Assembly: GCA_964016885.1 (NCBI GenBank)
Contig: OZ024745.1
Span: forward strand, 82,336,001 to 82,400,000
Reading direction: 5' to 3'
From: Eledone cirrhosa
Taxonomy: Eukaryota
Length of the DNA: 64,000 bases
This document shows positions 1 to 64,000 of this stretch, one piece after another; the stretch's first letter is position 1; each line of letters starts with the position of its first letter. The notes beneath the pieces were generated by a model. That model searched no databases. It was not told the DNA's origin and worked only from the letters and a program-made list of their open reading frames with translations. The translations under genes and the position numbers were made by a program.

Positions 1-1046
1 AGTACTGCTGGCTTCTTTTTTCGTTGAAGTTTATCAAAAAATGCCGATATTCTTGACCTGAAATCATTGAAATAAGTTGATTATTACAACAAAAAATGAA
101 CAAAACTCATTATGAAATCACATAATATTGATATTAGGGATTCGAAGATATTGAATGCTTTATTTAACGTTTGCAGTTATATAATAATTCAAACATGTCA
201 TTATGAAGAGAGGCATCTGTTGGCGATATTGGTTAATGTTTTTTTTTGTGATTTAGGGGTGAGATGTTTGAGTAATCATAAATGGGAGTTGTATCGGAAA
301 TAGTTTCCCGAATGGCACTGTTAGACGAAACCGAGTCAAATATTTTCGGCTCAAAATGGAAAACAGATTATGAATTCAGTCAGTATCTTAGAAGATCACA
401 CTATAGAGAGCGGCGCTTTAAAACGTATTAATATTGGTATCTTTCAACAAGAAGGGAAATGAAATGTGAAATTGCAGTTTGGCGAATGGAGAAGAGAAAG
501 CTTTCTATCTGTTGTAGAATCTATCTAGCAGCCTGGACATATGGGAAGCTTACCCCTTACATTTCGATACTCGTCTCAGTAAATATGGATATTAACATAA
601 ATTATGAATGCTTTCTTATTGAGTATGCACAATGGCAAACATAGTTCTTCATCTGGAGATAGAATGAGAAATAAAAGATGAAATAGAAAGATAACATGTG
701 AGAAGAGAAAGGACCAGAAACAAATTTTGGGGGAAGAAAAAACACGTGTTCAGTCAGTTATTCGAAACACATCGTATCTTCAGCTCATATTGTTCTTACA
801 GTGTTTAATTCATATTCTTTCCTTTACTTACTCTACTTCGATAAAGGAATCCACCCGAAAAGGCATATCCCTTCTTTCCTTTCTATTCTCTGTAAATATT
901 TATACAGTACACACATTATTCTTATTTGTGTGCAAATGTGTTCTCAATCATGTCTTTATTTCACAATTGTTTTCAATCTTTGTTTATGTCATTAACTTTT
1001 AAGTTTTAACTGTTTGCTTCAGCGTCCATTTGTGTCAGCCTGACTT

Positions 1047-1278
1047 AGGGCGGTGGATTGGCATTATCGGTAGAGAGACGGACACGATGCTTTGCAGCAT
1101 AGAGTTACGGTCCTTTACGGTCTGAGTTCAAATCCCGCCGAAGTTAACTTTGCCTTTCATCCTTACGGGGTCGATAACATAAAGCACCAGTAATGTACTG
1201 GGGTCGATTTAATCGACTTTCCCCTCCCCCATTACTGGCCTTGTGACTATACTAGAAATCATCATTATTATTATTATT
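1047..1278 (+). mobile_element. tRNA-derived SINE (family 1) with (TTA)n tail
   Basis: Box A-like TGGCATTATCGG, box B-like GAGTTCAAATCC, conserved core GTTAACTTTGCCTTTCATCCTTACGGGGTCGATAA and TTA-repeat tail. The core recurs about 10 times in the window. Confidence 0.85.
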
Positions 1279-1286
1279 GTTGTTAT

Positions 1287-3275
1287 TCCTTGAATCTCAG
1301 TCATTGATGTTGGTTAACTGGAAAGTCCGTTGGATTGAATATCAAGCCACTACCTGCAGCCTCAGATATTCAGGACGTATCGGAGGGTTCTTGCTGTTCC
1401 AAGCAAGCATGCCTTTTGAAGCGTTCCAAAAAGCGTGAAGGGGCCGATTTTCTTTAACCATCCCTGGAAACTTTTGGAGATAGTCCCCAGTGCGCCTATG
1501 ACAATCGGGATCACTTTGACTTCATGGCAGTTCCAAATCCTTTTCACCTCCCACTTTAGGTCCTGGTATCGGTTAATTTTCTCCCTCTCCTTCTCTTGCA
1601 CTCTCGTGTCGAACGGGCGGCAGGCCACATCCACAATCAGACACGATCTTTTTTCTTTGCCCACAACCACCAGGTCAGGTCTATTGTGTTCCAGTTTTTT
1701 GTCCGTCTGTATCCTAAAATCCCTCAGCACCTTCACCTGATTGTTCTCCATCACCGCCTCTGGCCTATGCTCATACCATTTCTCAGAATGTGGTAAATTG
1801 TTTACTTTGCACAGGTGCCAGTGGATCACCCTGCCCATCACATCGTGTCTCCAGCCCTTATAGTGGGTCTGGGCTAGGTGTTTACACTCGGACACAATGT
1901 GAGCCACAGTCTCCTCTCTCTCTCCACAGATCCTGCACAGTGGGCTAGCCTCCTCCTTGTAGATATGGTGCTTCAACCACTTCGTTTTGAGGGCCTGCTC
2001 CTGCGCAGCCATTAGCATTCCTTCTGTAGCCTTTTTGAGGTCTCCTCTTCTCAACCAGTTCCATGTCTGTGGATCTCTAAATTCAGTTTTCTCAAAGAAG
2101 GTACTATGAAGGGATTTTCCCTTAAGGCTGCTCTTCCTCCTTGATGTTATTTCCTCCTTGGACATCCCCTGGCCTACTGTCCCCTCCTTCAGTACAGTTC
2201 TGAGCATTGGCTCCTTACTATAGGTCACGTATTTGTATAGGTTGTTTTTCTCCATCCGAACACAGTCCTCTATGCTGATAAGACCTCTTCCACCCTCAGA
2301 TCTCCTTAGGTAGAGTCTATCGACATCACTCCTCTTGTGGAACATGTTGTAGATAGTCAATAGCTTCCTAGTCTTCCTATCCATTTCTTTTTGTTCAGCA
2401 ACATTCCATCTCAGAATTCCCGCACTGTACCTAATAATAGACACAGCTCGGGAATTTACTGCGCTTATGGCATTTCTGCTGTTCAGATGTGACTTCAATA
2501 CGCTCCTTTCTTAACAATTCCTTCATTTTTTTGTTCTTTATGCCATCAGCCTCCAGAACGCCCAAATACTTGTATCCTTCCTCAGAGTCAATTTCCTTTA
2601 TCATCTCACCTGTTGGTATCTGGATCCCGTTACTTCTGCTCAACCTACCCCTCTTCATCACAATGACTCCACATTTACCAATACCAAACTGCATACATAT
2701 ATCACTGCTGAAAATACGGACATTGTCAACAAGCACATCCAACTCCTTCTCACTTTTCCCGAAGAGCCTAAGATCGTCCATGAAGAGGAGGTGATTGATG
2801 GTAAGCTCTCCCCTTCCCAACTTGTATCCTGCTCTCACTTTTCGCAGCATAATGGTCAAGGGCATCAGGGCAAGGACAAACAACAGAGGGGACAGGCTAT
2901 CTCCCTGGAAGATACCTCTCTTGATCTTCACGCTTCCCAAGGATACTCCAGTTGATGTCAACTCTGTCTCACAGGACCCCATACTCCTGCCTAGCAACTG
3001 TCTGATGTTATCTGCCACCCTGAAGATCTCCAGGCTTTTGGTGATCCAGGAATGAGGCACCATGTCAAATGCCTTTCTGTAGTCTATCCATCCCATGGCA
3101 AGATCAGTGTGTCTCCTCCTGCAATTCCCCATTACCATCTTATCAATAAGTAACTGGTCCTTTGTACCACGTGACTTCTTTCGGCATCCTTTCTGTTCGT
3201 CCGGTAACAAGTTGTTTGTGTGGAGGTGATGGTAGATTTCCTCAGACACAATGCTCGTCAACAGTTTCCACATTA
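1287..3275 (-). mobile_element. 5'-truncated R4/Dong-clade (RLE-type) non-LTR retrotransposon
   Basis: RT motifs ([28 protein letters not shown]), CCHC finger CRICGEREETVAHIVSEC and restriction-like nuclease RPD..IVD..EK..RY. The 3' end abuts a (TAA)n tract. Confidence 0.85.
1362..3275 (-). pseudogene. RT + zinc finger + restriction-like endonuclease ORF, frameshifted near 2490
   Basis: ORFs 2431..3294 and 1362..2498 are consecutive parts of one protein. The first few codons of the annotated 3294 start lie in flanking DNA. Confidence 0.85.
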
Positions 3276-3389
3276 CAAATGTGTTCTCAATCATGTCTTT
3301 ATTTCACAATTGTTTTCAATCTTTGTTTATGTCATTAACTTTTAAGTTTTAACTGTTTGCTTCAGCGTCCATTTGTGTCAGCCTGACTT

Positions 3390-3604
3390 AGGGCGGTGGA
3401 TTGGCATTATCGGTAGAGAGACGGACACGATGCTTTGCAGCATAGAGTTACGGTCCTTTACGGTCTGAGTTCAAATCCCGCCGAAGTTAACTTTGCCTTT
3501 CATCCTTACGGGGTCGATAACATAAAGCACCAGTAATGTACTGGGGTCGATTTAATCGACTTTCCCCTCCCCCATTACTGGCCTTGTGCCTATACTAGAA
3601 ATCA

Positions 3605-3636
<32 letters not shown>
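3390..3636 (+). mobile_element. SINE family 1, near-identical duplicate of 1047-1278
   Basis: Part of the direct repeat 933-1278 / 3276-3621. Confidence 0.85.
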
Positions 3637-3637
<1 letters not shown>

Positions 3638-4255
3638 TTTGAGTCTCAGTCATTGATGTTATTTAACTGGAAAGTTTGTTGAAATGAATATCAAGCCGCT
3701 ACCCGCAACCTCAGATATTCAGGACGTATCGGAGGGTTCTTGCTATTCCCAGCAAGCATTCCTTTTGAAGTGTTCCAAAAAGCAGGGCTGGACTAATCTT
3801 CTTTAACCATCCGGACTAATTTTCTTTAACCATCCTTGGAACCTCTTTGAGATAGTACCTAGTGCGCCTATGACAATCGGGACGACTCTGACTTCATGGC
3901 AGTTCCAAATCCTTTTTACCTCCCACTTTAAGTCCTGGTATCGGTTAATTTTTTCCCTCTCCTTTTCTTGCACTCCCGTGTCAAATGGGCAGGCTACATC
4001 TACAATCAGGCATGATCTTTTTTCCTTGTCCAAAACCACCAGGTCAGGCCTATTGTGTTCTAGTTTCTTGTCTGCCTGTATCCTAAAATCCCATAGCACC
4101 TTCACCTGATCGTTTTCTATCACCGACTCTGGCTTATGCTCATACCACTTCTCAGAATGCGGTAAATTGTTTACTTTGCATTGATGCCAGTGGATCACCC
4201 TGCCCAACACATCATGTCTCCAGCCTTTATAGTGAGTCTGGGCTTTATAGTGAGT
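3637..4255 (-). mobile_element. 3' fragment of a second R4/Dong-type LINE
   Basis: Homologous to 1290-1875 (HYKGWRHD...RPDLVV..IVDVACPFD). (TAA)n tracts on both sides. Confidence 0.85.
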
Positions 4256-4282
4256 CATTATTATCATTATTATCATTATTAT

Positions 4283-4478
4283 AAGGGCGTTGAATTGGCA
4301 GTATCGGTAGAGGGTTGGACGCCATGCTTTGACGCATAGAGTTACGGCCCTTGCCATTCTGAGTTCAAATCCCGTCGAGGTTAACTTTGCCTTTCATCCT
4401 TACGGGGTCGATAAAATAAAGTACCAGTAATGTACTGGGTTATTGCTGGCCTTGTGCCAAAAGTAGAAACAATTATTA

Positions 4479-4525
<47 letters not shown>

Positions 4526-4602
4526 GCCGAGGTTAACTTTGCCTTTCATCCTAACGGGGTCGATAAAATAAAGTACCAGTAATGCACTAGGAGAGAATTT
4601 AA
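4283..4602 (+). mobile_element. SINE family 1 (4283-4525) plus a 5'-truncated copy (4526-4602)
   Basis: Same A/B boxes, core and TTA tail. Confidence 0.8.
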
Positions 4603-4797
4603 TCTACTTTGTATTAGTGTATACATGTGTGTGTGCGTGGGTGGGTGGGCGTGTAGGGTAGGTCTTCGTATGCAGCAGGGTCCGAGTTTGGTTTTCGTAT
4701 CTAGTAAGGTCCGAGTTGGTAAGTATAGGGTGACTTTGTTTAAAGTGGAGGAGAAAGGAATTATGGGTGAGTTGTAGCCACAGGAAGTGTAAGGGTT

Positions 4798-4841
<44 letters not shown>

Positions 4842-6353
4842 GGAGATAGTGGTGGCAGAGTTCTAAGGGAGGATGAAGGGGTGGAGGTGTGTGTCATAGC
4901 GGTCAAATAGAGTGTACGGAACGGAAGTTGAAGTAGTGTCTAGTGCATGAGGGAGTTGATACAAAATGTGAATACAATGAATACAAAAGGAGTTTCGGTG
5001 TGACAATGTGGCAGCTGCGAGGAGGAAGGGTACGGATGGTGTGGCGGTGGTGGTGGTATTGGTGGTGATTGTGGTGGTGGTGGTGGCAAAAGTGATGGTG
5101 CGGGTGATAATTGAGGTTATGGAGTGAACAGCTGATGTGTTTTTGTCATGCTGTTTATGGTGGTGGTTGTAGTGTAGGGGATGCGTACGCAGATGTACAA
5201 GCATATATACATATAAATTCGCAGGCATGTGTGGTGGGGTGAGTTAGTAATGTTAATTGGTGTTAGTTATGATATGCGCGGGTATTCTAGCCATAGTAGT
5301 AAGAGGTTAATGAATATTAGTAGTGGTAGCTGGCCGTGTAAGTTAGAGGTCTACTGTGTGCGTGCGCGGTGGTCAGTTTGTGTGTGTGTGTGTGTGTGTG
5401 CGCGCGCATGTTCATGTGCCATTACGGAGGCATGTTTGTGTGTACGTGTGCTGGTGGAAGTGTTAGACTGCTGTTGGGGGCCCTACGTGCAGAAGCACAC
5501 AAATATATATGCGCTGGTGTGTTTGGTGGGGTGAGTTAGTAATGAAATAGTTGGGATATAGGCAGGTATTTGTGCCATAGTGAGGAGTAAGTGAGTATTA
5601 CAAGTGTCAGTCGTCCGTGTATGTACGGGCTCAATTATGCGCGCGTGTCAGTGTGTCGGTGTATATGCGTATGTGTACGTGCGCTTGTGCGTGCGAACAC
5701 GTGTTCATGTGCGTGGGAGCGCACGTGTTCATGTGCAGTTACTGAGGTGTTTTAGTGTATCCATGTGCTGGTGTGTGAGAGTGGGTGTGCTGGTGGAAGT
5801 GTTCGTGTGTTGACATATATTATATATATATAAACATTGGAGAAAAAACAACGGAAACACGGACAGCCCCATCTCTTCAGCCAACATTTGGAAATCACTA
5901 CGGTTTCTGTTCTTTAAGCTTGACACTTTTCATTCCAGTGCACATTTGCAAGGAAGAAAACAACCAGAGATAAGTAATGTCTATCTGTGAATTACACAAA
6001 TATAGATGAAAATGTATCCCAAGTTCGTCAACTAACAAAAAATGGAGAGAACTGTGGGCAAGGAATTAACCAAAGAAGAAACTGATATAGAAAAGAAAGA
6101 AACAGACAAAAACAAACAAAACAAAACAAAACAGAAAACAATAATATAAACTGCAGTCCTATGTGCAGACGGAGAAGTATGACACTGAGGCAAGGAAACG
6201 GTAAGAAAGGAGAATAGAATACAGACAGAGCGGTGTGAAGTTTAATTAGTATATGATAGTTACAGAAATGACCGCATAGCTAAGTTTTCTCCATTGTCTT
6301 TGTCCTGTATGCCCCCAATTTGAATTCATATCCTAAAGATCTAACCACGCGGC

Positions 6354-7088
<735 letters not shown>

Positions 7089-7521
7089 AATATACTCCAA
7101 ATATTTGTCGAGTGCTTTTATATCAGTTATAAATATTTACTAGTTGTAACCCAACAATTTTAAATATAACTTTCCATATATATATATATATATATATATA
7201 GGGAGACACAAAGCAGGCTTTGTTTACAAAAACGGATAGCGAATTTGAAAATTTGGTAGTAACATGTGCTTACGCCGTATTTGACTGCATAGATTAATTC
7301 TATGTAGTCACATACGGTGTAAGAACATGCTACTACCTAATTTTATATATATATATAATATATATATATATATATGTATATATGAAAAGTGTAATTTTCT
7401 ACACAAAACGAAGGTTATAGAGAAAATTGAGGTTGGTAATGGCACATGGAATATATAAGAGACAGAATACTTTTTTGTGAAAAAACATAATTTTATAAGG
7501 TAAGGAAATAATAAAGGGTAT

Positions 7522-7572
7522 AAAAAATGACCGGTTTCGATGGGTCTGCAAAAGCCATCTTTTCAAATGTTG
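7522..7572 (-). ncRNA. Minimal type I hammerhead ribozyme motif, U3-A8 core variant
   Basis: Minus strand caacat-TTGAAAA-gatgg(cttttgcagac)ccatc-GAAA-ccgg-TC-attttt. It has a 5-bp stem II, a palindromic stem III and a GUC triplet. Stem I is degenerate. Confidence 0.65.
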
Positions 7573-7884
7573 ATTAATATTAAGAAAAATTAATAATACG
7601 AAGAGTTAAAATTTGAGACTTGAAAATTCAAGTATAAAATTCATTGTGGGATTTCATAGCAGTTTTCATCTAGGTAGCAACAACAGGTTGACTGCTGTGT
7701 CCCTTTCTGGTAGTGAATGAGAAGTTATTTGGGGTGTGGGTTATTTTATAAAGGTCAGATTTAGCAATCACCAACTGGCCAGCTGCTGGTCAGTGAGGGG
7801 GTGGAAGCAATATACATACACATATCTTCCTGTGATGGGTAGGAGAGTGGAGCGTGATAGAAAGGGATTTAGTGCACTTACACC

Positions 7885-7997
7885 TATATATACACACATA
7901 CCTTCATCCACACATACATACATATACATATATATATATACATATATATACATATACACACATACATACACACACACATACATATACATACACACAT

Positions 7998-8052
<55 letters not shown>

Positions 8053-8105
8053 TATATATACATACACATACATCCAGATACACACATACATACACACACA
8101 CACAC

Positions 8106-8165
<60 letters not shown>

Positions 8166-8500
8166 CCCCACACATACATACACACACATATATATATACA
8201 CACACACACACATATATATATACATACACACATACAAACATACACACACCCACACATATATATACACACATACACACACATATATATACACACACACACA
8301 CACACGCATATATATATATATATACATATACGCATACATCCAGATACCCACATACATACACACACACACACACACACGCACACACAATACATACATCCAC
8401 ATGCACACACATACACACACACACACATATACACATACATACACCCACACACAGAGAAATGGCCTTCAAATATATATATATATATACATACAGACACATA
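7885..8500. repeat. Compound (TA/CA/TACA)n microsatellite
   Basis: Directly visible. It generates the spurious HT/YI/CV ORFs. Confidence 0.95.
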
Positions 8501-8785
8501 TATTTTTTCCATAATATAAGAAGTTGGAGCAGTGAAATTAAAATAGAAGTCATTCTGATCACATTGAGTTCTTCATGTAGATTGGGCCCCGCAACCGACA
8601 GTGGTGAATTCTGTGTGCGCATATATATATAGATATATGTGTGTGCACGTGCAGGGTTTAACATGGATGTGTTGGTCACACAAAGGCATGGTCTGTCAAT
8701 GAATAAACCTGATTCTACAGAATTGGTCTCTGGTCTTTAATAGTAGTGATTCCGTGCGTATGTGTGTTTATATTTTATGACAATT

Positions 8786-10047
8786 CTATTGGGGTGATAA
8801 CCCGTTTAGTTTTGGTTTAAATTTGTTGAGGAATAGATTTTCTTTGTTTATTCTTTGTTGCTGTGTGAACGAATCTGAGCACTTGTAGAAGGGGAAGATT
8901 TTAAAGTTGGGTAGTGTCATTCCTGCGCAGTTCGCAATATGGCTGCTCAAGGGGATTTTTCTTGTGTTAGCGTCCCGGATTTGTTGGCGGTGGATGGTCA
9001 TTCTTTTGCGTAATGAGGTGCCCGTCTGTCCTATGTAGTTGTGTTTGCACCCACCGCAAGTTATTGCGTAAATCAAGTTCTCCGAGTTGCAGGTGAAGTT
9101 GTTTTTTACTGTAAATGTTTGGCCATCTTTGAATGTAAATGTTTGTCCTTCAGTGAGGTAGAGGCACGTTCCACAGTTTGTTCTACCACATTTGGTAACT
9201 GTAGGGTTGAGGATTGGTTTGGGTATATTTGGTCCAGTGAGAATGCGTTTAAGTGATTTGGGTTGTCTTTTACTTTTAAGGATCTTGTGTGTTTCAAGAA
9301 TAGACTTCATTTTTACATCTTTAAGTAGGATGGGGAGGTTTTTGTGTAGGTGATCAAACATTTCGGTATTTCTGGGGTTGAAAGTGGATACATATGGCAG
9401 GGTGTTGAGTGTGGTTTTCTGATTTGGATTGTTAAGTTGATGGGGATTTAGGTGTTTTGCCCTGTCTATTCCATTGTTGATTATTTCAAGTGGAAAGGCT
9501 CTTAAGATAAGGGTGTCTTTTAGTTCCTTTAGTCTTTGCTCCCGTTTAGGTGGATCTGATACTATGGTACATATACGTTTGGCCAAATTGTAAGGAATGT
9601 TAAGTTTTGTATGTTTTGGGTGACTTGATGTGAAAAAGAGGTATTGCTTGGAATCTGTGGGTTTATAGAATATATCTGTATCTAATTTCCCGTCTATTAC
9701 AGAGATGAGAATATCCAAGAAGGCTAATTCCTTAGGATTGGATTCCATTGTGAATTGTATGTTATTATCTATGTTGTTTATCATGTTTTTAAACGTAGTA
9801 AGTGAGTTCATGTCTTCTTGCCATAGGATAAAGCAGTCGTCTAGATATCTTTTCCAATTGGCTTTGAGGTGTGTGTGGAAAGAGTCTCCAAATAAGAGAA
9901 GGGACTGACTGTATATTTGTTGTTCATGGAATCCCATGACTAGGTTGGCATATGTGGGTGCTACTTTCGTGCCCATTGCCGTACCTGATACTTGTCTGTA
10001 TGTTGAACCATTGAATGTGAAGTAGTTATTTTGTATTATTTTGTTAT
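8786..10047 (-). CDS. Penelope-like RT + GIY-YIG endonuclease (5'-truncated, open to the stop)
   Basis: GTAMGTKVAPTYANL, KRYLDD, FLD, YKPTD, CGRTNCGTC, LIYAITC..C..NYIGQT...LRKRM..H. The ORF N-terminus beyond ~10047 is flanking repeat and LINE tail. Confidence 0.9.
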
Positions 10048-10050
10048 ATG

Positions 10051-10081
<31 letters not shown>

Positions 10082-10113
10082 GTGTATATATATATGTAGA
10101 TAGATATATAGAT

Positions 10114-13100
10114 ATATTTCTTTATTAGCCACAAGGGCGCACAAGAAAAGGGGACAATACAAAGACATGCCGGGGATTTTACATACAGTCGTGTAAAAAA
10201 TATAACAACAAACAATTACAACAATCGAAATCTCCAATAGGGGGAAGGCGCCACAAATGGGTTGTTTAATACCCCGTCGATAAAACAACCCTCAACTCCA
10301 GGAGCGTGTTGTGCAAGTGCTCCTTTCTTCCTTTTGCTCTCTTCTTCAACCTACAGTCTTATAAACAGAGAAGGCCCAAACACTCGGGCCATTTTTGCTT
10401 CATTCACCCACCTTTCCGTAAATTTACTGGGATGCAGTGCCTCTCTCTCCACTCTCATTCTCCTTCTAAAGTGATCAATTGTTGTCCGGGAATCAATTAT
10501 TGTCCGGAGAGAAAGGCATCTGTCCTCAGTCCTCTCAACCTCGTCCACCATATAACTTCTTTCACCATAGCGACCGTACAGAGGAAAACCGCCTCTCTTT
10601 CGTTTTTGAAAGAGGCTGGCGGTTTGATCCTTACTATGGACTCGGCAGTCAACTGGATTTGTCCCATACGCGAGAGCAGTTGTTCTGCATAGTTCCACAG
10701 GCCGGTTACGCCTGGGCAGTGTACAATTGCGTGCAGGACTGTTTCAATGTCCTGCGCGCATCTTGGACACATCCTCTTGGAAGGATCCATGCCGGGGCGT
10801 CCGTGCTTGTAGATCTTGTCACGAACCGGTAGAGCTCCTCGGTAGCACTGCCAGGCCAGGGACCTCTGGAAGTTGTCCATAGGTCTCGGGCGGAAAATCC
10901 TACCAAACAGACTGGTGAGCTCATCGTCTTCGACGCCCAGAGTCTCTCCGAGCACGTCGTCGCCATTGTAACGTACAATCCCTCTATAGAATGTCGAAGT
11001 TGAGTTTTCACTGATTGCTGCGCCCGCTTGCCAGGGGACTGTGAGCGCCTGAGCGCATTCAATGTGCAAGGCGGCCATCGTTTTGGGTGTTTTCTTGACC
11101 CAGGACTGCAGCTCCGTCAGCGAGACGAGCTGTGGGAAAGCCTGTCTCACAAACGGTGCCCACACCGGTTGGGGGTCGGTGAGGAATACCTGGAGATGCC
11201 GCAGCCTCAGCGCATGTTTGCGCATCATCAGCCACGGCATTCCCTGCTCTCTGTTGGAAGGGTGCTGACAGCAGACAGATCTCCTCACCAGCGGAGCCTG
11301 CTTCTTCCACAGAAACTGCAAGAGCATGCGTTCCATCTTGGCGAGGTGTTCACGGGGACAAAGCACGACAGTCAAACGGTAGTAGATGACGGACGCTATG
11401 AAAGTGTTCGCCACCTCTGCTCGACCTTTCAAGGACAGTTTGCACTCTGCCCACTTCTGGGTGAGTGCAAACACCTTGGCCGTGACCTCGTTCCAGTTTT
11501 TCTCCACCTGGAGGTCTGGACCGAACCAGACCACGAGCAATTTCAGCGGTTCGTCCGTCCAGCGTCCAACGACGCTGTAGGACGTCATCAGTTTGCCTCT
11601 CCACGTACCGAGTTGCAAACCGACAGACTTGTTCGGGTTTAGTTTTGCTCCCGTTAGCGTTTCGTATTCTTTCAGTAAGTTGCCGATCACTCCGATTTCC
11701 GAGGTGCTCGACACCATTACCGTCACGTCGTCGGCATAAACCGACGCCGCTTTGCGCAGTCCCGGTTCTAGAGGGATGCCCTGCAACAGCTCCAATTTCC
11801 GCAGTAGTGGCTCTAGAGTCAATACATTCAGAATAGAGGAGAGAGGGCACCCCTGTCGAATGGAACGCGTGATTGGGAGCAGATGCTGGTGTGCATCGCC
11901 TCGATCCAGCCTCTGAACACAGGACCGAAACCGACCGCCTTGAGAACCGTTTCCAAGTATCGATGGTCGACCCTATCGAATGCCTTAGACTGATCCAAAT
12001 TGATCAGAGCCCCACCGAAGCCGGGTTTACTACCCAGCCTCTCTATGATGTATCGCATGAGGTGGAGGTTGTCGTGTATGAACCTGGTCGGGATTGCACA
12101 CGTTTGCGCTTTCCCTACCAGGTTCTCGACGACAAGCGCCAACCTCGTCGCTAGCACCTTGGCCAAAATCTTTAACTCTGTGTTGAGCAGAGTTATGGGC
12201 CTGAAGTTGTTAATTTCGTCCCCCTTGTTCTCGTCTTGCCTGATCAGCGTTACTACGCCCTTGCCTGCAGAACTGGGAATTCTCCCGTTCTTCTGCCAAT
12301 TGCAGTAGATGGCTTCGAGGACGCCAGAGAACAAGTCCGGCTTGCCTATGTAAAATTCGTAGGGTAGACCATCTAGACCGGGTGACTTGCGTTTCCCGCA
12401 GCGGCCCAGAGCGTCCCGTATCTCAGTGTCCGTGATCGGTCTTTCGCAGAACTCGGCGTCCGTGTTCGAGAGACGCGGCAGGCCGTCGAGGTATGAACTA
12501 AAGTCCATTTCCCCGTTCGGCTCACCGTCGTTCTGCTCAAACAGTCTCGCAAAGTGCTGCTGAAAGGCCGCGCACATTTGCTTGGGGTCAAATAGCACGC
12601 GTCCGTTTTGGTCTTTCAAAGATCGAATTGTGGACTTGTTGCCACTTTTTGCCTCCGCCACTCGGGCCCAGCTGACAACTTTCGCTCCTTCGTTTCCTAG
12701 AGCACGTGTTTTGCTTCTGACCACGCAGCCTTCGTGTTTCGCATCGAAGAACTGGTCCAGTGCCGTTCTCGACGCTAACATTCTAGCCGCGTTGCCACTT
12801 CTAAGTACCTCCTCTACATTGGCTACTAGTTCTCTTTCTATTCTGTTTTTCTCTAAGGCTAACTCTCTGCTATACCCTATCGATTCTATTCTAATTGCTT
12901 TCTTGAGAGATTACCACCATCTATTGTTGACGATAGCTCCCGTTAACTGTTGCTTGACTAGTCTACTTATCCGTTCACTGTAAGCTTTACGTGCCGGCAA
13001 CGACACGTTCAGCTTCCAGTATCCGGGTCCCTGTCTATGTATTCTATCACGGTTGACTAAGCAGATGACTAATTTGTGATCTGAATAGGGAACCATGTGC

Positions 13101-15697
13101 ATTCGTGGACAGCTTAACATCTCCTTGTCCCTTTCTCTAATGAAGAACCTATCTAAATACGATCTAGATGTCCCACTGCGGTTTGCCCACGTCCACTGTG
13201 GTGCAGTCGGGAAATCCAGTCGATACCTATCGGCCAGTTGGAATTGGCCGATTAAAGTTTTGAGGCTGTTGCACCCCGCTCTACTGGGACATGCTCCCAC
13301 ATAGTACCGTCGTGCATCTAGGATACCATTCCAGTCCCCCACTAAAAGTAAGGAGCGAGACGTTCCCAGAAAATACTCTAGACGCTTAAAGAAGTCTGGC
13401 CGTGATTGCGATTGCCCGGTCGGGGCATAAACGGCCACCAGTCTGAAGGCTCCACCTCCAATACTGTTCACGCCTAGGACTACCAGTCTACCCTCCGGGT
13501 CGAAGTGTAGTTGCTGTACTTCGACGTCCAGGTTCTTCCGAAACATGACAGCCACTCCACCCCCACCTCCTGGCTGACAGAGAGATGCGTAGATCTCAAA
13601 GTCGTCGAAGATGGGGATTAGTTGCTGCCTGTTGTGGATCCTGGACTCGGTAATTTGGGTGCTGGATGGGGGATTGGGTGGGGTGCGGAAACATTTTAAC
13701 AGGACGCGGTTGATTGGTTTCTAGCAGGGGTTGCCCACGTCCTGTGAAAATTTATCTTTTAGGTCATTATAGGTTTCCATAGAAACCCTTATAAGTTTAA
13801 GATGTGGAGACGATTCTGCCTTAACGAAAGTTTTGCCCTCCATCTCCACCTTGGGGTTTTGGGAGATGACCTCCATCAAATTCTTGTTGTTTGTGTTGAT
13901 GTATGCGTATTGTTGTTTGTGTTTTTGTTGTGTTGTTTTAGTTTGTTATTCGTCCGGGAGTTTTCTTTTTATGGTGGGTGCTTGTGTTTGGGGTGGTGTT
14001 GGTGTTGGTTTTGCTGATAGGGGATGTTTGACTGTGGTGTTGTTTGTGTTGTTGTTTGTGTCAGTGGTTGTGTGTTGGTGTTGGTGATTGGGGGTTTTGT
14101 GGTGTCTCTTTTTTTGTTTTTTTAGATTTCCGCAGCTCTCTCTCTTCTTCACTTAAAGAAGAAGCAGCAGCTTCATCCGTCGATGAATAATCATCGTCAG
14201 GTGTGTGGGGTAGGAGTATGTTGTGTGGTGGTGGTGGTGTTTCGGTGTGTGTGTTTGTGGTAGTGTTTGATGGAGTGGGATGGGGTAGGCCTGTGTTCTT
14301 CAGGGGTGTTGTCTCTGTTTTTTCTGTTGTTGTTGTTTGAGTATCTGTTTGATTTGGTGTGGTTGCTCGTTTCGTCTGTCGTTGTACTTGTGGTGGTGGT
14401 TGTTTTGGTGTTGGTATTGGTAATAGTGTTTTTTTAATGATCTTGTTGTGTGTTTGGGGACAAGAGACTTTTAGGTGTGGTGTGCTACCACTGCGAAAGC
14501 AATGACATTTTCGTCCTTCTACGGAAATGTTTATTTTGTTGTTATCATCGATGACTACTCTTTCGGGTATTTTGGAGATTCTCTCCGGTTTCATTTGCAA
14601 CAGAATCTCCAAATCAGTCCCGCCCACCTTAGTCGAATAGATTTTTGTATCGAAAGAATCATATCAGTTTCTGGCTCTACGAAGCCAGCCAAGATCCACC
14701 AGATGTTAATGTTTGGGAGTATATTTTTATTTTTATTTTTTGTGGCTTTTTTCCCATGTATGTAGGGAAAAAGGTGTATGCTTTTGACACCATTGGTGTC
14801 ACAGAATGTTTTTAGGCGAGTGCCTCGCTTTTAAACAGTACGGAAACACTTCCGTACTGTTTTTCTCGCTGGAGAAAATCGATATTTGCTAGAATTTCCT
14901 TGAAAGTAGCTTCTATATCTGCTTGGCTAACAAATGTCGGCATTCTTATGGAATTTGACACAGTCCTAAAGGTGACTGATCTGCGAATTGTGTCTTCCTT
15001 TATTTCAAGTGAGTTAATTCTAAACCCACCTTTTTCTTCGAAAGTTACAAATTTTTTACTCCGTTGCTGGAACATATCTCTTGCATTGGAGATATCAAGA
15101 TTTATAAAATCTTGTTTTTTGTTCACTGTTTCAGCGAAATACATTTTCTTTTTATGTGTGGTGTTGCTGTTGTTGTTGTTGTTATCGTTGTTAGCCTCGG
15201 TGTTGGAAATCTCAGTTCCTTGACGAGGTGAAACATTATGTGTAGATGTATCTGTGGAGTTGTTGATGTCTTTTCTATGTGCATGTATGTTAATGGGTTT
15301 AATTCCTGTGTTTTCATGTGTGTTAGTGTTATTTTTCTCCGCTTCGACGGTAGAAATTTTTAAATGTTCAAGTGGTAATATTTTTTCCTCTTTGTTGACA
15401 GTCGTATCTATGGCGACGTCCATAGTAGCAGAAGCAGATATAACGTTAATATCTGCCTCTTTCTCTCTCTTTTCTCTATTGACGTTCTCCAGCGTTCTTG
15501 TGTTGTTCAAGTTATTTAGTTTGTAAAATCTGATATTTTAGAACAATTTTTAAAATAAAATTTTCGCCCCTAAAGGGGCGAAAAATGGTATTCAGCTTGG
15601 GGGTTAATCTACAAAATAATGTTTTTTTAAACAATTTGTTCTGTTTTTCGTATATAAATTTAGAAAAATCTTACCGGCGATGTTTCACGCGTCAGAC
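10114..15697 (-). mobile_element. L1/Tx1-type LINE, near full-length, disrupted (copy 1)
   Basis: ORF1 remnants (14061-15510), APE endonuclease (LVAVYAP, GDWNG, SYLDR, SDH), RT (KSPGLDG, RPITLLN, DQSKAFD, YADD), C-terminal CPRC..H..C finger, and a 3' AATAAAGAAAT end. The ORF2 start is deleted near 13650. Confidence 0.9.
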
Positions 15698-15730
15698 AGA
15701 AAGAGAGATAGAGAGATAGATAGATAGATA

Positions 15731-18700
15731 TATTTCTTTATTAGCCACAGGGGCACAAAAGAAGGGGACAAATACAAAGGGTGAAGTTTACATACGATAA
15801 AAACGTGTAAAATGTTATCAGAAATGGAATTTAAAAAAGTTAGTCGATTTTCCCCAATAGAGGGAGACAGTTTATATGGGTAACACATACCCCCGAAAAA
15901 AAATGTGCAACCCTCATCTCCAGGAGTACGAAGAGTTTGTACTCCTTTCCTCACCTCCTCCTTTTCCTCAACCTACAGGCTGATATAGAGAGAAGGCCCA
16001 TTCACTCGGGCCATTCTCGCCACTTTCACCCACCTTTCATAAAACTTGCTGGGGTACAGCACCTCTCTCTCCATCCTGATTCTTCTTCAAAAGTGGTATT
16101 TGAAAAAAAGAATCAGTTGTTGGCCGGAGAGAAAGGTGTCTGACCTCAGCCCTTTCGACCTTGTCCACCATACAACCTCTTTCGCCATAGCTATCACACA
16201 AAGGAAAACCGCCTCTCCTTCGTTTTTGAAGGAGAGTGGCGGTTTGATCATGACAATGGACTCGGTGGTCAACTGGATTGGTCCCACCCACGACAATAGT
16301 CGTTCTACATAGCCCCACAGGTCAGTAACGCCCGGGCAGTGTATGAATGCGTGCGCGACGGTTTCTTCGTCTCGCACGCACCTCGGACAGATCTCTTTTG
16401 CAGGGTCCCTGCCCGGGCGCCCATGTCTGTAGAGCTTGTCTCGAACTGGTAGAGCTCCTCGGTAGCACTGCCAGGCCAGGGACTTTTGGAAGTTGTCCAT
16501 CGGTCCCGGGCGGAAGGTCCTACCGAACAGACTGGCCAGTTCATCTTCCTCTACGCCTAGAGTTTCACCGAGCGCGTCGTCGCACTTGCTGCGGACCAAC
16601 CCTCTATAGAATGACGAAGTGGAGTCTCCACTGATCGCCGGGTTCGCTTGCCAGAGGGCTGTGAGCGCCTGAGCACATTCGATGTGCCAGTCGCCCATTT
16701 TCCTCGGTCTTTGCTTGAGCCAGGACTGCAGCTCGGTCAGTGAGACGAGTCGTGGGAAGGCTCGCCTCACGAACGGGGCCCACACCGGTTGTCCGGTGAG
16801 GAATACGTAGAGATGCCGCAGCCTGAGCGCGTGTTTGCGCATCGTCAACCATGGCATCCCCAGCCCTCCGTTAGAAGGGTGTTGGCAGCAGATGGATCTT
16901 CTCACCAAAGGAGCCCGCCTCTTCCAAAGGAATCGGAAGAGCGCGCGCTCCATTTTGGCGAGCGTTTTGGCTGGACAAGGCACGACGGTCAAGCGGTAGT
17001 AGATGGCGGACGCTATAAAAGTGTTCGCCACCTCCGCTCGACCTTTCAAGGATAGTTTGCACTCAGCCCACTTCTGGGTGAGTGCAAAGACCTTGGCCGT
17101 CACTTCGTTCCAGTTATTCTCCACCTGGAGGTCCGGACCAAACCAGACCCCGAGCAGCTTTACCGGTCCTTCCGTCTAGCGTCCGACGACGCCATCGGAA
17201 GGCATCGGTTTGCCTCTCCACGATCCGAGTTGCAAACCGATGGACTTGTCCCGGTTCAGCTTCGCTCCTGTGAGACTTTCGTATTCCTTCAGTAAGGTGC
17301 CGACTTCCTCGATCTGCGAGGCGCTCGACACCATTACTGTAACGTCGTCGGCGTAGGCCGACGCTGATTTGCGCAGTCCCAGTTCCAGAGGGATGCCCTG
17401 CAATAGCTCCAGCTTCCGCAGTAGTGGCTCGAGAGTCAGTACGTACAGAAGGGAGGTGAGAGGGCATCCCTGTCGAATGGATCGCGTAATATGGAACGGC
17501 TCCGAGAGGTAGCCGTTCACCTTGACCCTTGAGCAGATGTTGCTGTTGTGTATTGCAGCAATCCAGCCCCTGAACACGGGTCCGAAGCCTGCCGCCTCGA
17601 GCACCGCATCCAGATAACGATGGTCAACCCTATCGAAAGCCTTAGACTGATCCAAGTTGATCAGGGCCCCACCGAAGCCGGGTTTACACCCTACCCTCTC
17701 TATGATGTATCACATGAGGTGGAGGTTGTCGTGTAAGGACCTGGTCGGGATTGCGCATGTCTGCGCTTCTCCCACCAGGTTCTCGACGACAAGCGCCAGC
17801 CTCTTTGCCAACACCTTGGCTAAAATCTGTAACTCTGTGTTTAGCAGAGTTATGGGCCGGAAGTTGCCTATGTCATCCCCCTTATTCTCGTCCTTCCTGA
17901 TTAGTGTGACCACGCCCCTGGTTACAGAACTGGGAATTCTCCCGTTCTGTTGCCAGTTGCAGTAGACCGCTTCCAGGAGACCGGAGAATAAGTCCGGCAT
18001 TGCTACGTAAAATTCGTAGGGTAGACCGTCGAGACCTGGAGATTTGCGTTTGCCGCATTGGCTCAGCGCGTCCCCTATCTCAGTGGCTGAAATCGGCTTT
18101 TCGCAGAACTTTCCTCGCTGTCCGAGAGTCGCGGTAGGCCGTCGAGGTATGGACCGAAATCCATAGCCTCTCCCGGCGCGCCGCCGCCCCCGAACTGCTG
18201 ATCAAAGTGCCGCTGAAAAGCCGCACACATCTGCTTCGGCTCACGTATCACGCGTCCGTTTTGGTCCTTCAAAGACCGAATCGTGGACTTGTTGCCATTT
18301 TTTGCCTCCGTCACTCGGGCCCAGCTAACAGCTTTGGCTCCCTCGTTTCCCAGAGCACGTATTTTGCTTCTGACAACGCAGCCCTCGTGCTTTGCGTCGA
18401 AGAACTGGTCCAAGGCCGTTCTCGTTGCTAGCACGCTGGCTACGTTGCCACTTCTAATTGCCTCTTCTACTTTATCTACCAGTTCCTTCTCGGTTCTATT
18501 TCTATCTAACGCTAATTCTTTACTAAAAAACTATCGAGTCTAATCTAACTGCCCTCTTGAGAGAGTACCACCATCTGTTGTTGACAATGGACCCTGTCAA
18601 GTGCTGTTTAACTAAAGTGCTAATCCGTCTACTGTAGGCTTTGCTTGTCGGTAACGACAAGTTCAGCTTCCAGTAGCCGGGTTCTTGTCTATGGGTTCTA

Positions 18701-21569
18701 TCAAGGTTGTCCATGCAGGTCACTAGTTTGTGATCTGAATAGGTAACCATGAACATTTGTGGACAGCTTAACATGTCCCTATCCTTATTTCTAACTAGAA
18801 CCCTATCTAGGTACGATCTAGATGTTCCGCTACGATTACTCCACGTCCACAGTGGCGCAGTCGGAAAATCTAATCGATATCTATCGGCCAGGTCAAATCG
18901 GTCGATTAACTGTTTGAGGCTGTTACACCCCCCTTTATCGGGACATGCTCACACATAGTCCCAACGTGCATCTAGGATTCCATTCCAGTCCCCCACTAAA
19001 AGCAAGGAGCGGGGCGTTCCCAGACGTCTCTAGACGTTTGAAGAAGCCTGGCCGCGGTGTCCCGGATGGGGCATATGCGGCCACCAGCCTGAAGGCTCCA
19101 CCTTAACTACCGTCAACGTCTAGGACCACCAGTCGACCCTCCGGGTCCAGATGTACCGTCTGTGTTACGAGGCCCAGGTGTTTCCGCAGCAAAACGGCAA
19201 CTCCGCCCCCACCCCCCGGTTGACAGAGAGATGCGTAGATCTCAAAGTCATCGAAGATGGAGGCCAGCTGTCGCTCGCCGTGGATCCTGGACTCGCAAAT
19301 GGCTACCACATCCATACTGTGCGACCTGAGGTCGTTTAAGAGTTTGCCCTGTTTCCAGGGCATCCCCAGGCCGCGTACGTTCACACATCCAACTCTTATA
19401 TTGGCCATGTTGGTGCTGAAAAGTTAAAAGAGGAAAAGAGATCACTCACACTTCGCCTCCTGGGGACCAGGCCGCACGATTTCATGGGGGTGTTGGAGGG
19501 GTTGTCTGGATGGGTGGTGGTTTCCGGCGGAGTGGGGACGCAGATGTTTGATTGGGTGGTGTTTGGTGGGATGGGGGTGTCTGGGGTCGGGAGACATTTG
19601 AGAAGGACGCGGTTGAGTGGTTTCACGCAGGAATTTCCCACATCCTTCTCAAATGTTTCTTTTAGGGACCTATAAGTTTGTATAGGGACCCTAATCAGTT
19701 TTAGGTTCAGTTTTTTGCTATTTTTAATAGAGTGGGCGAAAGTTTTCCCTTCGGTGAAAACCGAAGGGTCGTTCGTGATGGTCTCCATTAGTGTTTTGTT
19801 TTCAGTGTTTATCTAAGTGTAAGTGTAATTTTCTTGTGTTGTGTTTGTTTTTGTCTGTAGTTCTTGTGTGTGCTTTCGTTTTGTTGTAGGTATTTTGTTT
19901 TCAGGAGGTGGGGGTTTTGTTTGTGATGTTTTTGTTGTTTGTGTTGGTTGTTGTATGTTTGTGGTAGTTTTTGCTGGTTTTTTGCTTTTGTGATGTCTTT
20001 TCTTTCTTTTCGAGCGATGGGGTTCTCCCTCGTCTTCACTGGGTGATGGCGAAATAGCCTCATCTGTTGTATCGTCTGTGTGATTGGGGAGGGGTATGTC
20101 TTGGGGAGCTGTTGTGTCTGTATGTGATTTTGCAGTGGTTTTAGGTGGAGTGGGGTTGGGTGGGACTGTGTTTGTTGTGGTTATTTGTGTGTGTTGGTGT
20201 TGTTGTGGTGATGTTGGTGGTTGTGTTGTTTTGATAGGTGTCGGCAGAAGAGCCTTTTTTTGGTTCATTAATTTAGGACAGGAAGCCCTCAGGTGACCCC
20301 TGCTAAAGCAATGTAACATGAAGGCCGCCTACCTTCAACCGAAAAGTTTATGTAGGTGAGTCCGTCCAGGAGTACACGCTGTGGGATCATAGCTATTCGC
20401 TCTGGGCTCATTTGCACCAGAACTTCAATGCTAGTCCCATTGAATACATCTCTGGGGGACTTGCCTACTGACAGTATTCTGTCTTCATCAAAATTGATGA
20501 AGCCGCACAGTATCCACCATATGTTCACCTTTGGTGTGACACTCGTGATTTTGATCTTTTGTGTCCTTTTTCCCATGTATGTAGGGAAAAAGGTGTACAG
20601 GTTGGATACAATTGGCGACACAGAGTAATTTTGGGCCGTCAATTGATCCTTCATGAGTACCGAAATACTCCCCAAAAGTTTGCTTCTTTGAATGAATGCA
20701 ATATCATTCATTGAATTTTTGAAAACCAGTTCAATTTCTTTCTGTGACAATTGGACTGGTTTTCGGGTAGAATTGGAAACTGTCCTAAAAACTATCGTTT
20801 TGAGAGCAGTTTTTTTGCGAATTCCTACCGGAGAATTGATGCTGAAAGCACCATTTTTTTCGAAAGTGACATATCTCTTAGCGTCCTTTAAAAGTTGTTC
20901 AGCATTTGTTATGTCGAGATATATCAATTCTTCCTTCTTTTGAACTTTCTCTGCAAAGGAGATTTTTGGTTTCTTTGTGGAATCCGTATTGGTGGTGTTG
21001 TCATTATTGTTGTTATTGTTGTTGTTATTCTTGTTGTCACCGATGTTGGTATCATCCGTATTTTCCTTGGTGTTGTTGTTGTCTTTGATGCTGGTGTTAT
21101 TGGTGTTGTCTCTATTTTTTTCTTTGTTGTTGTTATCATTGTTGCTTTTATCATCATTATTGGTGTTGCTGTTATTTTTGTTGTCATTGAATTGTTTGGT
21201 GTCATTTGTGTTGTTTGGATATGAATTCGTTTTTACATTTTCATTTCGTCTTTCCATCTCTATAGTATCTAGTGAAGAAGGCGTTGTTGACTGCGAGCTT
21301 TGTAGTCTTACCGCCTCTCCACCACCATTATCGTTGGACGCAGCGTTCATAACGTAATCAAAATTTTACAATATTTTTTCATAGATTCGATGGAGAACAT
21401 TTTTTTAAATGGATATTCCGCCCCTGTAGGGGCGAAAATGAGTTGACCCACCACCTGAAGGTCCAGACGGGTGGTCAAGTTACACAATGATATAAAATTT
21501 ATCTAAAAACTCACGTTTTTTTCTTACATAAATTAACGGAAATTTCTCCGCGAAGTTACACACGTCTGA
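15731..21569 (-). mobile_element. L1/Tx1-type LINE, full-length, disrupted (copy 2)
   Basis: ORF1 21350-19396 with an Asn-rich N-terminus and a frameshifted CCHC knuckle (CY..C...GHLRASCP). ORF2 starts MANIRVGCVNVRGL at 19408 and has EN, RT and zinc finger, with several stops and frameshifts. Confidence 0.9.
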
Positions 21570-21574
21570 TAGAG

Positions 21575-21640
<66 letters not shown>
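21570..21640. repeat. (GATA)n microsatellite
   Basis: Directly visible. Similar tracts at 15698-15730 and ~10095-10113. Confidence 0.95.
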
Positions 21641-23639
21641 ATGTGCGGTCGCGCATGTGTAAATTATGACATAAGAAATAATAACTGATTTATATCTTTT
21701 ACCTTCTGAAATGTAGTAAACATGATTGCACATTGTTTTCCATAAGTTTAAATATATTTAGGTTGGCTTGAGTCATACTACATAGAGGCCACCACAAATT
21801 TAAATTTGTCATAAAATGTTTCTGTAGCAATATGTATGATAGCGTAAATTAATAAAACATGTTGCTAAAATGAATCGCTATACAGATTTAATACATTCAC
21901 AACAGAAACATTATAAACCCATCTATCTTGACTGCATCGTACAATTTTACTAGTATTCTGTTAATATTTTGTTTCCGATTAGGTAATGTCTCCCCGAACA
22001 ACGGTTAGAGTTTAGCTAATGTTTAAGGAATAAACTTTCCTGTATTTGGAGAAGAGTATTATAATGATTCATGCCAGGCTTTTGCCTGCTACTGGTACCA
22101 TGTTACCCAGTAAAACCTTCTTCATGACCAAGTGGTCGACGTCTAAACCGCCCCCCCCCCCCACCAGAATCTGGTCTGGTGAGGAGGGTAAGTGAATCCC
22201 AGCAGCACAATAAACAACAGCTCTTAAAAGGGAAGATGAACTCCACAGAGTTAACAGCCACGCAGTCCAACTATGGGTTAAATAGCCTTACCAACCCACA
22301 ATTGGACAAGCATAGTGACACCCCTGACATGACCAAAACCAAATAGAAATTAGTGTAGGTCAACCAGGGAGAGATTCTTAAAAAAAGAGTGAGAAGGCCC
22401 TGGATTGGATTGGATTAAGAGGAGGACAAAAATATTCCCGACTACATTATTAGGTACCTCGAGTTCTTCCAAATTGTAATAAGAATCAGGTTTAAAAAAA
22501 AAAATCCTGTTTAGAATAGCTTTTAATTCATATGATCATTACTGGAGTCACTCTAGCTAATATGATCCTACTTGTTTTCAACTTTTATAAACATTGTGCT
22601 ACATATCCCAATCCAATAAATTAAACAAAGGAATATTCTAATAATCCCCTTCACTATATCTCGTTTGTTTAACTTACCTTACTAAATTCTAATTCCTATT
22701 AACCCGATCCGTTCTTAAAGCCATTCATTTGATTCACTCACTAATTTTCTATGATATACCGATTAAGCTTTTGCTGTCGTGCTGAGCTTTTTCTAACATT
22801 TATTATAGGCATCCATTATACACTTCTTGTAATCAGTAGTTAATTATTTCAAACATTATACATTGTTTCAGTGTCATTTATTAGAGATTAAACAAGATTT
22901 AAATAAATAAGATTTAAATATTTGGAATGCATTGTGATTCCCAAGATGAGAGAGCACGCATTAATAAATATACTTAATAACACCATTGGCAGCCATGTTG
23001 ACTAAGACAACATCTCTCCCTTCTGTATCCCTCTCTCGCTCACTCTCATTCTCCCACCCACTCTACTTTGTAAACGACAGATACCCTTTTGGTATGCTGT
23101 CATAGTTATGGAATATCTCATTGAAAATTTCAAACAAACATATTGATTCATAGAGTCATCAATTCATTTTCAAGTGTGATAAAACAGCTTGGGCTCGTCA
23201 TATTTATATTTAATGTGTATTCTTATTTTTGTGCTACAGAACCCTCCGGTCTTGTTGTGTTGTTTTAGTCTGCTTTCTATTGTATGAAATGTGTAATATA
23301 AGTTGTCTTGTAAATTGATATTGTTATAATCTATTGGATGTTTATTGTATAGGGTGTGTGTTATATGTGGAGATTGTTCTATTTCAGTTGCTCCATTGAA
23401 TGAATAGTGTCTTGTACAGGTTGTGCATGATTCCTGGCACAGATTTGTTTCACCAAAGATGCATAACAATAGATAAAACACTAACAACATCAGACTTTCA
23501 CACATACTGGAAAGGAATGTAGAGCAAACAAGATTAACACAACAAAATGTTACAAGAGAAAAGGCAGGAATAGGAAGGAATAAGAAAATAGCACCACAGA
23601 TATAGCCCAATATTACTTGAAATGAAATCTTTTATCGAT

Positions 23640-24900
23640 TAAGAACCGCATACAAGTAGAATAGATTGTCTCTAACGTAATGGAGAAACACTTCATTAAT
23701 ACCCATGGATATATAACAGCAGCATTCGATAAAACACTAAGCTAGCCATAACCAATACCTGACAGGATGCTAGAAGGTAAAGACCCTCTAATCAACAGAA
23801 ACAAAAAACACCACAAACCCATAAAACTATAAACCTATAATATACCTGAAAAGAGCATATACACCCTCAAACCAATATAGTACACCCAGATAGTTTTATT
23901 TTATTGTATGCTTATTGTATAGGATGTGTGTTGCGTGTGGAGATTGTTCTATTTGAGTTGCGCTACAATATTTTGTTTGAAAGCTACAATCTGTTACCAG
24001 AAGAAAAAAAAACAGCTATTATCAGAAAGGATTGTATGGGTGTAAAGTCCAGCTACTGGTGAATCAAGTCAATATAGAAGATTATAAAAAGAAGAAATCG
24101 AATCTTAGCATAACCTTGGATTTCATACCAGAAGGCTTTCGATAGCATTTTATACTCATGGATACTTAGGTCAATCCTCATAAATAAAGTAGCCCCTTCT
24201 CCGAGCATATATATCAGTAGTACCATGACAAGATGGAAAAGCCAATAACTCTGAAGATAAGAAAAAAACCCCATGAAAACCCATCCACATACCCGTAACA
24301 AGAGGAATGTTTTCCAAAAGGACTCATTATCCACCTACACTTTTATATTACCCTGGCTCCCCTAAAATCAAGATGAATGAAACCATCATACGTTACAGAT
24401 TCTATAGACAAAATATAAATCATCTCCTCTATATGGATGACATTTAAATCTTTGCAAGGAATAACGTCGAATCAGAAAACTTCCTAAAAATTGTCTATAA
24501 CTTCATCAAAGACACAAATATGAATAAGGGATTAGACAAATCTGTCATAGCCACACTGCGAAATAACATGTTAATCGACGCTAGGAATATTACACCGAAA
24601 TAGAGAATTAGATCACCATCCACCATTCAACTACCTAGAAATAGACAAAACAACCAAATAAAATATATGAAAATTAAAGAGAAAATTAGGAAAGAATATC
24701 ACAGAACAGTTAGATTAATATTAAACACTGAAGTCAGAGCTAAAAATAAGAAAATTTGTACAAATATTCTGAATACAGCAGCAGGTATAGAATATAGCTT
24801 TATCATAATAAACTGGAAGCTTACTGAATTTACCTTTTTTTCCCTACAAAACGATGAAACTAACAACATATCGAAGCAAACGTAGACAAAATGTATCTAC
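23640..24900 (+). pseudogene. Highly degenerate non-LTR RT remnant (R4/RTE-like)
   Basis: Relic motifs: aaggctttcgatagc (KAFDS) ~24132, ttccaaaaggactcattatcc (FQ-DSLS) ~24312, catctcctctatatggatgac (HLLYMDD) ~24421. A related inverted fragment lies at ~49240-49395. Confidence 0.6.
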
Positions 24901-26871
24901 CTCGCCAGTTAAACTGGGAAAGTACTTAGAAGCAAAGAGAAAACTGATAAATGAAATAAGAAACATAAAAAGAAACACAAATCTCTCTCTATATAGAAGG
25001 TGTTAATACATATATGATTTGATCATTTACTTCCTCTGTTTAGCGCACAAAATAATATATATATATTAACTAACTACCATCATGAGTGCAAGTAATATGA
25101 AAATTAGTACGTCTATTTCACAATACTACTATATGTGATAAGGTATATAAGTTCCTCGATTATGCATTTCCTGCATTACATTGTATTTAAAGACTTGTGC
25201 ACTTTATGAGTAAAAAATATATTTTACTTTGAAGGCACATATAAGAGATGTTTGCCTATTTCTTTACGCTGAAAATGTTTTCAATTTCATCAGTAAATCT
25301 TATAAATCTTAAAATTGTTTACGCTCAAAAGAAATATATTTTCATTATGAGAACATTTTGTTTTGATGCACTTAATGTTTCACAGTTGCTGTATTTATAA
25401 ATATTCTTTAAATTGTTTTGAACAAATTTACAGAATACTTAAAATTTCCATTATTCTTTACGTATTCAAAGTTTCTAAACAATCTTAACCAGAGATAATT
25501 ACTTTATTTATTAGAAGTGAAATATACTAGAAGACAAAACATTGATACTCTCAATTCATGTGGTAACTTTTCGATATATTTTTTTCTGAGTCGGTGAAGG
25601 ATGCGTCATTCTACATTCATCAACTTCCCTAGCTCTCAATAGCTTTCAATATATTTCATGTATAAAGATTTCTGAAAGCATTTATATCTAGTTGAACAAT
25701 GTAACTGTAAATGAATCCACTGCAAATTATCTAAGAAAGTCTTATGGATCTTTGATAGAGAGCTATCTGAACTCATGCACAGCTATTTGAGATATTAAAC
25801 CTTTTATGTTCAAATGTTTGTTAAGTTATATCCATCACACAAGTTTAATAATGTGAAATTCTTGATTATTTTCAAGGTTATTTGAAAATTATATGCAGTA
25901 TTCGTAAATAATATGGTAACGAACCTATTCACATGAAGAAGCAGTTGGGAAATTTATTGGTTACGTTATTATCATCTCGAGTCAGGTAAACTAAATACCA
26001 GTGAAGTGTAGTGGACTGGTGGGATTGTTAGGGTGTCGCACAAGATACCTGTTGGAATCTGTTTCATGTCATATTTTAAGTTTTGGGTGGTATACTAAAT
26101 CTGTTACCTGGTTTAAAACTACTACCTGGCCCTTAAGTGACTTTAACAGAGTTCACTCTAATGAAAGCATCCGCAGCCGGTTGGATGTTTGAAGATGACT
26201 TCCTACTGTCAGACTCTATATTAACTCTAAAAAAATAAAGAGTTCTAGGGGCTCCTTAACTGATTGAATAATAACAAAGAAAATGCTATAAATCTGGCAT
26301 CTTTTGCTTGAATAAATAATCAAGATTTGGCAGCAATTCTACAAATTGCAAGGGACGATAGTTTTACAGAGGACATAAATGGAAGATTGGAGCGATCATG
26401 TCTTTCCATAAAACGTTTTGAATGAAAGCAAAATGTAATTTATTCAACCAGGAACAAGCAGAAGAAATGAAACAGCTTGCATTATTAGTTGGAAAATGAC
26501 TATGTAATAAATGGGCATTGGTGTGATAGAAACGGGAAAGCCAGGGACTATGTGTTTTCTGAATTAATTCTACTAGCGTTGAACCAATGAACACGACACC
26601 AATTACTTTCCAAATGACATTATAATCCTAAATGAAGTTAAATAAATTCAACCGTTGATTTAAGCCATCTCATCATCTCGATTACCTGAAAACCTAACTC
26701 CCGAACCACTACAATTGTTATCAGTAGCACTTATGAGAATTATTTTGTGTTTAGTCTATAAAGATCGATGCGATTTTACTTGAAATTTGTCATGACAATA
26801 AATAGAATATTTCTGTTGCTTGAGCTTATTATGTATTTTTTCAATATATTTATAATTTTATTTATATTTAC

Positions 26872-27297
26872 CTCTTTTGACTTTTACGAGAATCCATTCT
26901 TCTCTCATACTCAATATTTGATAATGATGCAGTTCTTCGCCTTCTTGGTTCAAATTCTGGATATGTCGTCTCTTTCAGAGAATTGTTACTGTGGAAAATA
27001 TGACTATCACTACTGCTATATAAGCTTTCATTCAAACCAGAAGCTAAACTGTTGGATAGCTTCGTCGTGAGTTCTGGTCGAGTAAACATTGCGTGACTGT
27101 GATCAACATAAGACGGTTTCATAACATTCTGGTCAGTAGAGAGAGAAAATTCCTGTGAGCTTGCACTGCTATAACCGCTTATATACGACTTATTGTTAGG
27201 TGATATAATATGTACATTTTGACAAGATGCTGGCTTTAAATCGTACAAACGTGGCTGGCCTTCCTCCATAAACACAATCTGTTGTATTTGGTCGGCA
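26872..27297 (-). CDS. Putative internal exon of an unidentified host gene
   Basis: Open frame, pyrimidine-rich acceptor ctttttctctttcaatttacAG and donor AG|GTAAAT. The phase-2 start matches the phase-2 donor of the 36619 exon. Confidence 0.65.
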
Positions 27298-28410
27298 CTG
27301 TAAATTGAAAGAGAAAAAGTTATATTTATCATACAAACATTATATATTCGAATATACACAGCTGCAATGCTTAGTGATCGTACACATGAAGACATTTTCA
27401 TTCTTCTTACATTTGCTAAATCTCATACGTAGAAATACAATACAAGAAAATAATAGTTCTGCAGAGATACAGAAGTAATTTTCCTTAACGTTCACCCGTT
27501 AATCTGTTTTAAACTATGTTTAAAAAACTACCGCAAGAAATATTTTATGACGTGACAAACCGCTCGTGTCCAATTTTTATTATATCTCAGCAATGGTCAA
27601 TACATACCAGTGATATTTTGCTGTCGATGTGTCTATGTAAGAATTAATTTTATAATATTCACATTAAATTCCCTAAAAGAGTGTATTATAAACGAACAAA
27701 TATTGCATTAATTATGTGAAAATGAAAATTTTATGTAAAAGCAAATCGAAAGGGTAGTGGGAGATTAATTTGCCAATATGCTCTTAGTGCTGTTTTATTA
27801 AGCTTTGATATATCTGACATAAAATCCTATAGAAAACTATATATTGATTAAACAATATAGAAACCACCATGCAGCGTAGAGAAAATGCTGTCCTTATACA
27901 CAATCTTAATTTGATCTATTTGCTCAGAAATATTTTCATAACTAGCCATGTAGATAGTCACTCATATTGTGTTTACTTCGAGGCCATACACTAAAAACTC
28001 TGCACTTTCTATCCACCCCTATATCGTCAAACCTCGAAAGCGTCTCTGCCCACTTTTCCCGTCTCCAGAACTTCACCCATTTCTTTCAACTATTATTTAT
28101 AGTCATCGCTTATTATTCTTATGGTCATATGCGTTGGGGTGCACACTTTTCAAGTTGGGGTGCACCGCTTTTAAGTTAACCGCATATATATATATATATA
28201 TATACATATATATACATAGTTAAAATATGTGTAACTATAGTTTCAGGCAGTTCGTCAGTTAAAGGACTCAATACTGTTACTTGGTTCCGTCTCGTGTAGG
28301 GTTTATACTTCAATGTACTCCAGGGCTACAGTTGCTGTAACGTGCAGTGTGTAATTACAAGTAAACAGAAACGAAGGCAAGGTTGCATCATATATGAACT
28401 TTATTGTATA

Positions 28411-28991
28411 CTAGCAGATTTACCCGGCTAATTAAATTATGCTAAGAATATACAGCTAGGAAGTGAAAGAAGAACATTATTTGTCCCCAACCTGTCAAAA
28501 TAATCAGAAGTCTTCAATAATTAACAAACATCATCAAAATCTCGTCAATTCGAGACTGCTGCGAGATTATGCCCTTAACGCGAAAATTAACACTTAATAT
28601 AGTGAAACAAGTTAAAACAACAAGTGTTTTTTTAACTTTGAAAGTGCAACAAAGAATAAACAAGAAACAAACGATAAAACCATCATCAAAATCTCGTCAA
28701 TCAAATGAATGTGATGTTTATATTGAAAAGTATGTTATCTCCCTTTTTTATTAGGATTGTCAATAAAGTTTGTTATCTCCTTTACATCAATTTTTCTACC
28801 TATAAGTTTGATATCGATTTGTTATTGCTCAACGTGGATCGATTTGAAAAATATTTGTGATGTGACAATCTTATCGACCTGTGCAACGTGCACAGAAAAT
28901 TGGGTCAAATTCAGTTGGTAATTGTGAAAGTCTTATGCATGCCAAGTTGTACACAGACACACACACATCCTCATTTATATATATATAAAGA
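28411..28991 (-). mobile_element. Non-autonomous Helitron-like element
   Basis: The minus strand begins A|TCTTTATATATATAAA followed by (TG)n and ends gccgggtaaatctgCTAG|T. It interrupts a repeat whose uninterrupted homolog lies inverted at ~30360-30445. Confidence 0.65.
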
Positions 28992-29269
28992 TGTCAATTG
29001 TTTCGGTATTGATCAGCGCTAGGTTCAATCATAATCTTCGTGACCGGAATCTGCACCGACATCTCACCAGATATGCGTTCATAGGTGCAGAACACATCAA
29101 AAGGTTTTATTTTATATTTTGTTTGTTTATTCTCTACTTTACCATTCCGTCCTTTCTCTTTGTCGTATTACCGTATTTTCTAAAAAAAATGTAATTTTTA
29201 ATATATCTATTTTTTATTATTTCTTATTATTTTATTATTTCTGTTCTCTTCTTCTCTTCCTCTACGCTC

Positions 29270-29880
29270 ACTTATTCCTGAGAGCGTCGTGGATTCAGAA
29301 TCCTCAAACGTTTCCTCCAGTGGGTCCTATCAGAAGTAACCATCTCCAACTGATCCGGTTGGATTCCCAAGCTCATGGATAATATCAAACCATCTTGCTC
29401 GGGATCTACCCTTGGGCCTCCTACGTGTTGGTTTTGCCAGTAAAATCTGCCCATACATTCTAACCACATGTAGTATCGGAGATGTGATGTCTCAATTTGG
29501 AGAAGTAGCGGCTATACCTGGAGTGACTCTCTGATTTCAGAGCTACGCACTTTATCGAGTAACGTTACTTCAAAAGCCCTTCGGAGGAATCCCATTTCGG
29601 CCACTTGTATTCGCGATCGTATTCCTTTGATCATTACCCAAGATTCATGACCGCAGGTAAGGGTTACAACGAAGAGCGAATTGAAAATAGCGAGTTTGGC
29701 ATTTACGCCTACCTCCCTACCTCTGATTACTGAACGCTGAAGCTGGCGCATTACTGAACCAGCTTTTGCAATTCGTGCACTTAATTCAGCCTCTTGCTTC
29801 CCATAGTTCGTGAACACGGCCCCGAGATTCTTGAAAAACCATACCGCATCGTCCTTCGTGTGAGTTAACAAGAGATGCGT
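29270..29880 (-). mobile_element. RTE-clade (Rex3/Expander-like) LINE 3' fragment
   Basis: RIAKAGSVMRQLQRSV...KLAIFNSLFVVTLTCGHESW...RIQVAEMGFLRR....LLDKVRSSEIRESL resembles the post-RT region of RTE elements. Confidence 0.7.
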
Positions 29881-30073
29881 TCAGGCCTTAGGTAGAGCGG
29901 TCTGTCCGATAAATATATTGCAGTCTCCATTTCATGCAGCAAAAACTGGCGATGGGCCTATGACCTCTTCTGGGAGGCGTGGGATGGACATACAAAGGTA
30001 GCGTATCCCGAGACCCCAAAGAGGGTCAGGAAGGCAGCAAACAGTTTTATTATTTTATTATTATTATTTTATT

Positions 30074-30260
30074 GTGGATTGGCAGTATTGGTAGAGGGTC
30101 GGACGCCATGCTTTCCAGCATAGTTACGTCCCTTTACGGTCTGAGTTCAAATCCCGCCGAGGTTAACTTTGCCTTTCATCCTTACGGGGTCAATAAAAAA
30201 TGTACCAGTAATGTACTGGTAATTGATGGCCTTGTGCCAAATGTAGAAACAATTATTTTA
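30074..30260 (+). mobile_element. SINE family 1
   Basis: Same boxes and core. Confidence 0.8.
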
Positions 30261-31899
30261 TTGTATTTATATATTTGCACTTTATACCTTACAAATATGC
30301 CCATCCTTTTATCTATTCACCCCCACCCCACAAAAAATAAATGTACATAAAGGGATCACTTGACGTTTATCGTCCCAAAGATCATGATCGAACCCTGAGC
30401 TGATCGCTGCAATAAAGTTCATTTATGGTGCAACCGTGACTTCGTGCCTGCTTACTTATATGCACACACACACACACACACACATACACACACACAAGCA
30501 CACAAACACACAAACACACACACACAGCTCCATCTCTATATATATATGAATAAGGTATATTGTAGTTTGTTGAATATTAGAGTGAAAATGGGGTGTGTTT
30601 AGGAAGTAGTACAATGCACGTGGGTTTGAATTACCAAGGCAGCATGTCGGAAGGGAATTTGAGGGAGGTGAGATAGAAGGCCAAAGGTAGGAGAAAGAGG
30701 AAAATAAAAGGACAAGAATGAACTTAGTCATTTATTTGTCCAAATATGTGTCAGATCGGATTCATCATATATCAAGGGGGATTCGTTGAGGAGGGGATGG
30801 ATTCGGAGGAATCGGAGATTGTCTCTCTTGTTCGCTATATAACAAATATAACTAAAGAAAGACAATCTCCAGTTTCTCCGAAGTTCTCCATACAGATACC
30901 CTTTGATAATGGATAATAAATCCGAAAAATAAATTCGAGACTAATAAATTACTCTAGGTAAAAATCAGTCATTCTTTCCCTTTTATTTCCCACCTTCCCC
31001 CACTTTTTGCTTTTTTCCTAACTTCTTTCAATTTCCTTCCGACTTTCAGTAATTGAAACCTACCTGCATTGCACAGTTTCTTAAAGACACCCACATCCTC
31101 CCTCTCTCTCTGGAGTTGCGACCAATAGATAGTATTAGCAATTGGAAAGACCAACAGAAAAATTGTTTCCTCGGTCCGATTTGACGAAAGTCGATCGTTA
31201 AAAAAAATATATATATATTGCGCATGTGTATACAAAGTTATATATTTATTATGTATGCTCGGAGTCTGGTTCGATCCAGACCTCGAGATGGACAAAATCT
31301 GGGACGTGTGATGAATTGATTGCCCACGTTCACTCAGAAATGGGCAGAGAGGTGGCTGTCTCTGAAAGCTAAGATGTGGCGAATGCGTACATCTACTACC
31401 GCCCCACAGCCGTGCTTTGGCCAAAGCCTCGTATGCTTGCACTCTCGAGTTCTATAGAACGCATTGGGGTCGATTTAATTGACTTCCCCTAAAAATTGTT
31501 GGCCTTGTGCCTAAATCAGGAACAATTATTATTGTTGTAGTTGTTTTAGTTGATGATGTTGTTAAAGTTGTTTGTTGTTGTGAATGATGTTTCAAAGAGG
31601 ACCACTTAAAAGATATTTTCTTGCAAGTATCCTTGATGAAAGAAAATTAATTCAATATTTCTACCAACAAAGAGATTCGGAATGATTAAACTGTTCATCC
31701 CAAAACTTTCGTAGAAAAGCAATCACGGTTGCAGCAGTAGCACTAATAACAACAGCAGCAGCAGCAGAGGAAAAAAAATTCAACAAGAAAAAAAAAAAAA
31801 AATTCAACAAGAAAAAATAACAACCAGGGGCTCTCCTAACACAGCTCTCCCTCTCCTTCTCTCTCCCCCATTCAAACACACTAAAAGGTCTGTCTCAAG

Positions 31900-32146
31900 C
31901 ACGGAGGACAACCAGGCCGGTGCTTTTCCCGGTTTCCGTGGCTTTAAGTGACTGAGAGTTCAAGAATCCCCCTGGACATGACACCAGTCTATCGCAGGAT
32001 TAAACTCACAGCTACAGCTGGTACTCATTTTCGGCTGAATCTATTGTAGCATTTTAAAATGAAGTGTTTTACTCAAGAACAGTCCGGGAATTGGAACCAT
32101 GACGTATGATCGTAAGTTGAACATACTTACCAATAAGCCACGCACC
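31900..32146 (-). mobile_element. tRNA-derived SINE, second family
   Basis: Minus-strand head GCGTGGCTTATTGGTAAG...GGTTCCAATTCCC, then cctgcgatagactggtgtcatgtccagggg...gccacggaaaccggg, reminiscent of V-domain-type SINE bodies (not verified). Confidence 0.55.
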
Positions 32147-32149
32147 TTT

Positions 32150-32249
<100 letters not shown>

Positions 32250-33479
32250 CAGACATGCACACAAGCCCACCCCTACCCCTATCTGAGTCGGATTTTTCAG
32301 ACACGGAAAAACTCTCGACCAGAACTGCATAAACGATGCAAACGTCTCTTCATCATAAAGAAAGACAAGAGAATTTGGTTACACATGAGAAATATATCCT
32401 CTCATTAAAAGTTAAAAATCCAGCATTACATGAACTCATTTTGTTGTGTACTTCGATACATATGATATGCATTGTCATTTATCAATCTTGTAGTAAAAAC
32501 CAAATTGTTATTTTCATGAGCATTTAATCATGTTATTGTGATTTTTGTAGGGACATTATATGATGATAGAAATTCATTTTTATTTGAGCTACAAAGAAAT
32601 TTATATTATATGACAATAAATTATATTGAATCTTTACGCATTATACTGCTACAAATATATTGTAACTGTTTTTTCGGCTTCTTATATAATCAGTTACTTG
32701 TCGTCGTCATTATTGTTGAGCCCAAGTCCAACCCAGAACAAGGAAACGTATGATAATTACCATCTCGTACAAAGGATTCGGGACCAAATAATCTATCACG
32801 CCCTTATTTAGAATGCAAAATGTGATTAGTGAAGTACTTGGCTGTTATTTCTAGCCAGTCAAGTAGCCACGAAGAGGCTGCCTTGTTGGCTCAGTGAAGT
32901 TGTTATTAATTCCTGTAACAATACTACTGTCCCTTGTTGTTATAGATGCTGTTGTATAAGTTGGTGCAAATGTTGAATCCTAGTTATGACAGCACACAGT
33001 ATTTAATCACACCCTTTTATCTTCTGTTCCAAATCCCGCCAGTGTTCAGTTCATTTTTTATCCTTCTGAATCTGCTAAAGTGAAGAACAAAAAATAATAG
33101 TGAAATACTGATAATCAATATAATCGACTAAATCTCTGTAGCCACGTGCCAACGTTACAAAACATTATTATTGCTATTCTGATTATATTTATTGCATCCC
33201 TTGATAATGGTTGGGTAGTTTCCGAAGCTGCACACTGTTTCTGATGTCACCATTAAATTTTCTCTCATTAGTTGCTGTTGATGTTTTTACTGCTACGAGA
33301 CATGCTGTCGTTATTAGTCGTAACATTATGTCGGTATTTATAGCTGTCCTGATTAATGATATAATTGGAGTAGCTTTACGTTTACACTTTTACAGCTTTT
33401 AGTAATTAGAGACTGCCCATGCTGGGGTATCACTTGGATTAAATAGATCCTATCCACCCCAGTACTTATTCTTTCATGA

Positions 33480-34115
33480 CAGAGACAGGAATTTATCATC
33501 ACTACCCAAGTCATACAAATATCGCTTTATCAAAGATAATATTGACAATATGTGTAGAATATGTGGAATTTATGAGAGAACCATTGATAACATTCTATTT
33601 GGCTACCCAATATTGGCAAAGAAATGTGTATATTGCACCGCTACAAAACACTTTAAACTACACTGTAAAACCTGCATAACTACACTGTAAAACATGCAGG
33701 GGATACGATATGAACGTCCCTGGAAAATTGTATGACACAAACCAGAAACAGTTGCCAAGAAAGAAAATGTTACCCTCCTATAGGAGATGGCAGTGCCAAC
33801 AAATAAGGAAATCAAAGAAAACAGACCAGACGTCATAATAAAAACCATCAAAGAAAACAAAACTTTTATTGATTAAGTCAATATGTGCTAAAACGTTAAG
33901 TTCACGGAAAAATTGTCTAAAGATAAATATTTTAAAGAAAGTAGGACAGGACTACACAAGTCATACCAGTAGTGCTCGGAGAACTTGGCTCAATAAAAAA
34001 TCGCACTGGAATAATTCAACACTAAAACCAAGGAAACGTAATTCTTCAGGAACTCCAAACGAATGTCCTCCTAAGAACAACAGATACATTACAAAATGGC
34101 TCGTCCTTAAAGTAA
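33480..34115 (+). pseudogene. Degenerate C-terminal remnant of an RLE-type LINE
   Basis: Relics CRICG..ERTIDNI (~33552) and NRPDVII (~33820). Confidence 0.55.
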
Positions 34116-34141
34116 AACTATATAGGTTGTATAAACTCAGA

Positions 34142-36400
34142 TCTATTTCTTTATTGGCTGCAAGGGCTGAAACATGTAGAACAATACCAAAGACAGGAAC
34201 AATGGGGAGTTACAAAAAAAAAAAAAAAGGAATAAATGAAAACGTTTAAACAAATAAAACAGATAAAAAATTAATAGCAATAAAAATTCCCCAATAGAGG
34301 GGAACTTCATCCAGAGGTAACTGAGACCCCCAACTGATCCCAAACAACTTTAATCGTCAAGAGAACAAGAGGAAGGTACCCTTCTCATCTCTAAAATCTC
34401 CAGTTTACAGGCACATGGTCACAGTATGCCCATTCACTCGGGTGATCATCGCTACATTCACCCACATTTTAACAAATGTACTGGGGACGGAAAACCTATC
34501 CTTTTCAATCGGACCTTCCCCTCCGAGTGGAACAAGAAAAAGTTGATGAGGGTTAGGCTGAGGAGGAAAGTGGTGTCTGTCTTCAGTACTTTGAGCCACG
34601 TCCACCAAACAACCTCTTTTGGTACACCCATCAGACAGAGGAAAACCGCTTGCCCTTCCTGGCCAAAGGAATGTGGTGGGGCGATTTTCACGATGGAGTC
34701 GATCAATAGCCGGATCCATCCTACATGCGACAAAATCCGCACGCGAGCAATGCTTGGATGAATGCATGCGGACCGGTTTAATTACTCTGCGCTCATCTCG
34801 GACAGGCCCGTAGGATATCACTTCTGTGCTTGTAGAGTTTGTCTCAAACTGGGATTGTCCCACGGTAGCACTGCCATCCCAGGGAGTTTTGGAAATTGTC
34901 CATAGTCGGAGGCTCGAATGTTCTCCGGAAGAGACCGGTTATTTCAATTTCGTGGACGCTCAGAGTTTCTCTAATAACGCCATCGCACTTACCCACCACT
35001 AGTTCTTATAAAACGCTAGAGTGGAACTTTCGCTGACTGCATTGCCGGACTGGTCGAGGGCTGTGAGCGCCTAGCATAATTCGTGATGCCGGCGCCCAGT
35101 CTCGGTCTTCGCTTGACCCAAGAATACAGCCCAGGCAATGAGACGAGCTGGGAAAAGACCTGTCCTGAAAACGGCGACCACACAAGTTCACCGTTTAGAA
35201 ATACCTGGATATACCGTAACCTCAGTGCATGTTTGTGCATAATCAGTCAGGGCTAGTCCAGATCTCCGCGTAGAAGGTGCTGACAGCGGATGAACCATCT
35301 CACGAGTGGAAACCGTTCCTTCCACAAAAATTGAAGAGCAAACGTTACAATTTGGTGAGGCGTAGACCTGGACAAGGCCCAACGGTCATGCGATAATAGA
35401 TGACGGACATGATGTACGCGTTCGCCAACTCTGCCTGACCTTTCAGGCATCGCTTTCTATCTGCTTACTTATGGGTTAGACTGTTCACCCTGCTCGTTAC
35501 CTCGTCCCAATTCTTATCCAGCTGGAGCTATGGACGAAACAGACCCCAGTGTTAAATGCTATCATGGTGACGTAAACCGTATATGCCGACGCAACTCTTC
35601 CACATCACGGCTCGAGCAGAATACCATCCAATATGTCATCTTCCGTCACGTCTTTATCAAAATGGATTTATACATTCAAGCTTTTTTCCGTTGCTGCCAA
35701 CACATCTGAGATGATGGCTACATCGGCTCATACATTTTAATTTGTTTGGCTGCTTAGGACAAATATGTGTCTTTCTCTGAAATGTTCATTTTGAAACGTT
35801 ATGCTGTTTTTGCAGCTGTCGCTTCAAAAGTATTAATATTGTTGAGGTTGTTGCCATTTGTGTTGTCATTCTTGTCTGTGTTGACGGTATATTTTTCTTT
35901 GTTTGTTTCATTTTTTTGTTGATGTTTTATGGTAGTGTTGGTAGTAGTAGTGTTAGTGTTTGTGCTAATGTTGTTTTTGTTGAGTTTTTTTTATATTAAT
36001 GTGTAGTTTTTATGGTAGAGTTGACGGTGTTAAATTGAGGAATTCTGTCATATATTTTTTTCGAGCTAAGTTAGTGTTGGTAGTGTTACTGTAGTTACTG
36101 CTGTTGCTGCTGCTGCTGCTGCTGCTGTCATTGATTTTTGACTGTGGACAGCTCGCTATTCAATTCTGCGAAGGAATTTTTTATCGTTCGCCATGTCTAT
36201 TTTAGTTTAACGAGGGACGTGTTTGTGAAAAGAAAACCCAAAAGTTGTCGCTAAGCGCAATAGATATAGGGAAACCAACCTCCTCACCAAGAAGATGGTT
36301 GGTTTAGCCAAAAAACAATATACAATGTTCAGACAAAACTGCTTTAAAAACACGTTACAAACAATGAATTTACTTCGTCGAGTGTACCATGTCTCAAGAG
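34142..36400 (-). mobile_element. Internally deleted, degenerate Tx1-type LINE (copy 3)
   Basis: Shared 3' end tttctttattggc and ORF2 C-terminal homology (KHALRLR, KEVVWWT). A T/G-rich ORF1-like remnant and 5' hairpin lie toward 36300. The 5' boundary is approximate. Confidence 0.7.
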
Positions 36401-36618
36401 ACTAACAAAAATAATGATAACAGTAATAGTAATACTTTTGATAACAATAATGATAAAATATGTAGTTATAGGTGTAGTAGTAGTTGTAGTAGCAGCAGCA
36501 ACAACAGTAGTAGTCGAAGAAGAAGAAAAGAAAAAGAAGAAATAAAGGAGAAAATTGAAGAAAATACAGAAAAATAAAACTGAAAAATAATATTATATAA
36601 AAAGATATTTAAACTTAC

Positions 36619-39077
36619 GACCGTGAAGGCTCTAAAGCATTTTGGTATAAGTAGTTGGTTTTAAAGTATTTCTGATGTTTCATCTCAACCATTTCAGAAG
36701 AAGGACGGGTCTTCAAAGCAGCACCTCCCATTTTGATGTGATGATGAGCTTGTCTAGTTATAGGAATAGAGGCGGGTAAGGGCGAAGTTGATGTAAAATC
36801 AAGCGAAAATGTATCTGATCCATTTTCATCTGGTGATGTTTCCTTTAAGCTAGTGTCTAAACATGTTTGAGCTGCAGCATCATGCTGTCTGTATTCCATA
36901 TTTCCTTTCCTGCTCTGAAAATATTTGTCGTAATTTTCTTCATAAAGATCAAACTGGGAAGTTTGAGCAGCAGCATCTTGTTTGACTCTTGTAAATGTTT
37001 CTCTTTGTTTTTCCAACAGTTCATTGCTCCTTGTTGTTAATCTAGCGATATCAAGGTTGTTCATATTTGTTTGGTCCCAGTTCTCTTGCTTCGTTCTATC
37101 TGATGTCTCGGTTAACGTATTTAATGTTGTTGCGAGAAGTACAGTGCCTGTTGGTGTTGTCTTCGTAGGTGAGCCAACCTCAACTTCACAACTAGAAGAG
37201 CTTATTAAACTATTACGACTCGCAGATTGAGGAAATTCCTTAAGGCTAGATACTTTTGATGATTCAATTTCATCTAAATTTGTTTGTTTAATATTGTGAT
37301 CACTGTATATTTCTTCTTCATCTATATATGCCCTCCTTCTCAACATCGTGATTGTGGCAGCATCTGGTATTGTAGCTGTACATTGGTCCCTATTAGTAGA
37401 TTCTGAATATTCCTTGTGGCTTAGGTTTTTCTTAAACATTTTGTTCTCCCCCAATCCAGTAGCTTCTGAAATTGGGAGTGCTCGAAAAGAATGTTCAGCA
37501 ACTAAGCATAAACTATCTGGGTAAAGTTGATGGGGAACATTCTTGATATTGATTGGTGGCAGAGGTTTAGTAGATATTGATGTGTTATCAGAGGCAATTC
37601 TAAGGCCGCCATAAGGATTAGTTAATCTGTTCATAACAAGCCGATTAGATCTTTGTGGTGGAACAACAGGTCTTGTTGACGTACTGATAGGTATTCGGCT
37701 TCCTTTTGTGTTAATTGTATGCTTTGGCTTAGATGGTATTTTGGGTTTATTCAACGGAGACTTGCTCCCGTCAGATTGGACTCGAGTTGTTTGAGCTATT
37801 CGTGTTGGTGTCTGAACCGGACTAATATGTACATTTGTGGACATCCCAGTATTTTTAAGTGGAGCAGCTTCTGGATAAGGAAATCTTTTCAGTACTGTCT
37901 TGTTGCATAATATTGCTGGATCTTGTGTAGGTTTTGTTGTTGTAATTTCTCTAGATGCCTTTATGTCTAAAACATTATAATGTTGTATTGAACTCGGAGA
38001 ATCAGAACTAAAATATTTATTTGAGCCTGCACTTAAATGCTGTTTATCCTCAGTTATTCGTTGACAAGATTTGGGTTTAATAATAATATCTTCAGAAGCC
38101 AATCCCGAATAATGTTCTACTTTACTTTTCAAATTCGTTTGCTTTAATGGAGATGATGGTTCATAATTGTCTGCTTCACGTGATGTATCTGAATGAAAGC
38201 TTTGGTAATCAGATGGTTTACAAGGTCTTTTGATTTTCTTAGTATCGTCACTTTGATTTACTGTATCTTTTGCTAACTTGTCAATTGATGTTCGAGTTTG
38301 AGGTTTGGGTCTAACTTTTATCACATTTTCATTTTTCTTGGTGGTAGGAGAATTCATTTTACTTTCGTTATCATTTATGTTAAACTGACTTTCGTTCAAT
38401 GGAACTCTATTAGAATTGGAAGATTTATCAAGCATATTAGCCGAAATCAATTTATCATTTTCACATAAACATTGTTGAAGCTCTGTAGAATTGTAACTTT
38501 CCTGTAACAAATAACTATCATCTGTTTTCAATGTTAACATTGGTGAGTTTCCTATATCTTTGTTTGACTTGCGAAATGGTGGGGTTGGATGAAATGATTT
38601 TTTGACATCTGCGTTGTTATTTGTAAGAGCAGCTGCAATGGATGTTGCTGATATAGGATATTTCTTAGTTGTATCTATATTTTCATTATATACACTCGCA
38701 GATTCCTCTTTTCCATCAGTTGTAGTGTATCTCGGTTTTATTTCATCCCAATTTTTAGATTTTGAGCTGTCTGCATTTCGTAGATCGTCTTCTTTTTTCA
38801 TCGCCTCATCCTTGTGTTTCTGAGGTGTGTTGCCAGGTGAAATGCTTTTGGAGAATATTTCTTGCTTTGTCATTTTAGAACTTTGGCTGTTCGTATTCAT
38901 ATCTCGTCGAATAGTTTCAGAAAGGCCATATTCCAATGTAGAAGGACTTGTGCTGACACTAGTATCGGAAGTTGTAATGCATATTTCTTGACCAGACGTC
39001 AAACTCGAGCTTTCTGGACTGTCATTATAGCTTGATGGCGATGAGTTGCTGAGTCTGTTCACATTTGTATCCTGATC
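36619..39077 (-). CDS. Large (~2.46 kb) exon of an unidentified Ser/Thr/Pro-rich, probably disordered host protein
   Basis: 825-codon open frame in AT-rich DNA with no TE motifs. Acceptor ctcttgtcttttattcAG (alternative start 39071) and strong donor |GTAAGT. Confidence 0.8.
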
Positions 39078-39166
39078 CTGAATAAAAGACAAGAGTAACG
39101 AATGTGAAATACTGATTAACTAATACATACATACATACACATGCACACACACACACTCACACACAA

Positions 39167-39211
<45 letters not shown>

Positions 39212-39212
<1 letters not shown>

Positions 39213-39321
39213 CAGATAGGGTGTGGTAAAATACAAGGTGGATCATAACCCAGAAGAGTACTCGGTACTTGGGGTAGTAGAATGGATAATATGAAAAGAT
39301 TCATATTACCCGATGGCTGAG

Positions 39322-39325
<4 letters not shown>
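39212..39325 (-). mobile_element. Solo 3'-terminal tip of a Penelope-like pLTR
   Basis: The reverse complement (gagctcagccatcgggt...ctactaccccaagtaccgagtact...ttaccac) aligns with 54351-54460. It lies between (TA)n and (TC)n tracts. Confidence 0.65.
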
Positions 39326-39360
<35 letters not shown>

Positions 39361-39378
39361 CTGTATATATATATATAT

Positions 39379-39935
<557 letters not shown>

Positions 39936-40096
39936 ATGAGTATTGACGTACATATACGTCAATACTCATCTTTTTCCATTTATCTGAGGATTCTAAACCT
40001 CATTATCAGGCTAACATTCCTTTAGTCAAAAATACGGTGAAAGCTATTCTATTTTCTAATTTCAAAACCTGCTGACTGTTTCAAAACATACTTACT

Positions 40097-40153
<57 letters not shown>

Positions 40154-40519
40154 CAAATAACGAAACGAAATTAAATTTCGTTTCGTTTGTAACTCACTTT
40201 TGTATGACTTACGCTTAAACAATTAAGTCAAAAATGTACATCTACATATGCATACTGAAATACTAGTGTGTATATGAATACACACACGTATACATATGTA
40301 GGTGTAACAAGTCTTTCACTGGTTGCTTTACTGTGAGCACCCAGCTATTCTGTATGTAAACACACAGACAAACCGGTTTTTAGAGTCATACTGGTTTTCG
40401 GGGGAACACCTTCCCTCTATTCTCCAGAAAGCCAGACATATCGTTATATGCTTTTTCATAGAAAAAGCATATAACGATATGTGCTTTTACAATTCTCCAG
40501 AAGGGCCGGTAGATAGGTA

Positions 40520-40564
40520 AATATTGCTGATGAGTTGTAACAACAACGAAACTAGTTCAATGTT
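40520..40564 (+). ncRNA. Minimal type I hammerhead ribozyme motif
   Basis: aatattg-CTGATGA-gttg(taacaa)caac-GAAAC-ta-GTT-caatgtt: canonical core, 7-bp stem I, and palindromic AACTAGTT in place of stem III. Confidence 0.85.
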
Positions 40565-40985
40565 CCTTGTCTGGCTTTCTGGAGAATAGAGGGAAGGTGT
40601 TCCCCCGAAAACCAGTATGACTCTAAAAACCGGTTTGTCTGTGTGTTTACATACAGAATAGCTGGGTGCTCACAGTAAAACAACCAGTGAAAGACTTGTT
40701 ACACCTACATATGTATACGTGTGTGTATTCATATACACACTAGTATTTCAGTATGCATATGTAGATGTACATTTTTGACTTAATTGTTTAAGCGTCAGTC
40801 ATACAAAAGTGAGTTACAAACGAAACGAAATTTAATTTCGTTTCGTTATTTGTTTTTATCGTCTCCGCTGAACCGGTGCGTACTCACACTCTATGCAAAT
40901 TAGTCTGCCCACTACTAATTTTCATAGAAAAAGCATATAACGATATGTGCTTTTACAATTCTCCTGAAGGGCCGGTAGATAGGTA

Positions 40986-41030
40986 AATATTGCTGATGAG
41001 TTGTAACAACAACGAAACTAGTTCAATGTT
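40986..41030 (+). ncRNA. Second tandem copy of the same hammerhead motif
   Basis: Identical motif 466 bp downstream. Confidence 0.85.
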
Positions 41031-41245
41031 CCTTGTCTGGCTTTCTGGAGAATAGAGGGAAGGTGTTCCCCCGAAAACCAGTATGACTCTAAAAACCGGT
41101 TTGTCTGTGTGTTTACATACAGAATAGCTGGGTGCTCACAGTAAAGCAACCAGTGAAAGACTTATTACACCTACATATGTATACGTGTGTGTATTCATAT
41201 ACACACTAGTATTTCAGTATGCATATGTAGATGTACATTTTTGAC

Positions 41246-41301
<56 letters not shown>

Positions 41302-41397
41302 AATGATAACATTGAAGACTAAAATCCAAAGAGGGCTCGATAAGGATAAATATATATCAAATATATAAGAACCGTAGAGCAAATATTTATTAAAATA

Positions 41398-41473
41398 ACA
41401 GATTAAAGTTTAAGCAAAGAATCGCTGCTTTCACCCTTAACGGGATCTTCTGAAACTAACAAAGTCAATCTGT
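41398..41473 (-). ncRNA. Type I hammerhead motif (CAGAAGA core), left pLTR copy
   Basis: Reverse complement of 45862-45937. Confidence 0.7.
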
Positions 41474-42387
41474 AAACGCAGAACTGGATATTTCAAAAAA
41501 CGTTGCAACCGGAGGAAGACAGGAAGACGATACTTTGGTTCGTGGAAACGTTCGCTGGCAAAGAACGGGAAAAAACAAATAATACGTCATTAATAGGAGC
41601 GGTGAAAAACAATTACGCGCAAAGACAGAACCCCGTTTATGGTATAAAAGAGGTCGTAGACTAATGTTCTCTTAGGTGGTGCATAGAGACGTTCTCTGGC
41701 AATGAACGAAAAAACGAAGATAATAAGTCATATGTGGAGCGTGGAGAACAATAGCACGCAAAGACAAAACCACGTAAATGGTATAGCAGAAGTCGTAGAC
41801 TAAAATTCTAACTAGGAGACGAAATGAATCTCCGTTACAGAGTAAAGAACAAAGTAAATAAATACAATACAGAAGTAATAGAAATAAATAAATAAATACA
41901 AGCAAACAAATACGTACATACACAAGCATACGCAAAACCTTACCATAGGTATAGAAAACCACGCACATATAAATATGTGTGTGTGTGTATGCTTGTGTAC
42001 AAATAAATAAATAATTATATAAACGTATATAAGTAAATAAATACGTATATAACAAGCGCCTACACATACCTACATATAAATACACGAATGTTCGGAGACG
42101 TAAGTCAATTAAAACAAGACGTACACATATACACACACCCACTATACGTACGAACCTGCATACTCACGCAGACCCAAAACTCCCGTATACATATAGCCAA
42201 ACCCTAAATACCAGAATATATAAAAAAATTATACGCCATAACAATCAAATATACGTACGAGAAGGTATACATACCTTCACAAAACATACGGGTAATATAT
42301 ACTTACCTATGCAAATAAGTAAAGGAATAAACAAAACATATACTTAGCTCCCACATCAAGACGTAAAATATCCACGTATAGATCGTA

Positions 42388-44452
42388 CTATCCGTTAGGG
42401 TATACCGAAAATGCCTCACATTTTTTGTTTAAGATGTGGTCTGTGGCGTAGAGTATTTCCAGGGCCTCAGCGGCGCAGAGGTCACAAGGTCTTTTATTTC
42501 CGTTATACGATCTAGCCCTAGCTAGGATCTCCCAGTGTAACTTATATTGGGTGTGGTTGTCTTTTAGACTCCAGATATAAGCTGAAAGTGACGTCATATT
42601 CCTTCTTAGAGGGTAACGAAAAGAATGCGTATGCATGTAAAGACGCTGCTTGAAACTATTGGCGGTTAACCCTATGTAGGCCCTACGGGACGTGGGTGTT
42701 ACAACCTTACATTTGTAGACAATGTTACTAGAGAGGCATTTCCCGGATAGGGGCAATCAGCCCGATTCCTACAATTACAGTTAGTACTAACTACAGGGTT
42801 GCACGTGTTCCTACGGCTAGGTAGTTTAGCTAAATTTGAAGCTGTGATGTTATGTGCAAGGTTAGGAGTCGTCGAGTAAGAAATTCTAATAGTATTTCTA
42901 TTAAAAACTTTACTATATTTATGTGTAGGGGGAAAATGCTTCGTAATAAGGGAAAGAAAGATCTTAGCTAATGGTGTGGCCACCTCCATATTATATGGTC
43001 GCTTAAACCAACAAATACGACGGGATCTATTTCTTCTAGGTCTATAATCGTACTCTGTATATGCTACCTTATCGACAAATCCACTTCGAGCAAGAGCTTC
43101 ATTGTAATAAGTGGAATGGTCGTTGAAAATGCGCTCGTTGGTGGAAAGACGGGAAAGCCTCAACGAAACGTTTCTTACCAGGTTCTTGGTTATGCTGGCA
43201 GGATGGTTGGAATGCTTACTTATGTAATTAAGCGTACCATTCGGCTTTCTATACGGGTAATACAACCCATTCAATAAATTGAGGGTAACGTCGAGAGATT
43301 GGCCTCAACCTGTATAGAGAGGTTGAAGCCTTTAAAGAAGGCTGTGAGTTCTTTTCTGAACCTATCGCAAGCACGAGGTCCGCACTTAGTCATGGTCAAA
43401 ACACCATCGTCACGGTACAAACCACCGCCCGCGTTGGGGAATTCGTCCTTGATAGAGAAAAGAAGGAAAAGGCCAATAAGATCAGTAACCTCCGCAGAGT
43501 TACTGGCGCCCATACTCACGTCGAATGGGCTACTATTGGATTTTTTAATCCAAATAGAGTCGTCGAAATTAATCACCGACTTTCGGGCATTAAGGATGAC
43601 ATCAACTTCGAAATCCTTAACCACTGTGAGTGTTTTAGCGAAATTGATAGCTCTAAGGAGAAGTGGTAAAGTGATGGAGGAGTAGTAATTGTTGATGTCG
43701 AATTGGATAAAACGGCAATGTTCCTTGTTACATATGCCGTTGAACCAATCAATCACCGCGAAATAATTGTTCCACAGTGCGAGAGGGGCCAAACTTCTAA
43801 TTTCAGGTATAATTCTATCAAGAATCGTTTTACTAAGTCTACCTAAATCGGACTTCGTAGGGTTAATAAGCCGAATAGAGGGGTTGTTCGGAAAATTGGA
43901 TTTGTGATCCTTCAGGGTAAAGTGGGGAGAAATAGGGTCCAGAGGTTCGGTCCGGTCCAGGATGTTGAGATCAGATGTGATTTTAAACCCAGCATCGTTG
44001 ATTTCATTGATGACGCACCGATTAGTTTTACGGTAATCCTTAGTTACAGCATTATGCAGTAGTTGATGGTAAGTACTGCGCTCCACTTGATATAGGTTGC
44101 CAGTTTTGTCGGAATGGACGTGCACGGCGTTAGAATCCTTAATAGAACGAATTCTATTCTTCAGGTCTTGCTGGAAGGAATTGCTCCTATTCCGAAATTT
44201 GATACTCCGAATGAGTTCCAAGACATCATTTTCGAAGGGTAGCTATGCTGGGTTCCACGGGGGGTTATTATAGGTTTTAAATCCAAATTTATCCTGTTTG
44301 TTGTCTGCTTTTCGCGGATTATCGAAATAAAAGGCACGCCAACGCAACCTTTTAATGAACGCGTCTGCTTTCTGTATCAGGAGTTTTAGGTATGTTTTCC
44401 TGCTTGGTACGGGTATGTTCTTTGTAGAAATATTCAGATGTTGTTTCTGCAT
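42388..44452 (-). pseudogene. Penelope-like RT + GIY-YIG ORF with a stop and frameshifts
   Basis: STKNIP..FIKRLRWRA, SDKTGN, TLKDHK, QFDI, DVSMGA, LYRDD, YRKPN, CNCR, IVYKCKV...YIGLT..FKQR, CDLC. Confidence 0.9.
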
Positions 44453-45861
44453 GATGAATATAAGACAGTAGAGTGCTCAACCGAGGGAGCCAAATAGTAA
44501 TAATAATAAAATTGAAGACTAAAATCCAAAGGGAAATGCCTCTCTAGTAACATTGTCTACAAATGTAAGGTTGTAACACCTATGTAGATTAACCCTATGT
44601 AGGGCCTACATAGGGTTAATCGCCAATAGTTTCAAGCAGCGTCTTTACATGCATACCCATTATTTTCGTTACCCTCTAAGAAGGAATATGACGTCACTTT
44701 CAGCTTATATCTGGAGTCTAAAAGACAACCACACCCAATATAAGTTACAATTGGGAGATCCTAGCTAGGGCTAGATCGTATAACGGAAATAAAAGACCTT
44801 GTGACCTCTGCGCCGCTGAGGCCCTGGAAATACTCTACGCCACAGACCACATCTTAAACAAAAAATGTGAGGCAATTTCGGCTTGTAAACATAAATTGCA
44901 CAAAACTTTCCTGTATTACAGCCCCACGTTATACCCTAACGGATAGTACGATCTATACGTGGATATTTTACGTCTTGATGTGGGAGCTAAGTATATGTTT
45001 TGTTTATTCCTTTACTTATTTGCATAGGTAAGTATATATTACCCGTATGTTTTGTGAAGGTATGTATACCTTCTCGTACGTATATTTGATTGTTATGGCG
45101 TATAATTTTTTTTATATATTCTGGTATTTGGGGTTTGGCTATATGTATACGGGAGTTTTGGGTCTGCGTGAGTATGCAGGTTCGTACGTATGGTGGGTGT
45201 GTGTATATGTGTACGTCTTGTTTTAATTGACTTACGTCTCCGAACATTCGTGTATTTATATGTAGGTATGTGTGGGCGCTTGTTATATACGTATTTATTT
45301 ACTTATATACGTTTATATAATTATTTATTTATTTGTACACAAGCATACACACACACACATATTTATATGTGCGTGGTTTTGTATACCTATGGTAAGGTTT
45401 TGCGTATGCTTGTGTATGTACGTATTTGTTTGCGTGTATTTATTTATTTATTTCTATTACTTCTGTATTGTATATATTTACTTTGTTCTTTACTCTGTAA
45501 CGGAGATTCATTTGGTCTCCTAGTTAGAATTTTAGTCTACGACTTCTGCTATACCATTTACGTGGTTTTGTCTTTGCGTGCTATTGTTCTCCACGCTCCA
45601 CATATGACTTATTATCTTCGTTTTTTCGTTCATTGCCAGAGAACGTCTCTATGCACCACCTAAGAGAACATTAGTCTACGACCTCTTTTATACCATAAAC
45701 GGGGTTCTGTCTTTGCGCGTAATTGTTTTTCACCGCTCCTATTAATGACGTATTATTCGTTTTTTCCCGTTCTTTGCCAGCGAACGTTTCCACGAACCAA
45801 AGTATCGTCTTCCTGTCTTCCTCCGGTTGCAACGTTTTCTGAAATATCCAGTTCTGCGTTT

Positions 45862-45937
45862 ACAGATTGACTTTGTTAGTTTCAGAAGATCCCGTTAAGG
45901 GTGAAAGCAGCGATTCTTTGCTTAAACTTTAATCTGT
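45862..45937 (+). ncRNA. Type I hammerhead motif with bulged stem I and U4A core
   Basis: acagattga(ctttgtt)agttt-CAGAAGA-tccc(gttaa)gggt-GAAA-gcag(cgattct)ttgc-TT-aaact-ttaatctgt. All three stems pair. Confidence 0.7.
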
Positions 45938-45984
<47 letters not shown>

Positions 45985-46007
<23 letters not shown>

Positions 46008-48313
46008 TATTGAAGCTTGCTTGAAGCATTGTGGAACAATAAGTAAATATCTTTAAGTCGTTTGGAAGCCTCGACAATGCAAATGGGTAAATCTCCGGGT
46101 AACAAAGTCCGGTGGTGGAGAGAGAGATGTAAGTGGGTGTACGTTGAGATGCGTGGTGTGTATAAGATGTGTGAGATGTGTAGAATGAAGGGAAGAGTAT
46201 AAAGGATAAAAATAAAAATAACAACACAAGAGAGAGTTACCTTGGGAGAGATTTAATAGTCCCTATATATTTCGGATTCACATCCATCAACTGGGGTTTT
46301 TTCCGGGGTGGGGGAAAAGGTTGTCTGTCGGACAAGTCCGGAACGCGTCTTTCGCTGTTTGTTGTTTTGAATATCTGAGGTATTCGGCAGAGCGCGCGTG
46401 CGCGTGAAATGGGTCGGTCGTACAGAGGTCAGCGGCCGAATGAGGGAGTGGGATGGCGCTAGCTGTCAGTCCATTCTCTGCCTGTTTGTTAAATGTTACT
46501 GTGTGTGTGTGTGCGTGTGTTGTTGTCTCGCTTGAGTGTGTGTGTGTGTGTTGTTGCCTTGTTCATCTGTATTGGCAGTGTAGTATGTTCGTATGGTGGA
46601 AAGCTACTGCGTGCGTGTGCGTGTGTGTGTGTGTAGTTGTCTCGTTTGCGTGTGTGTGTGCGTGTGTTGTGTGTTGTTGCATCGCTTGTTAACTTAAACC
46701 AGCTATTTCATTTCGCTTCTCTCTGATCGGTTGTTTATTTGCGGTTGCAGTCGTTTGATAAAAAGCGCTTCCTTGATACGTAACGTGCCGACGTTTCTTT
46801 CAGTCGCTAGAATTGTGACAATGGGCCTTCCGTCTTTGTTTCCGCATTTGTCTATATGTTTCCGGAAAGACGAGGCCCTGGTTTTAGTGTGTTCCTTGAT
46901 CCGGATGTGCAAAGGTCGAATTGTGCTACCTATGTAGTATTGGTTACACGACGTATGTGCGTAGGCAACAGTTAGCATGGCGTATCGGGCAGTCTCTGAG
47001 GGAGCATGCGTCAGTAGATTTTTCGGGTTTCCTGGAGGGGCATCTTCGCAGGGAGGGGCCCGAGTGATGTTGATACACGGAACAAGGAGGGATCCACTTT
47101 AACTTCTACAGAAAGGCAGCCTGCAGGGACCTATTCGTTCACTACAAGTCCGCCCTCCCTAACAGTGCCAAAAGAGGATACATCACGAACGAGATCGCGC
47201 GAATCAAAAACAGATGCAACGATCCCGCGAGTGGTGTCACTCATACCAAGCGATTCCTCGAGGTGCTGGAGACGAACGGGTACCCTACCTCGATCACAGA
47301 CAGAATAGGAGACACCAGACGCAAGAGACAGAGAAGCACCCAAGGCAAGTGCTTCCTTAAAATGCCACACCTGGGCGAGAAAACCACCAACGCTATCCGC
47401 AAGGCTATACGGAGGGAGGGCCTCGACATCCACCTGGCCCACTCGGGCCCCTCCCTGCGAAGATGCCTCTCCAGGAAACCCGAAAAATCTACTGACGCAT
47501 GCTCCCTCAGAGACTGCCCGATACGCCATGCTAACTGTTGCCTATGCACATACGTCGTGTAACCAATACTACATAGGTAGCACAATTCGACCTTTGCACA
47601 TTCGGATCAAGGAACACACTAAAACCAGGGCCTCGTCTTTCCGGAAACACATAGACAAATGCGGAAACAAAGACGGAAGGCCCATTGTCACAATTCTAGC
47701 GACTGAAAGAAACGTCGGCACGTTACGTATCAAGGAAGCGCTTTTTATCAAACGACTGCAACCGCAAATAAACAACCGACCAGAGAGAAGCGAAATGAAA
47801 TGGCTGGTTTAAGTTAACAAGCGATGCAACAACACACAACACACGCACACACACACGCACACGAGACAACTACACACGCGCACACACACAGTAGCTTTCC
47901 ACCATACGAACATACTACACTGCCAATACAGATGAACAAGGCAACAGCAGACACACACACACACACTCAAGCGAGACAACAACACACGCACACACACACA
48001 CAGTAACATTTAACAAACAGGCAGAGAATGGACTGACAGCTAGCGCCATCCCACTCCCTCATTCGGCCGCTGACCTCTGTACGACCGACCCATTTCACGC
48101 GCACGCGCGCTCTGCCGAATACCTCAGATATTCAAAACAACAAACAGCGAAAGACGCGTTCCGGACTTGTCCGACAGACAGCCTTTTCCCCCACCCCGGA
48201 AAAAACCCCAGTTGATGGATGTGAATCCGAAATATATAGGGACTATTAAATCTCTCCCAAGGTAACTCTCTCTTGTGTTGTTATTTTTATTTTTATCCTG
48301 TATACTCTTCCCT
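45985..48313. mobile_element. Truncated Penelope/Poseidon-like element with head-to-head inverted arms (~46189-47066 / 47440-48313)
   Basis: GIY-YIG half CNQYYIGSTIRPLHIRIKEH...LRIKEALFIKRLQPQIN on both strands, and thumb-region L..NGYP at 47263+. Confidence 0.85.
48206..48241 (+). ncRNA. Hammerhead-like minimal motif with variant core (inverted copy at 46261-46296)
   Basis: ccc-CAGTTGA-tgga(tgtgaa)tcc-GAAA-tata-TA-ggg. There are two deviations from CUGANGA, but the position near the pLTR end is as expected. Confidence 0.45.
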
Positions 48314-49432
48314 GCTTGCTCTAGCAAACATCACGAGCGCTCTATCTCAAAATTATTTTTGAAAAGCATTAGAAATGCGCAACCGGTAAAAACTTAAAAC
48401 TAAAATTGAATACTAACCAATACTTATTACTAATTTATACTTATTCCGAATTAAACTATTTTTCACTGGCAAAAATTTGTCAGCATTTTCTTTTCCTTTT
48501 ACTAATATATCACAACTCGTGTGTTACACCTCTATTTTTTTAAATATTTATATATATATATATACATATACTGAATTGAAATAACTGAGACTGCGTAAAT
48601 CTCATTATGAATTTACAAAGTTTTTGCACAAAGGTATGTAAACATGCAAAATATGTTTTGCCCTGTGAACTGAAAAACTAATGAATACAATTAACCAGTT
48701 TCAAGCCTAATTTGGGTTTTATAGGAAGACATATATATCATCTAAACAATGTATGACAGGAAATATATAATCGAGGAATTGATATACCCTATCTCATATA
48801 GTTGTATCCTGAATGGACATACTGATTAGCATATTATTTGCGCCCATGTTGATAGTTAATATATGTATATATTATTTTGTGCGCTTAACACCCGAAGAAT
48901 ATGATAAAATCCTATGTATTGACACTTTCTATGTAGAAAAAAAAAATTTTTCTTATTACATTTATCAGTATTCTTCTATTTGCTTCTCCAGTTCAGGTGT
49001 TATTTTGTAGTAAATGTCGGTCTGAGTCAGGCCACATCTATTTTGTGTGCGAGGCAGATAAATTTTGTTTATGTTTACTTCGATATTTGTTAGTAGTTTT
49101 GCTTTGTAAAATGTTAAACGTACTTAGTTTCCAGTTTATAAGGCTATAATTTATACCTGCTGTTTTCAGAATATGTTTACTTACTTTCTTTAGCTTTTTT
49201 TTCAGTGTTTAATATTAATCTAACACTTTATTTATGAGGATTGACCCAAATATCAATGAGTTTAGAATGCTATCGAAAGCCTTCTGGTATCAAAACTCAG
49301 GTTATGCTAAGATTCGATTTCTTCTTTTGATTTACCAGCATCGGGACTTTACAACCTTTTTGGCACCACTTTTTTTCTTCTGGTAACATATTGTTGACAT
49401 CAAGATGTGTAATTAACCGCATGTGTTATTAA

Positions 49433-49492
<60 letters not shown>

Positions 49493-49575
49493 AAAAAATA
49501 TTAGCTTTAACAATAAAAAATCTGAATTAGAAATGTAGGTTATAAATATTTTCTTCATTTCGTAAAGTAAATGAC

Positions 49576-49884
49576 CTAATTCCGAAATATCTTTTGAAGA
49601 ATTAGTAGGAAGTCTACTTGCCGATGATTCCGTGAGAGATGATGGCTCTATTTTATTTCTAGGTAAAGAGATACACAGCCTTTCTCTTTTTGGTAAACTT
49701 ATCTTCGAAGTTTCAGCGTTGAGGACATCTTCGACATCTGTAAATGACGATCTTCGAGGAATTTGTCTGTCAGGGTTTATGATATATTTTTTAAAATCAA
49801 TACGATGTGGAATCATGTCAGCAGGATTCGAAATTGATAATGTGTCGTTGGTTTGTTGATAATCTTCATATTCTAATGGCACCG
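49576..49884 (-). CDS. Putative upstream exon of the same host gene
   Basis: Open frame with Ser-rich composition similar to the other exons, acceptor tttgtatttatttgcAG and a weak donor AG|GTCATT. Its phase does not join directly to 39077, so an intervening exon or a different donor is needed. Confidence 0.5.
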
Positions 49885-49937
49885 CTGCAAATAAATACAA
49901 AAACCAACAATAAATACAAATAAAATAACACCAATAT

Positions 49938-50134
49938 TATTGGTTTCTGATTTAAGCACAAGACCAACAATTTCGACCCTAGTGCGTATTTGGTACTTTA
50001 TTTTATCGACTCCGTAAGGATGAAAGGCAAAGCTAACCTCGGCGGGAGTTGAGCTCAGAACGTAAAGGGCCGTAACTCTAAGCTACGCAGCATGTTGTCC
50101 AACGCTCTACCGATACTGCCAATCCACCGCCCTA
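49938..50134 (-). mobile_element. SINE family 1
   Basis: Reverse complement of the family core and head. Confidence 0.8.
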
Positions 50135-51651
50135 ATGATAATAAAATAATACTCTTGCAACTACAAGATTGTTTTGAATGCACTTGTCTAGATCGCTAGG
50201 TTGGCATTTTCAAAAATGTTTGTATGGTCCCGAAACTTCCGGTGGAGTCGTAGGGACACTGTAATGACATACGCATTTCTTGGGCACTTTTAAACCTAGC
50301 GGAGACCATCTCCTCTCCAGGTTTTAATACATCAGATTTCTCCCAGAGAAGGATAGAAAGTGACAGAGAGGAAGTGAGAAAGAGATATAGAAGAATAATT
50401 GACCTCAGTTCTAGACTGGTACTTATTTTATCGATCTCGAAAGGAATTTTCAGAAATAGTCGAGCATAATAACTGTTACCCTTTTTATTTTTATTGAGAG
50501 TCAACAATGTGAGGAAGGCGAGGTAGCCCCTCAATAAAAAGCTAAGTGGAGATGCACCGAGATATAAGCTGTTATTGATAAACGAATTCAAGTAAATGTG
50601 ATATTTAATAGTTTGTAGTCTCAGCTACGTAAAATCATTTTCACTAAAGATTATAGAGATCCTTGTTGAGACGTGCCTTTGAAGTTTTTAATGTAGAAAA
50701 AGGTAACTTAATAAAAATGTAAAAAAGTTCTTAAATTTGAATATATATTTAGAGATAATTTAAAATGAGTTTGTATTGCTTTTAGAGATAAATATACATT
50801 TGAACTTTTATGTAGCCATTGTATTTTATTTTATTTATTTATTTATCTAACGTGTGGTTGGTTAGTTTAGCATGCTCTTGTATAATTTTAAAAGGAATTT
50901 TTCATTTTAAAATGATATTAATTGAATTAACTGTGCATGAAATGTTTTAGAGTTAATAAAGCTGATAGCTATTTACTACAGTTCCAAAGCCGAACGTTGC
51001 AAATTAGAAGGTTAGATCGGTATGAGATAATTCGGAGGCCAGTTTTCATTTCTTTTTCGTATCAAATTTGTTTCACCATATCTTTGATGTTGATAATAAT
51101 AATAAAAAAAACAATAAACACTATCAAAACTTTCCTTTTTCCTCACCGGGATACTAGTTCTGAGTTCACATTTAGTCCGCCACGGGAAAGAAGTTCAGAT
51201 TATTTTTCTGAAACACTATGGAAACAGTTATGGATTTTCGAATGCAATAGAAAAACCAACAATTAAATTAAATTAATCTTTTTGAATAATAATATAGTGT
51301 TAGATACGGGTTACGTATTTCTTATTTCTTTCGAATAAAAAAAAGGTTACTTATATTTTTAATTAGATATTCAGAATATATTTTTTAATTAGATATTCAG
51401 AACAACAAAATAGCTGCCACAGATTTGAACCAAGTCACCTGTTTTATTTCCATATAACATACAGTGATATAAGAAAATCTTATTGCACGGCTTATAAAAA
51501 TCATGGCGTAAAAGATTTGTAATGAATAGAAAAGGGAATCCCAAGCACAATGTTTGATAAGACAAACGTTAAAGTCAAAAGTAAAATTCAAAAGTAAAGT
51601 CAAAAGCAAAAATGGAAAATAAATATGTTCGTTCATGTACACACACATGTA

Positions 51652-51683
<32 letters not shown>

Positions 51684-51685
<2 letters not shown>

Positions 51686-53554
51686 ACGGAACCCCTAGAC
51701 CCACGGACTCCCTACTTCACACTGAAGGACCACAAATCCGATTTCGACCGTAAACCATCTATCAGGCTTATAAAACCAACGAAGTCCGACATAGGAAGAA
51801 TCAGTAAAAAAAATCCTAGACGGCGTTATACCAAAAGTTAAGCAAAACGCCAGACTTAGCCTACGGATCAACACACAGGAAGTAATCTCATGGTTCAGCA
51901 ATATGGAGGACAAACGACACACAAAATTCATCCAGTTTGACATAGAGAGTTACTATGCTTCAATTAGCTTACCGCTCCTTACGGCCGCCTTGGACTTTGC
52001 CGAGACGCTTGCGCCCATCACGGACCAGGAAAGAAATATCATCCTCCACGCCAGAAAGACAGTCCTACTTTTAGACAACTCCAAATGGATAAAGAGAGCT
52101 CTCGACTCCCCCTTCGACGTCAGCAGCTTCTTCCGCGACTGGGGATTTAAAATAACCCTAAAAACGTCCATAACCCGAGTAAACTTCCTGGACGTTACCC
52201 TTGACCTCGATAACGATCTGTACTTGTCATACAGGAAACCAAACGAAAACCTGTACTACATCCACTGCCGGTCAAACCATCCTAGAAACATCACTAATAA
52301 CCTGGTTAAAAACATCTCCCTCCGCATATCTTGTTTGTCCGCAAATAAGCAGATATTCTAGGAGAATGCGCCTTATTACAACCAGGCCCTCAAGCAGAGT
52401 GGCTTCCGGGAGGAAATATCCTACTGTCCAGCTTCCATTAGCGGAACCAGCAGGCGACACCGCCGCTCACAAAACGTAACATGGTTCAATCCTCCCCACA
52501 ACGCTGAGGTGACAACACTTATCGGGAAAATCTTCTTTAGGCTCATCGAAAAACACTTCCCACTACAACACCGCTACCACAACATAATCAACAGAAATAC
52601 CATCAAACTCTCCTACAACACCACACCTAACTTTGCACAAAACATCGTCTCCTCTAACAACAAAAAACTCAACCCCTATGGAAGAAATAACCTAGATAGC
52701 AGTGGAGAGCCGACCAGGAGGTGTAACTGTCCTGATGGATCCATTTACCCCTCGCCAACAGATGCAGAGATCGTAATGTGATCTACCAGTGCAACGTGAG
52801 GACGGACACCTCCAACAACGCTTATATAGGATTAACCGCTTGTGACTTCAAGACCCGGCTATACCAACACCGACATACTTTCCGAAACCCGCCCCGGCGT
52901 CACGCCACTACACTTTCGGGCCACATCTGGGACCTCAAAGATAACAATATAACCTATAATCTCACTTGGAGCTTACTGTCCAGAACCAACTCTCACACGG
53001 GAGGACGCCGTCCGTGTAACTTATGCTCGGAGGAAACATTACAAATGTTGTTTTCGACGGACCAACTCCTAAACAAGAAAGACGAACTGGTAACTGCATG
53101 CAAACACAGATTGCGTAGGACTTACCTCGCCCTCAAACCCCATAATGACCGGGGGGAGGGTAGACAAGGGCTGTAACATCCTCCTTGCCGACTTTGTAAT
53201 GGGTAACCCCTGCTTACAAAGGTAGACGTAAGATTTTCCTATATATTTTTTATCGTTTCCTCTATATTTCCTTCTTCCCCCCACCCCTACCCAGTCCTTC
53301 CACCCCAGATCTCCTTCTTTGTCGTCGTTCTTTTCACCTTCTCGCCCACCCTGAGGCAGCCCTTCGGTCTTCTGTAGCCTCAGTACCCCCACCCCACCCC
53401 CTATTCTATGATAGAATTGGGCGACTCCGCTTTTTATAGCAGATGTGCTAGACCCCAGATACTTGCTTTCTTATCTGATTGCTGCCCCATTTCCGTGATA
53501 TCTAGATTTCTAAGTGGTATCTCTGCTTTAGTTTCTCGTATATCAGTATTTTGT

Positions 53555-53585
<31 letters not shown>

Positions 53586-54457
53586 GATTCTGAATTAATT
53601 TTTCGTATTAAGTTTTTCGTATTAGTTTTTCATATATATCGTACGAGCATTTATGCAGTTTGTATTAGAATTTATGTATTCTAGCGGTACTCTTATATAT
53701 CGTACTAGTATTCATTTTCGGGATTCTGAATTAATATTTCGTATTAGTTTCGGGACTCTGAATTATTATTTCGTATTAGTTTTTTTTAGTATTTTGGCCC
53801 CTACTTGTTGACCTGTCATTGTAAGATAGATTTGGCCGATTACTACTATCTCATAAAATTCTTTCACTACAATCTCGTATTTAGTATTCCGTCCCACCTA
53901 TTAAACTTTTCTATAGTTTAGCAGTACCAGTTAGAAATTTGATGATTGTGGTAGGGGAATAGTAACCAGAAATTGTATTTTTTTATATTTTTAACATTCT
54001 TATATTTTTCTATATATTTACTACATATAGATTTACTTATTGTTTCGACTTCCTCACCCCTCTCTAGTATACTTCTCTTGACCTCTTATCCTTAGGATTC
54101 TGATGTAGTTGTCACTTTCAACGCACGACTGGGTTTCCTCCACTCCCTCTCCCTCTTTCTTCTACTGGCAAGTTCAGCTACCCTTTCCTTCCACAAAATG
54201 CTATGATAGAATTATGTGTCTCAACAACAAACTTTTGACCAATCCTTGTGACAATCACTTTTACCATATATGGAATCACCCCCTGAGAAGCTCGGCTATT
54301 CATTTATAAACATTTTTGATTTAGTCCAGAATTAGCCGTCGAAACGGCTTGAGCTCAGCCGTCGGGGTCCTACTCGTTCCTATTACCCACTCTACTACCC
54401 TAAGTATTGAGTACTTTGGTGCGTTATGGTACATCTGGTTTCTTACCACTTTTCCTT

Positions 54458-54460
<3 letters not shown>
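51684..54460 (+). mobile_element. 5'-truncated, internally deleted Penelope-like element related to the 41298-45945 family
   Basis: EPLDP..FTLKDHK, IQFDIESYY, FLDVTLD, YRKPN, IYQCNV...YIGLTACDFKTR, CNLC. The YRDD region is deleted. Long 3' UTR, with (TA)n on both sides. Confidence 0.85.
54272..54380 (+). ncRNA. Type I hammerhead-like motif with damaged or variant core
   Basis: ggaatcacccc-CTGAGAA-gct-cggctattc...gaattagccg-tc-GAAA-cggct(tgagctc)agccg-TC-ggggt..gttcc. The stems pair well, but the core lacks the canonical NGA. Confidence 0.55.
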
Positions 54461-54491
<31 letters not shown>

Positions 54492-54504
<13 letters not shown>

Positions 54505-54791
54505 TGTATATATAATGTATTTTGCAATACACTTTATGCTTAATTAAAAGCATTTTGAAGACCGTATGCTATTGTTTTAGAGTAGTGACAAACTCACTTA
54601 CTTTAATCTCAGCAAACAAGGGGAGATAAAGGCTTTATCTCCCCTTGTTTGCTGAGATTAAAGTAAGTGAGTTTGTCACTACTCTAAAACAATAGCATAC
54701 GGTCTTCAAAATGCTTTTAATTAAGCATAAAGTGTATTGCAAAATACATTATATATACATTCATATATATATTGCTATTTCAGAGCTCCAA

Positions 54792-54841
<50 letters not shown>

Positions 54842-54890
54842 TTGGAGCTCTGAAATAGCAATATATATATGAATGTATATATAATGTATA
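54492..54890. mobile_element. Palindromic copy of retrozyme-like family B
   Basis: ~140-bp perfect inverted arms meet at 54632, with a second inversion across (TA)n at 54800-54835. Homologous to 39547-39716. Confidence 0.8.
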
Positions 54891-54921
<31 letters not shown>

Positions 54922-55257
54922 GTGTATATATATACCTTAAATAATGATATATTGTGATACCTTAAATTAGTATATAACTGTTCCAAATTCTGAATTTGTC
55001 GAGCTGTTCACATTGTCACTAGTACTTCGTACCTCTTTCTAGCGGATATGACGTCTAGTTCTGTTTATATCTGCCGCCACAGTTAAAACATTCTTACACA
55101 ATGCTGTCTATAGTGTTGACCTAACTCTTGGATGCCGACAGATATAAATAAGCATTTTGTACTCTATACTCTATTAAAACTTTACTTATTTGAAATACCC
55201 CCGACGAGTTGTACGTGTTTTCGTCTTGAAACCATTTATATGCGGAATTAAGTCAAA

Positions 55258-55304
<47 letters not shown>

Positions 55305-56643
55305 TATTACCACAGCATAATTCATAATAAAAGCACACATGGAAGTATATACAATATGTTTATGAAAACATATATGTCTCGCTGTAGCTATTTCAATCTA
55401 TGATAATATCACAGCGGGAGAAGACGAAATACTATATTCTTATCTATCTCCAGTGACGCTATATTCATTCGGTACTGAGGCAAAATAACTTATATAGAAT
55501 TTTGCAAATAATACATTCATGAAGAGGCTCAGTTAGATATAGCGTTGTCTTGACGGGCTGATATTAATTAGTATTAAAAGTACCTATGTTTCAAAGATTA
55601 TTTGGAATTATTTGTGAAAATGTATAAATTTTATTTGAGAAAAAACAAAAAAAGAACAAAAACCAAAAAATAAAAGAAAAACATTTTGATATCATTCTTA
55701 GAAAATCTGACAGCTCGAATGTAAAAACAAAAGCAGAAACCCAAGAAAACAAATAAAATGAAATGAAAAACCTATAGGCCAATTTTGGTTTGATTAATTG
55801 GTATTTCAGAAAAAAGGATGAGCTTCGTTGAATTTTAATGATAATAATACATGTAAGAAAAACCCAATAAATATGCCTGCAATTTGTTTTATATGGTAGA
55901 TTATTTTTAACATAAGTCAGGGATAAAATTATGGATCACGCGAGAAATGTGACTGTAGGTTTTTATAAGAACACCTAAAATATATTAATGTATTGTAACT
56001 TTTCAGAACTAGAAGTAGTCACTGGATAGGTAAAAACACCTGAAAATGTTACCACTGGATAGGTAAGAACACGAGCAGAAAACATATTTTCAGTTGAGGA
56101 TCTGAAGGAAATACACTAAACGAAGCACCGTCACTTTATCAAAGACGACGCCGTCAGCTTCTCGCGGGCTACATCTCAGGAAAGGTATTACTAGCATTGC
56201 AAATTATATGTGTTAATGAGAGCGAAAGATATGATGGGATAGGCAATAGAAATGGTTCAAACGGAACACGATATCGTATGGCAAAGAGACATTTCTGGTC
56301 TACAGAAGCAATTATAAGGAAAAAAACATCAAAGATAATAGGAATGTATTCAAAAGTCAAAGAATGAAAATAAATTGATATATTCGAATTATGTGATTAC
56401 AAGCTAAGTGAAAGTTCATTAAATATGGAGAATGATGAGGTTTCAGTCTGGTTCAATTCATAAATCAAGGAATCCGATATGGCATATGGCATATAATTAT
56501 TAATTATGATCAATCAATGAAATATCCATCGATTAATAAAGTATCAAATCATATATATTGTAAAGAAAAATAAAAGTACGCATGTAAGAATATATATATA
56601 TTGTGTCTACCATTATTATATTTCTTTACTAGATAAATTTCGT

Positions 56644-56703
56644 AACACCTGATGATGTCACTGGGTTCCTACAAAACCCGGTCATTGAAATGTGCATAGT
56701 GTT
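56644..56703 (+). ncRNA. Type I hammerhead ribozyme motif, no adjacent recognisable ORF
   Basis: aacac-CTGATGA-tgtcactgggtt(cctacaa)aacccggtcatt-GAAA-tgtgca-TA-gtgtt. Confidence 0.7.
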
Positions 56704-56905
56704 TGTAATGAATATTTAAGGAATTTCACCAGTCCAGCCTCTCGTCATCTTACTCAATAATAATTGACTCCGTTCTCGCACCACCAACAAGATTCAACAT
56801 AAACGAAGATGGATCAGTTGCATTACGTCGAGTGCTTTTCCTCATATTACATCACGGTTGACTTTATGAAATGATCAGTTCTATCCAGTGGGGAACAAAC
56901 CTAAA

Positions 56906-56959
<54 letters not shown>

Positions 56960-57955
56960 ATTTGCTCCGAAATCATTAGACGTGTCCGTCGAATCTGCGG
57001 ATCCAGAATCAGACAGATCCACACAATGATCTCTCTCGAGCTGTCCGCCGACGAAACAATTGTAACACACAATAAATTGAGTTCAGATGCATCACTGATT
57101 TTTCGTTTTATATTATATATATATAAATTCTGACATGTATATATATATATAACGAGAATATCCTGATATATGGTACGTATGAGAGGAGAAAGGTAGGTAA
57201 TCCTCTATAGGATAAAAGGTAGCAATCAAACATTGCTCCATGAAAAGCAAAGAAAAACATCAGAAATTATGTTTATATTAACACGACACTAGACTCAGAA
57301 AATATGATAAGAAAAAACGTGAAATAATGTTTGACCAAGTAGTATAGGAATAAAACTTTTTAACTAAGCTGTTAAAAGTTTTTACAAGAAAAAAGCTATT
57401 GCTGCTTCAGTCGTGACACAGATTATGGGAAATCTTTCTTACTCGATAATATTACATGAACAAATATGAGAAACAAATAAATGAGGACGATAAGAGCATT
57501 GAAAATAGTGGTCAATATATGGAGATTATTCAGTAACAGCAAAACAGTCGCTCGTGCTCTTTGCATGTAAAGCCATTGCTAAAGACACAAACACACACGC
57601 ACAAATATATATATACATATATAAAATAAATACTTTCCAGATAGTGTTAGACATAGATGTGCCAACAGAATGAACAAAGGAAATTCAGCATACAGCTCTA
57701 TGCATATTAGAAAGCCATATATACACGCAAAAAAGTCAAAATTAAAGACAGTAAAGTAACTGTAAAAAGAACAAAAGGAATTATCGTTATGCGACAGTTC
57801 TACTGAGAAAATACACCAATGAATGATAAAAAAAAACCCAGCAAAACACCGGGAGGTAACTTGTGAGCTGCATGAAAATAATTCAGAATATACGCAGATG
57901 ATTTTTCAAATCAACATCTGCAATTGCAATGTATCGTGAAATAATAATAATAATG

Positions 57956-58010
<55 letters not shown>

Positions 58011-58013
<3 letters not shown>

Positions 58014-58765
58014 AAAAGGCTACAGAAGGAATGTTAATGGCTGCGCAGGAGCAGGCCCTCAAAACGAAGTGGTTGAAACACCACATTTACAAGGAGGAGG
58101 CTAGCCCACTGTGCAGGATCTGTGGAGAGAGAGAGAGAGGAGACTGTGGCTCACATTGTATCCGAGTGAAAACACCTAGCCCAGACTCACTATAAGGGCT
58201 GGAGACATGATGTGATGGGCAGGGTGATCCACTGGCACCTATGCAAAGTAAACAATTTACCACATTCTGAGAAGTGGTATGAGCATAAGCCAGAGGCGGT
58301 GATAGAAAACGATCAGGTGAAGGTGCTGTGGGATTTTAGGATACAGACGACAAGAAACTGGAACACAATAGACCTGACCTGGTGGTTTTGGACAAAGAAA
58401 AAAGATCGTGCCTGATTGTGGATGTGGCCTGCCCATTCGACACGAGAGTGCAAGAGAAGGAGAGGGAGAAAATTAACCGATATCAGGACTTAAAGTGGGA
58501 GGTAAAAAGGATTTGGAACTGCCATGAAGTCAAAGTGATCCCGATTGTCATAGTCGCACTAGGGACTATCTCAAAAAGTTTCCAGGGATGGTTAAAGAAA
58601 ATTGGCCCCTTCACGCTTTTTGGAACACTTCAAAAGGCATGCTTGCTGGGAACAGCAAGAACCCTCCGATACGTCCTGAATATCTGAGACTGCAGGTAGT
58701 GGCTTGATATTCATTTCAACAAACTTTCCAGTTAACTAACATCAATGACTGAGACTCAAAGAGTA
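58011..58765 (+). mobile_element. 3' fragment of an R4/Dong-type LINE (third copy)
   Basis: KKATEGMLMAAQEQ...CRICG...RPD...LRYVLNI, nearly identical to 1362-2036. (AAT)n on both sides. Confidence 0.9.
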
Positions 58766-58794
58766 ATAACAATAATAATAATAAGAAGAAGAAG

Positions 58795-58990
58795 AATAAT
58801 TGTTTCTACTTTTGGTACAAGGCCAGCAATTACCCAGTACATTACTGGCACTTTATTTTATCGACCCCGTAAGGATGAAAGGCAAAGTTAACCTCGGTGG
58901 GATTTGAACTCAGATCATAAAGAGACGTAACTCTATGCTTCAAAGCATGGTGTCCGACTCTCTACCGATACTGCCAATCCACCGACCTTT
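58795..58990 (-). mobile_element. SINE family 1
   Basis: Reverse-complement core. Its tail adjoins the LINE 3' end. Confidence 0.8.
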
Positions 58991-59023
58991 GGTGAAATAA
59001 TAATAATAAGAATAATAATAATG

Positions 59024-60905
59024 ATTTCTTTATTGGCCACAAGGGCTGACATCAAGAAAAACATTACAGACGGCACAGGACGGTACGATGTGGGTTTTGT
59101 GCGTGTAAATATTGTGCGTGTAAATATAAGAAAAGAAAAAAAAAAAAAAATAATAATAATAATAATGAAGATGATGAAGAGGAGGAGTAGAAGGAGGATG
59201 ATGACGACAACAACACAAGAAGAAGAAGAAGAAGAAGAAGAAGAAGAAGAAGAAGAAGAAGAAGAAGAAGAAGAAGAAGAAGAAGAAGAAGAACAACAAC
59301 AACAACAACAACAACAACATAACAAGACCATAAGTCAGATAAAATATATCTTCAGACACGATAAAGTTAAGGATTTTTTACAATAGAAATATAGAAATTA
59401 TGCCCGGAATTATGCAACAACACTCGAAAAGAAGTATTTTAATAATTCACAAGGAAAAATTTCTGAAAATGATAAACCAACCGTACTCCAGAAAAGCAGT
59501 GCGATCAAGGCAAATGAATTGAAAATCGTTTCCAATCAATGTATCAACCCGAAAATGCATTAATATATTTCTAAAATAATGGAGCACTTATCCAAATATA
59601 ACATCTGGAAATAGAGATATCTATAATGTGGTACTGACAACAGAAACAATAGCTTTTGAAAAACAACTGTGAACGGCAGGAAAATATATAAACCCTACTT
59701 TATAAATGTATGAACGTTACGTTAAATGGGGAAGAAGAGAAGGAAAATATGATAATACTGAGAAGGTGGCAGGTGGTCATGTAGGGGGCATATTCTTATG
59801 TATGTTAACTACAGGTTCCTACAATTCCTTCACTTCTCTTCACCCAGAAGGGTGATTAAGTCCGGGATCCTGTCGATTTTTTTCCGGTTTGATCTGGAGC
59901 AGTAGTTCCTAACAGGTTCACGACTTGGATTCCCTCTGGGTTATTTTTACCTTTAGAAGGGTTTCCTCATCCTCCAGTGCAATTCTTGCCAGGACCCACT
60001 AGATGTCCATTCTTGGTGGCTATACTGGTTGTTTTAGTTCTTCCCATGTGGGAAAGGAACAGTACGAAGTCCTTCGCTTGCCCTGGAATGACTGAGTGTT
60101 TTCCTACGAGGCATTCGCTTCGGAAGAGCACCGAGATGAGATGTACGCATATTTCCTATATTTCTCGATGTGCTCTATTCCTGGCATCAAGTTCTTCAGA
60201 GCTGCCTCTACGTGTGATGGTAGATCCTATACATTTGGGGGTGATGGTGCACCTTTCGATGTCTGCCAACACCCCGGGGCACATTTATGAATGCTGTAAT
60301 ATTAAAAAAATCTATTAATTTTCTAGCCTCTGCTAGACGCGTTTTTTTCTTTTCTGAAATCTCAATTTCATAATAAAGGGTATTTTTCTCTGCGGTCGCG
60401 GCGAAAGATATTTCATTGTTTCTGCTGCTGTCGTTATTGATATGCCGCTGTTGCTGCCGTTGCTATTGCTGCTGCTACAGCTGGTGGTGTCATTGTGGCT
60501 GCTGCTGTTTTTACGAATGCTGCTGCCGTTGTTGCTGCTGTTGTTACGACTGCTGCTGTTGTTGCCGCTGCTGCCGTTGTTGCCGCTGCTGCTGGTGGTG
60601 ATATTGTTGCTACTGCTGCCATTGTTGCTGCTGTTGCTGTCGTTGGTGAAGTTGTTCTTGGCGCCCGTAATGCTGGTGGTGACGGCCTTTGGACTGTCAC
60701 GTAACATGATTTCTTTACTCGTACATGATTTAGTCGGGGTGCTGCCTCCATTAAATAAACAACAAAAAACCAATGCCAACAAATTAACAATGTCGAAGTG
60801 AAATATATGGACCAAAGGTTCAAATAGTTCTTATGTCCCCATTAAAACAAAAAAGTCCAACAAAATCAACAACACTTACAAGAGCTCCAAAATAACACGT
60901 CTGTA
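59024..60905 (-). mobile_element. Tx1-type remnants: 3' tip (59024-59140) and degenerate ORF1/5' end (~59800-60905), with (GAA)n/(CAA)n at 59218-59320
   Basis: Shared tttctttattggccacaaggg terminus, LFLSHMGR resembling ORF1 FFPTYMGK, an S/N-rich low-complexity stretch, and cacgtctg like the other 5' termini. Whether this is one element is uncertain. Confidence 0.5.
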
Positions 60906-60924
60906 ACTATGAATCGCTAAAGAT

Positions 60925-61210
60925 AATAATGGTTTCTTATGTAAGCACAAGGCCAGCAATTATGGGGGAGGGGAAAGCCGATTAAATTAACCCCAGTGCG
61001 TGACTGGTACTTTATTTTATTGACCACGTAAGGATGAAAGGCAAAGTTAACCTCGGCGGATATAATAATAATAATAATAATGATTTCTAGTATAGGCACA
61101 AGGCCAGTAATTTGGAAAGGGGGGAAAGTCGGTTAAATTGACCCACTACGTTACTGCTGCTTTATTTTATCGACCCCTTAAGGATAAAGGCAAAGTTAAC
61201 CTCGGTGGAT
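60925..61210 (-). mobile_element. Two tandem 5'-truncated SINE family 1 copies
   Basis: Reverse-complement core (aaggatgaaaggcaaagttaacctcgg, one variant) twice, each with an AAT tail. Confidence 0.75.
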
Positions 61211-61249
61211 ACGATAATAATAATAATAATAATAATAATATTAATAATG

Positions 61250-64000
61250 TTTTCTTTATTAACCACAAGGGTTTACATAAAGTAGACATTAAGAACAGTA
61301 CAGGACAATACAGGACGTTACAAATGGGCATTTCTGCGTGTAAAAAAACAGAGGATGTAATAAAAAATAATAATGAAAAATTCCCCAATAGGGGGGAGAC
61401 TTCCGAGGGACATTTGTGGAGAAAGCCCATTAAAAGGCCACAGTGACCCTGAACACCAGGGCAAGTGCCCTCTCCCAGTTTTCCTCCTTTAATTTACAGA
61501 CACATACTCAGAGTAGGACCATTCACTCGGGCCATACTTGCTTCTCTCACCCATCTTTCAACAAAATGCTGGGAAGTGAGCACTTCCCTCTCTACTCTGA
61601 TTTTCCTTTTCAAATGAAATTTGAAAAGTTAATCAGGGCATCACCGAAGAAGTAAGTGCTCATCTTCAGCCCTTTCAAACGTGTCCACTATACTATCTCT
61701 TTCGCATGGCCACCAGACAGATAAAAACTGCCTGCCCTTCCCGGCTAAAGGAAGTCGGCGGGGCAATCCTCACGATGGACTCAGCTGATAGCTGGATCCG
61801 TCCTACACGTGACAGCAGGTGTTCGACATAAACCCACAAGTCAGCAATGCTCGGACACTGGACGAGTGCGTGCCGGACGGTTTCGTCGCCCTGCGCGCAT
61901 CTCGGACATGCTCGGCTGACGGCACCCCCATGCCTGTAGAGTTTATGCCGAACAGGCAAAACTCCTCGGTAGCACTGCCAGGCCATGGATTTCTGGAATT
62001 TGTCCATAGGCCCCGGGCCGAAAGTCCTTCCGAAGAGATTGGCTAGTTGATTTTCTTCGACGCCTAGAGTTTCTCCAAGTACGCCGTCGCTCTTCCCCTC
62101 CACTAATCCTCTATAGAACGCCAACGTGGAGTTTCCACCGATCACGTTGCCCGATTGGTCGAGGGCTGTGAGCGCCTGAAGACATTCCAGTCTCCAAGCG
62201 CTCCCTCTCGGTCTTCGCTTGACCACACCTGATCACCGTCGAGGAAGAGGTGGAGATGTCGTAGCCTGAGCGCGTGTCTGCGCATATCAGCCACGGCATG
62301 CCCAGCCCTCCAGGTAGCGGGTGTTGACATGCAGATGGACCGCCTGACCATCGGAGCGCGTCCCTTCCACAAAAGGCGAAAGAGCAAACGCTCCAGCGCA
62401 GTCAGGCGGGGCTTAGGACAAGGTAGGACGGCCAGGCGGTAGTAGATGACAGACGCGATGTACGCGTTAACCACCTCCGCTAGACCTTTCAAGGATAGCT
62501 TCCTCTCCGCCCATTTATGGGTGAGAGAAGCCACCCTGCTCGTCACCTCGTCCCAGTCTTTGTCCGTCTGGAGATCCGGACCGAACCAGACCCCTAGCAA
62601 TTTATCCGGTCCTTCCGTCCAGCGCCCGACGACGCTGTTGGACGGCATGGACCTGCCTCTCCAGGTGCCGAGCTGCATGCCCACTGACTTTTCCTGGTTG
62701 ATCATTGCTCCTGTCACCGCTTCGTATTCTCTTAGTGTAGTGCCGATCGCCTCGATGTGTTTGGCGTTCGACACCACTACAGTGACATCGTCGGCATATG
62801 CTGACACGGATCTTCCGCATCCTAGTTCGCGCGGGACACCCCTCAACGTCTCCAGTTTGTGCAGTAATGGCTCGAGAGTCAATACGTACAGGAGGGACGA
62901 GAGGGGACATCCTTGGCGGACCGAGCGCATGATGTTGAACGGTTCCGAAAGGTGACCGTTCACTCTCACCACAGAGCAGATGTCGCTGTGCATGGCAGCG
63001 ATTTAGCCTCTGAAGACGGGCCCAAAGCCAGCCGCCCTCATGACTGCCGCTGGGTAACGATGGTCGACCCTATCGAAAGCTTTCGACTGATCTAAATTGA
63101 TCCAGGACCCACCCGTGCCAGGTTCCCTAGCTACCCTCTCTACGATGTATCGCATGAGGTGGAGGTTGTCGTGGATGGATCTGTCGGGAATGGCGCATGT
63201 CTGCGCCTCTCCCACCAGACCACCAACGACAAGCGCCAACCTCTTTGCTAGCACCTTGGCCAAAATCTTGAACTCTGTGTTTAGCAGAGTTATGGGTCTC
63301 AAATAATCTATGTTATCCCCCTTGTTCGGATCCTTTCTCAGCAGCGCCACCGCTCCTCGGCTCACAGAGCTGCGAATTCTCTCGTTGTGTTGCCAGTTGC
63401 AGTAGACGTTCGCCAAGAGGCCTCCGAACAAGTCTGGCATTTGTACGTAAAATACATAGGGCAGACCATCGAAACCAGGCGATTTACTCCTTGTGCAGCC
63501 AGTCATTGCCTCCCGTACTTCAGCGGGTGTTATCGGCTTTTCGCAACACTCTGCCTCAGTGGACGAGAGCCGCGGCAGTCCGTCGAGGTAGATACTAAAG
63601 TCCATCACTCGATTCGGCCTGCCGCTGCCCCCGAACAGCTAGCCGAAGTGCCGCTGGAAAGCTTCACACATTTGCCCGGGATCGAGTAGCATGCGCCCGT
63701 CGTGGTCCACCAAAGACTGGATCGTGGCTTTGTTGCCACGATGCGCCTCCGCCACTCTGGCCCATTGAACGGCTTTCGTCCCCTCGTGTCTGAGAGCACG
63801 CACCCTAGCTCTGACAACGCAGCCTTCGTGCTTTGCATTGAAGAATTGGTCAAGGGCCAATTTCGCCGCAAGTACGTCGGTCGCAATGCCTTTGCTAAGC
63901 GCCTCGTCTAATTTTCTAACTAATTCTCCCTCTGCTCTATTTTTCTCTATTGCTGAAGCCTTACTAAATCTAATAGACTCTATTCAGAGCAAACCACCAC
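61250..64000 (-). mobile_element. L1/Tx1-type LINE ORF2 (copy 4), disrupted, continuing beyond the window
   Basis: KSPGFDG, RPITLLN, DQSKAFD, RQGCPLS, YADD, CPRC..H..C. Confidence 0.9.

What the first reader, a model, noticed from the sequence alone, without database searches (positions are those of the whole stretch)
54492..54800. DNA palindrome whose axis sits at the predicted ribozyme cleavage site
Seen: in the 39.7-kb family-B copy the hammerhead predicts a cut CUGUC^agcuuuaucuccccuug. In this second copy the ribozyme core is absent, and ~140-bp perfect inverted arms meet at gataaag-g-ctttatctccccttg (54632), within 1-2 nt of that predicted 5' end. Inference: the integrated cDNA was copied from a self-cleaved RNA, and synthesis folded back on reaching the RNA end. 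This would be a genomic footprint of in vivo ribozyme activity and a mechanism for Penelope-type inverted ends.
Basis: partly seen in the sequence, partly recalled or inferred. Interest (0 to 1): 0.82.

Follow-up and report, generated by a model that had tools for sequence, protein, structure and literature searches.

The report
Head-to-head ribozyme retroelement insertion
The mirror-image sequence is real: two copies of the end of a small hammerhead-ribozyme repeat joined head to head, a known layout likely made by a Penelope-type jumping-gene enzyme, and although the join lies beside the predicted self-cutting site, sequencing reads from other copies show no pile-up of ends there, so it is more likely a coincidence than a record of cutting.

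Summary
Observation confirmed: perfect 140-bp arms (54492-54631, 54633-54772) around one G. They end at +3 and +2 of the cut predicted for the 39.7-kb copy's type I hammerhead. That hammerhead has a U3-A8 core, and stems II and III vary in matched pairs in public reads. The two outer ends, 27 nt apart in (TA)n, coincide with two family-wide end points. This is the known Penelope layout (inverted copy, one-sided tail) and favours priming from both ends of one DNA break over a single fold-back. The cleavage-footprint claim rests on one event (about 2-4% by chance, beside a self-complementary AGCT). The family test does not support it: no depth step at the cut in four runs (raw reads -0.4% and -0.5%), and no strand-switch joint there. 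Two other fold-backs in the window turn away from any known cut. That negative is weak for perfect palindromes, which short reads may under-sample. Odds that cleavage set the axis: about 0.35. The scan noted two-ended insertions and cut-site coincidences before, in this genome and others.

The parts
54492..54631 (-). Left arm: family-B segment +3 to about +142 after the predicted cut; outer end merges into (TA)n (no tail)
   Evidence: outer end equals 39573 of the reference copy, where run X10 has 541 loose ends reading (AT)n
54632..54632 (.). Single unpaired G at the axis (reads as +2 of the right arm)
54633..54772 (+). Right arm, RNA sense on +, exact mirror of the left arm
54773..54800 (+). 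One-sided 26-28-nt tail of the right arm, ending in (TA)n
   Evidence: outer end equals 39547-39545, where run X1 has 26 loose-ended contigs
54798..54836 (.). (TA)n run; axis of a second perfect palindrome (54744-54889, 73-nt arms)
54833..54889 (-). Third, 57-nt family-B copy, tail to tail with the right arm, 100% identical to it
54461..54500 (.). Left (TA)n target, itself the 3' end of a different hammerhead-bearing element
39547..39895 (-). Reference family-B copy: one 321-nt unit (34% GC, no long ORF) plus a 23-28-nt repeat of the tail; reads through the ribozyme
39684..39783 (-). Type I hammerhead with long stem I, U3-A8 core and palindromic stem III; predicted cut between 39717 and 39716
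   Evidence: z -6.06; hammerhead fold -32.1 vs -35.0 kcal/mol unconstrained; paired variation

Best explanation
The palindrome is two copies of the 3' part of a 321-nt hammerhead-bearing repeat joined head to head in (TA)n, likely written by a Penelope-type reverse transcriptase priming from both ends of one DNA break, and its axis likely lies beside the ribozyme cut site by coincidence rather than because the RNA was cut. Steps: (1) shown: arms, tail, (TA)n flanks, position of the axis. (2) Shown in reads: the two outer ends match two end points shared across the family, 27 nt apart. (3) Inferred: each DNA end primed cDNA at one of those two start points. (4) Inferred: the two cDNAs stopped inside ribozyme stem I and were joined at or next to the self-complementary AGCT that follows the cut, on an uncut, re-ligated or circular template. 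(5) Inferred: the third arm is a further priming or a fold-back at the (TA)n run.
For: Outer ends match family-wide loose-end piles at 39573 (X10, 541 reads) and 39547 (X1, 26 contigs). The layout matches the published inverted copy with one-sided tail, and a purified PLE protein cuts and extends both strands and starts at two adjacent internal sites. There is no depth step across the cut: X11 -0.4%, X12 -0.5%, X2 -9%, X3 -14%, ranking 12th, 12th, 11th and 8th of 19 inner steps. 0 of 6 strand-switch joints shown (15 of 23 joints shown) lie at 39714-39717, and one search lists no strand-switch joint at all. The window's other family-B copy reads through the cut. The 40.4-kb fold-back turns at a natural micro-hairpin 105 nt upstream of its cut, and the second palindrome here turns in (TA)n. 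AGCT at +1..+4 is 1 of 17 spacer-less self-complementary sites in +1..+140. In vitro, uncut RNA was the dominant template for one PLE.
Against: Both arms end within 2 nt of the cut (2-4% by chance). Clean annealing at AGCT would give a spacer-less palindrome, and the locus has one extra G. A much stronger 12-nt self-complementary site 7 nt upstream of the cut (stem III) was not used. The read negative is weak for perfect palindromes: hairpin fragments are probably under-sequenced (my knowledge), the window's own junction was not seen either, and it matches the reference exactly for only 23 nt per side. Contig depth falls about tenfold from 39610 to 39700, which would also fit hidden palindromes near the cut. 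Three same-strand deletion joints start 2-3 nt upstream of the cut (39718 and 39719 in X1, 39719 in X12). The untailed end lies in a TATATA run, so a snap-back strand could also have ended there. No autonomous partner of family B was found.
Confidence: 0.5

Rival explanations
1. Same two-ended priming, but on a self-cleaved linear monomer RNA. Both cDNAs ran off the 5'-OH end, lost 1-2 nt and were end-joined, so the axis is a true footprint of in vivo cleavage.
For: Both ends lie within 2 nt of the cut. The junction uses no clean microhomology. The 12-nt stem III palindrome just upstream was not reached. The ribozyme shows paired variation. Animal retrozymes accumulate as linear and circular monomers. 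R2 5' junctions track ribozyme cut sites (abstract).
Against: Single event. At most about 0.5% of raw reads crossing the site stop there. No strand-switch joint and no top-ranked loose-end pile at the cut (many loose-end rows hidden). No RNA ends at the cut were found for the anole element.
Confidence: 0.25
2. One reading: one cDNA ran off the cleaved RNA end and snapped back on itself, copying 140 nt before joining (TA)n.
For: The left arm is an exact subset of the right. Snap-back after full-length cDNA synthesis is documented for R2 proteins. Short snap-back-like hairpins occur at two other inner junctions in the window.
Against: A 1-nt spacer leaves no natural hairpin loop, unlike the 3- and 4-nt loops at 40436-40482 and 39933-39972. 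The copied arm ends exactly at a family-wide end point. No family pile-up at the cut.
Confidence: 0.1
3. DNA-level fold-back (replication template switch or cruciform repair) of a single 5'-truncated copy, with no role for the ribozyme.
For: A second perfect palindrome centred on (TA)n adjoins it, and another (TA)n-centred one lies at 6947-7088. All three arms are identical.
Against: Does not explain why the outer ends match the two family end points or the one-sided tail.
Confidence: 0.1
4. Read chimera or assembly artefact.
For: The junction was not seen in any of the 8 runs laid on the reference copy. No long reads were listed.
Against: The left and right flanks are different sequences. The arm ends match biological end points. 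The window holds several other inverted retroelement ends with spacers. The best runs hold only 55-57% of the reference copy's words, so they may lack this allele.
Confidence: 0.05

Closest known systems
Insertions of endonuclease-bearing Penelope-like elements with inverted 5'-truncated pLTR and one-sided tail (Arkhipova et al. 2013, PMC3846280; Craig et al. 2021, PMC8557442; passages read)
   Same: Head-to-head inverted copy, palindrome at the junction, tail at one end only, (TA)n target, hammerhead in the repeat
   Different: No ORF. Tail 26-28 nt rather than 30-40. No target duplication can be read in (TA)n. The axis falls at the ribozyme cut, which the passages I read do not discuss.
Animal non-LTR retrozymes (Cervera and de la Pena 2020, PMC7229834, passages; Li et al. 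2026 preprint 10.64898/2026.07.22.740005, part 1 of 5 and passages)
   Same: About 300-nt, low-GC, non-coding unit with a type I hammerhead; read-through past the cut
   Different: Only 1.09 units in the window, so the two-unit criterion is not met here; circular RNA not shown
Poseidon of Anolis carolinensis, PAc (Frangieh et al. 2024, PMC11167929; parts 1-2 of 4 read)
   Same: Two adjacent internal start sites defining the tail; both strands cut and extended; AT-rich targets
   Different: Autonomous. There, hammerhead cleavage was not needed in vitro and no RNA ends mapped to the cut.
R2 retrotransposon 5' junctions and snap-back (Eickbush et al. 2013, PMC3774820, abstract only; Zhang et al. 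2024, PMC11371274, and PMC11331408, passages)
   Same: A ribozyme cut can define an insertion's 5' end; cDNA can snap back after reaching the template end
   Different: HDV-like ribozyme and a site-specific LINE; junction type correlates with the cut site across species there, while here there is one case

Membership tests
Type I hammerhead ribozyme | Conserved core, with C3-G8 or a compensating pair, and an NUH site | tested here: met
   U3-A8 core, GAAA and GUC. U3-A8 is a natural variant, active in vitro (PMC3088659 passage). No variant at core positions among 40 of 46 rows shown at 4% or more.
Type I hammerhead ribozyme | Three stems supported by compensatory change | tested here: met
   Partner positions vary at matching frequency (reads, both directions summed): 39745/39734 277/279 in X11 and 248/251 in X12; 39725/39722 148/128 and 118/108; 39726/39721 104/110 and 84/94. 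Not phased on single reads.
Type I hammerhead ribozyme | Self-cleavage | not testable with these tools
   No assay possible; no raw RNA reads listed. Rfam gave no hammerhead hit for this copy at E up to 1.
Animal non-LTR retrozyme | Short, low-GC, non-coding unit with a type I hammerhead | tested here: met
   321 nt, 33.6% GC; 4 ATG ORFs of 30 aa or more overlap it, 35-49 aa except one 85-aa frame mostly in flanking microsatellite
Animal non-LTR retrozyme | Two or more tandem units each with a complete hammerhead | tested here: inconclusive
   The window has 1.09 units. One contig in X4 shows the 321-nt return joint 39867 to 39547, which supports a tandem or circular junction but not two whole units.
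Animal non-LTR retrozyme | Accumulates as circular and linear monomer RNA | not testable with these tools
   No RNA holder listed
Insertion made by an EN+ Penelope-like element | Inverted 5'-truncated copy, head to head | tested here: met
Insertion made by an EN+ Penelope-like element | One-sided 30-40-bp tail and AT-rich or (TA)n target | tested here: met
   Tail 26-28 nt, slightly short of the published range; (TA)n on both sides; matching end piles in reads
Insertion made by an EN+ Penelope-like element | Autonomous RT plus GIY-YIG partner sharing the pLTR | tested here: inconclusive
   The ORF at 8786-9991 (-) resembles HTH_animal/GIY-YIG/RVT_1 clusters at 0.93-0.97, but no ORF in the window is flanked by family B. 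Pfam found nothing for it at E 0.001. No genome was held.
Ribozyme-defined 5' junction (R2-like) | Copies end preferentially at the cut site | tested here: not met
   No depth step and no strand-switch joint at the cut; weak for perfect palindromes, and reduced-representation reads sample few loci

The most novel reading that the evidence does not exclude
A minority of these retrozyme-like insertions are copied from a self-cleaved linear monomer by two reverse transcriptases at once and joined at the cleaved end. This would leave a class of perfect palindromes, under-sampled by short reads, that records hammerhead cleavage in the germ line and shows that cut RNA can be a Penelope template.
Probability: 0.3. 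Interest if true: 0.62.

Novelty: new member of a known kind. Interest (0 to 1): 0.3.

Why it matters
The role of hammerheads in Penelope-like elements is open: PMC8557442 calls it unclear, and PMC11167929 found cleavage unnecessary in vitro and no RNA ends at the site. A family-wide peak of palindrome axes at the cut would be direct genomic evidence that cut RNA is used as template. As it stands this is one well-placed example of a known insertion layout, and the family data I could reach do not show such a peak.

Tried and rejected
No whole genome was held, so the genome-wide histogram could not be made. Reads were laid on the 39.7-kb reference copy, not on the palindrome, so the locus itself is unconfirmed. 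No RNA holder listed. Pattern scans for more copies: metagenome contigs gave 1 locus, L001, with a 24-nt exact match that ends at cut+2 but has unrelated flanks, which I rejected as probable chance; genome contigs 0; viral contigs 0. Rfam miRNA hits over the palindromes are below gathering scores and arise from the hairpin shape. Molecule begin/end piles in X10-X12 fall at AATT sites and were set aside as probable restriction cuts of the RAD libraries (enzyme inferred). Look-ups of earlier findings by sequence and by nearby place returned nothing. Pfam found 1 weak hit among 10 ORFs. The family-C hammerhead at 54.3 kb does not fold better than shuffles (z -1.14). Four of the 6 strand-switch joints shown have one side at 39860-39866, which might mean one full lap of a circle; I could not tell joint orientation and did not use it. 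Literature searches found no paper linking a Penelope inversion axis to the hammerhead cut; the library lacks most subscription papers, and bioRxiv supplements were closed.

Full report
Observation. The window is microsatellite-rich animal DNA; earlier scan notes call the genome an octopus, which I did not check. The palindrome is as described: arms 54492-54631 and 54633-54772, 140 nt, 100% complementary, one G between them. Both arms are 92% identical to a copy at 39547-39895 on the minus strand. That copy is one 321-nt unit plus a 23-28-nt repeat of its end, 33.6% GC, with no long ORF. The right arm begins at +2 and the left arm ends at +3 relative to the predicted cut.

The ribozyme. A motif scan of both strands of the window found 3 type I candidates, one of them at 39.7 kb with the cut between 39717 and 39716. 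Rfam did not report it at E up to 1. Its core has U3 and A8 in place of C3 and G8, a natural pairing variant reported active in vitro (PMC3088659, passage). The region folds far better than shuffles (z -6.06), mostly through a long stem I; the hammerhead fold costs 2.9 kcal/mol over the minimum. In public DNA runs, partner positions in stems II and III vary at matching frequencies, and no core position appears among the 40 of 46 variant rows shown (unphased). Stem III is palindromic, as in Penelope-type hammerheads thought to act as dimers (PMC4209133, passages). The cut position is therefore well founded. Cleavage itself is untested.

How the insertion was likely made. The left arm's outer end corresponds to 39573 and the right arm's to 39547-39545. 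Reads show loose-end piles at both places: 541 reads with (AT)n at 39573 in X10, and 26 contigs at 39547 in X1. An inverted copy, a tail at one end only and a (TA)n target are the published layout of endonuclease-bearing Penelope-like insertions (PMC8557442 and PMC3846280, passages). A purified Penelope-type protein cuts and extends both strands and starts at two adjacent internal sites that define the tail (PMC11167929, parts 1-2). I infer priming from both ends of one break, with the two cDNAs joined head to head. I reached this from the tail and that paper. Earlier scan notes on other families in this genome propose the same; they are AI notes, not evidence. Snap-back of a single cDNA, known for R2, is not excluded, because the untailed end lies in a TATATA run.

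Does the axis record cleavage? For: both ends are within 2 nt of the cut, 2.1-3.6% by chance over the arm. The junction has one G more than clean annealing at the self-complementary AGCT would give. The stronger 12-nt palindrome of stem III, 7 nt upstream, was not used. Three deletion joints start 2-3 nt upstream of the cut, though these include bases from the far side of the cut and so need no cleavage.

Against: in 5-nt bins the depth step across the cut is -0.4% (X11), -0.5% (X12), -9% (X2) and -14% (X3), ranking 12th, 12th, 11th and 8th of 19 inner steps. X1 and X10 show no step in 15-nt bins either. Of 15 joints shown out of 23, 6 switch strand and none lies at 39714-39717. The nearest, 39668/39670 (57 reads, one start), is about 47 nt inside. 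One search lists one joint in all, with no strand switch. No loose-end pile at the cut is among the rows shown (24 shown in each call; 474 and 233 hidden). In the window, other arm ends lie at +11 and -105 (40.4-kb family), about -11 to -13 (39.3-kb fragment, read from the printed sequence), -179 (the 39.5-kb copy) and about +116 (third arm). The 40.4-kb junction extends a natural micro-hairpin to 22 bp, which shows fold-back far from a cut. For the anole element, uncut RNA was the main template and no RNA ends mapped to the cut.

Limits of the negative. The window's own junction was not seen in any of the 8 runs, so sensitivity to it is unknown. It matches the reference exactly for only 23 nt per side, the best runs hold 55-57% of the reference's words, X1-X3 are one sample, and X10-X12 are reduced-representation libraries from one study. 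Perfect palindromes are probably under-represented in short reads and assembled contigs (my knowledge). The tenfold fall in contig depth from 39610 to 39700 fits ordinary 5' truncation but also hidden palindromes. Weighing a low prior against a 2-6% coincidence rate, I put the chance that cleavage set this axis at about 0.35. This figure is a judgement, not a computed value.

Artefact. Unlikely (about 0.05): the flanks differ, the arm ends match biological end points, and the window holds other inverted retroelement ends. Long reads would settle it.

Comparison and verdict. It works like a Penelope-type inverted pLTR insertion of a retrozyme-like unit. The hammerhead and insertion-layout tests are met. 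The tandem-unit and autonomous-partner tests are inconclusive. The test for a ribozyme-defined junction is not met on the data I could reach. Ribozyme-linked 5' junctions are known for R2 (PMC3774820, abstract). My searches found no paper tying a Penelope inversion axis to the hammerhead cut. Verdict: new member of a known kind, interest 0.3, with a testable more novel reading at probability 0.3.

Noticed in passing
window 39547-40106: The reference family-B copy is joined at its inner end, through three short repeated pieces and an 18-bp hairpin (39933-39972), to a different abundant repeat (39950 onward) that runs towards (TA)n at about 40106. It may be a two-armed insertion with a different RNA on each side.
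   Followed up: partly
window 40147-41251: A second hammerhead family: 466-nt partial tandem with two canonical type I motifs (Rfam HH9, 35 bits, below gathering) and an inverted 292-nt arm. The inner junction extends a natural micro-hairpin to 22 bp, and the arm ends are 74 nt apart.
   Followed up: partly
window 54280-54370 (+) and 39223-39325 (-): A third hammerhead family. The 54.3-kb copy has a C3-A8 mismatch and ends at the (TA)n into which the palindrome inserted; it lies downstream of a broken RT/endonuclease-like ORF at about 51.7-53.1 kb. The 39.3-kb fragment starts 11-13 nt upstream of its cut, in the palindromic stem III.
   Followed up: partly
window 39686-39688 and 39781-39783: Many reads stop matching at both ends of the ribozyme's long stem I with diverse flanks (agreement about 0.4). 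The 100-nt hairpin may be a module shared by several families, though both places are also near AATT sites.
   Followed up: no
window 39821-39867 and 39547-39596: Thousands of reads share only the roughly 100 nt around the 3' end points and then diverge with one fixed sequence, suggesting another family with the same end module and no shared ribozyme.
   Followed up: no
window 39860-39866: Four of 6 strand-switch joints shown have one side here, just short of one full unit from the tailed end; possibly one lap of a circular template, orientation unresolved.
   Followed up: no
window 41383-45952 and 46189-48313: Two larger insertions with inverted ends (arms about 1.4 kb and 0.9 kb) around broken RT/endonuclease-like ORFs; my scan found no canonical hammerhead in them.
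   Followed up: no
window 6947-7088: Another perfect palindrome (67-nt arms) centred on (TA)n.
   Followed up: no
window 36615-39119 (-): An 834-aa open frame without a Pfam match, probably a large host exon.
   Followed up: no
L001 601-624: A 24-nt exact match to family B ending at cut+2, in an unrelated metagenome contig; probably chance.
   Followed up: partly
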